Shown here: positions 1 through 64,000 of the stretch, one piece after another | Layout: every line of letters starts with the position of its first letter | How positions within the stretch are numbered: the stretch's first letter is position 1 | Assembly (NCBI GenBank): GCA_963666315.2 | Contig: CAXXHG010000043.1 | Span: forward strand, 608,001-672,000 | Length of the DNA: 64,000 bases | Direction of reading: 5' to 3' | DNA from: Candidatus Binatia bacterium | GTDB taxonomy: Bacteria > Desulfobacterota > Binatia > Bin18 | Position numbers and translations under genes: made by a program | The notes under the pieces: model-generated | The model's database searches: none | What the model saw: only the letters and a program-made list of their open reading frames with translations | Told to the model about the DNA's origin: nothing

Positions 1-192
1 GGCATAGCCCCGCAAGACCTGCCGCACATCTTTGAACGTTTCTATAGTGGAGAAAAATCACGCTCTCGAGAACACGCTGGGACCGGCATTGGCTTGGCTA
101 TTGTCAAAGAAGTTATCGAAGCCCATGGCGGAACGGTTGGCGCGGACAGTTCGTCCCAAGAGACACGGGTTTGGTTTACCCTTCCCCTCTGA
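1..192 (+). CDS. Sensor histidine kinase, C-terminal HATPase_c fragment (5' end outside window)
   Basis: Frame 1 reads GIAPQDLPHIFERFY...GTGIGLAIVKEVIEAHGGTV...FTLPL*, with F and G2 boxes of an OmpR-partner (BaeS/CpxA-like) kinase; absent from the ORF track. Confidence 0.9.
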   Translation, partial: GIAPQDLPHIFERFYSGEKSRSREHAGTGIGLAIVKEVIEAHGGTVGADSSSQETRVWFTLPL

Positions 193-202
193 TCTGTTTC
201 GA

Positions 203-242
203 TCTTTACTGAATCTTTACATTTTCTTTATCTGCGCTTTAC
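203..242. promoter_or_regulatory. Four direct repeats (T/G)CTTTA(C/T) at exact 11-bp period; likely OmpR/PhoB-family binding site
   Basis: TCTTTAC 203-209, TCTTTAC 214-220, TCTTTAT 225-231, GCTTTAC 236-242, between the kinase and the ECF sigma gene. Confidence 0.65.
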
Positions 243-303
243 ACACGCCTTCTATGCTTTCTCATGCCGGGCATGTCCAGCATGAGAGCAACAGGAGGAA
301 GCC

Positions 304-924
304 ATGCCACGTGTGCAAAAACGGTGCAGAGTGAAAACAGGACAGAACGAGGCCCTCCTCGCCGGCTGACGAGCCCGGGATAAATCCGCCTTTGAACAGC
401 TTGTGCGTCGTTATTCTGATAGACTTCTAGCCGTCACGCGGCGCTATCTGCGCAATGAGGACGATGCGCAGGATGCGCTCCAAGATACGTTTCTGTCGGT
501 TTTTCGCGTGATCGATCAGTTTGAGGGCAATGCCCAGCTCTCGACCTGGCTCTACCGTATTGCCAGCAATGCCGCTCTCATGAAACTGCGGACGCGTCGG
601 CGTCGGCCAGAGGAGCCGATCGATACGCACGGTAGCGAAGCATTTACATACGGGACGTATCTGGACGATGAAGCTCGCTGGAAAGAACCCGTCGACGTGT
701 TGACTCAGCGTCAGGAGACACGTTCCTTTGTGCACGATCGTATTACCCTTCTGCCTGAGCTGTATCGGACTGCGCTTGTTCTGCGCGATATCCATGAATT
801 CAATACGCAAGAAGTAGCGGATCGTCTCGGGGTAAGTCCAAACGCCGCCAAACTCCGCGTTCACCGGGCCCGCCGAGCCCTGCGCGGCGTTGTCCAAACA
901 CGGCTGGCTGAATGTCCTCTGTAG
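304..924 (+). pseudogene. ECF (RpoE/SigW-like) sigma-70 factor with in-frame TGA at codon 22
   Basis: AGGAGG RBS then ATG 304; EALLAG*RARDKSAFEQLVRRYSDRL is in frame with the 403 ORF; region 2 (DAQDALQDTFL, STWLYRIA) and region 4 (EVADRLGVS..AKLRVHRARRAL) intact. Confidence 0.8.
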
Positions 925-1427
925 TCCCGTCTATTTAAGTCCCGTCTGTTTACGTGCAAGCTTGGCTCTGAAGCCTCGTGCTGGTAAGATCATTCAACCA
1001 GCAACCGAAGTGGGTCATAAAACAGCGTCCGGGCAGGGATCTTGACTTTGAGGGTCGAGAAACCGGTGTCAAGAAATTGACGTTGAAGCATAAAGATCTT
1101 TTCCTTCCTCTTTCCGAACTGCCGCCGACCTTGATCCATAACCGATTGTACGAATTAGGTATTTTGGTTGCTTCGGCTTACGACAGGCCTCGGCATAAGG
1201 ATTGCCCATTGCAGATTGCCGCTAGGATAAAAATGTCTCGTAAGGTGACGAATAGGACGAGAGCATATGGCTAGATCATGTTTGCTGACTCAAAAGTAGC
1301 TATGCTAGAAGAGAGGTGGGGTGGTTCATAAAGCTGATACTGGAGTATCAATGAGGTATTGTGGTATTGATCTGTTCATGTCTTATTCACGACGAACGAG
1401 TTCCACGTGAGAACGACGAGGGATGTT

Positions 1428-4325
1428 ATGGAAAATCCATTAGTTGCCGTCCGAAAATTTGGCCAAAGTATTTGGTACGATAATATCCGCCGCAGTCTTA
1501 TTACTTCTGGCGATCTGAAAGCCATGGTTGATCATGACGGATTGCTCGGCATGACGTCGAATCCGGCTATTTTTGAGAAAGCGCTGACCGGAAGCGATGA
1601 TTATGACCAGCCTATGCGAGCTCTGGTTGAACAGGGCGTGGGCTCAGCGTTGGACGTGTATGAACGGTTGGCAATCCAGGACATTCAGATGGCCGCTGAC
1701 GTGCTGTCCGACGTGTACCGGAAAACAGAGGGCAAAGACGGGTATGTGAGTCTTGAAGTCTCCCCCTATCTTGCCCATGACACTGACGGGACACTTGAAG
1801 AGGCGCGCCGCCTGCACAAAATGGTTGACCGAGCTAACGTCATGATTAAGGTGCCGGCAACCAAGGCCGGTGTGCCCGCCATCGCTCAGCTCATTGGCGA
1901 AGGGATCAATATCAATGTGACCCTCCTATTCGCAGTGGAAGCGTATGAAGCCGTTGCCGATGCGTATCTGACTGGGTTGGAGAAATTGGCGGCGAACGGT
2001 GGTGATCTGCGCAAGGTCTCCAGTGTGGCCAGTTTTTTTATCAGCCGGATTGACGCCCTCGTTGATGAAAAGCTGGGTCAGGCCGTTGAGGCCGCACATG
2101 ATCCTGAGCAAAAGGCAAAGATTGAGGGTTTGCTCGGCAAAGTGGCGATTGCCAACGCAAAAATTGCGTATGCAGTCTATAAGGACCTCACAGCCGGCGA
2201 GCGTTGGAAGGCGCTCGAAGCCCAGGGTGCCCGGCCACAACGTCTGTTATGGGCTAGCACGAGTACGAAAAACCCAAGCTACCCGAAGACGATGTATGTC
2301 GATGAGCTGATTGGCCCAGACACGGTCAATACAATGCCGGGTGAGACATTCGAGGCCTTCCGCGATGTGGGCCGGCCTGAGTCGAGACTCACGAATAATT
2401 GGCCGGAAAATCTAGCCGGCGCGCGTACGATTATCCAAACCCTGGCCGACGTCGATGTTTCTCTTGAGCAGGCCACCGAGCAGCTTCTGGGCGAAGCCGT
2501 ACGCAAATTCGTTGAACCGTTTGACGCATTGCTCAGTTCGATTGAACGGAAACGACAAACCATATTGGGCGCAGATCTGGCCCAGCAGACGTATAGTCTC
2601 AATAGCGCTTCCGATCTGGTTGCCGCCAGCCTGGAAGACTGGCGGGCGAGTGGCAAGGTCCGTCGATTGTGGCAGGGTGATACGGCCTTGTGGTCCAGTA
2701 CGGATGAGGATCAATGGCTAGGCTGGCTGCATATTGTTGATGAGCAACGCAGTAACGGACATCATCTCACCCAGATTGCGCAGCTTGCGAAAGAGATACA
2801 GCAAAGTGATTTTCAGCACGTACTGCTGCTCGGCATGGGCGGCTCCAGTCTGTGTCCCGAGGTCATGAAACGGACCTTCGGGGTTATCGACGGGTGTCCT
2901 GAACTCCTGGTCCTGGACTCGACCGTGCCGGCTCAGGTCGAGACGGTTACGCGAAAGATAGACCCGAGTAAGACGCTGTTTATCGTATCCTCAAAATCCG
3001 GCGGCACCACAGAGCCGAATGTCTTCAAACAATACTTTTTTGACAAAGTCCGCCAGGCCATAGGCGCGGACCAAGCCGGCTCTCGGTTTATCGCCATTAC
3101 CGATCCGGGCAGCGCACTCCAGCAGTTGGCAGAACGGGATCAGTTCCGGACGGTCTTTCCTGGCGTGCCGAGCATCGGTGGACGGTATTCGGCGCTGTCG
3201 AATTTCGGCATGATCCCAGCTGCGGTTATGGGCGTAGATGTGTCTCGTTTTCTGGACAGCACTGCCCTGATGGTACAGTCGTGTTCAGCCAGCGTTCCGC
3301 CCGAGGTCAACCCTGGTGTTACCTTGGGGGCTATTATGGGCACTCTGGCTAAGCAAGGCCACGACAAGGTGACCATTATCACGTCTCCAGGCATTCGTGG
3401 CCTGGCTGCGTGGCTGGAACAGCTCATTGCGGAATCGACAGGCAAAGAAGGCACGGGACTGATTCCTATTGACGACGAGAAGATAGGCTCGCCCGCTGTC
3501 TATGGTAACGACCGGTTGTTTGTCTACATCCGGCTCAATTTCGCTCCATCTTCATCGGCTGAGCAAGCTGAGCAAGCTGAACAGGACGCCGCAGTTGCGG
3601 CCCTCGAAAAATCTGGCCAGCCTATTGTCCGGATTAGCTTAGAGGAAATCATGGACCTCGGCCAAGAGTTCTTCCGCTGGGAGATGGCGACAGCTGTGGC
3701 CGGTTCCATTTTCGGCATTAATGCCTTTAACCAGCCAGATGTGGAAGCGAGTAAGAACGCAACGCGCAAGCTGACTGCAGCCTATGAAGAGACGGGCCAG
3801 CTGCCGGACGAAACGCCGTTTGTGGAAGACCGAGGGCTGCGTTTCTTCTCAGATCCGAAGAACGTTGCTGCCTTGCAAGCCGCCGCTTCGGGTCACGATG
3901 CCGTCGCCTGTCTTGCCGCGCATCTTGGACGCATTCAGGCTGGCGACTATTTTGGGATCAATGCCTATGTAGAGATGAACGAGCCGAATCAGCAAGAGTT
4001 GCAGGCCATCCGTCATCTTATACGAGACACAAAGCAAGTCGCTACTACTTTAGGTTATGGGCCACGCTTCTTGCATTCCACTGGCCAGCTCCATAAGGGT
4101 GGGCCGAACACCGGGGTTTTTCTGCAGATTACATCAGACGATGCTCAAGACCTGTCCATTCCCGGTCAACGCTACAGTTTTGGTACCCTGAAACGGTTCC
4201 AGGCTCAGGGAGACTTTGAGGTCCTGGCCGAACGTGGCCGACGCGCGCTGCGCGTGCATTTGGGAGCAGATGTACAGGCCGGTCTGCAAACCTTGCGAGA
4301 GGCCATCGCCAGTATCCTCGCGTGA
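1428..4325 (+). CDS. tal-pgi: Bifunctional transaldolase / glucose-6-phosphate isomerase
   Basis: N-half: GMTSNPAIF, VMIKVPAT, NVTLLF, LWASTSTKNP (transaldolase). C-half: GMGGSSL, VSSKSGGTTE, GGRYSALS, FNQPDVE (PGI). Confidence 0.95.
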   Translation: MENPLVAVRKFGQSIWYDNIRRSLITSGDLKAMVDHDGLLGMTSNPAIFEKALTGSDDYDQPMRALVEQGVGSALDVYERLAIQDIQMAADVLSDVYRKTEGKDGYVSLEVSPYLAHDTDGTLEEARRLHKMVDRANVMIKVPATKAGVPAIAQLIGEGININVTLLFAVEAYEAVADAYLTGLEKLAANGGDLRKVSSVASFFISRIDALVDEKLGQAVEAAHDPEQKAKIEGLLGKVAIANAKIAYAVYKDLTAGERWKALEAQGARPQRLLWASTSTKNPSYPKTMYVDELIGPDTVNTMPGETFEAFRDVGRPESRLTNNWPENLAGARTIIQTLADVDVSLEQATEQLLGEAVRKFVEPFDALLSSIERKRQTILGADLAQQTYSLNSASDLVAASLEDWRASGKVRRLWQGDTALWSSTDEDQWLGWLHIVDEQRSNGHHLTQIAQLAKEIQQSDFQHVLLLGMGGSSLCPEVMKRTFGVIDGCPELLVLDSTVPAQVETVTRKIDPSKTLFIVSSKSGGTTEPNVFKQYFFDKVRQAIGADQAGSRFIAITDPGSALQQLAERDQFRTVFPGVPSIGGRYSALSNFGMIPAAVMGVDVSRFLDSTALMVQSCSASVPPEVNPGVTLGAIMGTLAKQGHDKVTIITSPGIRGLAAWLEQLIAESTGKEGTGLIPIDDEKIGSPAVYGNDRLFVYIRLNFAPSSSAEQAEQAEQDAAVAALEKSGQPIVRISLEEIMDLGQEFFRWEMATAVAGSIFGINAFNQPDVEASKNATRKLTAAYEETGQLPDETPFVEDRGLRFFSDPKNVAALQAAASGHDAVACLAAHLGRIQAGDYFGINAYVEMNEPNQQELQAIRHLIRDTKQVATTLGYGPRFLHSTGQLHKGGPNTGVFLQITSDDAQDLSIPGQRYSFGTLKRFQAQGDFEVLAERGRRALRVHLGADVQAGLQTLREAIASILA

Positions 4326-4388
4326 GACGACATCGTCGGTGCGCCGACTGTGTCGGCGCACCGACGTAAGGATCGGAAAGGATTCCGT

Positions 4389-6464
4389 ATGACCGAGCAA
4401 GAGCGTACTGAACTGACTAGTATCAACACGATACGAACACTGGCCATGGACGCCGTCCAAGCCGCAAATTCCGGCCATCCAGGAACAGCCATGGCCCTGG
4501 CTCCCGTTGTTTATTGCCTGTGGCAACGCTTTTTGCGTTTTGATCCAACTGATCCGATTTGGCCGAATCGGGACCGCTTTGTCTTATCTATTGGGCATGC
4601 CTCTATGCTGCTGTACTCCATGCTGCACCTGTGTGGAGTCAAAGCCGTCAATCCGAAGTACGAAACGCTGGGAGAGCCCTCGGTTCCACTCGATGATATT
4701 AAGCGGTTTCGCCAGCTCGACAGCCGATGTCCCGGACACCCGGAATACCGCTGGACTTCTGGTGTTGAGACCACGACCGGTCCGTTGGGCCAGGGCGTGG
4801 CCACCAGTGTTGGGATGGCCATAGCAAGCAAGTGGCAGGCGGCCTATTTCAATCGGCCGAACTTTGCCATGTTCGATTATAACGTCTACGCTATATGCGG
4901 TGATGGCTGCATGATGGAAGGCGTCACTGGAGAGGCCGCATCGCTGGCCGGACATCTCAAACTGTCCAACCTATGCTGGATCTACGATAATAATAAAATC
5001 ACCATCGAAGGGCATACGGACTGGACGTTTAGTGAGGACGTGGCCACCCGCTTTATTGGTTATGGCTGGAATGTGACCCGGGTCGGTGACGCCAATGACC
5101 TCGACATGCTGGAGCGTGCGTTCCATACGTTTGAAAATACTACTGACCGCCCAACCCTGATTATTGTTGATAGCCACATTGCCTATGGGTCACCCAATAA
5201 ACAGGACACGCATGCTGCCCACGGTGCCCCGCTGGGTGACGACGAGATCAAGCTGACCAAGCGTAACTACGGCTGGCCTGAAGACGAAAAATTTCTCGTC
5301 CCAGACGAAGTATACACCCACTTCCAAAATGGGGTGGGCAGCCGTGGCCAAAACTTACGCGAAGCGTGGATGGCCATATTCGAGGATTATAGGAAGACCT
5401 ACCCCCAGCTTGCGAGCTATCTGTATAAGATGCAACACCGTGAATTACCGGATGGTTGGGACCAGGATATCCCCTCCTTCCCGGCTGATTCCAAAGGCCT
5501 CGCCGGGCGAGCAGCCTCGGGTCAGGTGCTCAACGCTGTGGCAAAAAATATCCCGTGGTTGGTTGGGGGAGCAGCCGACCTGGCACCGTCAACCAACACA
5601 AGGCTGACCTTTGACGAGGCTGGGGATTTTACGGCTGAGCATCGGAGTGGGCGCAACTTCCACTTCGGCGTCCGCGAACACGCCATGGGGTCGATCCTGA
5701 ACGGGCTGTCCCTGTCAAAAATCCGTCCATATGGATCCGGCTTCATGATCTTTAGTGATTATGCGCGGCCGGCCATCCGACTCAGCGCGCTCATGGAGTT
5801 GCCGACGATCGCTGTTTTTACCCACGACTCCATTGGCGTTGGGGAAGACGGGCCAACGCATCAACCCATTGAGCAGCTTGCCTCACTTCGGGCCATCCCG
5901 GGCTTGATTACCCTGCGTCCGGCGGACGCAAACGAAGTTGCCGAAGCCTGGCGATTAATCATGCAGCTCAAGCATGAACCCGTTGCCCTCATCCTGTCCC
6001 GACAGGCGCTGCCGACGCTTGATCGTGAGAAATACAAGCCAGCCTCTGGCCTGACAAAAGGGGCGTATATTCTGGCCGATACCCCGGACAACAAACCCGA
6101 TATTCTCCTGCTTGCCACCGGCAGCGAGGTGGCGCTGTGTGTCCAGGCCTATGAACAGCTCACGGCAGAGGGTATAAAAGCGCGCGTTGTGAGTATGCCG
6201 TCATGGGAGCTGTTTGAGCAGCAGGACCAGGCCTATCGAGACGGTGTCATTCCGCCCGATGTCACTGCCCGCATTAGTGTTGAGCAAGCGGGTACCTTTG
6301 GCTGGCATCGTTATGTTGGACCGGCGGGCAGGACCATAGGCATGCAAACGTTCGGAGCGTCTGCTCCGCTGAAAGAACTCCAAAAGAGGTTTGGTTTTAC
6401 TGCGGAGAACCTGGTTGCCACGGCTAAAGATCTGGTAGCAAAGCAGGCTGGCGGATCTGCATAA
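4389..6464 (+). CDS. tkt: Transketolase
   Basis: ANSGHPG, NRDRFVLSIGH, TTGPLGQG, GDGCMMEG, THDSIGVGEDGPTHQP. Confidence 0.97.
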   Translation: MTEQERTELTSINTIRTLAMDAVQAANSGHPGTAMALAPVVYCLWQRFLRFDPTDPIWPNRDRFVLSIGHASMLLYSMLHLCGVKAVNPKYETLGEPSVPLDDIKRFRQLDSRCPGHPEYRWTSGVETTTGPLGQGVATSVGMAIASKWQAAYFNRPNFAMFDYNVYAICGDGCMMEGVTGEAASLAGHLKLSNLCWIYDNNKITIEGHTDWTFSEDVATRFIGYGWNVTRVGDANDLDMLERAFHTFENTTDRPTLIIVDSHIAYGSPNKQDTHAAHGAPLGDDEIKLTKRNYGWPEDEKFLVPDEVYTHFQNGVGSRGQNLREAWMAIFEDYRKTYPQLASYLYKMQHRELPDGWDQDIPSFPADSKGLAGRAASGQVLNAVAKNIPWLVGGAADLAPSTNTRLTFDEAGDFTAEHRSGRNFHFGVREHAMGSILNGLSLSKIRPYGSGFMIFSDYARPAIRLSALMELPTIAVFTHDSIGVGEDGPTHQPIEQLASLRAIPGLITLRPADANEVAEAWRLIMQLKHEPVALILSRQALPTLDREKYKPASGLTKGAYILADTPDNKPDILLLATGSEVALCVQAYEQLTAEGIKARVVSMPSWELFEQQDQAYRDGVIPPDVTARISVEQAGTFGWHRYVGPAGRTIGMQTFGASAPLKELQKRFGFTAENLVATAKDLVAKQAGGSA

Positions 6465-6488
6465 GCAGCGCTGTGCCTGGCGAGTAAC

Positions 6489-7157
6489 ATGACTCTAGCC
6501 GAGCGCGCACTCGAATTTGTGAAAGACGGTGATGTGGTTGGACTCGGTACGGGCCGGGCGGCAACTGCCTTTGTCCGCGCCCTCGGTATACAAGTCCAGG
6601 CTGGTTTGCAGATTCGCGCTATTCCGACCTCTCAGGTGACCACAGACTTAGCCCGGGAACTTTGCATTCCGCTGACCACATTTGAGTTTGTCGACACGAT
6701 CGACGTTGCCGTGGATGGGGCTGATGAAGTCGATCCGCAACTCAACCTCATAAAGGGCTATGGCGGTGCGCTGGTGCGCGAAAAAATCGTCGCAGTAGCG
6801 GCGAAGCAATTTGTTGTTCTGGTTGGAACAGAAAAACTGGTCTCTGTTCTGGGCGGGCGGGGCAGACTGCCGGTTGAGGTTGTCCCATTTGGAGTGGCAA
6901 CCTGCCTGCGACGTCTGCGCACTTTATCCTGCGCGCCCACTGCACGCCAAACCGAAACCGGACTGTTTGTGTCCGACAACGGCAATGCCATCATTGATTG
7001 TGAAATCAGTAGCATTGCAAATCCAGCCCAGTTCGAACAGAAAATCCTGTCGATTCCCGGCGTCGTTGGTACTGGACTGTTTGTCGGCATGGCGCATACC
7101 GTCCTTGTCCAGGATGGGGAAACCGTCCAGGTGCGAGAACGCAACCAACTAGGATAA
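6489..7157 (+). CDS. rpiA: Ribose-5-phosphate isomerase A
   Basis: GLGTG, DGADEVD, IKGYGGALVREK. Confidence 0.95.
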   Translation: MTLAERALEFVKDGDVVGLGTGRAATAFVRALGIQVQAGLQIRAIPTSQVTTDLARELCIPLTTFEFVDTIDVAVDGADEVDPQLNLIKGYGGALVREKIVAVAAKQFVVLVGTEKLVSVLGGRGRLPVEVVPFGVATCLRRLRTLSCAPTARQTETGLFVSDNGNAIIDCEISSIANPAQFEQKILSIPGVVGTGLFVGMAHTVLVQDGETVQVRERNQLG

Positions 7158-7267
7158 CGACAGAGCCCTGACTATCGAGAGAATAGACACATGCACATAG
7201 TGCAAAGAGGCGGGAGCACGATATGGCAGCGCTTCCGTGTAACTGCCGACTGAGAGGAGTCCGTGTT

Positions 7268-8245
7268 ATGCAACTGGGTATGATTGGTTTAGGCCGTATG
7301 GGAGGAAACATGGTGCGCCGGCTGATACGCGGCGGGCATGAGTGTGTTGTATATGCAAGAAACCCGGACAGTGTCAAACAGTTTGAACAGGAGGGCGCTA
7401 GCGGTGCCTCTTCGCTGGAAGACTTTGTGCAGAAACTGACTCCACCACGAGCCGCTTGGGTGATGATTCCTGCCGGCGCCGCGACGGATAAAACCGTGGG
7501 CGCACTTGCTGAGAAAATGGACGCGGGCGACATCATTATTGATGGTGGCAACTCCAACTTTAAAGATGACATCCGGCGTGCCAAAGAACTGCGCCCCAAA
7601 GGCATCCATTACGTTGACACTGGTACAAGCGGGGGGGTGTGGGGTATGGAGCGCGGATATTGCCTCATGATCGGCGGCGACAAAGAGTCGGTGCAACGGC
7701 TTGATCCCATTTTTCGGACGCTCGCACCCGGCGAAGGTGATATCCCCAAGACGCCTGGCCGTGAGAATATGAAGGGGACAGCCGAGGACGGCTATCTGCA
7801 CTGTGGTTCGGCTGGCGCCGGTCATTTTGTCAAAATGATCCATAACGGCATTGAGTATGGACTGATGCAAGCCTATGCCGAGGGCTTTGACATTCTGCGT
7901 GGTGCGAGTGCCGAAGGATTAGAATATCAGTACGGGTTGAATTTACCGGATATCGCGGAATTGTGGCGCCGGGGCAGCGTAGTCGGATCGTGGTTGCTAG
8001 ACTTGACGGCCATGGCGCTTGCCGAAAGTCCGGAGTTGGCAGACTTCTCTGGCGAGGTCCAAGATTCCGGTGAGGGCCGCTGGACGGTTGAAGCGGCGAT
8101 TGAGGAAGCTGTGCCGGCTGATGTCCTGTCTGCAGCGTTGTACACGCGTTTTCGCTCGCGACAGTCCCACACCTTTGCCGAAAAAGTCCTGTCGGCCATG
8201 CGGTTTAAGTTTGGCGGACACGTAGAGCCGCCTAAGGCGGGCTAG
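7268..8245 (+). CDS. gnd: 6-phosphogluconate dehydrogenase, decarboxylating (short YqeC-type)
   Basis: [43 protein letters not shown]. Confidence 0.95.
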
Positions 8246-8318
8246 CATCCTGCTCGTTCTGTCCTTGACGGATGCCTCCACTTCAACCGCTACGAGCAAA
8301 TAACGAGGATACCGCAGT

Positions 8319-9953
8319 ATGGATATGGAGACGGGAGTGAAAGCTAAAGTTCATGTGACCAGTAAGAGTAATGGAGATCCTGGCTCTGAACTTTTTCGAG
8401 CCAAAGATCCTTTTACCTTGGTCATTTTTGGCGCGTCCGGCGACTTGAGCCGCCGAAAATTGATCCCCGCCCTCTACCATTTGAACGCGACAGGCTATTT
8501 GCCTGACCGCTACGCGGTGGTCGGCTTCTCCCGGACAGAGATGACGGATGATGCCTACCGCGACACCATGCTCGGGGCGCTCCAGGAGCACGTTGACGCC
8601 GGCTCCAGCGCCGTGCAAGCGGATAATGCCTTAGTCCAATCGCTATACTACCATCCAGGCAACAACGACAATCTGGAATCCTTCACGGCACTCAAAGCGA
8701 AGCTCGACGCGATTGAGGCGGAACGCAACTTGCCCGGTAATCGCCTCTTTTATTTGTCGGTTGCGCCGGAGTTCTTTATCACCGTTATCCGGAATTTATG
8801 CGAAGCCGACCTCATCCGCGACAAAAACGCCGATACCTGGTCTCGCATCATCATCGAAAAACCGTTTGGTCATGATTTGGACAGCGCCCAGACGCTGAAT
8901 ACGGATGTCACGGCGTTACTGGATGAGAGCCAGATTTACCGTATTGACCACTACCTGGGCAAAGAGACGGTTCAGAATATTCTCAGCTTCCGCTTTGGGA
9001 ATTCGATCTTTGAGCCGCTGTTTGATCAAAAATATGTGGACAATGTCCAAATCTCTGTGGCCGAAACCCTGGGCATGGAAGGTCGACGAGGTGCATACTA
9101 CGATACCGCTGGCGCCATGCGGGACATGGTTCAGAACCATATGCTGCAGCTGCTGTGTTTAATTGCTATGGAGCCGCCGTCTGCGTTAGACTCACATTCG
9201 ATCCGAGATGAAAAAGTGAAAGTCTTGCGCGCCCTCATCCCGCTGTCCCGTAAAGAAGTGGCAGCTTCGACGGTCCGTGGTCAGTATGGGGTTGGAGAAA
9301 AAGAGGGTGAGGTGGTGAAGGGCTATCGCCAGGAAGAAGGTGTTGATCCGCACTCGACAACGGAAACCTATGTGGCGCTGCGGACCAAGATCGACAACTG
9401 GCGCTGGGCAGGCGTACCGTTCTTGCTGCGCTCCGGCAAACGGCTGCCTAAGCGTGTGTCCGAAATTGCGGTTGAGTTCAAACAACCGCCTCTGCACCTC
9501 TACCGCCAGCTCACCAACGATGACGATCTTGCACCGCCCAAGCCCAAGTCCAATGTGCTGGTGATGCGCATCCAGCCAGACGAGGGGATCAGCCTGGCCT
9601 TTGCGTGCAAGCGTCCGGGCATGCGGATTCAGCTGGAAGAAGTGAATATGAATTTTTTCTATCATACCTTTCAGCAGCGTTCGCCGGAAGCCTATGAGCG
9701 ACTGCTGCTGGATGCACTCCGCGGTGATGCCTCGCTCTTTACGCGCTCGGACGAGGTGGAGTATGCGTGGCGATTTATTTCGTCCATCCACGAAGGCTGG
9801 GCAAATTTGCCGCCGCCGAAATTTCCGAATTATTATCCTTTTACCGATGGCCCTGATGAAGCCAACCGGTTGCTGGAAGGCAGCCAGGCCGAATGGCGGT
9901 CCTTGAGTGGGAGTCGTTACTCTAAATCTCTCAACGGGATGAGCCCACCATGA
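8319..9953 (+). CDS. zwf: Glucose-6-phosphate 1-dehydrogenase
   Basis: GASGDL, IEKPFG, RIDHYLGKE, RDMVQNH, WRWAGVPF. Confidence 0.97.
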   Translation: MDMETGVKAKVHVTSKSNGDPGSELFRAKDPFTLVIFGASGDLSRRKLIPALYHLNATGYLPDRYAVVGFSRTEMTDDAYRDTMLGALQEHVDAGSSAVQADNALVQSLYYHPGNNDNLESFTALKAKLDAIEAERNLPGNRLFYLSVAPEFFITVIRNLCEADLIRDKNADTWSRIIIEKPFGHDLDSAQTLNTDVTALLDESQIYRIDHYLGKETVQNILSFRFGNSIFEPLFDQKYVDNVQISVAETLGMEGRRGAYYDTAGAMRDMVQNHMLQLLCLIAMEPPSALDSHSIRDEKVKVLRALIPLSRKEVAASTVRGQYGVGEKEGEVVKGYRQEEGVDPHSTTETYVALRTKIDNWRWAGVPFLLRSGKRLPKRVSEIAVEFKQPPLHLYRQLTNDDDLAPPKPKSNVLVMRIQPDEGISLAFACKRPGMRIQLEEVNMNFFYHTFQQRSPEAYERLLLDALRGDASLFTRSDEVEYAWRFISSIHEGWANLPPPKFPNYYPFTDGPDEANRLLEGSQAEWRSLSGSRYSKSLNGMSPP

Positions 9954-10942
9954 CGATCTATGTGCTTGCCGGGGACATTGGTGGAACGAAGACCAATCTC
10001 GCACTCTATGCAGTCGAGGAGCCGCAGCGCGTCGTCCTCGTCCGTGAAGCGTCTTTCCCAAGTGCTGACTATGACGGACTTGAAGGAGTCATCGACGACT
10101 TCCGCCAGGCTGGACAAGAATCGATAGCAGCCGGGGCCTTTGGTATTGCTGGACCCGTACTCGACGGCAAGGTAGTGGCAACGAATCTGCCCTGGGAGGT
10201 GGAGACCCCAAACCTGCGCAAAATATTGGACGGCGGCCAGGTCCGTCTGATGAACGATCTTGAAACCACAGCCTATGGCGCGCTTTTCCTAGCGGACGAA
10301 GAAATTCACATCCTGAATGCGGGCAATCCCAGATGTGGCAACTGTGCAATCATTGCCGCAGGGACCGGCCTTGGTCAAGCCTTTCTCTTTTGGGACGGGC
10401 AACGCTATATTCCTACTGCTACTGAAGGCGGACATGTGGATTTTTCCCCTCGGGACGAAAAAGAAGTCGAACTCCTCCACTTTTTAAAAAAGCAATATAA
10501 TGGCCGGGTGTCCTATGAACGGGTGCTCTCTGGTCCAGGACTTGTCGGTATTTTTCAATTCCTTGACCAAGGTCTCAACCGGTCGACTCGTGCGGAAATT
10601 CGAGCGCGTATGCAGGCTGAAGACCCTGCAGCAGTTATTGGCGAAGCGGGCGTGTCTGGTACCTGTGGCGTCTGTACTGAAGCCGTAGACATGTTTGTGA
10701 GTTTGTATGGTGCCCAGGCCGGAAATCTGGCGCTGACTGTGATGAGCGTTGGTGGCGTATATATTGGCGGTGGTATTGTGACCAAGATGTTATCCAAGAT
10801 GACGTCCGGTCTATTTATGGACGCTTTTGTTGACAAAGGGCGCTTTGCCCAACTCTTACGAGACATGCCGGTTCGCATCATCCTCAACCCCAAAGCCGCC
10901 CAAGTCGGTGCCGCACACGCGGCGCGGGAGTTGCTGAGCTAG
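9950..10942 (+). CDS. glk: Glucokinase
   Basis: AGDIGGTKT, MNDLE, AGTGLG, EGGH, YERVLSGPGL; ATGA overlap with zwf. Confidence 0.95.
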   Translation: MTIYVLAGDIGGTKTNLALYAVEEPQRVVLVREASFPSADYDGLEGVIDDFRQAGQESIAAGAFGIAGPVLDGKVVATNLPWEVETPNLRKILDGGQVRLMNDLETTAYGALFLADEEIHILNAGNPRCGNCAIIAAGTGLGQAFLFWDGQRYIPTATEGGHVDFSPRDEKEVELLHFLKKQYNGRVSYERVLSGPGLVGIFQFLDQGLNRSTRAEIRARMQAEDPAAVIGEAGVSGTCGVCTEAVDMFVSLYGAQAGNLALTVMSVGGVYIGGGIVTKMLSKMTSGLFMDAFVDKGRFAQLLRDMPVRIILNPKAAQVGAAHAARELLS

Positions 10943-11014
10943 GTCCGCGTCGACGAACCCTGTGCTTTTCCGTTGTCCTTCTCAGTTGGGAGGGAGTCTA
11001 GAGGCCCTCAGAAA

Positions 11015-11752
11015 ATGGCAAACGTCCACATCTGCACAGATAAAAACGTCCTCTTCTCTCAAGCCGCAGACCTCTTTGTGAAGTTAGCGAACGAGGCGAT
11101 TACCTCCAGAGGGCGATTCTGTGTTGCGCTGTCTGGTGGCTCGACGCCACGAGGCGTCCACACCCTGCTCGCGAGCGAGGCGTACCGCCAGACAGTTGCC
11201 TGGCAGAAGGTGTATTGTTTTTGGGGCGATGAACGCTGCGTAGCACCAACCCATAAGGACAGCAATTACCGTATGGCCGACGAAACATTGCTCTCGCAGG
11301 TGCCTATCCCACAAGAGAACGTGCATCGGATTAGGGCCGAACGTGACCCTGCTGAGGCGGCAAACTGCTATGAACAGACGCTGCGGCAGGTGTTTGGCGT
11401 ACATACTGGAACACAACCCCAATTCGATCTGGTCTTTTTGGGTATGGGCGCTGATGGACATACCGCCTCGCTGTTTCCGGGCACCCCTGCGTTGCACGCT
11501 GAGGACCACTTGGTCACCGCTCATTTTGTTGAAAAGCTCGATGCCTGGAGAGTCACGCTCACTGCTGCAATGATTAACAACTCCGCCTATATCGCCTTTC
11601 TCGTTGCCGGGGAAGATAAGGCCGCAACGCTCAAAGCGGTAGTCGAAGGTGACGGCCAACCAGAGCAATACCCCTCTCAGCTTATCCAACCGACGTACGG
11701 CCGTTTGTTATGGTTGGTCGATCAGGCTGCGGCAGGTCAACTTTCATTATAA
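11015..11752 (+). CDS. pgl: 6-phosphogluconolactonase
   Basis: ALSGGSTP, WGDERCV, DSNY, LGMGADGHTASLFP. Confidence 0.95.
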   Translation: MANVHICTDKNVLFSQAADLFVKLANEAITSRGRFCVALSGGSTPRGVHTLLASEAYRQTVAWQKVYCFWGDERCVAPTHKDSNYRMADETLLSQVPIPQENVHRIRAERDPAEAANCYEQTLRQVFGVHTGTQPQFDLVFLGMGADGHTASLFPGTPALHAEDHLVTAHFVEKLDAWRVTLTAAMINNSAYIAFLVAGEDKAATLKAVVEGDGQPEQYPSQLIQPTYGRLLWLVDQAAAGQLSL

Positions 11753-13237
11753 ATTCCGGGGAGGAGAATGGTCCCTAGATATCATTCTTTCTGCGGTATG
11801 TATCTCATACACATACCATAACTTAGTCCGCTCAACCCAGTTATTAAAGTTCAATTCTTTTATCCACTCGGGCAATGTACTGTATATTAATGTATATGTA
11901 TACCCAGTCTCTCTTATAGAATCTGGATTTCTGGTGACGAACAAACACGGCCGATCGCTACCCAAGTCGATCTCATTAATTGAGCGAATTTCGCGCATTT
12001 CTAAATTACTACGTCTATAAAAAATGATCTCTAATTGTACTCTTTGGTAAGGGCTGCTTTTAATATAATATAACGTAGTTGGGGCGTGATAGTTATCGAA
12101 TATTGTCTTGTACAAATACGTGTTGGCATCCGCCGGACGAAAAGCTATAATTATCAAAAATACAATATTTATGGCCCAGAATATATGGGTAAATCTTCTG
12201 AATAAAGTCGTCTTGAGCAAGTTGCTGAACCATCTATTCTGTATTATCTCAATAGATTTTATAATTAATATAGGAACAAAACAGATTATTGGAAATAAGT
12301 AGCGAGTTTCTTTGTGGCCGATGATGCTCTGAATTATGATAAAAGGAAGGATGGTCCAAATAATGACCTCTTTTCTTTTATATATCAAAACGATGAGCAG
12401 GCTCAGAATACATATAATACTAATGGGAGGGATAGCTTTAATAAAAACGGCTTCAAAGTAATACCACCAGGATTTAACACCAAATTCTGACAGTTTGTCT
12501 AATACAATACCCTGCTCAAAATAATTCCACGCCGTCAGCGTCCAGTCACAATAATACCACCGGTCTATCAATATGCCGAGGGTGATTGCGAATAGTATAC
12601 CCGAACTCATCAGGATTAAATGGACTAGTTTCTGTCTATTGATAAAGAGGAGCCAGAGCATAAATCCAGCGATGAGCAGGCCGACTTGATATCTAAATAA
12701 AAAAGCCAGACCAAAGAGGATGCCAATCAAGAGGTAATGTAATTTGCTTTTCGCCTCCTTTAGAAAAAATAGCGAATACGCTATTAAGAAAATCGAACTA
12801 GACCAATTTTCTGAAGAGAATCTTACGTTAGTATATACCGCAAACCATAAGAGGAAAGATAATAGTAAAAACCATTTCTGCAGTAATACATCCTCTATTT
12901 CTCGTCGATATACTCTATAAAAGAGGTGTATACTCAGAAAAGAAATGAGTCCGGACAGGATTCTCAGAAATATAGCTATCGTAAACGGATTCGTTATTTT
13001 TACTACGCTGAGAAGTGAGTAAACCAATACGACGATTGCCGGCTGTATTGCCGCACGCGTCTGATAGTGATACTCCCAAGCTAAATCGTCTGCCTGCGTC
13101 AGGCCTAATTTGAGGCCTGCAAATTCTAAAAGGTGAAAATGTTCATCAAATTGATGATATCCCACAGAAAACAGTGCCGTAATGAGCAATATTATTGCGC
13201 TGAAGAGATAGACGAATTTATCCTCCATAGTATGCAT
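11747..13237 (-). CDS. Multi-TM GT-C glycosyltransferase, Alg9/PIG-B-like (GT22) mannosyltransferase
   Basis: N-terminal DEHF..LEFA, WEY....R and C-terminal HKETRYLFP motifs typical of PIG-B/Alg9; many TM segments; visibly AT-rich versus flanks. Confidence 0.75.
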   Translation of the reverse strand: MHTMEDKFVYLFSAIILLITALFSVGYHQFDEHFHLLEFAGLKLGLTQADDLAWEYHYQTRAAIQPAIVVLVYSLLSVVKITNPFTIAIFLRILSGLISFLSIHLFYRVYRREIEDVLLQKWFLLLSFLLWFAVYTNVRFSSENWSSSIFLIAYSLFFLKEAKSKLHYLLIGILFGLAFLFRYQVGLLIAGFMLWLLFINRQKLVHLILMSSGILFAITLGILIDRWYYCDWTLTAWNYFEQGIVLDKLSEFGVKSWWYYFEAVFIKAIPPISIICILSLLIVLIYKRKEVIIWTILPFIIIQSIIGHKETRYLFPIICFVPILIIKSIEIIQNRWFSNLLKTTLFRRFTHIFWAINIVFLIIIAFRPADANTYLYKTIFDNYHAPTTLYYIKSSPYQRVQLEIIFYRRSNLEMREIRSINEIDLGSDRPCLFVTRNPDSIRETGYTYTLIYSTLPEWIKELNFNNWVERTKLWYVYEIHTAERMISRDHSPPRNL

Positions 13238-13394
13238 AGTATGGCCGTGTTCAATAAGGGGGAGAATACATGGAGCTCCTCGCTTTTACCCCAGCGATGG
13301 AAAGACTGCAAGGAAGTACGTTTTGGACATGGTATGATGTCCTCAGTCCACGCGATTCTTGGAGTTGCTCCAGGAAGGGTTAAGGGAAGAGTAT

Positions 13395-14165
13395 ATGCCA
13401 GCCAATTACGTCATCGACATGGACGGTGTGATTTATCTAGGCAACGAGATCCTGCCTGGAGCGAAGACCTTTATTGACCGACTAACCAAGGGCAATCACC
13501 GGTTCACGTTTTTGACGAATAGTTCGGGCCGCACGCCTGCCGGCTTGCAACAAAAATTGAGCAAAATGGGTATCGAGGTCGACATCGAACACTTCTTTAC
13601 CTCAGCCTTGGCAACCGCCGATTTCGTAAGTAGCCAAATCCCACGTGGCAGGGCCTACATCATTGGTGGAGACGGTTTGCGGGACGCATTGGAAGAGGTG
13701 GGGTATACCATCACCGACGAACACGTTGATTATGTCATTATCGGTACGACCCGCACGTATAACTACGACCGCATGGAGAAGGCGGTCAAACTCGTCCAAG
13801 AAGGTGCTCGGCTCATTGGCACCAATCCCGATGTCACGGGTCCCTCGGAGCACGGCATCATTCCTGCTTGTGGAGCACTCGTCGCTCCCATCCAGCTCGT
13901 CACCGGGGTACATCCTTATTTTGTAGGCAAACCTAATCCGCTTATGATGCGCACCGCCCTACGCCGCATCGGCGCCCACTCTGCGGATACCTTCATGGTC
14001 GGAGACCGTATGGATACCGACATGATCGCCGGTACCGAAGTCGGCATGCGGACTATCCTTGTGCTCTCGGGTGTGACTGCGCGTGAGGATATTGAAGCGT
14101 ATGCCTTTCGACCGGACTACGTATTTGAGCACGTAGGCGAGATCCCGGTTGAGACGATGACTTGA
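13395..14165 (+). CDS. HAD-IIA family phosphatase (NagD-like)
   Basis: DMDGVIY, LTNSS, TNPD, GKPNP, VGDRMDTD. Confidence 0.9.
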   Translation: MPANYVIDMDGVIYLGNEILPGAKTFIDRLTKGNHRFTFLTNSSGRTPAGLQQKLSKMGIEVDIEHFFTSALATADFVSSQIPRGRAYIIGGDGLRDALEEVGYTITDEHVDYVIIGTTRTYNYDRMEKAVKLVQEGARLIGTNPDVTGPSEHGIIPACGALVAPIQLVTGVHPYFVGKPNPLMMRTALRRIGAHSADTFMVGDRMDTDMIAGTEVGMRTILVLSGVTAREDIEAYAFRPDYVFEHVGEIPVETMT

Positions 14166-14197
14166 TCGGCTCTGCCTCAATAGCTACCGTAGCAAAA

Positions 14198-14228
14198 GGC
14201 ATCTTCCTCACCTGACGAAGAAGATGCC
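14198..14228. terminator. Hairpin downstream of the NagD-like gene
   Basis: GGCATCTTC-N13-GAAGATGCC; no clear U-tract on the + strand. Confidence 0.4.
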
Positions 14229-14298
14229 CGCCTAAGCGTTGCTGCCTGAGAGTCCGCTCACTATCGTCTTCAGAACCTTCACTAATAATGAGGAGTGC

Positions 14299-15393
14299 AT
14301 GTCAGATCCCGGAGTAGAGCTCTCCATCATAGTGCCTACCTATAACGAAAAGGAGAATATCTCTGAGCTGGTTTCCCGGATAGACACCTGTCTGGCGAAC
14401 CAGTCGTGGGAAGTCATATTTGTAGACGACGATTCTCCTGACGGGACGGCAGACCTGGTGCGCGCACTGGCTCGGGATGATCACCGTATTCGTTGTATAC
14501 AGCGCATCAACCGGAGGGGTCTGTCTTCCGCATGTATCGAAGGTATGCTTGCCAGCTCTGCTCCCTACCTCGCCGTTATGGATGCCGACCTGCAACATGA
14601 CGAGCGGTTACTGCAGCAGATGCTGGAAACGTTGAAAGAAGAGGGGTTTGATCTCGCTGTGGGGAGTCGCTACTCCGCCGGAGGGGGCGTGGGTAACTGG
14701 GATCCGGTGCGTACCCGTATGAGCCGCTGGGCAACCAGACTCAGTCGCATGGTGCTCCGGGTTCCTCTCTCCGATCCTATGAGCGGCTTCTTTATGATCC
14801 GTCGCAGTGTTTTCCTCGGCAGGGTGCGTCAACTTTCTGGTGTCGGTTTTAAGATCTTGCTTGATGTCATCGCGTCTTCTCCACAGCAGCTTCAGGTGAA
14901 AGAACTCCCGTATATTTTTCGATCCCGCCAGTTTGGTGAGAGCAAGCTCGACGGACAAGTCGGGTGGGAGTATCTCTTGATGCTGCTTGATAAATTGTTT
15001 GGCCAATGCATTCCTGTCGGATTCCTGTCTTTTGCCCTGGTTGGTGGTCTTGGTGTCGTTGTCCATCTTCTGACCCTTACGTTCTTGTTCGAGGGAATGA
15101 AAATCTCATTTCTCAACAGTCAAATCGTCGCCACCTTTATTGCGATGACCTCTAACTTTGCCTTGAACAACGTGCTGACGTATCGGGACATCCGACTGCG
15201 GGGCTGGCATTGGCTTCAGGGCTGGGCTTCCTTCACTTTCGCCTGCAGCATCGGCGCCTTTGCCAATGTGAGTATCGCTTCCCATTTATTTGAAAAAGGG
15301 ACAATGTGGATTATTGCTGCGCTGGTCGGCATGAGTGTCAGCGCTGTGTGGAATTACGCTATGACCAGGGCGTATACCGGGAAGAAACCGTAG
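14299..15393 (+). CDS. GT2 polyprenol-phosphate glycosyltransferase (DPM1-like) fused to a C-terminal GtrA-like flippase domain
   Basis: IVPTYNE, VDDDSPDGT, MDADLQH, DPMSGFF, GESKL, followed by a 4-TM domain (FALVGGLG..NFALNN..WNY). Confidence 0.9.
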   Translation: MSDPGVELSIIVPTYNEKENISELVSRIDTCLANQSWEVIFVDDDSPDGTADLVRALARDDHRIRCIQRINRRGLSSACIEGMLASSAPYLAVMDADLQHDERLLQQMLETLKEEGFDLAVGSRYSAGGGVGNWDPVRTRMSRWATRLSRMVLRVPLSDPMSGFFMIRRSVFLGRVRQLSGVGFKILLDVIASSPQQLQVKELPYIFRSRQFGESKLDGQVGWEYLLMLLDKLFGQCIPVGFLSFALVGGLGVVVHLLTLTFLFEGMKISFLNSQIVATFIAMTSNFALNNVLTYRDIRLRGWHWLQGWASFTFACSIGAFANVSIASHLFEKGTMWIIAALVGMSVSAVWNYAMTRAYTGKKP

Positions 15394-15447
15394 GCTGTTT
15401 GAAAAAATTCTCTTTTGCCAAATACGTGTCAAACCTGTCGTTCCGTA

Positions 15448-16623
15448 TTATTGTGTTTTAGAGAAAATCTGCAACACATTGAGCGCGACTGTTCTTTGCT
15501 CAGGGTGGAGAGTCGGAAAGTCCTTCTTCGTCCGGAACGTTACAATGTTTTTTCCAAGATGGAGCCAATCTTGCCTGAGTGGGATCGCATATATGCGCCA
15601 GCCACGATGCAGAAATAAGCGCGCTGCCGCCTGCCCATTGATATCTACCTCTACTGGGTAGCAGGCAAACTCCTGAGACTTAATAAACGGCCGCGCTATG
15701 AACTGCAGTGTATCAACACTCACGTGAGAGAATTGAAGAGCTATATTCGCCTCGCCTCGTTTCGCCCAGGAAATAGGACCCAGAGGTTCACGTGTATGCG
15801 TCTCCCATGCCCCACTTAAACTGTCTAGTGGGGCGCTGCTTCCGAAAGAGAAAGTCAGAAAAGGCGTGTCTTGTACGTAATGGCCTGATGGTAGCGTACT
15901 TCGTAGTCGGGGGAAAAAGTAAAAACATTGGTAGCAGATGAAAGATCCCAGACCTAAAAGAATGATGGCATATCGTTTCCGACAGAAGTACGATGAGATG
16001 GGGAGGGTAAAGAGGAGCCACCCACTCGCAAGCAGGAGACTGCCGATGATATCGCTGAGCCAATGGTGGGCGAGGTAAATACGTTGCCATATAATGACAC
16101 CTGTGAGGGCGAATAACAGTCCGCCGCCACAAAGTTTTAGCCATTTTACGCAGCGGAGGGGATTGAGCAGGACCAGCAGGGTGCCAGTGAGCAGGACCGC
16201 CCCAACCACGTGACCGCTTGGGTAGCTATTGCCTTCCAAAATAGAGGGAATCACGCTGGGCCGGGCACGTTCAAAACCTGTCTTCAGCACTTCACACAGG
16301 AATGTCCCAATAATAACGACCAATGTGGAGTACCATGCTTCAGTCCAATATCTTTGGATGCACATGCGCAAGAGAGCGAGGCAGCCGAGTAGACTGAGAA
16401 AAAAGAGTGGCAGATTTTTTAGTATCGTTGCATAATAATCGAGAGTACAGGAGCGTTGCCCTTGTACCCAATAATACATCGCGGCGTCATAAGAGACGAT
16501 ACTGTCGAGGAAAAATATCTCTCCGAGAGCCAGCACAAAGAGTGCTATTGGCAATACCTCTGGGTGCGCACGCGGATACAGAGAAGGCAGCTTATCCGTT
16601 TCTTCCAAGCTATTGCCTTTCAA
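15448..16623 (-). CDS. PAP2-family membrane phosphatase with extra soluble C-terminal domain
   Basis: K..F.R.RP, YPSGH, RIYLAHHWLSD. Confidence 0.85.
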   Translation of the reverse strand: MKGNSLEETDKLPSLYPRAHPEVLPIALFVLALGEIFFLDSIVSYDAAMYYWVQGQRSCTLDYYATILKNLPLFFLSLLGCLALLRMCIQRYWTEAWYSTLVVIIGTFLCEVLKTGFERARPSVIPSILEGNSYPSGHVVGAVLLTGTLLVLLNPLRCVKWLKLCGGGLLFALTGVIIWQRIYLAHHWLSDIIGSLLLASGWLLFTLPISSYFCRKRYAIILLGLGSFICYQCFYFFPRLRSTLPSGHYVQDTPFLTFSFGSSAPLDSLSGAWETHTREPLGPISWAKRGEANIALQFSHVSVDTLQFIARPFIKSQEFACYPVEVDINGQAAARLFLHRGWRIYAIPLRQDWLHLGKNIVTFRTKKDFPTLHPEQRTVALNVLQIFSKTQ

Positions 16624-16647
16624 GGAGAAGCACGAAGGGTGAGGATG

Positions 16648-18120
16648 TCATAAAGGTCTTTTCTTAAGGAGCAGGGCTCTTTCCAAGCTGACACCAGCCG
16701 TTTCGAATTCTTCAGGCAGAGTCTTGGAGCCGACTGGATAGAGATAAAAGGGTCGTTCTTTTGCTGTAGGACTTCCATCTAAACTAATCTGAAGATGCCT
16801 ATGGAGATAGGCGTGAAGCTCCCAATCTCCCCGTTCCGAGGGATGGATCCCGATAATGTTTCCTGCAGGCACAATATGACTGATAGCCTGAAGATCGTGA
16901 AACACATCCGTATCCCTGTAAGGCGTATTTATTAGGAAGAGGGAAATCGTCCCTATGCACAGGAGCGCTCCCATCGCTATTCTATGCAGAAGGCGGAATG
17001 ATTGATCTTTCCATAGTGGTATTCTCCGATCAAACATTCTAGACAGGGACGGACAGAGCAGCAGGCTACAGGCAAGGGCAAAGAAAGGGAGAGTCGGAAC
17101 TATATAATATGAATGCTGTTTATAGCTAAGGAGGACAGGCAGGCTGCCAGACAGGGCGATGAGTAAACAGGCTGCGGCTTGGCGTGTCATTTTCTGCGGT
17201 AAGGACAGCGAGTTGTCATATCGTGCCAAGATAAAGATGAGAGCTATTATGACCAGGCTGGGTATGAGCTCCTTGGTCATAGAGAGGAGAAATGGCAGCG
17301 GGCCGATTTCGTTGATACCAGCCTGCGGTTGTCCCTTGAGGGAAGCGAGAACCTGATGACTGAGGTAGTGATTGAGGGCGACCCAGGCGGGTTCGTACAG
17401 CAGCAACAAGCCGAATAATCCGACCGCAGAAAAGATGCACAGCAGCGTAACCGAAACCCCTTTGCGGATGTCTGTAGGATCGACAACGATGACATATAAA
17501 AGCGGCGCCGTAAGAGGAAAAAGCCCAACAGGGCCTTTGGACAGAAAAGCAGCGACAACCAGCAGCCCGGCACAAAAAGCATACAGGATTTGTCGAAAGA
17601 GGTGCGGTGTATATAAAGCCTGGAAGCTGCAAACAAACGAAAGCAAACAAAAGACTGTGAGTGTATTTTCAAGAATATTATTTTGATACGCCCACTGCCA
17701 TCGAGGCATGGCGAGCCAGAGCAATATGGGAAGCCAAGTATAGCGGCGGAAACTGTCTTCTTCCCTTGTTACATAACACCACAGGCATACAATAGAGATT
17801 AAAGACAGGAGCATCGTTGTTAACGAATACAATTTTTCCACCAAATAATGGTCCCCCAGTAATATAAAGAAAAACGACTGTATAACGAATACTAATGGCG
17901 GGTGTTCATAAAATTCAGGATGTAATGTTGCTGTATAATAGGGTTTCCACCACTGTCCCAGCCCTATGGATAGATTCCTGCTGATAGTTGCATACGTCAC
18001 ACCATCATGAAACATGCCCCAAGCAGCCAAACGAGGTAGCAAGATTCCTGCTAGCAGAACCCATACGAATAGCCAACTTATCCGGTGAAAACTGGCCACG
18101 GCGGGCGTGTTGTTTGTCAT
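16648..18120 (-). CDS. ArnT/PMT_2-like GT-C glycosyltransferase
   Basis: DGVTYATISRN, EHPPL, LSKGPVG; multi-TM. Confidence 0.85.
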   Translation of the reverse strand: MTNNTPAVASFHRISWLFVWVLLAGILLPRLAAWGMFHDGVTYATISRNLSIGLGQWWKPYYTATLHPEFYEHPPLVFVIQSFFFILLGDHYLVEKLYSLTTMLLSLISIVCLWCYVTREEDSFRRYTWLPILLWLAMPRWQWAYQNNILENTLTVFCLLSFVCSFQALYTPHLFRQILYAFCAGLLVVAAFLSKGPVGLFPLTAPLLYVIVVDPTDIRKGVSVTLLCIFSAVGLFGLLLLYEPAWVALNHYLSHQVLASLKGQPQAGINEIGPLPFLLSMTKELIPSLVIIALIFILARYDNSLSLPQKMTRQAAACLLIALSGSLPVLLSYKQHSYYIVPTLPFFALACSLLLCPSLSRMFDRRIPLWKDQSFRLLHRIAMGALLCIGTISLFLINTPYRDTDVFHDLQAISHIVPAGNIIGIHPSERGDWELHAYLHRHLQISLDGSPTAKERPFYLYPVGSKTLPEEFETAGVSLERALLLKKRPL

Positions 18121-18359
18121 AGTGAGAGACTATGGAAGACGGTCGTCGGCAAATTTGGCAAATCGGGAAAGTATGCGCATCCAGAATAGTGCAGAGCAGA
18201 TCACGGATCATTTATACTGGCATACTGAGGAAATAAGGTTCCTAAGACGCAAACGGCATTGATGCCGGTCTAAAGCTATATGTGGCCATTGTTGTTGAGC
18301 TCCGGCTTTGAGACCCTACCCTTGTAGAGCAGGCACTGCTGCCTGACCCGGTGAGCCTC

Positions 18360-20351
18360 TTACCCCTTTTTTACCATCCCCGTCTTTGTCGTCTCGTAGC
18401 CATCGAGTTGCTCAACGGCTTGCTTGAAGGAGTCGGAACGAATGACTGCAACAAGCCGTTGTCCTGTGTCGCTCTTGAAGAAGTCTTTTTGAAAGACGAG
18501 ATCGTATTCTTCACGCTCAATGGGAACAAAGTCGAGGCCCAAGGCTTTAGCCGCTGACTTCACACCCAGGCCGGTATCAACCAGGCCGCTGGCAATGGCC
18601 ACGGCCACGGCCATATGAGTAGTTTCTTCGCGTTCATAGCCTGTGATGCGTTCCGGCTTGATATGCAGCCTGTCGAGCTTATAGTCCAGCAGCACGCGCG
18701 TGCCAGCGCCGGGTTGGCGGTTGATGAAGGTCACATCTTTACGGGTCAGGTCTCTGAGGTTTTTGATCTTTTTCGGGTTGCCCTGAGGAATAATCAGCCC
18801 CTGTTCTCGAATGACCAGTGTCATCACGACTGACCTGGCCAAAAGTTTTTGTTTTTTTACGTCCGGTATATTGTACACACCAGTGGCAGGATCAAGCAGG
18901 TGGGTGCCGATTATATGCGCTTCGCCTCGTTTGAGCGCTACGAGGCCGCCGAGCGAGCCGATATTGCTGGCTGATATTTTGAGGCCGGGATAATGCGCCC
19001 GGAGCTGATCGTTGAGTACGCCTATGGTGAGGTCATTACTGCCGGTAAACAAAATGGTATTGTCGATTTCTTCAGCCGGACGCAGCAGTTCGATTGTGAC
19101 CTCTTGTCCAGCGTTCAAGCCTTCGTCCAAAGCGGGAATACGCAAAACCCCGTCGGCCCTGACCATGGTGGTGATGACCCCAGCACCGCGTCCTATGGGG
19201 GTAGCGATGAGCTTGTCTCCAACCCGACCGAGGTTTACTCGCACAAACTCTTCCAGACCGAGGCGTGAAGGGACTTTACGCGGCAGCATGGCTCGAATCT
19301 TTTGCGGCTCTTCTGCCGGACGGCCTAGATAATGGGCGATGAGTTTGCGCAGGACCTGCTGACAGATGACCACGGCTGAGACTGGATAGCCGGGCAGGCC
19401 GATTACCGGTTTGCCGTCAATCACGGCTAGAATCGCCGGCTTACCGGGCATGACGTCAATGCCATGCACCAGGATGTCACCCTGCGACTCTAAAGCACGG
19501 ACGGTAAAGTCATGCTCACCGGCTGAGGAACCTGCAATGATGATGACAATGTCATGATTCTTGACTGCCTTTGCCAGTGCGCGGGTAATGGGTTTCAGAT
19601 CATCGCCTACGCGCGCCAAACGTTTTGGCTTACCGCCCCATTCTTCAACAAAGGCGGCGGTAATTCGCGAGTTAAATTCAATAATCTGGCCTGGCTTGGC
19701 AGGGTCGCCGGGCTCAATCAACTCAGAGCCGGTGGGAATAATACCCACGGTCGGCGGGGCAACCACAGGAATTTCAGTATGGCCGGCGGCAAGCAGTGCG
19801 CCCAGGTCATACGGCCGTAGCTTATGCCCGCGTGGCAAGAGCGGCTCAGTGGCAACAATGTCTTCTCCTACCAGCCGGACATGCTGCCAGGGCGTTGAGG
19901 CGTCCCGAATCTCAACTTCTGTGTCATTCTTCTTGAACACCCGCTCAATCATAATGACCGCATTAGCCCAGGTCGGGAGCGGGTTACCTGTGTCCACGTA
20001 CTGAAACGGCGGCTGAGACGATACGTCTTTATTCCTCTGACTTCGCTGTCTGTTTTTTGCGACTCGGTTGAGAATCACAGGAGAGAATTCACTTGCCCCA
20101 AAAGTATCCTCAGCCCGCACGGCAATGCCGTCCATAGCTGCACCATGATAATGCGGGGCGGACAGGACCGCAAAAATCGGCCCGGCCGTGGTGCAATGGA
20201 GCGCTTTTTCAACTGCCACATATGCGGTCTTCGTGTGTGGTGGTACTGCTCCTAGGAAGACGTCGAGCGCTTCGCCCAGCGACTTCTTTTTGAGATAGCG
20301 TTTGCGGTCTGTCTTGGGGGATGGATGTCCAGCCGTATGATGGTCGTGCAT
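18360..20351 (-). CDS. MoeA fused to a C-terminal PBP (LysR-substrate-binding-like) domain
   Basis: AAMDGIAV, PTGSEL, MPGKP, GLPGYPVS; C-terminal GSND, GSLGGL, NRQPGAGTR, YDLV. Confidence 0.9.
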   Translation of the reverse strand: MHDHHTAGHPSPKTDRKRYLKKKSLGEALDVFLGAVPPHTKTAYVAVEKALHCTTAGPIFAVLSAPHYHGAAMDGIAVRAEDTFGASEFSPVILNRVAKNRQRSQRNKDVSSQPPFQYVDTGNPLPTWANAVIMIERVFKKNDTEVEIRDASTPWQHVRLVGEDIVATEPLLPRGHKLRPYDLGALLAAGHTEIPVVAPPTVGIIPTGSELIEPGDPAKPGQIIEFNSRITAAFVEEWGGKPKRLARVGDDLKPITRALAKAVKNHDIVIIIAGSSAGEHDFTVRALESQGDILVHGIDVMPGKPAILAVIDGKPVIGLPGYPVSAVVICQQVLRKLIAHYLGRPAEEPQKIRAMLPRKVPSRLGLEEFVRVNLGRVGDKLIATPIGRGAGVITTMVRADGVLRIPALDEGLNAGQEVTIELLRPAEEIDNTILFTGSNDLTIGVLNDQLRAHYPGLKISASNIGSLGGLVALKRGEAHIIGTHLLDPATGVYNIPDVKKQKLLARSVVMTLVIREQGLIIPQGNPKKIKNLRDLTRKDVTFINRQPGAGTRVLLDYKLDRLHIKPERITGYEREETTHMAVAVAIASGLVDTGLGVKSAAKALGLDFVPIEREEYDLVFQKDFFKSDTGQRLVAVIRSDSFKQAVEQLDGYETTKTGMVKKG

Positions 20352-20360
20352 GGTGAACCA

Positions 20361-21635
20361 CTAAAACACAATGACCTCAACTTCTTCCCCAGCCTCGCGA
20401 CCTTCTTCGTTATGTGGGATACATACCATCCCATCGGCTTGCACAAGGCTGAAGATCGCGCCTGATTTTCCTGGTAAGGGCTGGGCAAGCTGGGAGCCGG
20501 TGTCGTTGTGGAGTCTCACCCGCACATAATCCTCGCGTCCGGGTGCTGAAGCAATATTTTGTGCCAGCCGTGCCCGGACTGTCCGTAGCGGAATAAAGGC
20601 AGTGTCAGCAGACTCGCCACCGATCATGCGCACTAGCGGCGCACCGAACAACGCAAACACAACCAAGGCGGATACGGGATGGCCCGGCAGACCCATGACT
20701 GGCTTACCGGCTGCTTTGGCAAAAATCGTTGGTTTGCCCGGCGCTATCGAAATGCCGTGAAAGAACAGCTCAGAGCGCGGGAACGAACGAATCACATCTA
20801 GAGCCATATCTTTTATGCCAACCGAGCTGCCACCGGAAATCATGACCACGTCGGCAACTTTGAGGGCTGTGGTCATGGCCTGGGTAAATGCCTGTGCGTC
20901 GTCTTTTATGACTCCCAGGTCGGTCACCTCACCGCCACACTCGGCAATCATGGCTCGCAACGAGTATTGATTGACATTCCGAATCTGTCCCGGTCTTGGC
21001 GTTTTTTCGGGTGGGACGATTTCATCCCCGGTTGAAATGAGAGCAACTGTCGGACGGCGGTACACGGGAACCTTGCGAATCCCCACGCCGGTGAGTGCGC
21101 CTATGTCCTGCGCACGCAGGCGCCGACCCACCGGAAAGATGGGTTTTTTCTTTTTTATATCCTCGCCAATCCGCAGAATATTCTCCCACGGGGATACACT
21201 GCGCAGGATCTCAACCGTTCCGTCGCCCAGCTCTTCGGTATATTCAACCATGACCATAGAGTTTGCACCCGGTGGCAACATACCGCCGGTGGCAATCCGC
21301 ATGGTCTCGCCCTTTTTAAGTTTGTATTTGGCCTCTTTACCCATCTCTATTGCGCCGACTAATTTCAGATAGGCAGGCAGACTGGCGGATGCGCCGAACG
21401 TGTCCCGGGCGCGGACGGCATAGCCGTCCATGTTTGTGCGGTTGAAGTGGGGCAGATCGACGGGCGAGGTGAGCGGCTGGGCGAGAATACGTCCGCCTGA
21501 TTCCAGCACAGGCACGTTCTCACTCTGTGTGTGGGGAGCAAAGGCTGCGAGCTGCACGCGGGCCTGGGCTGAGCTGACCACACGAAAAAACGCCTTAACC
21601 GGGGCGGGTGCTAGAGCCGCCGATGCGCGAGGCAC
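20361..21635 (-). CDS. moeA: Molybdopterin molybdenumtransferase
   Basis: MDGYAV, IATGG, STGDE, SGGSSVG, PGKPT, LPGHPVS. Confidence 0.93.
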   Translation of the reverse strand: MPRASAALAPAPVKAFFRVVSSAQARVQLAAFAPHTQSENVPVLESGGRILAQPLTSPVDLPHFNRTNMDGYAVRARDTFGASASLPAYLKLVGAIEMGKEAKYKLKKGETMRIATGGMLPPGANSMVMVEYTEELGDGTVEILRSVSPWENILRIGEDIKKKKPIFPVGRRLRAQDIGALTGVGIRKVPVYRRPTVALISTGDEIVPPEKTPRPGQIRNVNQYSLRAMIAECGGEVTDLGVIKDDAQAFTQAMTTALKVADVVMISGGSSVGIKDMALDVIRSFPRSELFFHGISIAPGKPTIFAKAAGKPVMGLPGHPVSALVVFALFGAPLVRMIGGESADTAFIPLRTVRARLAQNIASAPGREDYVRVRLHNDTGSQLAQPLPGKSGAIFSLVQADGMVCIPHNEEGREAGEEVEVIVF

Positions 21636-22414
21636 GGCAATTCCCTCCTGACTTTTTCAAGATAATCGAGATCGATCTCTGCAGTAATAACACATTCTTT
21701 ATCCGGAGCGCGGGCGAGGATTTTCCCCCACGGATCAATAATCATGGAGTTGCCGTAATCCGCAAATCCGTACACATTTTTGCCAATCTGGTTGGGCGCC
21801 ACGATATAGACTTGGTTTTCAATCGCTCTGGCCCGCAGCAAAGCCTCCCAATGGGCAGCTCCAGTTGGAGAAGTGAACGCTGACGGAACAAAAACGATCT
21901 GTGCGCCTCTGTGTGTCAGTCCTCGGTATAATTCAGGAAAGCGAAGGTCATAACAGACGGAAAGACCGACCGTGCCCAGCGGTGTTGTGGCTGTAACGAC
22001 CTCTTCACCCGGCTTCATACTATCTGACTCTTTTATGCTGACCTGGCCTGGAATATCGACATCAAAGAGGTGGATTTTCCGGTAACAGGCGAGGATATCA
22101 CCCTCTGGGCTGAAGAGGAGGCTGGTGTTATACGCGCGTGACTCGTCGGATTTCTCAAGAAACGAGCCAGCCAGAAGATGGATAGCATAACGAGTTGCCA
22201 GTTCCTGGAGTCGACGTGTGGTAGGACCTGGGATGGACTCGACCTGCGCCGGCTCTTTTCTGTGCCGGCCGCGCCACGAGAATACCTCTGGTAGTACGAC
22301 GAGAGCGGCTCCTCGTTCTGCTGCCATCCGGACAAATGTCTCGGCCTTAGCGAGATTCTCTGCCTTGGAAGACGAGGCCGTCATTTGTACTGCTGCCGCA
22401 AGATAGGATCGCAT
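21611..22414 (-). CDS. Carbon-nitrogen hydrolase (Nit1/YafV-like amidase)
   Basis: E-K-C triad motifs LPE, YRKIHLFD, VCYDLRFPE; ARAIENQ. Confidence 0.9.
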   Translation of the reverse strand: MRSYLAAAVQMTASSSKAENLAKAETFVRMAAERGAALVVLPEVFSWRGRHRKEPAQVESIPGPTTRRLQELATRYAIHLLAGSFLEKSDESRAYNTSLLFSPEGDILACYRKIHLFDVDIPGQVSIKESDSMKPGEEVVTATTPLGTVGLSVCYDLRFPELYRGLTHRGAQIVFVPSAFTSPTGAAHWEALLRARAIENQVYIVAPNQIGKNVYGFADYGNSMIIDPWGKILARAPDKECVITAEIDLDYLEKVRRELPCLAHRRL

Positions 22415-22543
22415 CGCTCGTATTCCTTACATACTCCGAGGACGAAGACTAGCGAACGCCTCAGACAGGGTCAAGGCAATATATGCGGGTACTTTGCGGC
22501 ACTGGTGTGTTCCGATAGGCAGACGCTACGGGACGCTGAAACA

Positions 22544-24265
22544 GTGGACGAAAAAGAGCTTCCAAAAAGCACGGGTTTTATCCTCATCGGCCTGAGTAGC
22601 ATCATCCTTCTTCTCCCGCTCTCCCTGATGCAGGTGACCAGCGGCCATGAGGCGCAAGAGGGACTGCGGCTGCGCGCTTTGCTAGAGGGCAGGCAGTGGC
22701 TCTTTCCTGAAGGACTGACAAAGCCGCCGTTGTTCTATTGGCTGGGGGGGTTGATCGCGCAGCTTCGTGGCGGCGTGATTGATATCCTCTCTCTCCGCCT
22801 TCCGTCCGGACTTTTGGCAACATGCGGTGTCCTGGCTGTCTTTTGGCTTGGGCGCTCCGCAATCCCACCGACGGGAAGTTTTCTGGCCGCCTGCATCTTG
22901 CTGACCTCGCCTTTGTATGTATGGCAGGCGCACAGTGGACGCATTGATATGACGCTGTGCTTCTTTGTCACGCTGGGTCTCTTGGCCTTCTTCTGGGGCT
23001 ATAGGCAAGGGCAACAAGGTGGTGAACGCCGATCCAGCTTGTGGCTCTTGAGCGTGTATAGCTCGCTAACGCTGGCAGTCTTGAGCAAAGGTCCGGTCGG
23101 CGCGGTATTAATTCTCCTGCCTATTGTCGTTTTTCTGTGCTGGCGCAGAGAATTCCACTGGTTTCGGCTTTTGCTCCGACCTGTTCCGCTGCTCCTCTGT
23201 GCTTTGGTTATCCTCGGCTGGTATGGCGGGGCGTTGTTGGAGGATGGATCGGATATTTGGCAAACGCAGATTCTCATCGAGAACCTGGCTCGCTTTGCGG
23301 GGAATATCGATACCACCTCGCCATTCTATTATATCGAGCCTGTGCTGAGTATGTTTGCTCCGTGGAGCCTGGTGTTGCCGTTTGCCTTGTGGCAGGCGGT
23401 GAAAGAACGTGAACACCACCCCGGTCCTTTTTTTCTTGCCGTCTGGTGGATAACGATCGTGCTGTTCTTTCAATTTGCGGCGTATAAGCGCATTCGCTAT
23501 ATGCTGCCCACGCAGCCGGCTGCCGCCCTACTCGTGGGCTGGTGGCTTACAACGCATCTCCCAGAAAGACTGACGACTTGGAAAGAACGATGCTGGTGGA
23601 AGCCTGTGGTAGTGTGTGTTGCCTTCCTGTTGGGTCTCCTGTTCCTGGCAGGAGTTGGTGTCATTATTGGCATCACGCTGCACGGAACTGACGCGATTAC
23701 CTGGCTGTTACCGCTGCTGAAGACCAAAACTCAGGCGCAGGTTCTGGTGTACGCTCAGTGGCTTGCCAGCTATGCCTGGCCGAGTCTCATCGTCTGGCTG
23801 TGTATGGCTGGAGCCGGCTCGATTCTGTGCCGTAGCCTGCTGTGCGGAGAGCTACGCCCAGCGTTCCTGGCCCTGCTCGTTTTGTTGGGTATGTCGTATG
23901 CAGCCGTCTATCCATCTTGGGCTGTTGTGAAGAGCTGGGCCGGCTCGCCCCAGGATTTTGCCCATACGATCATAGCTAGGACAGGACAGAACAGAACTGG
24001 ACAAACGCGCGCTCTCTCTTTTATCGGCCCTAGTGCGATCCGGGGTTTGCCCATTATGTTTTACCTCAAGCAGCGGGTGGCCGTCGTCGTAGTGGAGTGG
24101 AAGCCAGGTGCTCAGCAGCCACCGCTCGCCGGCGGGTATTACCTTGTGGCCAAGGAGAGGATAAAAGAACTGGGTCCCACGTTCGGGAAAACCTGGGTGG
24201 AAATTTTGCATGACACCAGCGCATCACACTGGCCATTCGTTATATTCCGCTATGCGGCTGCCTGA
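22544..24265 (+). CDS. ArnT/PMT_2-like GT-C glycosyltransferase
   Basis: KPPLFYW, RLPS, LSKGPVG, YY...PWS, K..RYMLP; start uncertain. Confidence 0.85.
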   Translation: MDEKELPKSTGFILIGLSSIILLLPLSLMQVTSGHEAQEGLRLRALLEGRQWLFPEGLTKPPLFYWLGGLIAQLRGGVIDILSLRLPSGLLATCGVLAVFWLGRSAIPPTGSFLAACILLTSPLYVWQAHSGRIDMTLCFFVTLGLLAFFWGYRQGQQGGERRSSLWLLSVYSSLTLAVLSKGPVGAVLILLPIVVFLCWRREFHWFRLLLRPVPLLLCALVILGWYGGALLEDGSDIWQTQILIENLARFAGNIDTTSPFYYIEPVLSMFAPWSLVLPFALWQAVKEREHHPGPFFLAVWWITIVLFFQFAAYKRIRYMLPTQPAAALLVGWWLTTHLPERLTTWKERCWWKPVVVCVAFLLGLLFLAGVGVIIGITLHGTDAITWLLPLLKTKTQAQVLVYAQWLASYAWPSLIVWLCMAGAGSILCRSLLCGELRPAFLALLVLLGMSYAAVYPSWAVVKSWAGSPQDFAHTIIARTGQNRTGQTRALSFIGPSAIRGLPIMFYLKQRVAVVVVEWKPGAQQPPLAGGYYLVAKERIKELGPTFGKTWVEILHDTSASHWPFVIFRYAAA

Positions 24266-24275
24266 AAGGAGATCG

Positions 24276-24557
24276 GTGCTGCAATTGGTACGTAGTGGGT
24301 GCAGGCTGTGGCTATTCTTGAGCCTGCTCTTGTCAGGCTGCCAAATGGTTCAACCCGCGCTCTCATTTACTGAGTCAGGCCGCGACTGGCAACTTGGGCA
24401 GGTATTAAGCCAGCGGTCGGAGCTTGAAGAACAATACCGGCAGTGTCTGATCGATCGGCAGAGAGGCCAAACAGGTGAGGCAAGCGATGCAAGTGATAAT
24501 TGTTCTGCGTATAAGGCAGAGCTGGAGAAACCGATTGTCCTACCTGTCGAGCAGTAA
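24276..24557 (+). CDS. Small putative lipoprotein
   Basis: AAGGAG RBS, GTG start, hydrophobic stretch with lipobox LLSGC. Confidence 0.6.
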   Translation: MLQLVRSGCRLWLFLSLLLSGCQMVQPALSFTESGRDWQLGQVLSQRSELEEQYRQCLIDRQRGQTGEASDASDNCSAYKAELEKPIVLPVEQ

Positions 24558-24572
24558 GCATATACTCGGCGG

Positions 24573-24596
24573 AGGGGCAATGCACGAATTGCCCCT
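24573..24596. repeat. REP-like palindrome between convergent genes
   Basis: AGGGGCAAT-GCACGA-ATTGCCCCT; related core AGCAATT-TCGTG-AATTGCT at 40083-40101. Confidence 0.6.
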
Positions 24597-24619
24597 ATAT
24601 AAAGACGGCGACCTCGAAT

Positions 24620-25384
24620 TCATGATTTCGAGGTCGGCAAGTCCATGACCGCCATACCTTCCAGAGCCAGGCCATAACCCAGCCCGTCGAGCATTAGTTT
24701 TTTGATCTGGTGGGTAAGGGATATGCGTGCATAGCGTAGGGTCAGCGGCGGCTGTTTAGCCAATTGTTCAGCCAGCTCCCAGGCGCGAGCAGACAGCTGG
24801 TCCTGGGGCATGACTTCATTCACCACCCCGAGGGTGAGCGATTCTTGGGCGGACAGCTTTTGTCCGGTCAGAAGAAAATAGCGTCCTCGATTCGCTCCCA
24901 AAAGTAAAGGCCAGACCAGATGGACGCCGTCGCCCGGCACGATGCCGTTTGGGAAGTGGGGCGCGTCTTGAAAGGCTGCGGTGTCGGAGGCCAGTACGAT
25001 ATCGCACAGAGCAGGGATCTCTGCATGGATGAGTGCCGGCCCGTTCACTGCGGCAATCATAGGGACAGGAATATCGAGCAGATTCATCAGCAGGCGTTTA
25101 CCTTCCCAATACACCGTGTCCCACCCGCGCGGGGTACCCAGGCTGTCGCCAAAGCTGGCAAAATCAATATCCGCACAATAGGCATCCCCTGTCCCGGTGA
25201 GGATGACTACTTTGTTGTCCGGATCGGCGCCGATGTCGACACAGGCATGTCCAATTTCCCGGTGGACAGGCTCGTTCCATACCAGCGGCCCATCGTTGGT
25301 ATGGAAGGTCACTTCCAGAATACCGTCGCGGCGCTGCATTTTCATCGTTTCGTACTTATGGGCATAGTCTTCGAATTGGCTCAT
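24620..25384 (-). CDS. Enoyl-CoA hydratase/isomerase family protein
   Basis: VILTGTGDAYCADID, MIAAVNGPA, LLTGQKLSAQE, GVVNEV. Confidence 0.9.
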   Translation of the reverse strand: MSQFEDYAHKYETMKMQRRDGILEVTFHTNDGPLVWNEPVHREIGHACVDIGADPDNKVVILTGTGDAYCADIDFASFGDSLGTPRGWDTVYWEGKRLLMNLLDIPVPMIAAVNGPALIHAEIPALCDIVLASDTAAFQDAPHFPNGIVPGDGVHLVWPLLLGANRGRYFLLTGQKLSAQESLTLGVVNEVMPQDQLSARAWELAEQLAKQPPLTLRYARISLTHQIKKLMLDGLGYGLALEGMAVMDLPTSKS

Positions 25385-25473
25385 CTTGTCCCTCCTTTGC
25401 TAAACTGCTTTTCTTCTATCTCTTGTCTTCATGCACTGTCGAGAGAGAGAGAAAAAAGATGTCAGGAGATCTG

Positions 25474-25745
25474 ATGCGTTTCGTCGATCAGTTTCATGTG
25501 ATCCTACTGGATATGGCCACGACCTTTGCGTTTGGTGTTAACCGTTTTTCTGAGGAGATATTGTTGGGGCCAAAGGGGTCGGGCTGGCTGCGGTGTGGAT
25601 TAACGCCCAGCAAGACTAGAGGGCGGACAAGGTGGACGAAGCGGACCAGAACGTTCGGCCCGATCTGGTTATCCGAAATCTGCCCGAACTGCTTGCCGAA
25701 ACGGGTGTGAAGCGTGTAAATGAAAAAAAAGGACACAGCACATGA
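25474..25745 (+). pseudogene. Collapsed HAD-family hydrolase remnant
   Basis: N-terminal VILLDMATTF (motif I) joined out of frame to DIVGAKGVGLAAVWIN (motif IV) and PDLVIRNLPELL (typical HAD C-terminus); middle missing. Confidence 0.65.
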
Positions 25746-26628
25746 ATGCTCGCATTTTTCATATTGTTGACGTGTTTGCGGAGAAAAATTTACCGGCAAC
25801 CAGCTTGCCGTCTGCTTAAATGCAGGCGACCTGACTGACGGGCAGATGCAAGGCATTGCCAAAGAAATGCACTTCTCAGAGACAACGTTTATTGTCTCCG
25901 ACAGCCAGCCTAACGGGGGCTATGACGTTCGCATCTTCAGCCCAAAGGAAGAGGTGCCTTTTGCCGGGCATCCAACCTTGGGTACGGCGTATGTCATCCA
26001 GAGCGAGATGCTGCAGGAGCCTGTAGAGCAAGTTCTCCTCAATCTCACCGTGGGACAGATTCTGGTGACGTTTACCTATGACGGTGGCGAGGCGGACATC
26101 CTGTGGATGCAGCAAAAAGAGGCAACGTTCGGTCGACAGCTCGATCCCAAAAATATGGCTGAGGTGTTAGGAATCAAGCCTGCAGACCTGGATGAACGAT
26201 TCCCAGTTGAAGAAGTCTCCACTGGACTGCCACATATTATTGTTCCGCTAAAGACCCTGGAGAGTGTGCGACGCATTCAGGTTGCCAGGGACAAATACTT
26301 TGCTTTAATCGAACAGCAATGGGCAAGATCCATTCTCGTGTTTTGCCAAGAGACCTATCAGTCGCAGAATCAGGTCAACGTCCGCGTCTTTGCCGAGTAC
26401 TACGCTGTCCCGGAAGACCCTGCCACTGGGAGTGGAAATGGATGTCTGGCTGGATATTTGGTCAAACACCACTACTGGGGCAGCAATCAGATCGACGTGC
26501 GATCGGAACAAGGCTATGAAATCGACCAACCGTCGCTTCTTCTCCTCCAAGCGCAGGAGGGCGATGGACAGATTGCGGTTGCCGTTGGTGGGAAGGTCAT
26601 ACAGATTGCTAAGGGAGAATTTATTTAG
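25742..26628 (+). pseudogene. PhzF-family protein with a -1 frameshift near codon 15
   Basis: ATG 25742 MNARIFHIVDVFAEK, then the -1 frame continues FTGNQLAV...FSETTF, EVPFAGHPTLG, EDPATGSG. Confidence 0.85.
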
Positions 26629-26637
26629 CAGAAAAGA

Positions 26638-27966
26638 CTAGGCCGAGTGCGTGTGTTGGGTCGGTCGTAGAATGTGGGCAAGGTCTTGGGCTAGGCGTGA
26701 CGCTTCTTTTGGGGTGAGTGTTGAGATATTGATCCGTACTGCTGGGGGGCTACTCAGCCGATAGCGCTCGCCCGCGCGGACCGCCCAGCCCTGGATTGCC
26801 AAACCGGTCACAACGCTGACTTCCTCACGAACAGGAACCCAGACGTTCATGCCTGACCGACCATAGGCGGGAATGCCGTGATTGTCTAAAGCGGAGAGCA
26901 GGGCCGTTCTCCGCCGTGTGTAGGTGTCTGCCGCTGTTTGGAGCTGCTGCGCCGTGCGCGCAGTGGTCCACAGGAGCTCAACACACTGCTGCAGAATATG
27001 GCTGACCCAACCCGCGCCTAATCGTTGGCGCCCCTCGATGCGGGCTATGGTCGTGGCATCTCCCGTAACCAGAGCCAAGCGCAGGTCGGGCCCCAGTGAC
27101 TTTGAGACTGAGCGTACGACTGCCCAGCGTTCCTTTTTCGCATAGCAGACGGTATGGGCTGAAACGCCGGCCACCGGGCCGGCGTGATCGTCTTCGATAA
27201 CCAGGACGGTTGCATATGCGTCAAGGACTTTGCGCAGGGCTTTGGCCCGTTGCGCATCCACGGCCGCGCCCATGGGATTCTGGGCGCGCGGCGTAAAAAT
27301 ACAGGCGTGCACTCCATTTGCGAGAACATGCGCTAGTGCAGCCGGGAGAAGACCACACTCATCAATGGTTACCGGGATGACTACAAGGCCGAGCGCCCCA
27401 ACCAGATCAAAGATTTCATTAAAGCCGGGGTCTTCTACGGCGACGCGATCGCCGGGACGGAGATGGGCTTGAAGAATCCGTTCAATCGCGTCTAACGCAC
27501 CGCCCATCAGAGCGAGATGTGTTGCCGGAATGTGATCGCTTGCGAACTGTTTTGCCGCAAGCGTGAGCAGAGACGGACGGTTGGGCGGACCACTATACAG
27601 GACGGGCTGGCCGTCGAGTCGCTGAAAAACACTCTTGAGCCGAGGCAAGAGTACCGGATCTGGATTGCCTTCGGCAAGATTGTGTAAGTGTGGGGCAATC
27701 TGGTCGCTCGGTCGGATCGGCAAAGGCGGCCGCCGGCTGACCTTGGTGCCGTTGCGCCCTTGAGCGCTCAGAATCCCACGGGCTTGCAGACTCTTATAGG
27801 CTGAAGCCACAGTGGCTGGACTGACACCCAAAAAAATCGCCAGTGTACGGACCGGCGGCAGGGCGGCCCCACCCGGAATCCGAGTCGCCACAATATGCTT
27901 CTCAATGCTGGCTGTGATTTCGCTTGCGTTTGCTCCTACAATGGAATATTGTACTGCTACTTTCAT
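26638..27966 (-). CDS. MocR/GabR-type GntR regulator (wHTH + PLP aminotransferase domain)
   Basis: LPPVRTLA..LGVSPATVASAY; EDPG, NPMG, EDD, SVSKSLGPDLR. Confidence 0.92.
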   Translation of the reverse strand: MKVAVQYSIVGANASEITASIEKHIVATRIPGGAALPPVRTLAIFLGVSPATVASAYKSLQARGILSAQGRNGTKVSRRPPLPIRPSDQIAPHLHNLAEGNPDPVLLPRLKSVFQRLDGQPVLYSGPPNRPSLLTLAAKQFASDHIPATHLALMGGALDAIERILQAHLRPGDRVAVEDPGFNEIFDLVGALGLVVIPVTIDECGLLPAALAHVLANGVHACIFTPRAQNPMGAAVDAQRAKALRKVLDAYATVLVIEDDHAGPVAGVSAHTVCYAKKERWAVVRSVSKSLGPDLRLALVTGDATTIARIEGRQRLGAGWVSHILQQCVELLWTTARTAQQLQTAADTYTRRRTALLSALDNHGIPAYGRSGMNVWVPVREEVSVVTGLAIQGWAVRAGERYRLSSPPAVRINISTLTPKEASRLAQDLAHILRPTQHTHSA

Positions 27967-27985
27967 TTATTTGTAATATTACAAA
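27937..27985. promoter_or_regulatory. Two palindromic operator candidates between the MocR and PNPOx-family genes
   Basis: Perfect 16-bp TTTGTAATATTACAAA (27970-27985) and TACAAT-N5-ATTGTA (27937-27953). Confidence 0.65.
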
Positions 27986-28002
27986 AAGAAAGGTGTATGT
28001 CA

Positions 28003-28659
28003 ATGCAGGATTTTGAACGAACCGAGCAGACCCGATTGCACCGTATGCCGGAACGCGGGTCGTACGACCGCAAACTTGTCAGTGCCATATTGGCTGAGGG
28101 CCTGTATTGCCACGTCGCCTTTAGCGTAGATGGGCAGCCGTATGTCATTCCGACTATCTACGCGCAGATCGATGATCGCCTCTATATCCATGGCTCAGCG
28201 GCGAGCCGTATGTTGCGCTCCATTGGTGAGGATTTCCAGGTGTGTGTCACCGTGACGCTGCTGGATGGCCTGGTTCTGGCTCGCTCTGCGTTTCATCACT
28301 CCATGAATTATCGTTCTGTCGTCATTCTCGGTCGGGCAAAAGAAGTGACTGATCTGGACGAAAAAAATACAGCGCTTAGAGCCATTGTCGATCACGTTAT
28401 GCCTGAGCGCTGGGACGACGTGCGTGGACCGTCAGCGCAAGAGCTCAGAGCAACGAGTGTAATCCGGGTGCCGTTAGTCGAAGTGTCAGCTAAGATTCGG
28501 ACTGGTCCGCCGGCAGACGCGGACGGGGACTATCAGCTCGACTGCTGGGCGGGCGAAATTCCGCTGCAATTGACACCGCAGACTCCAGTAGCTGATCCTC
28601 AACTCCGTGCGGATATTGCGCTACCTCTGTATGTCCAGGCTTACCAGCGACCCCATTAG
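28003..28659 (+). CDS. Pyridoxamine 5'-phosphate oxidase / NimA-like flavin-nucleotide-binding protein
   Basis: LYIHGSAASRM, DGLVLARSAFHHSMNYRSVV, SAKIRTGPP, WAG. Confidence 0.9.
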   Translation: MQDFERTEQTRLHRMPERGSYDRKLVSAILAEGLYCHVAFSVDGQPYVIPTIYAQIDDRLYIHGSAASRMLRSIGEDFQVCVTVTLLDGLVLARSAFHHSMNYRSVVILGRAKEVTDLDEKNTALRAIVDHVMPERWDDVRGPSAQELRATSVIRVPLVEVSAKIRTGPPADADGDYQLDCWAGEIPLQLTPQTPVADPQLRADIALPLYVQAYQRPH

Positions 28660-28676
28660 TCCTGTGTAGGAATGCG

Positions 28677-29180
28677 ATGGACCACCGTATCCGACTTGTC
28701 ACCACAGAAGATGAATCCTTCTTGTGGGAAATGCTCTACTATTCCGCTCATATAGACGAAGGTGCAGAACCTCTAGAGTCGGCCAAGACTAACCCTGACC
28801 TTGCACCATACGTGACGAATTGGGGTAGGACGGGGGATGTTGGTGTGGTTGCTCTGGATTCGAAGACTCAGGCGAAGGTTGGAGCGGCGTGGGTGAGACG
28901 CATGCCTCACACCTTCGCAGTGTATGACTATGTTGATCCGCGTCTGCCCGAACTCGCAATCGCCGTCCGGCCCGAGTCGCTTGGATCTGGGATTGATTCT
29001 GCCCTGTTAACGCGACTCCTAGAGGAAGCGCACAACGTTCATCCCGGCATGGTGCTCAGCGTGCAAGCGAATAATCCGGCTAAGCGGCTGTATGAACGGC
29101 TGGGATTTGTCGTGGTCGCACAGATTACAAATCGAGTCGGTGGTAAGTCGGCTGTGATGAAGACTGATTTTACAGCCTGA
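28677..29180 (+). CDS. GNAT acetyltransferase (motif A degenerate)
   Basis: VGAAW, ELAIAVRPESLGSGIDSALL, NPAKRLYERLGF. Confidence 0.8.
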   Translation: MDHRIRLVTTEDESFLWEMLYYSAHIDEGAEPLESAKTNPDLAPYVTNWGRTGDVGVVALDSKTQAKVGAAWVRRMPHTFAVYDYVDPRLPELAIAVRPESLGSGIDSALLTRLLEEAHNVHPGMVLSVQANNPAKRLYERLGFVVVAQITNRVGGKSAVMKTDFTA

Positions 29181-29183
29181 TTG

Positions 29184-29966
29184 CTACCTCACCGTGCTAA
29201 ATGTTCGTTCGGACCTACGAATCGCCGAAAAGCACCGGCGAAGCTGTCTATAGACTGGGAGTGCATGGCGAAGGAGAGCAGCAGGCTTGAGAGATGAATG
29301 GCCGCCACGTCGATTGCGGAAGCGGATGTCTACCCAATCAATTCCGTCATAGTGCTCTTGCAGCGTGGCTAAAAAGACATTGCTGAGAGACACATCATCT
29401 GGGATAAGGGCAAGACGCTGTGCGACGCTGGATGCGTGCATGAGACGGTATGGGACGTTTGCGTCTCGTACCCAGGTGCCCGTTGCAGCATAGACAAACC
29501 AAGTCAGGGCTCGTGAGATCAGCAAGCGTTTGAGGCCGTCGTCGCGCTTGTATCGAAAACCGTACACGGGCCTTTTTTTGTTCCGTCTGGCCCATAGGCT
29601 GGGAAAGTAATGCGAATCACACTGGCCGTCAGAGTCGATCTGGAAGATCCACTCCGCATTCCGAGAGACCGCAGTGTGGTACCCCAGCACACACGAGTGC
29701 CCGTGACCGGAGTTCGACTGGTCCACTATTTCGAGCTCAGGAAAATCTGCAGACAGATCGGTGAGAATGCGGAGACTCGAATCGGTCGACCCGTCATTAA
29801 TGGCACACAGGACGAAATTCCCACAGGCCGCTCTGAGAACGGGAACCCATTCCTTGATGACGTGTCGCAGGGCAGTCTGTTCGTTGTATACAGGTAAGAC
29901 AACGAACAGAGCAGGCGATTGTGCGGATGATTGCCCAGACGATTGCGATGGCTGCTCCAGTCCTAT
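29184..29966 (-). CDS. GT2 glycosyltransferase; true N-terminus lies upstream of the called ORF and has no ATG/GTG/TTG
   Basis: Frame open from 29975: FVVLPVYNE, INDGSTDSS, NSGHG, QIDSDGQ, DANVPYRL. Confidence 0.8.
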   Translation of the reverse strand: MGLEQPSQSSGQSSAQSPALFVVLPVYNEQTALRHVIKEWVPVLRAACGNFVLCAINDGSTDSSLRILTDLSADFPELEIVDQSNSGHGHSCVLGYHTAVSRNAEWIFQIDSDGQCDSHYFPSLWARRNKKRPVYGFRYKRDDGLKRLLISRALTWFVYAATGTWVRDANVPYRLMHASSVAQRLALIPDDVSLSNVFLATLQEHYDGIDWVDIRFRNRRGGHSSLKPAALLRHALPVYRQLRRCFSAIRRSERTFSTVR

Positions 29967-29975
29967 GCTCCAGTA

Positions 29976-31112
29976 TTATGCTTTTGCACTACGCTTGAGC
30001 GCATCGGCTTGGATGCGCTCAAAGGTCTGGAGCGCCCTCTCCATGGCTTGGTCGGAATTAATATAGGTATACTGCGCCAGACGGCCACAAAAATAGACGT
30101 GATTTTCTCTCGTTTCTCGTTGCGCGAGTTCTTCATACGAGCGGTATAAGCGCTCAGTGTCGGTCGCTGGGATCGGATACAAAGGGGGACCATCCGCACC
30201 TGGATATTCATAGGCAACGACCGTCCCTGGGTGTTGTTGCTGGGTAATGTGTTTGATCTCGGTGGTGCGGGTATAGGTGTACTGGTTAGGATAGTTGATT
30301 TGGACGCAGGGTTGTCTGTGTTCTTGCGCAAAATATTGAAACTCAAATGTGGCAGAGCGCCAGGGCAGCTTCCCTAAACGGTAGTCAAAATACGCGTCCA
30401 CCGGACCGGAAAATACGGTTGCCTTTCGTGGGCTGATTGTTTTTACTACGTCTTTATAGTTGGTGTTGAACCGGACCTCGATATTCGGATGGTTCAGCAT
30501 GGCGGCAAACATAGCAGTAAACCCGAGTGCGGGGGTTTTTTGAAAAGCGTGGTCAACATAGCGTTCGTCTCTATTGAAACGAATCGGAATTCGTCCAACC
30601 ACGCTTGGGTGTAAATCGCGCGGATGTTTGTCCCAAGCCTTGAGCGTATAGCCTCGATAAAACGTTTCGTATAGCTCCCGTCCGACACGCGACAAGACGT
30701 ATTCTTCCGCATTTTGCGGGTCGTCGATTTTCACACGCAGATCATCAATGAACTGTTTTGCTGATGAAGGGCTAAAGGAGCGATTGAAGAACATTTCGAG
30801 TGTTGTGAGGTTGATCGGGAAGGGGTAGAGGCGTCCGTTCACACAGCTTTTTACGATGTAGTCGCTGTCTGTCCAGTCAGTAAACTGAGAGAGATACTCG
30901 ACCAGGGCAAGGTTATTTGTCCGAAAATAATGCGGCCCATTGTGGTGTATCAGTACGCCACTATCATGCGGTCCGTCATAACACATGCCTGCAATATGGC
31001 TGCGTTGTTCAACCAGCAGGACGCGCCAACCGAGCTGACGGGAGGCGCGCTCAGCGATGACGCAGCCGACCGGGCCGGCTCCGGCTATGAGGAGGTCGCA
31101 CTCCAGGGACAT
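29976..31112 (-). CDS. glf: UDP-galactopyranose mutase
   Basis: GAGPVG, H.NGPHYFRTN, FPINL, YRGYT.K.W, YTRTTEIKH, GRLAQY.YIN.DQ. Confidence 0.92.
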   Translation of the reverse strand: MSLECDLLIAGAGPVGCVIAERASRQLGWRVLLVEQRSHIAGMCYDGPHDSGVLIHHNGPHYFRTNNLALVEYLSQFTDWTDSDYIVKSCVNGRLYPFPINLTTLEMFFNRSFSPSSAKQFIDDLRVKIDDPQNAEEYVLSRVGRELYETFYRGYTLKAWDKHPRDLHPSVVGRIPIRFNRDERYVDHAFQKTPALGFTAMFAAMLNHPNIEVRFNTNYKDVVKTISPRKATVFSGPVDAYFDYRLGKLPWRSATFEFQYFAQEHRQPCVQINYPNQYTYTRTTEIKHITQQQHPGTVVAYEYPGADGPPLYPIPATDTERLYRSYEELAQRETRENHVYFCGRLAQYTYINSDQAMERALQTFERIQADALKRSAKA

Positions 31113-31184
31113 GTGTTTTCTGCCCTTGTGGGGTGAGTTGATGCGCGTGGCATCCAGCTTGATAGGCAATTTGACATGAAGAGG

Positions 31185-31214
31185 AGTATAGGCTTCTTCG
31201 GAGTGTTTCGTCAA
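31185..31214 (-). promoter_or_regulatory. Sigma-70-like promoter of glf
   Basis: TTGACG-N18-TATACT on the minus strand. Confidence 0.55.
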
Positions 31215-31261
31215 TGAACGCGGTCCTGGCCTCCCTTCTTGGACGTTTTGTTTTTTTAGGG

Positions 31262-31468
31262 CTAGATCAGCTTTAATGCCTCTTGCGTCAAACGTTTCAG
31301 CGCTCTGTCCAGCAAGCGTTCGAGCTCCCTGACCTCTTTGATGTCAAGGTCAACTTCTCGAAAGATCTCTTGTCCTGTTAGGGAGTGTGACTGCACGTGC
31401 AGCCTTGCTCCTAAGAGGGTGTCCTCCGGCGCTTGTGCGTATCGCAAATCAATCTGCTGCACTCGCAT
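31262..31468 (-). CDS. Small hypothetical protein (68 aa)
   Basis: AGGAG RBS before ATG 31468; charged helical C-terminus; no family recognised. Confidence 0.55.
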   Translation of the reverse strand: MRVQQIDLRYAQAPEDTLLGARLHVQSHSLTGQEIFREVDLDIKEVRELERLLDRALKRLTQEALKLI

Positions 31469-31557
31469 ATTGGTGTCTCCTAAGTAAGCGTGGGAAGGAT
31501 CATGGATATCTATCATAGCTGGTGCAATCTGCACGGGCCTCTGCTAACTGACTGTGA

Positions 31558-32241
31558 CTACTTCTGTTTTTTAGCCCCCGCTTTCAGCAGCGGGGCAGTG
31601 TTGGGAAAAACGGTGCCGTCGACGAAGCGACCTGTAAGGTCGCTCAAATAATACGCATCCGGGGTAAATTCAAACAGGATTTTCAAGCGCTCTTCGGAAC
31701 TCTTGAGCGCGGCCTCGACCTGCTTGTGTTCGGTGATGTCCTGCACGGCCCCGTAGATGCGCACGGCCCGGCCCTCAGTCTCATCCCACTCCGGACGCAT
31801 ATAATGGCGCAGCCAGCGCACCTCGCCCTTTTTGGTTCTGACGCGAAATTCCCGTGTGTCCGGCCGATTCGTTAACACGGTCTGAAACTGCTCGTTGCAT
31901 ACAGGAAGATCCTCCGAGACCAGAATGCTATGCCAGCCGAGTCGGTTGAGGTCTTCCACGGTGTAGCCGATGACGCGGCTCAAGGCGTCTGTCGCCCATT
32001 CCAGGATCGCTTTCCCGCTGGACTTCACTTGCACGGAGAAGGTGTAATCGGAGGAGAGTTCAGCGAACGCACGGTATCGTTTCTCAGATTCTTGCAGCGC
32101 GGCGTTCGCCCTGAGCAGCTCTTCCGTCCGTTCCTGGTTCAGGGCCTCTATCTCTTCGCGTAATGCCTCTGGGAGCTGCTGGAGTCTGGATTCTGCAGCT
32201 TGGGGTCGCGGGGCAATCGTAGGGCTGAGAAAGTTCTTCAT
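31558..32241 (-). pseudogene. Truncated PAS-domain sensor
   Basis: Coiled coil, complete PAS/PAC (SEKRYR...GEVRW...GAVQDITEHK), then a second PAS breaks off after DLTGRFVDG; no output domain. Confidence 0.7.
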
Positions 32242-32348
32242 GGACCCTTTCTATGTTCGCTGGTGAGTCAATTTGCTTGAGATAAACATCTGGCGAGGTG
32301 AGCAGGGTGCCAAATCTGACGTGGATTCGCTGGGATACGACGGCCCCT

Positions 32349-32924
32349 CTAGTGCGACCTACCTGCCCTTCCTTCTGTCTCTGTTACTCTCTGTAGCTCC
32401 CGGCCTGCGGCTTTCTCATATTGGAACCGAGCGGCATGATGGCGCAGCCCGGCCGCTAGGCGGGAGAATGTGTGGCTGCCCTGTGCCCATGGTTTGCCCC
32501 TGAGGTCAGGTTCCTCCCCGCCTGGGCTACAATGCCAGGGTGCTGGGTGCTCTGGGCACTTCACTAGCAACGTACTGACAGTTTCGAGCAACTCCTCGGA
32601 TGTAAACGGCTTAGCGAGGGCCTCATGCGCCCCCAAATGCTTTGCAGCTGCTAAGACGTTTGAGAAGCTGCGACTGCCACCGCCGGAAATGGCCAAGACC
32701 TTGACCTGGGGGAAGTGCTTGCGCATCGTTACAATTGTTTCGATCCCCTCTTTGCCTGGCATAAAGATGTCAGTGATGAGGAGCTGGACAGGGGTGGTGC
32801 CCACCAGCTTGATCCCTGCGTCGCCATCGGCGGCTTCAAGCACGGCAAAGCCTTCGGTCTCCAAGATCTGACGCAGCAGGGCACGCACCGGAGCTTCATC
32901 GTCAATGACCAGCACGTGTGTCAT
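32349..32924 (-). CDS. Single-domain response regulator receiver with a low-complexity tail
   Basis: LVIDD, ITDIFMP, AISGG, AKPF. Confidence 0.85.
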   Translation of the reverse strand: MTHVLVIDDEAPVRALLRQILETEGFAVLEAADGDAGIKLVGTTPVQLLITDIFMPGKEGIETIVTMRKHFPQVKVLAISGGGSRSFSNVLAAAKHLGAHEALAKPFTSEELLETVSTLLVKCPEHPAPWHCSPGGEEPDLRGKPWAQGSHTFSRLAAGLRHHAARFQYEKAAGRELQRVTETEGRAGRSH

Positions 32925-33231
32925 GTGTCTCACTCTTGTGTTTGGTCATGTTTCCCGGTTTCTTGGTGCACGGGGCGTCCGCCTATAAGAAAACCATAGT
33001 GAGGCGGGGTGTTCAGGGCCACAGGCGCGGCGTTCGGAATGTTTTCAGTATGCGTTATATTTTGGGCTAGGGAGAATATAGTTTGAACGTCCTCTCCGGC
33101 GGTGTCTGTCCGTACCGGTCGCAATCAGCACTACGCTGATCCTTAAGGAGGAGCGGTAGTTGGATATATAATCGACACTCTCAAGGTGAAATTAAAAGAA
33201 AAATTTCTTCTCCTTTTATGAGACACCTTAC

Positions 33232-33858
33232 TTAACACTTTTTCTCAAAGGCTCGGTACAGGCCGATAACGGTCCCTAGAATGCGTGGTGACGGTGCAGG
33301 CTGTGTTGACGGAATTGGGGCATAGGCGGGATTCGCTGCTTCTAGGAGCAGGACCTTGCCTTTTTTTCGCAGCCGCTTAACGGTCACTTCCTCTCCCAAA
33401 AGAGCGACTACAATTGCTCCAGGGTCGGCGGCCTCTTTTTGACGCACGATGACATAATCGCCTTCCTGAATGCCGGCTTCAATCATGCTGTCGCCCTGGA
33501 CGCGCAGGGCAAAATGGGTACCCGCGCCTAAGAACTCTGAGCTGAGATTAAGCATCCCTTCTTGGCTCTCTATTGCCAGGAGCGGCTGGCCGGCCGCCAC
33601 ACGGCCAATAATCGGAATGTTTCCCTCTGGCTGCGCCATACGTTGCAAAATCTCAATGGCGCGTCGGCGTCCCGGCGAGCGACGAATATAGCCCTTGCGT
33701 TCTAAGGCAGTCAGGTGGTCTTTGACGCCTTGGAGCGACGAAATGTTCATGGCTAGGGCCATTTCTTGCAGCGTCGGCACGTAGCCCTTCTTCTCAATCG
33801 AGGCTTCGATGATGCGCAAAAGGCGCTCTTGGCGTGCGGTGAGCGGTAGGATTGACAT
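33232..33858 (-). CDS. lexA: SOS repressor LexA
   Basis: LTARQ, PTLQE wHTH; GRVAAG cleavage site; VQGDSM (Ser) and TVKRL (Lys) dyad. Confidence 0.95.
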   Translation of the reverse strand: MSILPLTARQERLLRIIEASIEKKGYVPTLQEMALAMNISSLQGVKDHLTALERKGYIRRSPGRRRAIEILQRMAQPEGNIPIIGRVAAGQPLLAIESQEGMLNLSSEFLGAGTHFALRVQGDSMIEAGIQEGDYVIVRQKEAADPGAIVVALLGEEVTVKRLRKKGKVLLLEAANPAYAPIPSTQPAPSPRILGTVIGLYRAFEKKC

Positions 33859-33868
33859 TTTGCTCAAA

Positions 33869-33888
33869 TACTGTAATTAAATACAGTA
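33869..33888. promoter_or_regulatory. LexA box (CTGT-N8-ACAG) overlapping an extended -10
   Basis: TACTGTAATTAAATACAGTA 10 bp upstream of the lexA ATG; TGATATACT on the minus strand overlaps it. Confidence 0.85.
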
Positions 33889-34063
33889 TATCAGAAAGGT
33901 CTTCAGACAATGGGTTCGCACTGGGTTCGATTGTTCTTTCTTCTAGCGTCTTCTCGGTCTTCTCGCCACCTGCTTCGTTCAAATAGGTGGCAACAAGAAG
34001 CGGCCTATGGGAGCAGACGACCCTACTGCAATACCATTTCCTACACAAAGAGGAGGAAGATAT

Positions 34064-34366
34064 ATGGCTCATCCTTTTACCGGTGGATGTGCGTGTGGTG
34101 CGATTCGGTATGAGGCGTCAATAGGGCCGCCTATGGCTGGAACGTCCCACTGTGGTGATTGCCAACGGGCAAGCGGTGGGAGTGGCGCACCTCCGCTTTT
34201 TGGGAAGCCAAGCATGATGCCTGATGTCGTGGGGATTCGTGCCGGGAGCCTTGATAATCCAAGTTTGTTTCAGCCCAGCATGGATATCTATACATGGAGT
34301 GCTCAGTCCTGGGACTATATGAATCCCGATTTGCCGAAATTCCCGAAGGCACCAGAGCAACCGTAA
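34064..34366 (+). pseudogene. GFA/CENP-V family protein with in-frame internal deletion
   Basis: GGCACGAIRY, HC.DCQR, then directly PLFG..IRAGSLD..P.MDIY; the FCxxCG segment and ~35-40 aa are missing. Confidence 0.75.
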
Positions 34367-34469
34367 GACTGGCAGGCGAGCTGAGGTTTTCTTTCAGGAA
34401 CAGGGTGGCGTCTAATGCTCACCTGGCAACAGTTTGCTGCCGCACAGCCGAAACTGGACAGCGACTTCT

Positions 34470-34880
34470 CTATTCGGCTCGTCCTTTTTTGATAATGAGG
34501 TCGAATTCTTTTTTCATGACCGGCATAACAGATAAGCGGCTTTGTTTGATAAGGACCATGTCTTGTAGTTTTTTGTCTTGTTTCATCTTGCTGAGTGTAA
34601 TCGGTGCAGTCAGGGTTTCCACCGGCTCAATATCGACAACGCTCCAGCGCTCATCAGCGGTGGTTGGATCCTGATACGCCTCCTTAGTGACACGGGCGAC
34701 ACCGACTACAGCCAGCCCCTCATTGCTGTGATAATACAGCACCAGATCGCCGACCTGCATAGCACGCAGATTATTCCGGGCTTGGTAGTTCCGCACCCCG
34801 TCCCAATACGTCCGGCCGTCTTTTTTCAGATCATCCCACGAATATTTGTGCGGTTCTGATTTCACCAGCCAGTACTTCAC
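34470..34880 (-). CDS. EVE domain protein
   Basis: YWLVKSEP, WDGVRNYQARN, YYHS, RLSVMPV. Confidence 0.93.
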   Translation of the reverse strand: MKYWLVKSEPHKYSWDDLKKDGRTYWDGVRNYQARNNLRAMQVGDLVLYYHSNEGLAVVGVARVTKEAYQDPTTADERWSVVDIEPVETLTAPITLSKMKQDKKLQDMVLIKQSRLSVMPVMKKEFDLIIKKGRAE

Positions 34881-36064
34881 GCCTGCTCCTCTCGTAGGCC
34901 AGCCTGAATCATCAGCGGCAAAATCTGTTCTTCAAACTGAGCCAGGCCCGCGTCGTAATCAACCCAACACAGGGTGAGCCCATCCATGCCGACATCCGAC
35001 ATGGCCTGCATACCTTCGACAACTTGCTGGGGCGTTCCTACAAGCGGCAATGCGCCGTAGCCGGCAATCATATTCGTAGCGAGGGCACGCGATTCTTCAG
35101 GAGACATGCTCTCGGAGTTTGGTATAAAGGTGTTGAGCAGATTCCGTACACCGGTCCAATCGCCCTTTTCATGAACGTAATAGCGCTCATAGGCTTTGGC
35201 CTCCTGCTCGGTATCGCGACACACCACATAGCCCATGCCGAAGACATGTATCTCGCGACCAAATTCTTGCCGAGCCAGGTCTTTGATTTCCGCTATCGAT
35301 GCGCGTGCGGTTTCAAGTGAGGAGACGACAACAAAATTAAAATCCGCATGTTCGGCGGCAAAGCGACGACCGGCAGGACTGAGACCCGCGCTCATGATCA
35401 GTGGATAGGGTGACTGAATCGGCTTGGGTTCTGAGTAGGCGTTCGGCACGCTGAAATATTTCCCCTTAAAGTCGAAGCTGTCTTCTTCGGTCCACAAGCG
35501 CTTCATAATCGTGATCCACTCGCCTGCCATCGCGTAGCGATCATCATGCAGCTTTTGGGGTGCGCCGAACATGGCGATTTCCGTTTCGTTCCAGCCTGCA
35601 ACGATATTGAGCACAAAGCGTCCACCCGAAATATGATCTATGGTCGCGCCTTGCTTAGCGGCTAAGACGAGGTGGACGGTCGGGACATGCGAGGTGGAAA
35701 AGATCGAGATCTTCTCGGTGGCCGCTGCGAGACCGGCTGCCCAAGTGTAGGTCTCAAACGAGCGGTGGTTAAAGTCGACGTCTCCACCGAAGCCCCGCCA
35801 GCGGGCAACCGGTACCATGCCTTCGATACCCATTTTTTCAGCTGCCTGCGCTATGCGTTTACTTTCCGCCCATTCGACTTGGATGGTGCCCTCAGCCGAG
35901 GTCATAGTGCAGCCGCTGCTGACGTTGACCCCGAAGACGGCTAGCTTCAGCTTATTATTGTTGCTCAAAAGTGAAGACTGGGTGCCGTCGATTCGAGAAC
36001 TACTCTGTCGAGAACCGCTTTGCCGAGAACTATTTTGCCGAGAATTTGCTTGCGCCGAGCTCAT
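34877..36064 (-). CDS. Luciferase-like (LLM) flavin-dependent monooxygenase
   Basis: VARWRGFGG, ATIDHISGGRFVLNIVAGW, PKPIQ, AGLSPAGRRFAA, LVGTP; GTGA overlap with EVE. Confidence 0.9.
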   Translation of the reverse strand: MSSAQANSRQNSSRQSGSRQSSSRIDGTQSSLLSNNNKLKLAVFGVNVSSGCTMTSAEGTIQVEWAESKRIAQAAEKMGIEGMVPVARWRGFGGDVDFNHRSFETYTWAAGLAAATEKISIFSTSHVPTVHLVLAAKQGATIDHISGGRFVLNIVAGWNETEIAMFGAPQKLHDDRYAMAGEWITIMKRLWTEEDSFDFKGKYFSVPNAYSEPKPIQSPYPLIMSAGLSPAGRRFAAEHADFNFVVVSSLETARASIAEIKDLARQEFGREIHVFGMGYVVCRDTEQEAKAYERYYVHEKGDWTGVRNLLNTFIPNSESMSPEESRALATNMIAGYGALPLVGTPQQVVEGMQAMSDVGMDGLTLCWVDYDAGLAQFEEQILPLMIQAGLREEQA

Positions 36065-36132
36065 CTTCCTCACACAAGCGCATACACAAACACAATCCCG
36101 GCAGTCCGGCTAGATAGCCAGGCTCGAATCGC

Positions 36133-36160
36133 CGTCATTCCCGCGCAGGCGAGAAGCCAG
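36133..36160. repeat. Degenerate REP-like element
   Basis: CGTCATTCCCGCGCAGGCGAGAAGCCAG resembles the widespread GTCATTCCCGCG(C/A)AGGCGGGAATCCA repeat; (CAAAATGCG)x3 follows at 36213-36239. Confidence 0.55.
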
Positions 36161-36323
36161 ACAAGTAGGGCTCCGTTCCGAGGCCCGGCTTCCGTCCGTT
36201 TCGACAGAGTTTCAAAATGCGCAAAATGCGCAAAATGCGAAGGGTGTGTAAGGATGCGAAGAAGGAAGGGTAGGAGGGTTACACCGAGGCGCGACCCATC
36301 GCGCCTCGGCTTCTTTAGCGGGC

Positions 36324-37169
36324 CTATGCCGCCTCGCGGAGCGGGAGGACAATATCGGGCTCTTCTGCAGGGATACCCGTCTGGATCGCTTTGCGCAGAC
36401 GCTCGATCGCACGGGTACGGATCTGGCAAATTCGTCCCTCTGTGAGCTGCCATAATTCGCCGACCTCGCGCAGCGTCAGACCTTCATAATACGACAGGGT
36501 AACCACTAAGCGTTCTTGGTCTGGTAGTTTTTCTATTGTCGCCGCCAATTTTTCAATCAGATCTTTATTCTCAAAAGTGGTTTGCGGATCCTGGAAGAGG
36601 CTCAGCATGCTTTGCCCCTGGGTTGGGGTTGCAATGCCTTCATCCGAAGCAAGGGAGAGGTCTTCCAGGTTTAACAGGGTGGCTTCATTCACGCTCTGAT
36701 TGACTTGGTAATATTCTTTGAGCGATACGCCGTGTTCAGATGCAATCTCCTGCGGATCGGCATCGCGACCGAGACGAGCAGCCAGATTGACCTTGGCGGA
36801 GCTCATTTTTCTTCCCCACGAGCGAACCGAACGGCTGGTCCAGTCGAGAGACCGGAGATATTCCATGATCTCGCCATAGATCCGGTGCCGTGCGTAGTCC
36901 TGGAAGACAACGCCACGCCCTTCGTCATAACGTTGCGCCGCTTCGAGCAACCCTACGACGCCTGATTGAGTCAACGAATCCAGCTCGATGCGATGACGTG
37001 GCAGCCGACGGTGCACTCGGTCGGCCATTTGCCGCACGAGTGGCAAATAGGTGTCTATCAGTTTTTCTCGCGCCTTAGCCGTGAGCCGCTTCTTGGTTGG
37101 TTTGGCTTTTTTGCGAGATTGAGCTTGCCGTGGGGACGTTGCGCCGGCGGCAGATGAAGTAGTGGACAT
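36324..37169 (-). CDS. FliA/WhiG-family sigma factor (sigma-28-like)
   Basis: YLPLV, G.VGLLEA..RYD..RGV.F..YA..RI.G, LRSLDW.SRSVR, YYEGLTLREVG...LTEGRICQI. Confidence 0.9.
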   Translation of the reverse strand: MSTTSSAAGATSPRQAQSRKKAKPTKKRLTAKAREKLIDTYLPLVRQMADRVHRRLPRHRIELDSLTQSGVVGLLEAAQRYDEGRGVVFQDYARHRIYGEIMEYLRSLDWTSRSVRSWGRKMSSAKVNLAARLGRDADPQEIASEHGVSLKEYYQVNQSVNEATLLNLEDLSLASDEGIATPTQGQSMLSLFQDPQTTFENKDLIEKLAATIEKLPDQERLVVTLSYYEGLTLREVGELWQLTEGRICQIRTRAIERLRKAIQTGIPAEEPDIVLPLREAA

Positions 37170-37351
37170 GAGGCTCCCCCTATGAGTGGTGTCAGTGTAG
37201 CCATGCGAGACGCACGCTTTCCGGAACTGGAAAAGGGGCGAGGATCGCCTGCCAGCCCTGCGCCCGTATCCCTTTGTATCAGGACGTAGGCCAGTAGCTT
37301 TGCGTCCCACCCTTTCGAGTGGTTTGCCATTATCAAGCGCGAGGAAAGAGA

Positions 37352-37368
37352 AGCAAATGGCATGCCGA
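37352..37368 (-). promoter_or_regulatory. Sigma-54 (-24/-12) promoter for the FliA-like gene
   Basis: TCGGCATGCCATTTGCT (GG-N10-GC); IHF-like TTTCAACGGGTTA 37395-37407; TGTC-N8-GACA at 37451-37466. Confidence 0.7.
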
Positions 37369-37494
37369 ATTCAGCGAACCAAGAAAAGTAGGAATTTCAA
37401 CGGGTTAGAAATTGTTCCAAAAATGAAATCGGCAATTTTTTGTCACTATCTGTCGTAATTGTGACACTTAATGTCAATCAGCATGTATTTCTAA

Positions 37495-37523
37495 TTGCCT
37501 TTCCCGGATAGGATCTCTATAAA
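37495..37523 (+). promoter_or_regulatory. Sigma-70-like promoter of the CocE gene
   Basis: TTGCCT-N17-TATAAA. Confidence 0.5.
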
Positions 37524-37545
37524 ATGGCCTAAGGAGGGGAGAAAT

Positions 37546-39300
37546 ATGCCACGAGAGAGTCGCGCAGAATACGGAATAAAGTCTGAAAAAAACGTCCCAG
37601 CTATTATGCGGGATGGGACGACGTTATATGCTGACGTTTATCGACCTGATTCCGCAGGGCGGTTCCCCGTTATTTTGCTTCGCCTCCCGTATGGCAAACA
37701 ACTGGCGGAGGTCTTTGGCGACCATGAGTATTTCCCTGCTCGTGGCTATGTTGTCGTCGTCCAGGATGGCCGAGGCCGGTTTGCATCCGAGGGCGAATAT
37801 TATCCGCTTATCGACGAAGCACAAGACGGATATGACACAGTCGAGTGGGCGGCCTCGTTACCGTACGCAAACGGCATGGTCGGCACGCAGGGCCAGTCAT
37901 ATCTTGGGGCAACGCAGTATCAACTTGCGCCTACTCGGCCACCGCATCTCCGGTGTGCCTTTCCCGTGTCCGCTGGGGCAGATTACCACCAAGGTTGGGT
38001 ATACCACACCGGCGGCGCCTTCTCTCTGGGCTGGCAAATACCGTATGCCATATTCCTCGCCCGCAATACGATTGATCGCAAAGGAATAAAGGACCAACTT
38101 TGGCCCAAAGTCAGGCCGGATCTTTTGCGTTCGATTAATTTCGCTAATCCGCTCTGCCCAGAAGCGTATCAACGCCTGCCGCTCATGTATTGGGCCGATC
38201 TTCTTGGAGAAGTCGCGCCGTATCTGCGCGATTATTTTACTCATCCCGACGAGGGGCCGTATTGGTGGCCGATTAATATTGAACGGCAGCACCACAACAT
38301 CAGTATTCCCATGTACCACGTTAGTTCGTGGTATGACATTTTCCTGCGCGATGCGCTGGTCCACTTCTGCGGTCTGCAGTCGCGGGCCATGACGCCGGAG
38401 GCACGAGGCGGGCAAAAACTGCTCCTTGGGCCGTGGGCGCATCTTTTCCCCTACACGGCCCCGATTTCCGGTGGGACCGGCGATATTGATTTTGGTCCGA
38501 ATGCCGCTATTGAGCTGCACGACACCCAGCTGCGTTGGTTTGACTATTGGCTCAAAGGGATAGACACGGGGATTGGTGAAGAGGCGCCTATTCGGCTGTT
38601 TGTGATGGGCACAAATCAATGGCGGGATGAATATGAATGGCCGCTGGCGCGCACTCGTTACATGCCGTACTACTTCCATAGTCAGGGCAACGCGAACAGC
38701 CTGAACGGCGATGGTGGGCTGAGTGCTGAACCGCCCCAAGATGAACCAAAGGATCATTATGGATACGATCCTGCTAATCCAGTTCCGACGTGTGGCGGCA
38801 ATACCCTAATTATTCCGGTCGGTGTAGCAGATCAGCGCGAGGTCGAAAGCCGCCGGGACGTTTTGGTGTATACGGGCGACCCTTTAGAAGCACCGCTTGA
38901 AGTGACCGGGCCGCTGAAGGTTGTCCTAAACGCCTCTTCTTCCGCAATCGACACCGACTTCACCGCTAAGCTGGTCGATGTCCGTCCGGATGGCTATGCC
39001 CAAAACATTGCTGATGGAATTTTGCGAGCTCGGTATCGTGAGTCATTGAGTAATCCTAGCCTCATGACACCAGGAGAGCCGTATGAGTTCAGAATAGATT
39101 TATGGGCGACCAGTCATGTTTTTCTACCCGGTCATCGGTTGCGGGTAGAGGTTGCATCGAGTAACTTCCCGCGTTTTGACCGCAACCTAAACACCGGCGG
39201 TGATCAAGCAACCGGGACGCAGTTTCAAACCGCGCAACAGACCGTCTTTCATAACAGCCGATTTCGGTCGCATATTTTGTTGCCGGTTATTCCGTCGTAG
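37546..39300 (+). CDS. CocE/NonD family serine hydrolase
   Basis: MRDGTTL.ADVYRP, RGRFASEG, GQSYLG nucleophile, WYD, GPWAH, SSNFPRFDRN. Confidence 0.93.
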   Translation: MPRESRAEYGIKSEKNVPAIMRDGTTLYADVYRPDSAGRFPVILLRLPYGKQLAEVFGDHEYFPARGYVVVVQDGRGRFASEGEYYPLIDEAQDGYDTVEWAASLPYANGMVGTQGQSYLGATQYQLAPTRPPHLRCAFPVSAGADYHQGWVYHTGGAFSLGWQIPYAIFLARNTIDRKGIKDQLWPKVRPDLLRSINFANPLCPEAYQRLPLMYWADLLGEVAPYLRDYFTHPDEGPYWWPINIERQHHNISIPMYHVSSWYDIFLRDALVHFCGLQSRAMTPEARGGQKLLLGPWAHLFPYTAPISGGTGDIDFGPNAAIELHDTQLRWFDYWLKGIDTGIGEEAPIRLFVMGTNQWRDEYEWPLARTRYMPYYFHSQGNANSLNGDGGLSAEPPQDEPKDHYGYDPANPVPTCGGNTLIIPVGVADQREVESRRDVLVYTGDPLEAPLEVTGPLKVVLNASSSAIDTDFTAKLVDVRPDGYAQNIADGILRARYRESLSNPSLMTPGEPYEFRIDLWATSHVFLPGHRLRVEVASSNFPRFDRNLNTGGDQATGTQFQTAQQTVFHNSRFRSHILLPVIPS

Positions 39301-39450
39301 GAGCATGGTGCCTCTAATTAGCGCAGGCGGCTCATCGTCTAGGCCTCTCAAAGATAGGTACCGCCATTGAGGTCGGGACTGGAAGATTGCTTTTAACCCA
39401 TCCCCCAGCCAAGATGGCTCAGAATAGTTCTTTGGTAAGGAGGTTGGATT

Positions 39451-40035
39451 ATGGCTAATCCTGTCGACCCGTGTGAGGTCCGTCTCACTGGAGAAAACTC
39501 TTTTCTCCGGCTTCGCGCTGCTGAGGACGCCCCGGTGACGACCCAGACGAGCCACTGGCGGGTTTTGCTTTCTCCCGGTGGTCCTGGTCATGCCCTGTTC
39601 TTGCAAAGTGAGCTCACAGACAACCAGGTCAGCAACTACTCCGATAACATCGCGTTAGCCCGTTGTTTGCAAGTTGAGGTCGAACAAGGGCTTAATCCGG
39701 ACTTCGCTGACGAGGGCATCGCGGTGGCCGAGGCCAGTTTTTCCCGGCATGGTGATGTTCGGTCTTTCTCCGCGGAGAAGATTGTATCCCGAGATATGGA
39801 GATTACCCTCACTTGGTATGACTTGGGTGACCCGTTCTTTATCCACTTTGAGCCGGGTAGCCTCTCTCAAGGCCTGCCGCATGGGGTGTACAGCGTCTTA
39901 ACGCCGGCAAATAAGGCTCGACTGGTGGTGAACGGAAAAGACGCTCAGGGACAGCCCTTTGCCATGGACCTCGGGGGGCATGCAGGCAGCTCTTGCTCTC
40001 TGGCTTGGTCGGAAACGTGGGTGAGACCCCGGTGA
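39451..40035 (+). CDS. Hypothetical protein
   Basis: Strong AAGGAGG RBS; 194 aa of protein-like composition; no family recognised. Confidence 0.7.
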   Translation: MANPVDPCEVRLTGENSFLRLRAAEDAPVTTQTSHWRVLLSPGGPGHALFLQSELTDNQVSNYSDNIALARCLQVEVEQGLNPDFADEGIAVAEASFSRHGDVRSFSAEKIVSRDMEITLTWYDLGDPFFIHFEPGSLSQGLPHGVYSVLTPANKARLVVNGKDAQGQPFAMDLGGHAGSSCSLAWSETWVRPR

Positions 40036-40220
40036 GGTTCCTTAACGACCAAAATTGTTCCGTTCCTATCGGAGAGCCATCCAGCAATTTCGTGAATTGC
40101 TCAAAATGACTGTTCTGGGCAATTCCTGCAAAGGAACATAAGGGTGGCTACCGCGACCCAATACCCTACGACTACGCAGAAATGGCGGATACTGGAAGGT
40201 TGCTCCTCGTGATGGGATAT

Positions 40221-41222
40221 CTACTCACTCGGTGGGAGTGCCCGGATGGGCAATGCCAGTGGCCGGATCGGAGCCCCCGTGGCGCCACGGAGTTTGATCG
40301 GCGCGGCAATAAATGCAAATTCATATACGCCTTCTTTGGCGAGCTCCTCTAACCAGAGCGACTCGACTAGACACACCCCCCGCTCAGCGAGGAGGTAGGT
40401 GTGGACACTCGCTGTGGCATTGGGGAATTTTTCCACCCCCATGTTATCAGCACCAATGAGAATCGCCCCATTATCGACCAGCCAGGCAGCACTTTCGCGG
40501 GTGATACCCGGCTCGTTGGGGACAAAATTTTTCGGGTCGGGCCAAACTGTCATCCGCCCCGTGCGAATGAGAACAGCATCTCCTGGCTGTAAGGCGATGC
40601 TTTGTTTGGTAAGAGCCCACTGCAGGTCTGCGGACGATATCTCGTACGAGTCGGGTAACATCCCGAGCCTTTTTTCGCTGGCCACGTCAATTAAGATCCC
40701 ACGCGTAATGATCGGTGGAATGGTATCCGCACCAGCTTTCGTCCAGCCCTTGTCGCCCAGGTGCTGCGAGGTTGTATAGCCGTTGAAAATCTTGTCTCCA
40801 TAGCCGAAGTGGTTGAGGGCATCGATATGCGTGCCCATAATGGGGGGCGTCAGGAACGCATCATCATACAGCGCGGTCTCTCCTTGACTCTCAACCGGCA
40901 ACAGGCCTTCAGCTTTGAGCCCGCTGGGCGTATGCGGCATCCACATGTGAAATGGGGGGTCTCCCATGCCGACCAGTAGGTCGGGCAGACCAGGCATCCC
41001 AACAAAATCGGTGACGCTCAGGTCATACACCTTGCCCTGGTCTACGCGTTGCAACACAGCCAAACTGGTAGCGCCGGTCAGAGTATTGAGTACCCCGATT
41101 TCGTCGGTCGGCCCATAGGGGCTTTTTGCTACCTCCGCTGCCTGACTGGGAGATTGCACCAATAGGCACCCCGCGAAGCCAACGATGGAACAAACCATTC
41201 GGATAGAGCGGTCTTTTTTCAT
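40221..41222 (-). CDS. Secreted cyclase-family (kynurenine formamidase-like) protein
   Basis: Signal peptide; GTHIDALNH, RGILID, GDAVLIRTG, GADN, GATGAPIRP. Confidence 0.85.
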   Translation of the reverse strand: MKKDRSIRMVCSIVGFAGCLLVQSPSQAAEVAKSPYGPTDEIGVLNTLTGATSLAVLQRVDQGKVYDLSVTDFVGMPGLPDLLVGMGDPPFHMWMPHTPSGLKAEGLLPVESQGETALYDDAFLTPPIMGTHIDALNHFGYGDKIFNGYTTSQHLGDKGWTKAGADTIPPIITRGILIDVASEKRLGMLPDSYEISSADLQWALTKQSIALQPGDAVLIRTGRMTVWPDPKNFVPNEPGITRESAAWLVDNGAILIGADNMGVEKFPNATASVHTYLLAERGVCLVESLWLEELAKEGVYEFAFIAAPIKLRGATGAPIRPLALPIRALPPSE

Positions 41223-41389
41223 ACGACTCCCCCCTCTTTTGCTGCTCCGCTATACCATCTCGGCTTTCCGCAAGAAATCCTCCGAGTTGAGCACTTGGCG
41301 TAAAGAGCCGTGTTGATTTTACTGTGGATTCTGGTCTGTAGCGATGGGTAGTTTTATACTGTTTTGAGCAATTAGGGACTATTTCCTCT

Positions 41390-41492
41390 CTTTATTTTCG
41401 AAGACGATTTTGAAGTGATTCAAAACCTCCTTGCCAGCTTGTTCATTAAAAAGTCAACGGAGGACCGGGCTGGTCTCTGCGTAGAGGGTCAT
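41390..41492 (-). pseudogene. VapC/PIN toxin remnant
   Basis: ATGA-coupled to the antitoxin: MTLYAETSPVLR*LFNEQAGKEVL, a PIN N-terminus with a nonsense codon; rest lost. Confidence 0.65.
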
Positions 41493-41779
41493 CGTTCTGC
41501 ACGGTCTACGGCGAGGAGGGATTGGCTCGTTCCTTTGAGCTTCACCTTCGTGCGTTTATAGGCGCGAACGTCTCGAGGCAGACCAGGGATCACAAGCCCC
41601 TCGGCATGCAGTCGTTCCAGTGTTTGTTCCGTTGTTCCGACAATAATCTCAGTCGTCGGACGACGAAGCTCAGCAACCACACGACCCCGATCCGTGATCA
41701 AAACGCGTTCCCCCTGCGCGACCTCTCGAAGATAGGCGCTCAGTTTATTTTTTAACTCTTTCACTGCGACAGCTTTCAT
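41489..41779 (-). CDS. Phd/YefM-family antitoxin
   Basis: MKAVAVKELKNKLSAYLREV..GE.VLITDRGRVVAEL. Confidence 0.9.
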   Translation of the reverse strand: MKAVAVKELKNKLSAYLREVAQGERVLITDRGRVVAELRRPTTEIIVGTTEQTLERLHAEGLVIPGLPRDVRAYKRTKVKLKGTSQSLLAVDRAER

Positions 41780-41789
41780 GGCGACAAGG

Positions 41790-41807
41790 GTAGCCCTGCA
41801 TAGCTAC
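41790..41807. promoter_or_regulatory. Toxin-antitoxin operator palindrome
   Basis: GTAGC-N8-GCTAC within a TTGCCT-N18-TACCCT promoter candidate. Confidence 0.55.
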
Positions 41808-41898
41808 TTTAGGCAATAGGCGCAGACGTGGAAATCTTGAAGGGGGCGGTCTATTCACCTCCCTTGCTCACCCCGACTGCTACTGATTCCTTGACCGC

Positions 41899-42677
41899 AT
41901 GTCGGACATCCTCCCTCCTGATGCGGAAAAGGCAGCCTCAGTGCGGGCGATGTTTGATTTGATCGCCCCACGTTACGACAGGCTGAACCGTTGGCTTTCC
42001 CTCGGCCTTGACCAATATTGGCGCTGGAAGACCATCCGAACCATTACCGTTTGTGCTGACGATGTGATTGTAGACCTTACGTGCGGAACCGGAGATTTGA
42101 GCGAACTTGCCGCAGCGACTGGTGCCCAGGTGGTCGACGTTGACTTCGCCCGGAATATGCTCGTCGGTGCAACGCGGCGTCGGATCAACGCCGCCTTTGT
42201 TCACGCAGATGCGCATGCATTACCCTTACTGTCTGCATCCGTTTCGGTTGTCTTGTCCGGCTTTGCCTTACGGAATTCTGTCTCAATCCCAAAAGCGCTC
42301 CAAGAAGCAGCGCGCGTTCTTAAACCAGGCGGCCGCTTGGCTCTGCTTGAGGTTGATACTCCGAGCAATGCTTTCCTGAAATGGGGCACAGCTGCTATTT
42401 TCAGCGTATCGTTCCCATTCTCGGCGGCTTGATCTCAGACAAAAAATCGTATGCCTATTTGCCGCGATCAGTAGTGTATCTGCCGGAGGAAGTCGAGCTG
42501 TTCGAAATGATCGGGGCGGCGGGATTTGGGCGTGTTGTGAAGCAACGTTTATCAGGCGGGGTCGCACAGCTGGTGACTCTGCGGTACGAAAATGAAAGGG
42601 ACGGTGAGAGCCGTCCCTTACGCATATTAGCAATAGCGTTGTTGTATACCGTCGAGCATATGCCACAGTGCCGTTAG
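41899..42677 (+). pseudogene. UbiE/MenG-like SAM methyltransferase, frameshifted
   Basis: VRAMFD.IAPRYD.LN, DLTCGTGD, RVLKPGG; frame changes in the G-run at ~42383-42386 to GHSCYFQRIVPILG..AYLPRS. Confidence 0.85.
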
Positions 42678-43022
42678 GGCTTGGTCGCAGGCAGTTGTAA
42701 TCTGGTCTGTCTCATCTGTCTCATCGGGGCTGACCTGCTGCTCAAGAATCCGACGGCTGGTGTCCGCGTGATACTTGTCGGCCTCAAGGTGAACGCGAAA
42801 GAACGCAAGACCGCGTTCATCGTTCACGCCGTAAAACTTCTTGAGTCCGTCGATCTTGGTCTCGGCGATCTCCGGCACTTGGGCCTCATATGCCAGCAAT
42901 GCCGCGGTGCCAACCAGATATGACGAATCGCGAGTGAGAGTTTTAAAGGTAGCAACTAACGCAGCGGTCTCCGGAGCGATCTGTGCATCTAAGGTGCTCA
43001 CGAGAGTGGTTTGATTGTCCAT
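42627..43022 (-). pseudogene. CADD/PqqC-like heme-oxygenase-like protein with large in-frame deletion
   Basis: MDNQ..LDAQIA fused directly to PETAALV..AYEAQVPEIAETKIDGL..FY..FFRVH.EAD..H..LW.MLDG; the N-terminal diiron-ligand region is absent. Confidence 0.75.
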
Positions 43023-43759
43023 GTCTAACCTCAACCACATAAAATAAATTTTCCGAACGGTTGATCTGTATGCCAGGAATTCATGGCTAAGGAAAGCCCG
43101 GCTCGTTTCCCCTTTTATGGCTGTGAGAAGGAATAAGGTGCTCAAGCACGTGTGGAATCTCCTCGCACGGCACATCTTCCAGCACCCTCCCCCTCTTCTT
43201 CAGTTCTGTATCAGTAGAGACCCGTGGCAGCGTAATGCCTGGGCCAGAAAGATGGACTGAATCCACAAGCTGGGTAAAGCCTAGTGACGAGGGAGGACTA
43301 CCGCGTTTCTTCCGTTTCATCGTGGGGTTTGACAATACGAGCACGATGCCAGATGCCCGCGTCACCGCTGGCACGACAGTCTGGGCAGGCTTCATCCGAG
43401 GCCTGTAAATAGCTTCGGCCATCACACTGACGGCACAAGCCGTTTAGAAGATACAGTTGGTAATAGAAGTTCGTCATATCGTGAACATTGCCAAAAAAGA
43501 TTTGATTTGCTCGATAATGTGGTCAGGGTAGAAGGCCTGGTCTTTCATGCAGATGCTCCTGTATCTGATGTATCGTTACTGCGCTGCTGACGAAGTGTGG
43601 CTGGGGCAGCTTCATACCTGCATCCCTGTCGTCCAAATCGCCTCGTCCTTTGCCTGCAGGAGAATACGCGGCAGCGGCCGCTTGGGTGGTCCGGCAAGTG
43701 GCCGGCCATCGTCAAGCGCAAAAAAGCCTTTTTTGTGAGCCGTTCAGAACACTGGACAG

Positions 43760-43835
43760 CAAAATGCCCAGTATCAATCTCTACAATGTCATGTATTAAC
43801 AGCATTCGAATGACACGATCAATATTTATCGTATT
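43760..43835 (-). pseudogene. HD-domain hydrolase fragment
   Basis: DRVIRMLLIHDIVEIDTG motif only. Confidence 0.55.
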
Positions 43836-44024
43836 GTTAAAATAATCCGGCCCTGAACGCTGCTGGTAGGCGTGCGAAAGAGTCAGTGAGATTGCTAACG
43901 TCGGCTGAAACGCTTGATCGGGAATGTAGCGTCGGCGGGGTTGGATTCATCCTTCCTTGGCGAAAGGTGGTGACTGAATGACACTGATTTTCAGCAATCG
44001 GTCCGCAACTCGACGGGGATTTCG

Positions 44025-44195
44025 ATGAGCACCTTTGAAGAACGTCGTAGAGAGATAATCAAAGCAGGCGAGGGATCCATCCCGCATATGTATCTGGATA
44101 CCGTTGGTAGGGTCACAGTTGCCGTGGGGAATATGATACCTACCGCCGCAGCAGCCGAACCGCTCACGTTTGGCTGGCTGGGAGGGCCGTACTAG
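44025..44195 (+). pseudogene. Truncated phage-type (GH24-like) lysozyme
   Basis: EGSIPHMYLDTVGRVTVAVGN carries the E-x8-D-x5-T catalytic pattern; stops after 56 aa. Confidence 0.7.
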
Positions 44196-45250
44196 GGCAC
44201 TGTCTTGTTGATCACGGCCTGTATCGGGAAGTGGTCGCTGTAGCCCTTCTTTGTCTTCTTGTTGAACCGTTTCGGCCTCTGCTTCCCAGAAGTGGCCATG
44301 ATGGCCGGCCTAAAGATATCGACGGTGGCTGGATCGAGTTGGAGCTTTTGCAAACCGTAGAAGAGTCCGCGGGAAATGATGAACTGATCCAGCACATTCA
44401 TGCTCTTTTTCGCTTCGCTGAAGTAGTAGGTTCCCCGATCTGTTTCCCCGACCAGAGCCCACATGCAGTTAAACAGAGGCGCCTGTAATCCCAGGTATTT
44501 CTTCGCCGTGGGTATCTTGAGAGGAGCATTCTTTTTCACGGGTTCTTCGAGATGATCGACACTGTTGGAGCTCTGCAGATATTCTAGGACGCTTCGATTG
44601 AAGGGTTCGTCGTTGAAGTCGCCCATCAACAGCACGTTCCTATCTCAGCGCTCATTGAGTTTCTTGAGAGATTCCTCCGAGTCCGGCAGGGACAGGAAGT
44701 CCTGCCGTCCCATCTTCAGCTGCCGGTCCACCAGCAAGCCAGCGTGGTCAGCCACACTGAGTCGATAGGGCTCGGTCTTCTCCGTTCCTGCGCTCCGAGA
44801 AGGCCAATGATTGACGAAGACGGTGAGATCCGCGTCATTCTCAAGAACTCTCAGCTGGACTTCGAAGAGGTCCCTCGTCGGGTATCTCTTGTGCACCAGG
44901 TGTGCCACCGCCCCAACCAGGTCGAACACATCCTTGGAGTAGATCAAAGACGTATCGATTCCCCGGATGTCTGGGCTTTCTATATGTGCCAGCCGATAGT
45001 CGGGCCTCCCAACCGCATTCATCAATGTCGTTGCGATTTTTTTGTTCTCGACCTCACAGATGCCCAGAAGGTCGGCGCCTTTCCCGCCGTGCATAAGCAT
45101 GAGGACTTTAGCAAGATTCTCGATCTTCTTGTTGAGCGTAGCCTGGTCCCAACCCTCTGACGAGGTGAACTCCAGATCGGCTGCGATCTCGGACGCAGTA
45201 GTGTCGAAGAGATTCTGCAGATTCCAAAATGCTGTTGTTATTTCCGTCAT
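44192..45250 (-). pseudogene. Endonuclease/exonuclease/phosphatase-family nuclease split by an in-frame TGA
   Basis: FWNLQNLFD, CEVEN, D.RGID, NHWPSR | *DRNVLLMGDFNDEP, LDQF, GYSDHFP; both ORFs share a frame, TGA at 44645-44647. Confidence 0.85.
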
Positions 45251-45417
45251 AGTTGGCCTCCTTCCCTCATTCCGGAGCGAGCTTCAGCCCTCGTTCACTC
45301 TCCACGTTCCCACCCGTAATGCGCGGCGCTCGACATCGCGGCATACCGTCAGATCATGTTCATTCCGCGCGATGAGCAATATACGTATCCCCTTTTATGC
45401 TCCGTGGCACTCTAGGC

Positions 45418-45457
45418 ATTATTCCCAAATGCTAGGTATATAGCATTTGGGAATAAT
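45418..45457. repeat. Perfect 17-bp inverted repeat
   Basis: ATTATTCCCAAATGCTA-GGTATA-TAGCATTTGGGAATAAT. Confidence 0.8.
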
Positions 45458-45502
45458 CAATTAATCATACCTGACCCCGCTCTCAAGCAGCGTCCCATAT
45501 CA

Positions 45503-45715
45503 CTATCCATTTTTTCGTTCCTTAAATTTCTGAGGAACCTTAAATCCTAATACACCAAGAACCATAGTTATAGTTTGCCATTCAGGTTTCCATATACCAT
45601 CAGTAAAGACTGCATGCCCCCAATCTACAAGAGTACCTATTGTTGCGAGGAGTGCGTACAATCGAGAACTACTAAATTGACCATTATTTTCCGGCAAAAA
45701 TTCCAAAATTTTCGT
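45503..45715 (-). CDS. Small two-TM holin-like protein (AT-rich); expected start reads ACG
   Basis: GGAGG-N7-ACG AAA ATT TTG; NGQFSSSRL, two hydrophobic segments, basic tail QKFKERKNG. Confidence 0.5.
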   Translation of the reverse strand, partial: TKILEFLPENNGQFSSSRLYALLATIGTLVDWGHAVFTDGIWKPEWQTITMVLGVLGFKVPQKFKERKNG

Positions 45716-46076
45716 TTTATCGCCTCCAAAAACTAGTCAGAAAATTGTGATGTATCTCTAGTAGCGCCTCCTACCCTGTGTGATGTAGCGAGGGCGGTCG
45801 CACACAAGCCGATCGCGTAAACGCTTTGCCCTACGCGGCTCAGAGCAGACGGTCGATCGAATCCGCAGAGCAGACCTCGACACACTCCTCTCATCCTTTG
45901 CCAACCTCTTCTCCTGCGGCGGTCCACTGACACAAGGATAGGCTCCCATCGTCTCCAGGTCATGAGATTCCTGTAAGATTTTTGTGAGAGAAGGAGAAAG
46001 GAGGAAAGGCTGAGACACTCAAGTGCGTTCAGTCGCAAAAGGCCGTGGCATTTGTCGCTCTTTCTTCAAAGACAAC

Positions 46077-46763
46077 TTAGCTGCTGAAAAGCCGGACAGG
46101 CAGATAGGCGTGCTGCATGGCGTGTATGTCCGCCAGTGGAGCAAAAGCCCCCATCTCTTCGAGATCGCACTCCAGGGCTTCATCAACTAACGCAGATAAG
46201 TGTGGACGAAGCTCGATGAGTATCCGCTGTGCTGCGGTGTGCCCGAGACAGCCCAGCCGCAAGGCTGCGCCCAAGAAGCTGACCATGAAGGTATACAGCA
46301 GGACGATGCCACCTGCGCGCTGGGGTATGTCCCATACTACGCACAGAAGACCCATGCTCACTGCGCTATTGCCGGCAGTCTTGCCTGCGCGTACGTCGGT
46401 GAGAAACATTTGCAGCAGGGGGGCTTGGACGAGCGGGCCGAGCGTTTCAAGCAGGGCTCTGCCCGAACGCGCAGAACCTGTGCGGAGCTCTTGGGGCAGC
46501 ACAGAAGCGCTCAGGCAGTGATCAATAGTCTGCAAGCGGACAATATCTTCCTCCGCCGCAGCCTGGTAAGCATGCATGTACGCAACCAGGTCGAATCGAG
46601 CAATTTTGCTCAGCACATAGTCTTCGAGGAGTTGTGCGATGTCGGTATCGGACGCTGGCTGCCGGCTGATAAAGGCTTCGAGACCGTGCGATAAGGTCAC
46701 CATGCCAGACGGGAAAAAGGAGTCTGCCAGCTGCAGCGCGGCCATGAGTGCTGCGTCGTCCAT
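46077..46763 (-). CDS. ureF: Urease accessory protein UreF
   Basis: LQLADSFFPSG..SHGLE; C-terminal H....RLFSS. Confidence 0.92.
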   Translation of the reverse strand: MDDAALMAALQLADSFFPSGMVTLSHGLEAFISRQPASDTDIAQLLEDYVLSKIARFDLVAYMHAYQAAAEEDIVRLQTIDHCLSASVLPQELRTGSARSGRALLETLGPLVQAPLLQMFLTDVRAGKTAGNSAVSMGLLCVVWDIPQRAGGIVLLYTFMVSFLGAALRLGCLGHTAAQRILIELRPHLSALVDEALECDLEEMGAFAPLADIHAMQHAYLPVRLFSS

Positions 46764-46766
46764 GGA

Positions 46767-47261
46767 TTAGTCTTGTGGCCAGGCGCGTTGCTCGTAGTGC
46801 AGCGTAAAGCGTTCAGTCAGGTGGTGCGTGCGCAGTACGGTTTCCATGACGGCCCGGCCTAAGGTGACCGGTACCAGAATCTGTTCTCCGACAACGGCGA
46901 TCGGCCAGTGTTGATTGCCGAGTACGTGCCCGAGACGCACAGCCCACTTGAGACCCTCGGCTGCATCGGTATGCGGCTGTGGGCTGAGGACCATCACCTC
47001 TTGGAGCGAGATGTGGACAAGCAATCCGCCTGCCTCGTCCTTGAGGCCGAAAACGTCTCCATCGGCGATGGTTGTCCCGCGCGGCAACACGAAACCGATC
47101 TCCCGCTTGCCGGCCGTAAGCAAACGGAAGCGGCTCTTGTGCGCGTGGCGTTCTTCGATGTAGATTTCCTCCAACTGTCCGGTCTGCTGCCACTCACGGA
47201 CTGTGGTAGCGAGTTTCCGATCAGTATGGATATTGCCCAGACGGTGACTCACGCGCAGCAT
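46767..47261 (-). CDS. ureE: Urease accessory protein UreE
   Basis: KSRFR, LPRG..DGDV, GH.LGNQHWP; no His-rich tail. Confidence 0.85.
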   Translation of the reverse strand: MLRVSHRLGNIHTDRKLATTVREWQQTGQLEEIYIEERHAHKSRFRLLTAGKREIGFVLPRGTTIADGDVFGLKDEAGGLLVHISLQEVMVLSPQPHTDAAEGLKWAVRLGHVLGNQHWPIAVVGEQILVPVTLGRAVMETVLRTHHLTERFTLHYEQRAWPQD

Positions 47262-47300
47262 CGATTTGCTCCATAAAATACTTGACATTTCTTGAAAATA

Positions 47301-48239
47301 TTACTTGAGAAATTGTGTTGCCGGAACGCCGAGGTGACGCAGGCGGAGCTGATGCCGGGCCATATGCAGGACACGCCGTACCGCTCGGACATCTGAGCCG
47401 ACGACCTTGACGCATAGGCCCCGGTCTTGTGGCAGCAGCGTCGTGCCGCATATCGTGCGTGGTTCGGAAGAGAGCTGATCGTGTACTTCGCGAGCCCAGA
47501 CGGCAGGCACGTGCGGACCAATGAAAAATGCCTGTCCCCACACATGATGCTGAGCGAGAATACCCGGCCCGGTGGTCGGATAGAGGGCGGGCAGTACCAG
47601 GCTGTGGTCACGCACGAGCAGTCTGCCGTTGTCGTCGGTAACCCGTAGGCTTGTTGTGAGTGCATCTAAAGTTGCACCATCAGCGCGGGGATAGGCCAGA
47701 AAGATATCAGCCGAAAAAAAGCTTGCTTCTGCTCCCAGCTGAATCTGCAGTTGCTGTCCGAATCGAGATCCGGGAAAAAGGATCGTCGGCTCGGGACAAT
47801 ATTCGGCATAGGCGCCAGCGTCCAAGGCGAAAGAAATGCGCTGTAGGGCACAGTTTGCGGTCATAGTGTGAATTTTCTCTGCGGCTTGGTTTGTAATATG
47901 GACCTGAGCGGCAGAGTCTAGAGTAAAACACAGACGTGCCCGGTCGCCTTGAATAAAACCACCGGCTGGAGTTTGGACGTATACGACGGCCATGTCCGGT
48001 AGGGCAGGGTCTAAATACCAAGGGTGGGTCAGGTGAAAGGGGTGTGAGACAAACGTATGCTGCAGGCGTGTTTTTCCGGATTTGGTGCTGAAGCTCAACC
48101 GACACTCGCCACACTTGCCGACAGAACCGGCAGGACGCTGATCGAGCGGCTCCTCCAAATAGACGCGGAAAGGACGTGGCCAGGAAAGGACGTCGTCTAT
48201 AGGCGTTGCTGGTAATCGGCAACTCGTGGGTTGTGGCAT
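47301..48239 (-). CDS. ureD: Urease accessory protein UreD/UreH
   Basis: P.GG..QGDR, TNQAAEKI, EY.PEP.I.F. Confidence 0.88.
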   Translation of the reverse strand: MPQPTSCRLPATPIDDVLSWPRPFRVYLEEPLDQRPAGSVGKCGECRLSFSTKSGKTRLQHTFVSHPFHLTHPWYLDPALPDMAVVYVQTPAGGFIQGDRARLCFTLDSAAQVHITNQAAEKIHTMTANCALQRISFALDAGAYAEYCPEPTILFPGSRFGQQLQIQLGAEASFFSADIFLAYPRADGATLDALTTSLRVTDDNGRLLVRDHSLVLPALYPTTGPGILAQHHVWGQAFFIGPHVPAVWAREVHDQLSSEPRTICGTTLLPQDRGLCVKVVGSDVRAVRRVLHMARHQLRLRHLGVPATQFLK

Positions 48240-48253
48240 AGGGACAAGGGCAG

Positions 48254-48871
48254 CTAGGCAAAGAGCAATTCGTGTTCGATCCACGCCCCTACTGCAGCAA
48301 TGCCCTGGCCGGTCTTACAGTTGGTAAAAAGATACGGTCGTAGCCCTCGGACATGTTGCGCATCGCGTGCCATGACTTCGAGGTCGGCACCTACGTACGG
48401 GGCCAGGTCGGTCTTGTTAATGACCAACAGGTCGGAGCGCGTAATCCCCAAGCCTTGTTTGCGGGGGATATCATCTCCTCCCGCAACATCAATGACAAAG
48501 ACAAAGGCGTCCGCAAGTTCGGGTGAGTAGGTTGATGAGAGATTGTCTCCTCCACTTTCCAGGATGATGAGGTCCAGGGCCGGGAACTGCGCTTCCAATT
48601 GTCGTACGGCTTCCAGGTTCATGGTTGGATCTTCGCGGATCACGGTATGCGGGCACCCGCCGGTCTCAACGCCGACGATCCGCTCTGGTGCCAAGAAACC
48701 GCGCCTGCGCAGCCGATCCGCGTCCTCCTGAGTCAGAATGTCATTTGTGACAATGGCGACCTGCTTATTCTGTTGCTGCAGATAGGGTACCAGTTGCTCA
48801 ATCAGGGCCGTCTTCCCCGAGCCGACCGGCCCTCCGACTCCCAGGCGTGGAACCTCTGTTTGTGCTGTCAT
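48254..48871 (-). CDS. ureG: Urease accessory GTPase UreG
   Basis: [35 protein letters not shown]. Confidence 0.96.
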
Positions 48872-48901
48872 ATCTTTGCTCCGTACTGAGACTGTCCTTC
48901 T

Positions 48902-49339
48902 TTACGCATCTTTCCCCGCTTCTTCCGCTTCTTCCGCTTCTTCCGCCGATGAGAGAAAACCCTGCTCCGAGGCTCTCTTGAGCGCTTGTTGGCGGACGGT
49001 CGCATCCTGGGTGTCGCCGTCAGTCAGACTGTTCAAGCCCAGGACTATACGTTGTCCACCGAACGGGACGAGGCTGACGTCTTTCTCTTCTCCAGGCTCA
49101 AACCGAACTGCCGTACCAGCTGGAATGTTCAAGTGTAGACCAAAGGCGGCGCTACGATCAAAACGCAAAGCTCTATTGGCTTCGAAGAAATGATAATGAG
49201 AGCCGACCTGAATGGGGCGATCACCGGTATTGACAACAACCAGAGATTGAGTCGGGCGTCCGGCGTTTAAAGTGAGCGAACCTGCTGCCGGGAGTATCTC
49301 TCCCGGTATTATCGTGTGTGTTGTGTTCTCCGAAGACAT
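48902..49339 (-). CDS. ureB: Urease beta subunit
   Basis: [35 protein letters not shown]. Confidence 0.96.
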
Positions 49340-49398
49340 ACGATTCCTCTCTTGCTTCTTGCAAGCACTGTTTCTATTTGCCACGTACACGTTCCCAA

Positions 49399-49415
49399 CG
49401 CAAGAATCCTGCCTG
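49399..49415 (-). promoter_or_regulatory. Sigma-54 promoter of ureBGDEF
   Basis: AGGCAGGATTCTTGCG (GG-N10-GC, TTGC). Confidence 0.65.
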
Positions 49416-49682
49416 CCCTGTATGAGGTGAAAAATGGGCGCGGAGTACGGTTTGTTATATGCAGGTGCCGAAATTATAAGCCTGAGAATCAACACCCTGT
49501 GCTAAAACACAGCAGATTACTGACTGGCGAACGCAGCCCAGTGTCACGTCATCTTAATGTTTACGGAGTTGAAATACGGTCGTGAGGTGTGCCTGGCGCT
49601 TTGATAAGGTTGTATTTATTTGGGACTAGCCGTTTCTGATCTGTGTCGAAAATCACTCTCATTTTTCATTCTTACTTGCTGT

Positions 49683-49698
49683 TGGCCCCCCTTTTGCT
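49683..49698 (+). promoter_or_regulatory. Sigma-54 promoter of porin-urt-ureAC
   Basis: TGGCCCCCCTTTTGCT (GG-N10-GC, TTGC). Confidence 0.7.
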
Positions 49699-49755
49699 CC
49701 TTTCCGTCTCCGCAAGTGCCTCGTTTTCAGTGGAGAGAAAGGAGTGAAAGGCTTT

Positions 49756-51054
49756 ATGAAAGAAAGAAGAGGAATCGCCCTCATCGCAGGAATGTGTCTT
49801 GCTTTCGGAGGTTTTGTCGGCGCCCCGACCACCCCCGTGCTGGCATCTGGAGATGAGCTCGGCGAGCTGCGCCAGCTGCTCGCCGAGCAGCACAAGGTCA
49901 TGCAGGCGTTGGAGAGTCGCATGATCGAGCTCGAATCCAAAGAAATAGAGCGAGACGAAAAAGGGGTAGATTTCGGTTACGCTGCCGGGACACGAAAAAA
50001 AGGCTTTGCGGCGGAAGACGTGTATGACAACGGCTTCTTCATACGTAGTAAAGATGACCGGTTCTCGCTGAACGTCAACGGGTTCATTCAGGCCAGATAT
50101 ACGTTGACGGCCCCGGATGAAGGGAAAAGTCGAAATAACTTCGACCTTGCCCTCGGCCGGTTAGCGTTCTCGGGCAATGTATTTGATCCCAAGGTGAAAT
50201 ATTTCTTTCAGTATGAAGGAACTACATTCGGGAATAACAACCGCGCAACCATGCTCGACTGGTGGATGCAGTACAGTTACTCCCAGTACTTAAATGTGCA
50301 AGCGGGGCGTTTCATCCTGCCCTATAGTCGCCAATTCTATACTCATCCGGGTAATTTGTTGTTTACAGATTTGTCTGAAGCGGACTATGCGTTCAACTTG
50401 CAACGGGCGGTTGGTGCGAATATCAGCGGAAAAGTTGGCCGTCTGTCCTACCACGGTGTAGTGACCAACAGTATTCGGGCACTGGATGCTGGGGGACAGC
50501 AGAATACCGGAGCAGAGGTCGCTTGGCAGGGTCGCTTAGAATACGACATCCTCGACTCGTATGGCTATCTGGAAAGCTCACCCACCCCAGCCTCAACACC
50601 GCAGCTGTCGATTGGAATCGCGGCGGCCTTCAATCCGGTTGACGAGGGATCGCGCTTTCAGAACGTGATGCCCGGTGACCGAACGACCAATGTCACCATA
50701 GACGGCGGATTTCGCTATCTGGGCTTAAGCCTGCAGGCCGCCGGGTATTTTCGCAGGAATAATTATGCAGCCATTAGCGCGATCGGCCATGACTGGGGCT
50801 ATTATGGTCAGATCGGCTATTACATCACTGAAAACTTAGAGCTGGCCGGCCGGGTATCTGGCGTAGATTTTCAGTTTGCCAATAACCCCCGCACAGGTGG
50901 TGACGTGCGCGAGTATATGGCCGGCTTCAACTACTATCTGTATGGCCACAATGTCAAACTGCAGGTGGACTACAGTTACCTGGACGGTGATCCGTTCTTC
51001 GGTAATAGCACGCATACAAATCGTCTTCGTATTCAGACCCAAGTTTTATTCTAA
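49756..51054 (+). CDS. Outer-membrane porin (OprO/OprP-like), probable urea/amide porin
   Basis: Signal peptide, coiled coil, YDNGFFI, alternating beta strands, NYY..GHNVKLQ.DY, terminal F; first gene of the urt operon. Confidence 0.8.
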   Translation: MKERRGIALIAGMCLAFGGFVGAPTTPVLASGDELGELRQLLAEQHKVMQALESRMIELESKEIERDEKGVDFGYAAGTRKKGFAAEDVYDNGFFIRSKDDRFSLNVNGFIQARYTLTAPDEGKSRNNFDLALGRLAFSGNVFDPKVKYFFQYEGTTFGNNNRATMLDWWMQYSYSQYLNVQAGRFILPYSRQFYTHPGNLLFTDLSEADYAFNLQRAVGANISGKVGRLSYHGVVTNSIRALDAGGQQNTGAEVAWQGRLEYDILDSYGYLESSPTPASTPQLSIGIAAAFNPVDEGSRFQNVMPGDRTTNVTIDGGFRYLGLSLQAAGYFRRNNYAAISAIGHDWGYYGQIGYYITENLELAGRVSGVDFQFANNPRTGGDVREYMAGFNYYLYGHNVKLQVDYSYLDGDPFFGNSTHTNRLRIQTQVLF

Positions 51055-51082
51055 AAGTACAAAACAGAGGAGGAAAAAGAAG

Positions 51083-52429
51083 ATGGGAGCACGTTTGTAT
51101 ACCCCAAGCTTTTTCGGTTCTTTACGTTCTTTATGGCGCACCCATTCGCGGAGTGCCGTCGTCGTGCTTGGAGCCCTTATCTACGCATTGACCACGGCAG
51201 CCGTCGTCCGGGCAGCCGACCCGATCAAAGTCGGTATTCTGCACTCGCTCAGTGGGACCATGGCGATCAGTGAAACCTCGCTGAAAGACGTGGCGTTAAT
51301 GACGATCGAAGAGATCAACGATAATGGCGGGGTGCTTGGACGCCAGATCGAGCCTGTTGTTGTAGACCCGGCCTCAGACTGGCCGTTGTTTGCTGAGAAG
51401 GCTCGGGGACTGATTCAACAGGAGAAAGTCGCGGTGGTGTTTGGCTGCTGGACCTCAGTGTCACGAAAATCTGTCTTGCCGGTGTTTGAAGAGCTGAACG
51501 GCCTGCTCTTCTACCCGGTTCAGTATGAAGGCGAGGAGTCCTCGTACAACGTCTTCTACACCGGTGCCGCCCCAAACCAGCAAGCCATCCCTGCGGTTGA
51601 GTATTTAATGAGCGAAGACGGTGGGGGGGCCGAGCGGTTTGTGCTCCTGGGAACCGACTATGTCTATCCACGCACCACCAATAAGATTCTCAACTACTTT
51701 CTGGAATCTAAAGGGGTCGCGAAAAAAGACATTATGGAGCTGTACACCCCCTTTGGTCATAGCGACTATCAGACCATAGTGGCGGATATTAAGAAGTTCG
51801 CCGCGGGCAAGCCAACGGCGGTGGTTTCGACCATTAACGGCGACTCGAACGTGCCGTTCTACAAAGAACTTGCCAACCAGGGTCTGAAGGCAGAGGACAT
51901 TCCGGTTATTGCGTTTTCGGTCGGCGAAGAAGAGTTGCGAGGGATTGATACCAAGCCGCTGGTGGGTCATCTGGCTGCATGGAACTACTTCATGTCGGTG
52001 GATACGCCGGAAAATAAAGAGTTCGTGGCGAAGTGGAACGCATATGTCAAGAAACACGACCTCCCTGGTGGAGCCAAACGTGTGACAAATGACCCGATGG
52101 AGGCGACCTATATCGGCATCAAGATGTGGGCCCAGGCGGTGGAACAGGCGGGCACGACGGACGTAGATGCCGTCCGCCAGGCGGTCGGGGGTCAGGTCGT
52201 TCGTGCCCCGTCCGGTTTTGATATTACGATGGACGCCAAGAACCATCACCTGCACAAGCCGGTCTTAATTGCCGAGGTACAGGCAGACGGTCAATTCGAC
52301 ATCGTCTGGAATACCGAGGGACCCGTCCGGGCCCAAGCCTGGAGCCCTTTTATTCCAGATAGTGCCAAGAAGGTGGCTGACTGGACGTACCCCTGGGTGT
52401 GCGGTAATTGTACCGAGCCCAGATTCTAG
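51083..52429 (+). CDS. urtA: Urea ABC transporter substrate-binding protein
   Basis: GILHSLSGTMAISE, FGCWTSVSRK, YPVQYEG, GAAPNQQ, STINGDSN. Confidence 0.96.
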   Translation: MGARLYTPSFFGSLRSLWRTHSRSAVVVLGALIYALTTAAVVRAADPIKVGILHSLSGTMAISETSLKDVALMTIEEINDNGGVLGRQIEPVVVDPASDWPLFAEKARGLIQQEKVAVVFGCWTSVSRKSVLPVFEELNGLLFYPVQYEGEESSYNVFYTGAAPNQQAIPAVEYLMSEDGGGAERFVLLGTDYVYPRTTNKILNYFLESKGVAKKDIMELYTPFGHSDYQTIVADIKKFAAGKPTAVVSTINGDSNVPFYKELANQGLKAEDIPVIAFSVGEEELRGIDTKPLVGHLAAWNYFMSVDTPENKEFVAKWNAYVKKHDLPGGAKRVTNDPMEATYIGIKMWAQAVEQAGTTDVDAVRQAVGGQVVRAPSGFDITMDAKNHHLHKPVLIAEVQADGQFDIVWNTEGPVRAQAWSPFIPDSAKKVADWTYPWVCGNCTEPRF

Positions 52430-52468
52430 CCTACCGAACTTAGATCAACTCGATTCGGAGGGAGAGAT

Positions 52469-52503
52469 GGGCCCGTTGATCTCATATGTAGATTAACGGG
52501 CCC
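52469..52503 (+). terminator. Intra-operon hairpin after urtA
   Basis: GGGCCCGTTGATCT-N7-AGATTAACGGGCCC. Confidence 0.6.
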
Positions 52504-52517
52504 TTGTCGTTGCCCGT

Positions 52518-54188
52518 ATGCAGATGACCGTGGAAATTTTACCTTGGCGATGGGCCTTAGGGCTCATGCTGGGCGCGGCATTTGGTATCTGGGCGGCGCC
52601 GGCGAGCGCGTCTGATCTGCAATCTGCACTGGCCGGATTAGGGGCAAAGCGGCGGAGTGATATTAAGCAAGCCGTTGTCGCGCTTGGTACGCTGAATGAT
52701 CCAGCTGCGTTGCCCGCGCTCGAAGCCTTGCGCGACCGACGTTTGCGGGTAGATGCGGCAGGCCGCGTCTATATTAGTAGCGAGGATGGGAAGGCTGGCG
52801 ACGCTGGGAAGACTGGAGATACATTCTCTCTAGCGTCGGGTGGAGGGCCGGTTGGCGTTGATGTCAGTCAGTTGCGTACTCCGCGCATCAATAATGTCGT
52901 GCGACGTTCTCTGCGGGTGGTGATTGCGCAGCTCCAATTGCACTCGTCGGATGCCGGCGTTCGCTTGGCTGCAGCCCAGGAATTAAATAAACAGCCCCGG
53001 GCCACACTGCTGGGGGTTCTGCGCGTAGCATTTGACAAGGAAAACGATCCGGCTGTTCGTAACGCCCTAGCGGTTGGGTTAGCCCAAATGCAACTGAAGA
53101 GTGAGGACGGACAAGAACGCTTGGCTGCGATAGCGATGATACGAGAGTCTGGCAATCTCGGCCTCAAATCGCAACTAGAGGCGCTGCTTGCAAAAAATGA
53201 GGATGGCTCGTTCGTCGAGGCTGAGGTGGCGATTCGTGTGGCGGCAGGGAAGGCGTTGGAGAGTTTTGAGCGCACCCAGTTCCTCATTAATACCGCAGGG
53301 AATTTGTTCTACGGGATCAGTCTTGGCAGCATATTGTTGCTCGCTGCGCTGGGTCTTGGCATCACTTTCGGTTTGATGGGAGTGATCAATATGGCGCATG
53401 GCGAGATGTTGATGCTCGGCGCGTATGCGACGTATGTCGTCCAGGGCTTCTTCCAGGAGAGTCTGCCGAATTTTTTCGATTGGTATCTCGCGGCTGCTAT
53501 TCCGGCCGCATTTGGCGTGTGCCTGCTGACCGGCATGATCTTGGAGCGCGGGATTATTCGTTTCTTATACGGACGCCCACTGGAAACCCTGCTGGCCACG
53601 TGGGGGATTAGTCTCGTCCTTATTCAAACTGTCCGTCTGCTGTTTGGGGCGCAGAATGTTCAGGTCGCCAACCCGGCTTGGCTATCCGGCGGAATAGAGG
53701 TGCTGTATGGCGTTGTCCTGCCGTATAGCCGGATAGCCATTATCGTTTTTGTGGTGCTGGTGGTTGGACTGGTGTGGATCATCCTGCAGCGGACGCGCCT
53801 CGGCTTACAAGTCCGGGCGGTGACACAGAATCGGCCTATGGCGGCATGCATGGGGATCTCGGCTGCACGCGTGGATATGTGGACCTTTGGGTTAGGTTCG
53901 GGTATTGCGGGTCTGGGTGGCGTTGCTTTGTCCCAGATCGGCAACGTCGGACCCGAACTGGGGCGATTGTATATCGTCGATTCGTTTATGGTTGTGGTGC
54001 TTGGTGGGGTAGGCAGTATTGTCGGTACGGTCGTTGGGGCGTTGGGACTCGGACTCGTGAATAAGCTGCTCGAACCGGTGTCGGGAGCCGTATTGGGCAA
54101 GATCGGCGTCCTCATTTTTGTGGTGTTATTCATCCAGCGTCGTCCGCAAGGGCTTTTCGCGCTCAAGGGCCGCATGGCCGAAGGGTAA
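52518..54188 (+). CDS. urtB: Urea ABC transporter permease with periplasmic HEAT-like N-terminus
   Basis: GLMGVINMAHGE, GRPLETLLATWG, YIVDSFMVVV.GG. Confidence 0.95.
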   Translation: MQMTVEILPWRWALGLMLGAAFGIWAAPASASDLQSALAGLGAKRRSDIKQAVVALGTLNDPAALPALEALRDRRLRVDAAGRVYISSEDGKAGDAGKTGDTFSLASGGGPVGVDVSQLRTPRINNVVRRSLRVVIAQLQLHSSDAGVRLAAAQELNKQPRATLLGVLRVAFDKENDPAVRNALAVGLAQMQLKSEDGQERLAAIAMIRESGNLGLKSQLEALLAKNEDGSFVEAEVAIRVAAGKALESFERTQFLINTAGNLFYGISLGSILLLAALGLGITFGLMGVINMAHGEMLMLGAYATYVVQGFFQESLPNFFDWYLAAAIPAAFGVCLLTGMILERGIIRFLYGRPLETLLATWGISLVLIQTVRLLFGAQNVQVANPAWLSGGIEVLYGVVLPYSRIAIIVFVVLVVGLVWIILQRTRLGLQVRAVTQNRPMAACMGISAARVDMWTFGLGSGIAGLGGVALSQIGNVGPELGRLYIVDSFMVVVLGGVGSIVGTVVGALGLGLVNKLLEPVSGAVLGKIGVLIFVVLFIQRRPQGLFALKGRMAEG

Positions 54189-54192
54189 GGAC

Positions 54193-55407
54193 GTGCCGAA
54201 CGCCTCATCCATATCTCGCGAATCCAGCGAAAGCCCAACTCGACTCCTTGTGCAGCCCGCGGCGCAGCAGACTGCGGCGCAGCAGACGGCAGGGGCGGCG
54301 TCTGCGGGTTCCGAGAGACCGCGCCTCCATACCCGTCGGGAGTGGATCCTCATAGGGACACTGACCGCAATCACGCTCATACTGGTGCCCGTCTTCAACC
54401 AGTTACCGGCTGAGTCTGCGGTGCATCTTCCTGATTATTTCATCCCGCTGTTCGGAAAATTTCTGTGTTATGCGCTGGTGGCCTTGGCCGTTGACCTGAT
54501 CTGGGGCTACGCGGGCATCCTCAGCTTGGGGCACGGCGTGTTCTTCGCCCTCGGCGGCTATCCCATGGGCATGTATCTGATGCGTGCGATTGGGACAGAA
54601 GGCGTCTACCGGAGTGCGCTCCCGGACTTTATGGTGTTTCTCGATTGGAAGGAACTGCCGTGGTTCTGGTACGGGTTCAGTAACTTTGGATTTGCGCTGC
54701 TGATGGCGCTTTTCGTGCCCGGATTCCTGGCCTATATCTTTGGCTATTTTGCATTTCGTTCCCGTATCCGCGGGGTATATTTTTCCATTATTACTCAGAC
54801 CATGACGTATGCCCTGATGCTGCTCTTTTTCCGGAATAATACTGGCTTTGGCGGGAATAATGGCCTGACCGACTTTAAGCGTATTCTGGGCTTTTCCCTG
54901 CAGGCGCAGTCGACCAAGCTCGGTCTGTATATGGTCTCGGTCGTGGTTTTATTGGGCGCCTATCTGATGTGTCGCTATCTGGTGGTCTCGAAGCTCGGCC
55001 GTGTATTGACCGCCGTGCGTGACGCCGAGAGTCGGCTCATGTTCTGCGGCTACAATCCGCACAGCTATAAACTGTTTTTATGGACGCTGTCGGCCGTCAT
55101 GTGTGGTCTGGCGGGAGCTTTATATGCGCCTCAGGTCGGTATTATTAATCCGAGTGAAATGCAGCCCTCGAACTCTATTGAGATGACCATCTGGGTGGCA
55201 GTGGGCGGGCGAGGAACCCTGTCCGGAGCGCTTGTCGGTGCATTTTTGGTGAATGGGCTGAAGAGTTGGTGTACGACTGCGTTTCCCGATCTGTGGCTAT
55301 ATATCCTGGGCGTTTTGTTCATCGCTGTCACCTTGTTCCTGCCGCGTGGCATTGTCGGCCTCTTGCCGACCAATGATGAGTCAACGAAGACCCGGGCGCA
55401 GTCATGA
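54193..55407 (+). CDS. urtC: Urea ABC transporter permease
   Basis: WGYAGILSLGHG, LPDFM, GVYFSIITQ, AVGGRGTL. Confidence 0.95.
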   Translation: MPNASSISRESSESPTRLLVQPAAQQTAAQQTAGAASAGSERPRLHTRREWILIGTLTAITLILVPVFNQLPAESAVHLPDYFIPLFGKFLCYALVALAVDLIWGYAGILSLGHGVFFALGGYPMGMYLMRAIGTEGVYRSALPDFMVFLDWKELPWFWYGFSNFGFALLMALFVPGFLAYIFGYFAFRSRIRGVYFSIITQTMTYALMLLFFRNNTGFGGNNGLTDFKRILGFSLQAQSTKLGLYMVSVVVLLGAYLMCRYLVVSKLGRVLTAVRDAESRLMFCGYNPHSYKLFLWTLSAVMCGLAGALYAPQVGIINPSEMQPSNSIEMTIWVAVGGRGTLSGALVGAFLVNGLKSWCTTAFPDLWLYILGVLFIAVTLFLPRGIVGLLPTNDESTKTRAQS

Positions 55408-56231
55408 CTGCGCATGTCACACAAGAAGGCCCCGGCTGGGAAGGCAATCCGGCCTTGGCGCACATTGCCCGGCCCGGCGAGATCGATACGAGTCATGGTG
55501 TTATCCTGTATATCGAAAATCTCACTGTCAGTTTTGACGGCTTCAAGGCCCTGGATGGCCTGAATTTTTACCTGAACACCGGCGAGCTGCGCTGCCTGAT
55601 TGGTCCGAACGGGGCTGGAAAAACCACGCTCATGGATGTGATTACCGGGAAAACTCGGCCGGATACGGGCACGGTGTTTTTCGGAAATGTGGTGGATCTC
55701 ACCCAGCTGTCGGAGTACGAAATCGCCCTGGCCGGAATTGGACGCAAGTTTCAGCGACCGACGGTATTTCAGGGACATAGCGTTTTTGAGAACCTGGAAT
55801 TGGCGATGCAGGCCGATAAGGGCGTGTGGCAGAGTCTTATCGCCCGGCTGACGGGTGAACAGCGCACGCGGATTGAAGCCACGGCGGAAACTATTGGTCT
55901 CATCGGACAGCTGCATACCCGGGCAGGGTTATTATCCCACGGGCAAAAACAATGGTTAGAAATCGGCATGCTGTTGATGCAAGATCCACAGCTGCTGTTA
56001 GTCGACGAGCCGGTCGCCGGGATGACCCAGCATGAGACCGAGCGCACGGCCGAGCTACTGGTGTCGCTTGCGGGCAAACGGACTGTGGTAGTGGTCGAGC
56101 ACAACATGGAGTTTGTGCGGAGCTTGGCCCGCCAGGTGACGGTACTTCACGAAGGGCGTATCCTGGCCGAAGGCACGATGGAGGCTGTGCAGAATGACCC
56201 ACGGGTGGTTGAGGTGTATTTAGGAACGTAG
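55404..56231 (+). CDS. urtD: Urea ABC transporter ATPase
   Basis: GPNGAGKT, GRKFQ, LSHGQKQWLEIGM. Confidence 0.96.
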   Translation: MTAHVTQEGPGWEGNPALAHIARPGEIDTSHGVILYIENLTVSFDGFKALDGLNFYLNTGELRCLIGPNGAGKTTLMDVITGKTRPDTGTVFFGNVVDLTQLSEYEIALAGIGRKFQRPTVFQGHSVFENLELAMQADKGVWQSLIARLTGEQRTRIEATAETIGLIGQLHTRAGLLSHGQKQWLEIGMLLMQDPQLLLVDEPVAGMTQHETERTAELLVSLAGKRTVVVVEHNMEFVRSLARQVTVLHEGRILAEGTMEAVQNDPRVVEVYLGT

Positions 56232-56251
56232 GAAAGTGGGCTGGGGCGGCA

Positions 56252-56947
56252 ATGATCAAAATTCGCGGACTCAACCAAGCGTACGGAGAGAGTCATATCT
56301 TATGGGATGTTGAGTTGACTGTCCCGACGGGATCCTGCACCTGCCTCATGGGCCGCAATGGGGTCGGCAAGACGACGCTGCTCAAAACGATTATGGGCAC
56401 GTTGCCCATCACGTCAGGCAGCCTCCAGTTCGAGGGCAGTGAATTAAGCCATCGTCCCGCCGAGCTGCGCGCGCGCCTGGGCATAGGCTATGTCCCGCAG
56501 GGACGAGAGATCTTTCCTCAACTGACGGTGGAGGAGAATTTGCGCCTCGGCCTGCAGGCTCGTCGGGATAATGTATGGGCTATCCCGGAGTCTGTCTTTC
56601 ATTTTTTTCCGGTCCTGCAACAGATGTTAGGCCGTCGGGGTGGAGACCTGTCTGGTGGGCAACAACAGCAGCTTGCCATCGCCCGAGCCTTGGTGATTGA
56701 TCCCAAGCTGCTGATTCTCGACGAGCCGACGGAAGGCATACAGCCGAACATCGTGCACGAGATCGGGAAAATTCTCCTGCGGCTGAATCGAGAAGAGAAT
56801 CTCACTATTTTACTGGTCGAGCAGAAACTCCCCTTTGCCCGACGTTTGGCTGATGCGTTTGCGGTCATGGAAAAAGGATCTATCGTTGCCGCCGGGGCCA
56901 TTGCGGATTTGAATGATGACGTGGTGCGCAGACATTTATCTGTATGA
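56252..56947 (+). CDS. urtE: Urea ABC transporter ATPase
   Basis: GRNGVGKT, VPQGREIF, LSGGQQQQ, DEPTEGIQP. Confidence 0.96.
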   Translation: MIKIRGLNQAYGESHILWDVELTVPTGSCTCLMGRNGVGKTTLLKTIMGTLPITSGSLQFEGSELSHRPAELRARLGIGYVPQGREIFPQLTVEENLRLGLQARRDNVWAIPESVFHFFPVLQQMLGRRGGDLSGGQQQQLAIARALVIDPKLLILDEPTEGIQPNIVHEIGKILLRLNREENLTILLVEQKLPFARRLADAFAVMEKGSIVAAGAIADLNDDVVRRHLSV

Positions 56948-56969
56948 CGAGAAGTGAAGGAGCAGTGTC

Positions 56970-57272
56970 ATGAACCTCACCCCACGTGAGCAAGAGAAAT
57001 TGCTGATCTATGTCGCTGCCCAGTTGGCGCGTGAACGACGTGCTCGTGGTCTCAAGCTCAACTATCCTGAGGCCATGGCCCTGATCACCAGTGCGATTCT
57101 CGAAGGAGCGCGGGACGGCCAATCCGTTGTAGACTTGATGTCGTACGGTGCCACCATTCTGACGCGTGAAGATGTGATGGACGGCATTCCGGAGATGATT
57201 GATCTAGTCCAGGTGGAAGCGACATTTCAGGACGGTACCAAGCTTGTCAGCGTGCATCAGCCTATTCGGTAA
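56970..57272 (+). CDS. ureA: Urease gamma subunit
   Basis: [31 protein letters not shown]. Confidence 0.97.
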
Positions 57273-57281
57273 GGAGGACGT

Positions 57282-59000
57282 ATGAGTCGGACAATTGAAC
57301 GACGCCACTACGCTGAGATGTTTGGCCCGACGACGGGCGATCGGCTCCGGTTGGCTGACACCGAGTTGATCATCGAAATTGAGCAGGATCACACCGTATA
57401 CGGAGATGAGGTCAAGTTCGGTGGGGGCAAGGTGATACGCGACGGTATGGGCCAATCGCCTCTCCACACCTCTGCTCAGGGTGCTCCCGACCTCGTTATT
57501 ACGAACGCGGTTATTCTTGATCACTGGGGCATAGTCAAAGCCGATGTCGGGATCAAAGATGGGCGTATTTGCGGTATCGGCAAGGCCGGGAATCCATTGC
57601 TCATGGATGGAGTCTGCCCAGAACTCGTGATTGGGCCTGGCACAGAAATTCTCGCAGGGGAAGGCAAGATTCTTACTGCTGGCGGACTGGACGTGCATAT
57701 CCATTTCATCTGCCCCCAGCAGATTACCGAAGCACTCGCCTCGGGCGTGACGACGATGATAGGCGGTGGCACTGGTCCGGCCACCGGTACGAATGCGACG
57801 ACGTGCACACCCGGGGCGTGGAATATCGCCCGTATGTTGGAGTCGATTGAACACTATCCGCTCAATTTCGGCTTTCTGGCTAAGGGTAACGCCTCTCGAC
57901 CTGAGGCCCTCCATGAGCAGATCGAAGCCGGGGCGGTAGGCCTCAAGTTGCATGAAGACTGGGGCTCGACTCCTGCGGCTATTGATACCGCTCTCTCGGT
58001 GGCAGACGAACACGATGTCCAGGTCGCCATACACACCGACACGCTGAACGAGACCGGCTTTGTTGAGGATACAATCGCCGCGTTCAAAGGCCGTACCATA
58101 CATACCTACCATACTGAAGGAGCCGGCGGCGGGCATGCTCCCGATATTATCAAGGTGTGTGGATTGCCGAATGTACTACCGTCTTCAACAAATCCGACCC
58201 GGCCCTTTACCGTCAACACAATAGACGAGCATCTGGATATGCTTATGGTCTGCCACCACCTCGACCCAGACGTCCCTGAAGACGTGGCCTTTGCCGAGTC
58301 CCGCATTCGACCCGAGACGATAGCCGCTGAGGATGTCCTGCACGATATTGGGGCCTTTAGTATGATGGCATCTGACTCGCAAGCCATGGGTAGAGTCGGA
58401 GAAGTCATTATTCGGACGTGGCAGACCGCTCACAAAATGAGAGTTCAACGCGGCCGACTTTCAGAAGAAATCGGCCAGAATGATAATTTTCGGGTCAAAC
58501 GCTATGTGGCAAAATATACCATCAACCCGGCATTAGCCCATGGGATTGCGAGCCATGTCGGTTCGGTTGAGGCTGGCAAACTGGCAGATCTGGTGCTCTG
58601 GCAGCCCGCATTCTTTGGAGTCAAACCCGACATTGTTTTAAAAGGCGGTTTTATCGTCTGGGCAGCAATGGGTGATGCCAATGCGTCGATCCCGACCCCA
58701 CAGCCGGTATTTGGGCGGCCTATGTTTGGACACTTCGGGCGCGCACCGGCAACGCTTTCGTATAGTTTCGTCTCGCGTGCAGCCTATGACCGTGGGATTG
58801 CTCAGCAGCTGGGCCTGCAAAAACAGGTCATGCCTGTACAGGACTGTCGGAGCGTGCAGAAAAAGGACCTGGTGCATAATCAGCTAATGCCGCATATAGA
58901 GGTCAACCCGGAGACGTATGTGGTGAAGGCCGACGGCGAGGTGCTGACGTGCGAGCCTGCCCGAACGCTGCCCTTGGCCCAGCGCTATTTTCTTTTCTAA
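57282..59000 (+). CDS. ureC: Urease alpha subunit
   Basis: [45 protein letters not shown]. Confidence 0.98.
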
Positions 59001-59001
59001 A

Positions 59002-59040
59002 GAGCGGGACGAGGCTACGTCGACTGGCTCGTCCCTTCTC
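59002..59040. terminator. Hairpin after ureC
   Basis: GGGACGAG (59006-59013) pairs with CTCGTCCC (59028-59035). Confidence 0.5.
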
Positions 59041-59149
59041 GTCAGTCGATGAGACTCGCGTTCGAAATAAATTTTCGTACAGGTCTTGAGAGAGATCGCA
59101 AACAATATGCTGCTCAGGTCACCGCAAGGTTGACGCAGCGAGATTGAAA

Positions 59150-59335
59150 ACAAGAGCGGGGAAGAAAGAAGTCATGAGAGGTGAGGGTCAGCAGAACAGG
59201 GAAACACACAAGTAGCAGCGAGAAGGGAAGGCTAAGGGCGGCTGGAGGGACAGCCGCCCCAGGGGCGTCTAGAAGAGGGCGGAAGGAAGGCTAACCCTCT
59301 TCTAAAACTCAATAATGAGCATTGACTTACAAGTG
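59150..59335 (-). ncRNA. Candidate sigma-54-dependent small RNA
   Basis: Two perfect hairpins (10 and 9 bp) with C/U-rich loops, duplicated UUAGCCUUCC, no credible ORF, sigma-54 promoter directly upstream; ends approximate. Confidence 0.6.
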
Positions 59336-59343
59336 AGGTATAG

Positions 59344-59360
59344 AGCATGAAGTATGCCAG
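59344..59360 (-). promoter_or_regulatory. Sigma-54 promoter with no protein-coding gene downstream
   Basis: CTGGCATACTTCATGCT (TGGCA, GG-N10-GC). Confidence 0.7.
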
Positions 59361-59616
59361 GTTGAATGACTAGGAAATACTACGCTTTTTGTTGTTTTCT
59401 GCTTTGGGCTGCTTATCTTTTTAGCAATGGGCTCGTCCTGAACTGTTACTCTTCCAACAGGGGCAGGAGAGAGCTGTGTTGCTCTTTTGACTTTCTCTGT
59501 CTTGAGCGATTAATGAAGGCATGCAACTGAAACGCAATCTAACAGGCAGTAAGCCTGAACATGACACTGCGTTTCGGATATGACAGAAAAATACGACCAC
59601 GCTGACCAACGGCGGC

Positions 59617-61374
59617 ATGACTATGCTTCCTCACGGACATTATCTCAGTGAACAGCACTTCTTAATTTTCCTCGTGCAGATTCTCCTATTGCTGACATTG
59701 GCGCGTGGATTTGGAGAAGTCCTCCGGCATTGGGGGCACCCGCCCGTTGTCGGAGAAATTTTGGTGGGCTTGCTCCTCGGCCCGACCCTGCTCGGACGCA
59801 TAGCGCCTGAATTGTATCAGGCCCTTTTCCCACCCGATCCGATACAGCACACCATGCTGGCAACAGTGGCTTGGTTCGGCGTGCTTTTACTGCTCTTGGA
59901 GACCGGCCTTGAAGTCGATGTATCTGCGGCCTGGCAGCAGAGGGGCTCTGCGCTGCGCATCGGGATCATCGGCGTCATTATTCCCTTGGCGCTTGGCTTT
60001 CTTCTGTCTCTTTTCCTGCCCGACCGGTATCTCGCCGCGCCGGACCAACGGATTATATTTGCGTTGTTTTTAGGAACGACTATGGCCATTAGTGCCATGG
60101 TCATTATCGCGCGCGTATTGCATGACCTTGATCTCGTCAAGAGTGACCTCGGGCTCTTAACCCTGTGTGGTTATGCGGTCAACGATATTTTGGCGTGGGT
60201 CATTCTCAGCCTCGTGTTTGCCTCTGCGGCCAGTGCCACGCTGAGCGTCGGCGCTGTTGTCATATTGCTGAGTACTGCCGTCGGCTTTACGGCCTTTTGT
60301 CTGTCGTTCGGCTTGCGCATTGTTGACCGATCTCTGGCCGGACTGGTGAAACAGCTCCCTCAACAACCCGGCACAGTTCTCACTTTTGTGTGCTGCTTAG
60401 GACTCCTGTGCGGAGCAGTAACGCAGTGGATCGGATTGACCGCGCTGCTGGGATTTTTTCTGGCTGGGATTATGGCTGGAGACGCGAGCGCCTTATCTGA
60501 GCGAGTGCGGCAGATTCTGACCCAAATGGTCCACGCTATTTTTGTGCCGCTGTACTTTGCCAGCATTGCTCTACAGATAGACTTCCTGGAAAACTTTGAC
60601 ACCTTCCTGGTGCTTTTCGTGACTGTCGTTTCGATTGGGGGCAAGTATTTCGGGGCGTGGCTGGGAGCACAACGGGCTGGGCTATCTAACGTGGACTGCG
60701 TCTCAATCGGTATTGCCTTTACCCCAAGCGGAGTCACCGGCATTGTGGTGGCAGCGGTCGCGGTTGAGTATCAGATCATTACCATTCCGGTGTTTGTCTC
60801 CATCGTTTTCTCCGCGCTGATCTCTTCCCTTATTGTGGGCCCGTGGCTGGTCTGGTCGCTTCGGCGCAGACCGACCATAAATATCAGCGAGCTTTTTGTA
60901 CGCCGCGCCATGATTCCCAATCTGCAGGCAACGACCCGCCAGGCTGTGATCCAAGAACTGTGTCAGGAGTTGGCAGAACACGACCACGTGCCGGATTATG
61001 AGACTTTATCTGCGGCGGTCTGTGCGCGGGAGAAATTGATGGGAACCGGCGTCGGAAATGGTATTGCTGTGCCCCACGCTCGGCTGGAGGTACTCTCCAA
61101 ACCTATCATTACCTGTGGGCGCTCGCTGATTGGCGTGGACTGGGACGCGCCGGATGGTTTGCCGGTGCATCTCGTCTTTCTCTTGTTAACGCCCACCCAG
61201 GATGAGGGGGCGCAGCTCCAGATTCTCGCTGCGCTGGCGCGTACCATGGGGGAGGAAGCAGTGCGTAATGCACTCGTGCAAGCCCCGAATGAACACGAAC
61301 TGTGGCGGCTCTTGCAAGAGACGCTCAGGTCCCAAGACCTCGTCCTAAATGAACAAACGCATGGACGGGAATAA
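59617..61374 (+). CDS. CPA2 cation:proton antiporter fused to a PTS IIA (Ntr/Fru-type) domain
   Basis: VGEILVG.LLGP, GLE.D, AVND, LGFFLAG, FVPLYF; C-terminal RE..MGTGVG.GIAVPHAR, APDG.PV. Confidence 0.9.
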   Translation: MTMLPHGHYLSEQHFLIFLVQILLLLTLARGFGEVLRHWGHPPVVGEILVGLLLGPTLLGRIAPELYQALFPPDPIQHTMLATVAWFGVLLLLLETGLEVDVSAAWQQRGSALRIGIIGVIIPLALGFLLSLFLPDRYLAAPDQRIIFALFLGTTMAISAMVIIARVLHDLDLVKSDLGLLTLCGYAVNDILAWVILSLVFASAASATLSVGAVVILLSTAVGFTAFCLSFGLRIVDRSLAGLVKQLPQQPGTVLTFVCCLGLLCGAVTQWIGLTALLGFFLAGIMAGDASALSERVRQILTQMVHAIFVPLYFASIALQIDFLENFDTFLVLFVTVVSIGGKYFGAWLGAQRAGLSNVDCVSIGIAFTPSGVTGIVVAAVAVEYQIITIPVFVSIVFSALISSLIVGPWLVWSLRRRPTINISELFVRRAMIPNLQATTRQAVIQELCQELAEHDHVPDYETLSAAVCAREKLMGTGVGNGIAVPHARLEVLSKPIITCGRSLIGVDWDAPDGLPVHLVFLLLTPTQDEGAQLQILAALARTMGEEAVRNALVQAPNEHELWRLLQETLRSQDLVLNEQTHGRE

Positions 61375-61400
61375 CGGGCGCGGCGTGCCTATCTTATTCT

Positions 61401-62816
61401 CTAGAGCAACTTATAGCGTTTCATCCGTTCGCGCAGTACGTTCCGACTCACGCCGAGCAGGCGTGCGGCCTGGACTTGATTATAGCGGGAGAGTTCGAGT
61501 GCCTTGGAAACAACAAGCTGTTCGGACCGGGCGAGAACGTTGCCCACATGCTGAGAAAACAACTCTTCAAGGGTTGTGTTGAGAGCGATTTCGGTACTTG
61601 GGGAGGAGGCTTCGACTGCGGTTTTGTTGCTGATGTCATGCAAGGGCAGATCGTCTTCGGTAATCAAGGGCCCGCGTGTATTGAGTACGGCCTGCGCAAT
61701 AATATTCTCCAGCTCGCGCACATTCCCTGGCCATGTATAGGAGAGCAGTTTTTCACACGCTGTGGGAGAAAATCCTTGCGGTCCGAGCGTCTTAGCCTTC
61801 CCAGTCTTCCTATCGTTGGTGTGGAGCTGCAGCAGGTGGTTCGCGATGAGGAGGATGTCGTCGCCTCGCTCCCGTAAAGGGGGCAGATTGATACGAACGA
61901 CATCGAGACGATAATACAGGTCTTCGCGAAAACGCCCCTCCCGCATAAGTCTGTCGAGGGATTGGTTCGTTGCCGCGATAATCCGTATATCGATGTGTCG
62001 CGGCTGCCGAGCGCCTAACCGGGATATTTCCCGCTCTTGTAAGACCCGCAGCAGTTTGGACTGCAACAGCGGCGGCATGTCGCCGATTTCATCCAAGAAC
62101 AGTGTCCCGCCATGGGCCAGTTCGAATTTCCCCGGCCGCGATTCCACCGCACCGGAGAAGGCGCCCTTTTCGAATCCAAAGAGTTCACTTTCGAGCAGAG
62201 CGTCCGGAATCGCGGCACAGTTGATAGCCAGGAATGGGCCCTTACTCCGTTGGGAATAGGTATGCAGCGCACGTGCAACGAGCTCTTTGCCGGTGCCGCT
62301 CTCGCCTGTGATAAGCACGGTGATATCTCGGGCGGCACTCTTGCCGATAATCTTATACACCTCCTGCATGGCCCGGCTGTTGCCCAGCATAGGGACGGCA
62401 TCCGGCGGACGCGTCTCGGGGATGGCTTGAGGCAGCTGCTGGGGCATTTCTACGGAGGCGTGTTTTTGCAGAGTCTGAGCAATGAGTTGCTTGAGGGCCG
62501 CGACGTCAAACGGCTTCACGAGATAGTCGTCGGCGTCTAGCGCTGTCGAACGGATGGCTGTCTCGGCAGACACAAAGGCCGTCATCATGATAACGGGGAG
62601 GCTTGGTCGGCGCTGTTTGACTTCTTCCAGCGTATCCAGCCCGTCACGGTTCGGCATACGGACGTCCATGAGGATCAGGCGTAAGGCGGGATCGTCTATC
62701 TTGCTGAGGGCTTCGTCGCCTGAATAGGCAGACAGGATTTCGTATTCCTGGCCCAGAACACGCCGAAAGGAGTAATGGACGTTGCGTTCGTCATCAACAA
62801 CAAGAATTTTTTCCAT
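61401..62816 (-). CDS. Sigma-54-dependent response regulator (NtrC/AtoC-type)
   Basis: Receiver VVDD/MDVRMP/VKPF; GESGTGKE, ESELFG, GAFSGA, FLDEIGD, WPGNVREL; Fis-type HTH. Confidence 0.95.
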   Translation of the reverse strand: MEKILVVDDERNVHYSFRRVLGQEYEILSAYSGDEALSKIDDPALRLILMDVRMPNRDGLDTLEEVKQRRPSLPVIMMTAFVSAETAIRSTALDADDYLVKPFDVAALKQLIAQTLQKHASVEMPQQLPQAIPETRPPDAVPMLGNSRAMQEVYKIIGKSAARDITVLITGESGTGKELVARALHTYSQRSKGPFLAINCAAIPDALLESELFGFEKGAFSGAVESRPGKFELAHGGTLFLDEIGDMPPLLQSKLLRVLQEREISRLGARQPRHIDIRIIAATNQSLDRLMREGRFREDLYYRLDVVRINLPPLRERGDDILLIANHLLQLHTNDRKTGKAKTLGPQGFSPTACEKLLSYTWPGNVRELENIIAQAVLNTRGPLITEDDLPLHDISNKTAVEASSPSTEIALNTTLEELFSQHVGNVLARSEQLVVSKALELSRYNQVQAARLLGVSRNVLRERMKRYKLL

Positions 62817-62820
62817 AGTG

Positions 62821-64000
62821 TTATAGTGGCAGCCGAATGACGACCGTTGTGCCTTGCCCCGGTTTGGAGAAGAGCCGGAGTCGGCCGTTGTGTCCTTCAA
62901 TGATACGTTGCGATATGGACAGCCCGAGACCTGTACCGCCTTCTTTGGTAGTAAAAAATGGATCAAAAAGCTGGGACCGAACCAGGGGTGAGATGCCTTC
63001 TCCCTCGTCGGCTATGGTAACCAGGAAGCTGCCACCACTAGTCGTGATCCGGACCGTGAGTGTTCCCCCTCGCGCCATCGCCTGGAGGGCGTTGAGCAAG
63101 AGGTTGAGGAAGACTTGTTTGATCTGGGCACCGTCCACCCAGGCCAAAGGCAGCTCCTGCGCCCACTCTGTATAGATCAAGATCTCGCGAATACGCGCTT
63201 CCGGTCCGATCAACAGCAAGGTCTCCTGCATGATTTCTTCGAGCCGTTCACGTTGAAAATGAGGCGGGCGGGGACGGGCGAATTCCAGAAACTGCTCAAG
63301 CAAGAGCTTCATGCGCTGTAACTCGTCCTGGACAACACTGAGATCATCGGCCAACGCATTATCGAGCGGACTCTCAGATGTTCTGTCCTGCGCCATGGCA
63401 TAAATGAGCATGCTGACCGTATTCAACGGGTTACGGAGTTCGTGGGCCAGGCCGGCTGAGAGTTTGCCCAGGGCTGCCAATTTTTCGGACTGACGCAGCT
63501 GTTCCCTAGACTGCAGTTCTTCCCGGTGCAAGGTCGCATTCTCAATGGCGATGGCGGATTGGCTGGCAAGGAGGGTGAGTAGGCGGATATCATTCTCCTC
63601 AAAGCAGCGTGGCTCAGTCGTGTATACATTCAGCACGCCGATAATATCGGTCTTAGTCCGGAGCGGAACGGAAAGCAGTGAGCACAATCCCTCACGCCGG
63701 GCTAAGTCGGCAACGCGGTAGCGCGTTTCTTTGCGGACATCGGGAGTGTAGAGCGGCCTCCCGGTTTTGATGACTTCGCCGGTCAGGCTAGTTGCCACCT
63801 CGCGGGCCGGCTGGGCAAGATATTTCTCGCTAGCGCCGTGAGTGGCCACAGGACGTAAGGTCCCTTCTTCAGGATCAAGCAGGAGGATAGAGGATACGCG
63901 CGCGGCCATGAGGCGACAGGCATGAGCGACTATGCGCTGCAAAACTTCTTCAAGCTGCAGCGTTGACGAGATTTCCGCACCAACGGTGAACAGAGCTTCG
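62821..64000 (-). CDS. GAF-domain sensor histidine kinase (5' end outside window)
   Basis: GAF domain; LAHELRNPL; QVFLNL..NA; DEGEG; PFFTTK..GTGLGL. Confidence 0.93.
   Translation of the reverse strand, partial: EALFTVGAEISSTLQLEEVLQRIVAHACRLMAARVSSILLLDPEEGTLRPVATHGASEKYLAQPAREVATSLTGEVIKTGRPLYTPDVRKETRYRVADLARREGLCSLLSVPLRTKTDIIGVLNVYTTEPRCFEENDIRLLTLLASQSAIAIENATLHREELQSREQLRQSEKLAALGKLSAGLAHELRNPLNTVSMLIYAMAQDRTSESPLDNALADDLSVVQDELQRMKLLLEQFLEFARPRPPHFQRERLEEIMQETLLLIGPEARIREILIYTEWAQELPLAWVDGAQIKQVFLNLLLNALQAMARGGTLTVRITTSGGSFLVTIADEGEGISPLVRSQLFDPFFTTKEGGTGLGLSISQRIIEGHNGRLRLFSKPGQGTTVVIRLPL

Follow-up and report, generated by a model that had tools for sequence, protein, structure and literature searches.

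The proposed RNA gene and its promoter

A free-standing gene for a small RNA probably lies on the minus strand of the window (the whole stretch of 64,000 nucleotides that we analyzed), from position 59333 to about 59217. We propose that this gene is activated by sigma-54 and an NtrC-type protein, and that the loops of its RNA pair with ribosome-binding sites without Hfq. Our argument for the gene is comparative: it draws on the sequence, its conservation, covariation, the strand, synteny, and natural loss or retention.

A preliminary description of this DNA had proposed an unannotated sRNA on the minus strand, with a -24/-12 promoter, two hairpins (A and B) with C-rich loops, and a second copy of UUAGCCUUCC. 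We confirmed all of these elements, base for base and in place, in the minus strand of the window. That they form a sigma-54-promoted sRNA gene is indicated by their conservation, by covariation, and by strand-specific G-U pairs, as described below. The main features, in the direction of transcription, are:

59443..59460, minus strand: distal upstream palindrome, a candidate site for an enhancer-binding protein (a conserved block in 21 aligned upstream regions)
59410..59426, minus strand: proximal upstream palindrome, TGC-N11-GCA (TGCTAAAAAGATAAGCA), a candidate site for an enhancer-binding protein; it ends 50 nt before TGGCA
59385..59399, minus strand: A-rich tract that separates the promoter from the palindromes, possibly a bend or an IHF-type site
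59344..59359, minus strand: sigma-54 type -24/-12 promoter TGGCATACTTCATGCT, or TGGCAT-N5-ATGCT (GG at 59358-59357, GC at 59346-59345)
59217..59333, minus strand: predicted small RNA, ~117 nt (5' end from the promoter spacing, 3' bound from comparative data)
59307..59320, minus strand: hairpin 0, GCUC / GAGU, 4 bp (RNAalifold prediction)
59270..59304, minus strand: hairpin A, stem UAGAAGAGGG / CCCUCUUCUA (arms 59304-59295 and 59279-59270) and 15-nt loop UUAGCCUUCCUUCCG, the candidate main seed
59236..59260, minus strand: hairpin B, G+C-rich stem GGGGCGGCUG / CAGCCGCCC (arms 59260-59251 and 59244-59236) and 6-nt loop UCCCUC, the second C-rich loop
59217..59235, minus strand: C/U-rich 3' tail UUAGCCUUCCCUUCUCGCU, which holds the genome-specific second UUAGCCUUCC
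59095..59216, minus strand: pyrimidine-rich DNA, apparently the decayed remnant of a porin promoter region (by-eye comparison)

We recognized sigma-54 promoters by GG and GC dinucleotides with the canonical -24/-12 spacing (TGGCAC-N5-TTGCW type). Both are present in CTGGCATACTTCATGCT at 59360-59344 on the minus strand, and the source genome (G000) encodes rpoN (at G000:C30). The bare pattern TGGCAY-N5-NTGCW is not found beyond chance across this genome (35 seen, with ~40 expected from base composition), so it is the comparative evidence that carries the case. At all 21 of the genus loci examined, and at 7 of 7 loci from other genera, TGGCAY-N6/7-TGC lies at the expected distance from the RNA, with its GG and GC conserved.

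Counted from the -24 GG, the conserved palindromes are ~65-115 bp upstream, and they are candidate protein-binding sites. The distal one reads CTGTTG-N8-AACAG in the window and CTGTTG-N6-CAGCAG in most relatives. (It is also kept in G022 and G043, where the RNA is gone.) In the proximal palindrome, the spacing of TGC and GCA is constant in the rows that we read (the window, the main clade, and the divergent G016; in G013, the GCA is followed by C). Its shape presumably matches that of NtrC-family sites. A/T tracts occur at the same place as the A-rich tract in genus relatives (GAAAAATA) and in other genera (AAAAACTNCTGAATTT).

As the preliminary description had noted, the region has no credible open reading frame. 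None of at least 40 amino acids is present on the minus strand at 59154-59420, and we found no conserved reading frame within the RNA unit.

The covariance model matches G000:C43:667205-667338, which is 59205-59338 in the window. The 3' bound of the RNA was taken from G022, in which the deletion junction falls just before GCTACTTAC, aligned with window 59216-59210. Hairpin B is probably the terminator hairpin, with the caveat that it lacks a canonical U tract and was not flagged by a terminator scan. The tail in the relatives is a C-rich run and then a U run, and its sequence is not conserved. The second copy of UUAGCCUUCC, at 59235-59226, was found only in the source genome (even the two closest relatives differ there), so the duplicated seed of the preliminary description is a peculiarity of one genome. 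The long pyrimidine-rich tail that it drew to 59150 also needs revision: the DNA at ~59215-59150 lies outside the conserved unit and seems to be the decayed promoter region of a neighboring porin gene. This region has GCTACTT at 59216-59210, and CTGAGCAGCATATTGTTTGC at 59117-59098 where relatives have TTGGCTCCAGCATTGCTTAG. The stretch 59095-59216 had no blastn match in G020 or G024.

Conservation and covariation

The preliminary description had suggested building a covariance model from orthologues, searching Rfam, and checking for a repeat or terminator family. Our covariance model R1 has exactly one match in 23 of the 28 genomes of the genus, and the stems covary. A broader model, R2, matches 37 of 55 genomes of the family, in 8 of its 10 genera. 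In the 132 genomes of the class that fall outside the family, R1 had just two matches, both marginal (E 0.005-0.009). (The class-level search covered 151 genomes; the other 19 belong to family f1.) Rfam had no matches to window 58000-60500 at E up to 10, and nine homologous loci gave far-sub-threshold noise only. We also considered and rejected a REP element or a generic intrinsic terminator: blastn finds a single copy in the RNA's own genome, there is one strong model match per genome, and no co-oriented gene ends upstream. A literature search found no description of this RNA.

In the genus alignment, 97.1% of cells are paired and 15 of 24 pairs have changed on both sides; none of 500 shuffles scored as high, and slid controls were 50-61% paired. 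The cross-genus alignment is 95.6% paired, with 22 of 24 pairs changed on both sides (0/500 shuffles). Because the model guided both alignments, these values are biased in favor of the structure. An independent MAFFT/RNAalifold run recovered the same three helices. Within the genus, both sides have changed at 6 of 9 pairs of hairpin A and 7 of 11 pairs of hairpin B; across genera, these counts rise to 9/9 and 9/11, and hairpin 0 has 4/4. Among the three helices, hairpin 0 is the weakest: 88% of its cells are paired.

The stems vary, but the loops of hairpins A and B show little or no change, which suggests that the loops are the working surfaces. Every row has CCUUCC or CCCUCC at the core of loop A (other genera have UUCCCUCCUU). 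Loop B is UCCCUC in 17 of 17 sequences from the genus, and UCCCUC is also seen in other genera. By sequence, both loops resemble the anti-Shine-Dalgarno sequence.

Four genomes (G018, G042, G011, and G001) have a tandem paralog, which carries a UUUUCCCUCCUUUA loop and has a separate TGGCATGCTTTATGCT promoter. The paralog ends ~30 nt before a small reading frame, with no promoter seen between them. Homology of this small reading frame to the sigma-54-driven small protein at G000:C43:107843 was not supported (BLASTP E 2.3).

The strand

Which strand encodes the RNA? In 14 of 17 sequences, the closing pair of hairpin A is U-G, and more G-U pairs occur elsewhere in the structure. These would be A-C mismatches on the plus strand, so the minus strand is the RNA strand. 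A 130-nt minus-strand RNA folds with -46.8 kcal/mol (z = -4.74), and none of 200 shuffles was as good.

The preliminary description had offered as its alternative a plus-strand transcript that acts as a CsrA/RsmA sponge. The plus-strand loops would read GGAAGGAAGG and GAGGGA, which are GGA-rich, and this strand also beats shuffles in folding (z = -2.50, with 4/200 as good). The several hairpin loops with a repeated short motif do resemble the CsrB/RsmZ sponges, but here GGA is present only on the non-transcribed strand. Also, the conserved promoter faces the opposite way, and the U-G pair of hairpin A would be lost. Finally, as to whether csrA and hfq are present, which the preliminary description had proposed to check, we found CsrA (PF02599) in 0 of the 28 genus genomes, 20 of which are at least 90% complete (control genomes were positive), and Hfq in 0 of 28 as well. 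The result for CsrA counts against a sponge, which we consider close to refuted.

Gene neighborhood

We then examined the neighboring genes. Those upstream of the RNA in the window are:

59617..61374, plus strand: Na+/H+ exchanger fused to a PTS EIIA (PtsN-like) domain (Pfam PF00999 and PF00359), a divergent neighbor
61401..62966, minus strand: NtrC-family sigma-54 activator with receiver, AAA+, and HTH_8 domains (Pfam)
62821..64000, minus strand: GAF-domain histidine kinase (Pfam GAF, HisKA, and HATPase_c), which runs off the window

The antiporter adjoins the RNA in all 23 genus loci examined (20 relatives plus G000, G020, and G024). The activator and the kinase are upstream and co-oriented in 19 of the 23 (16 of the 20 relatives and the other three), so the NtrC-type neighbor named in the preliminary description is a usual part of the locus. 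In the other 4 of 23, the activator is not adjacent, and we did not find it within 2.0-3.1 kb around the 7 loci from other genera. Given its domains and position, the product of 61401-62966 is a candidate regulator of the RNA, and the GAF kinase is presumably its partner. The activator falls below every NCBIfam equivalog cut-off. Its relatives from a contig search are at most 47% identical and come from many phyla.

Downstream, the RNA precedes a porin gene (Alginate_exp family) in 20 of 20 genus relatives whose flanks were examined. An alternative explanation is that the element is a cis-acting 5' leader of the downstream gene (an attenuator or a translational control) whose C-rich loops sequester that gene's ribosome-binding site. 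The co-oriented porin follows the element in 20 of the 23 genus loci and has a purine-rich ribosome-binding site (GAGGAGGAGAGA). The arrangement of the tandem paralog, close to a small reading frame, is also suggestive, and some copies may have a leader role. In addition, a sigma-54-driven small-protein gene elsewhere in the source genome has a CCUCC-containing 5' UTR. (This gene is also a weak lead as a target of the RNA.)

But we have several pieces of evidence against a leader. First, the porin is preceded, ~70 nt before its ATG, by a separate conserved sigma-54 promoter (TTGGCTCCAGCATTGC), and the spacer between hairpin B and the porin is variable in length (138-317 nt) and unconserved. 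Second, the element is constrained in three genomes that lack an intact porin: the gene is absent from G000 and G024, and G020 has a fragment with an internal stop. The differences in the RNA core in these genomes are 5/85 and 8/85, versus 0.19-0.21 at four-fold sites of neighboring genes (binomial P 1.6e-4 and 0.013). Third, in two complete genomes (G022 and G043) the RNA unit has been deleted or replaced, yet both still have the antiporter, the palindromes upstream, and the porin with its promoter. Fourth, the porin is upstream of the RNA in 3 loci from other genera. Fifth, the loops show no remarkable pairing with the start region of the porin (rank 0.11-0.17). The retention of the RNA without the porin in three genomes, and its loss in two that kept the porin, indicate a separate gene instead of a leader. 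With a second sigma-54 promoter in between, separation in five genomes, and a reversed order elsewhere, the RNA does not belong to the class of cis-regulatory leaders or riboswitches, and it had no cis-regulatory match in Rfam. We consider it improbable that the element is a leader.

In the source genome, the downstream neighbor is instead a urease operon on the opposite strand, with the end of ureC ~215 nt past hairpin B. The preliminary description had suggested that the RNA might act on nitrogen or urea genes. As judged from the sequences, the urease neighbor is derived: the operon is a secondary insertion that replaced the porin gene in a small clade, so the proposed link to urea is not supported. 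It could be that, here and perhaps in the two closest relatives, the main role of the promoter is to produce transcripts antisense to the convergent urease operon, with the hairpins left as a relic. The short distance to ureC and the lack of a canonical U tract in hairpin B are consistent with this, as is one contig, from a sequencing run of uncertain type, that extends past hairpin B. Nevertheless, four-fold sites have diverged two to three times more than the hairpins and loops since the urease insertion; such conservation is not expected of a relic, and the element long predates the urease neighborhood. We think that antisense transcription is very unlikely to be its main role.

The contig just mentioned comes from our search of contig-level metatranscriptomes. 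Four RNA-labelled runs contained 4-5 of 80 words each. Three of them cover only 58900-59013, at the ureC end. The fourth, labelled 'probably DNA', has a single 151-nt contig over 59220-59335 that continues past hairpin B. None of these runs is evidence in either direction.

A proposed mechanism and potential targets

Returning to the small RNA gene, we infer its transcription, its activator, its 3' end, its pairing mechanism, and all of its targets from the comparisons above. RNA polymerase with sigma-54 would start at the -24/-12 promoter (59359-59344), activated by an NtrC-type enhancer-binding protein at the conserved palindromes. The most likely activator would be the product of 61401-62966, acting together with its GAF kinase. 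The RNA would fold into three hairpins and display loop A (with its CCUUCCUUCC core) and loop B (UCCCUC). Without help from Hfq, these loops would base-pair at purine-rich ribosome-binding sites and so prevent translation of the target mRNAs. In what we believe to be the ancestral setting, the RNA is just upstream of the Alginate_exp porin, which has its own sigma-54 promoter. The porin probably shares the upstream sites with the RNA, and both would be switched on together.

We searched for targets in two ways. First, the exact complement of the seed, GGAAGGAAGG, occurs at ~10 sites per genome across the 28 genomes, which is the chance level; this word is identical when reversed, so its control carries no information. 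Second, no outlier emerged from ~26,800 candidate start regions (defined by crude ORF calls) when these were ranked against loops A and B and the tail. Like the porin, the antiporter, pfk, and activator genes have start regions that do not stand out. Two individual leads were rejected. A site in an SDR gene is conserved in G018, G001, and G004 but is not kept in the source genome, and GGAAGGCTAA in the activator gene (window ~61801) falls in a linker rich in indels, and 11 relatives lack it. If the seeds match generic ribosome-binding sites, then a failure to rank any one target is expected.

Another explanation for the lack of an outstanding mRNA target is that the sigma-54-dependent sRNA titrates a protein that binds C/U-rich loops, or acts by some other route than pairing with ribosome-binding sites. 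Loop B has just 6 nt and is in the presumed terminator hairpin, yet it is invariant, which would be unusual for a pairing seed. There is also no Hfq to assist pairing. On the other hand, we have no candidate for the titrated protein, and such loops are documented as anti-Shine-Dalgarno seeds in the Hfq-independent RNA NfeR1, in the portion of that report available to us (PMC10746234). We doubt that titration is the explanation.

We also considered a broader version of the pairing proposal, which is speculative and which we would not bet on: the RNA might be the hub of an envelope/transport switch in this Hfq- and CsrA-less, AMO/pMMO-carrying family, or it might be a far-diverged relative of the myxobacterial RNA Pxr. 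As a switch, one pair of GAF kinase and NtrC-type regulator would turn on both the porin and an RNA that mimics the anti-Shine-Dalgarno sequence, from shared sites. Messages with strong purine-rich ribosome-binding sites would in turn be silenced by the RNA; examples might be those for other envelope proteins or an HtrA-like protease. If the RNA were truly a far-diverged relative of Pxr, the 'gatekeeper' RNA design would extend beyond myxobacteria.

To our knowledge, very few sRNAs have been described beyond the model phyla, and lineages that lack Hfq or CsrA contribute even fewer. The comparative support for this one is unusually clean, with a family-wide promoter, covarying stems, and invariant loops. 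There are natural 'knock-outs' (the two complete genomes without the RNA) and natural 'orphans' (the three genomes with the RNA and without its usual neighbor). Together, these features make the RNA well suited to tests of anti-Shine-Dalgarno-type regulation that is controlled by sigma-54 and independent of Hfq. The RNA also offers a handle on the signal that is sensed by the adjacent GAF kinase. The host has a G+C content of 54% and carries urease and two genes for AMO/pMMO subunit A, so the circuit may bear on how such oxidizers adjust their envelope and transport.

Comparison to known small RNAs

Sigma-54 sRNAs and C-rich seeds are already known from Pxr, Qrr, and NfeR1, so the advance is a new family and not a new principle. 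The new family is Pxr-like or NfeR1-like, and it has no Rfam match.

The Qrr RNAs of Vibrio depend on Hfq. According to excerpts of the reports, Qrr1-5 are sigma-54-promoted sRNA paralogs under the NtrC-type regulator LuxO (10.1101/2021.07.01.450815, PMC3730234). Our RNA is similarly small, with a sigma-54 promoter, an NtrC-type regulator, and paralogs. Unlike Qrr, it has different seeds, no Hfq in any of the 28 genus genomes, and no Rfam match.

NfeR1 is Hfq-independent, ~123 nt long, and tied to the NtrBC circuit, as far as the accessible text of PMC10746234 describes it. In NfeR1 and alpha-r14, as in our RNA, the loops are conserved and the stems are free to covary, again by partial accounts. 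NfeR1, alpha-r14, cuckoo, and CcsR have CCUCCUCCC in every loop and a sigma-70 promoter (PMC4615179 and PMC8034643 are reports on cuckoo and CcsR). In contrast, our RNA lacks an identical CCUCCUCCC motif in each loop: its loops are UUAGCCUUCCUUCCG and UCCCUC, with CCUUCCUUCC or CCCUCC as the core of the first. Its promoter is of the sigma-54 type, and its lineage is not alpha-proteobacterial.

The preliminary description had compared the RNA to Pxr, and this comparison is apt in architecture, at least as Pxr is portrayed in the available part of PMC5568312. Pxr is ~108 nt long, with three predicted stem-loops and apparently a sigma-54 promoter; in Cystobacter it is present as tandem paralogs, each with a separate sigma-54 promoter; and its host lacks Hfq and its targets are still unknown, all according to extracts of PMC5568312 and PMC5684412. 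Our RNA (~117 nt) has the same number of hairpins and the same type of promoter, with an NtrC-type regulator nearby, tandem paralogs in four genomes, and no Hfq found. This is a likeness in design (the promoter, the stem-loops, the response regulator, and the Hfq-less host), and common descent is not implied. Our comparison with Pxr is by description, and our RNA does not match any of 4227 Rfam families at E up to 10. The host here is at 54% G+C and has the two AMO/pMMO subunit-A genes. The conserved neighbors here are the antiporter and the porin. A Pyr_redox_2 flavoprotein is downstream of the RNA in 3 of the 7 loci from other genera, which recalls the NADH dehydrogenase gene that partial descriptions place beside pxr.

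A predicted small RNA gene with a sigma-54-type promoter

We predict a small RNA on the minus strand, from about 59333 to 59217, with three hairpins. On re-reading of the sequence, the coordinates that a preliminary description had given for its promoter, two of its hairpins (A and B), and a second copy of UUAGCCUUCC proved exact. The elements and their neighbors are as follows.

57282-59000, plus: ureC, convergent with the RNA
59235-59226, minus: second UUAGCCUUCC copy, in the C/U-rich tail after hairpin B
59260-59236, minus: hairpin B, G+C-rich, with 6-nt loop UCCCUC
59304-59270, minus: hairpin A, with 15-nt loop UUAGCCUUCCUUCCG
59320-59307, minus: short first hairpin
59360-59344, minus: sigma-54-type -24/-12 promoter, CTGGCATACTTCATGCT
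Between promoter and palindromes: A-rich tract, common to the genus loci
59426-59410: palindrome TGC-N11-GCA, kept in every row read except G013 (GCA then C)
59460-59443: second palindrome, common to the genus loci
59617-61374, plus: antiporter (Na+/H+ exchanger fused to a PtsN-like EIIA domain), divergent from the RNA
61401-62966, minus: NtrC-type activator
From 62821, minus: GAF histidine kinase

The promoter's GG (59358-59357) and GC (59346-59345) have the canonical sigma-54 spacing on the minus strand, and transcription would start near 59333. By itself, the promoter word proves nothing: 35 instances of TGGCAY-N5-NTGCW were counted in the 4.99-Mb genome, versus an expectation of about 40. 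We compared the upstream regions of 21 genus loci. Activator-dependent sigma-54 promoters typically have such palindromes and an A-rich tract upstream, and at similar places loci from other genera have an A/T tract and a block of the CAGCAACAG type. The genome contains rpoN, beside a PtsN-like gene. The neighboring activator scores below the cut-off of every NCBIfam equivalog (the top match is NtrC, at 450 bits versus a cut-off of 559). (Four near-identical sigma-54-type promoters, GCGGKTGGCACGGKTYGTGCT..., at C19:43412, C37:27885, C46:107863, and C32:11864 of the same genome are, by sequence, a repeated promoter family.)

The preliminary description saw no credible ORF here, and we found none of at least 40 aa on the minus strand within 59154-59420. 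The predicted folding energy of a 130-nt RNA from the minus strand is -46.8 kcal/mol (z = -4.74; 0 of 200 shuffles were as good), and the plus strand of the same stretch has z = -2.50. The sequence after hairpin B is C/U-rich and lacks a clean U tract, and the hairpin was not flagged by a terminator scan. A hairpin 3' of ureC (GGGACGAGCC / GGCTCGTCCC, then TTCTCGTC; 59004-59036, plus) was likewise not flagged; this genome's terminators may commonly lack clean U tracts. We place the 3' bound near 59217 by comparison, because a deletion in the relative G022 ends just before GCTACTTAC.

Conservation and strand

The element, first proposed from one sequence, recurs in relatives with compensating stems. 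It is single-copy in its own genome. blastn matched 16 of 24 sampled genus genomes, from 59236 to 59369-59427 (one match reaches 59236-59302 only); the matches extend, at one end, to hairpin B's final base and, at the other, some 17 nt or more past the promoter. By contrast, 0 of 16 genomes from other families matched. In a MAFFT alignment of 17 genus sequences, the promoter GG/GC and loop B are invariant, the core of loop A is unchanged in 16, and stem changes are compensatory. RNAalifold, given this alignment and no prior structure, returned the same three helices. A covariance model built from that alignment had exactly one match per genome in 23 of 28 genus genomes and, beyond the family, two marginal matches only, among 132 out-of-family genomes of the class (151 searched). 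A second model, R2, which includes divergent members, matched 37 of 55 family genomes, in 8 of 10 genera. (E-values from these home-built models are rough.) All seven of the other-genus loci that we inspected have TGGCAY-N6-CTGC upstream at the expected distance, and their loops read U(U/C)CCCUCCUU and UCCCUC.

In the genus and cross-genus alignments, which are model-fitted and so biased toward structure, 97.1% and 95.6% of cells are paired and both-side pair changes are 15/24 and 22/24; for each, 0 of 500 shuffles were as high, and slid controls give 50-61% and 51-60%. The RNAalifold run is independent of the models and guards against this bias.

Wobble pairs settle the strand, by sequence, as minus. 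Hairpin A closes with U-G in 14 of the 17 sequences and there are several further G-U pairs, all of which would become A-C mismatches on the plus strand. This argues against the plus-strand CsrA/RsmA sponge that the preliminary description offered as an alternative. It had also raised csrA and hfq as genes to look for; neither CsrA nor Hfq was found in any of 28 genus genomes (control genomes matched). Given this gene content, the minus-strand RNA must act without either protein, as NfeR1 and Pxr do according to the parts of their descriptions available (PMC10746234, PMC5684412).

Four relatives (G018, G042, G011, and G001) have a tandem paralog with a separate promoter, TGGCATGCTTTATGCT, a loop reading UUUUCCCUCCUUUA, and a G+C hairpin. 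In G018 it lies at L128 8236-8360 (oriented), some 520-650 nt 5' of the main copy, adjoining the antiporter start. R2 also had weaker matches at G000:C43:368570-368719 (minus strand, outside the window; 25.9 bits) and G000:C37:13184-13292 (22.1 bits) in the window's genome, and at G024:C17:39469-39602 (28.9 bits) in a relative. The first has a CCCCUCC-loop hairpin, then a G+C-rich hairpin, with TGAC rather than TGGC at the -24 position, and may be a diverged paralog.

Probably a gene separate from its neighbors

We compared 18 kb around the RNA match in 20 relatives. There, the RNA is preceded, in order, by genes for the kinase, the activator, and, on the opposite strand, the antiporter, and is followed by those for the porin (a 508-aa Alginate_exp-family protein of the outer membrane), phosphofructokinase, and a circularly permuted ATP-grasp protein. 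The antiporter adjoins the RNA in 23/23 loci, the activator in 19/23, and the porin in 20/23. The preliminary description suggested a possible action on nitrogen or urea genes, but a urease operon, convergent with the RNA, takes the porin's place in only three genomes: the window's own and those of its closest relatives, G020 and G024. In G020, a fragment of the porin is still recognizable (residues 27-166, at 58% identity), interrupted by a TAG codon, and a porin query found none anywhere in G024 or in the window's genome (92% complete). Judging from gene order, the urease neighborhood is secondary and the porin is the RNA's usual partner. In G024 (L148), a small gene is inserted between the RNA and ureC, where G020 has the porin fragment; its translation, read by eye, looks like a helix-turn-helix antidote-type protein.

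Could the RNA be the porin's leader? Four lines of comparative evidence favor a separate gene. First, a conserved sigma-54-type promoter belonging to the porin itself, TTGGCTCCAGCATTGC, lies some 70 nt ahead of its start codon (ATG). Between hairpin B and this ATG, the relatives have 138 to 317 nt, including an unconserved insertion. Second, the RNA is constrained in the three porin-less genomes. Its core (59236-59320) differs from the window at 5/85 sites in G020 and 8/85 in G024, versus 0.19-0.21 at four-fold degenerate sites in the flanking genes, those for the antiporter, ureC, and the activator (binomial P = 1.6e-4 and 0.013). The DNA just 3' of the RNA cannot be aligned among the three; by eye, the window's CTGAGCAGCATATTGTTTGC, at the place of the porin promoter, looks like a decayed remnant. 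Third, two complete genomes, G022 and G043, have lost the RNA unit but not the antiporter, the palindromes upstream, or the porin with its promoter. In G022 (L200, about 2990), a clean deletion starts at the -24 element and stops immediately ahead of GCTACTTAC, and G043 (L199, 2730-2950) has unrelated DNA instead; these alleles are useful as natural knock-outs. Fourth, in three other-genus loci the porin is upstream, not downstream, of the RNA. Some copies may double as leaders: roughly 30 nt separate the end of the tandem paralog from the conserved small ORF (about 120 aa) that follows it.

Candidate targets

As judged from the alignments, loops that stay fixed while stems drift are the signature of recognition loops. 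Each of the two loops is similar to the anti-Shine-Dalgarno sequence, and this genome's ribosome-binding sites are purine-rich (the porin's, for instance, is GAGGAGGAGAGA), so we favor a mode in which the loops would pair with ribosome-binding sites of mRNAs. Exact complements of the loop A core occur at chance frequency genome-wide. With crude ORF calls as gene calls, ranking about 26,800 candidate start regions gave no outlier, and the porin's ranks only 0.11-0.17.

Two weak leads were noticed after the fact and could be chance. One is a small-protein gene at G000:C43:107843, whose 5' UTR has AGGAAGGCUAA, an 11-nt complement to loop A. The site is kept in G024, and the G018 ortholog has CGGAAGGGAG at its ribosome-binding site instead. 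(This locus, G000:C43:107755-107845, is outside the window; the gene, preceded by a sigma-54-type promoter, TGGCACACTTTCTGCT, encodes a 145-aa protein with about seven paralogs in that genome, and its 5' UTR also has an internal UCCUCCUU.) The other is an HtrA-like protease gene with GGAAGGAAGG (G004, G041) or GGGAAGGGAAGGAA (the window's genome) at its ribosome-binding site. Within a variable linker of the activator gene, GGAAGGCTAA (61801-61792, minus) complements the RNA's UUAGCCUUCC; it is absent from 11 relatives, so this match is probably chance.

Relation to known RNAs, and the host

The preliminary description had allowed for a known terminator or REP family, which the single copy argues against; neither the window nor nine homologous loci matched any Rfam family, and our literature search found no published description of this RNA. 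Going by the parts of the published descriptions available, the nearest in design is Pxr, an RNA of about 108 nt with three stem-loops and a sigma-54 promoter; a sigma-54 response regulator is encoded next to it, its tandem paralogs each have a promoter, and its host lacks Hfq (PMC5568312, PMC5684412). The nearest in seed logic, from similarly partial sources, are NfeR1/alpha-r14 and the cuckoo/CcsR RNAs (PMC10746234; PMC4615179, PMC8034643), but the motif that defines them, CCUCCUCCC in every loop, is missing here. Because of this, and because homology to curated families is undetectable, we class the RNA, on sequence grounds, as a new family of a kind already known.

The PSD1 profile matched no genome, control genomes included. 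The host's genome is 54% G+C and encodes urease. It has two genes for AMO/pMMO subunit A (G000:C43:125230-125898, 209.6 bits, and G000:C24:36554-37210, 189.7 bits), so the host is probably an ammonia, methane, or alkane oxidizer.
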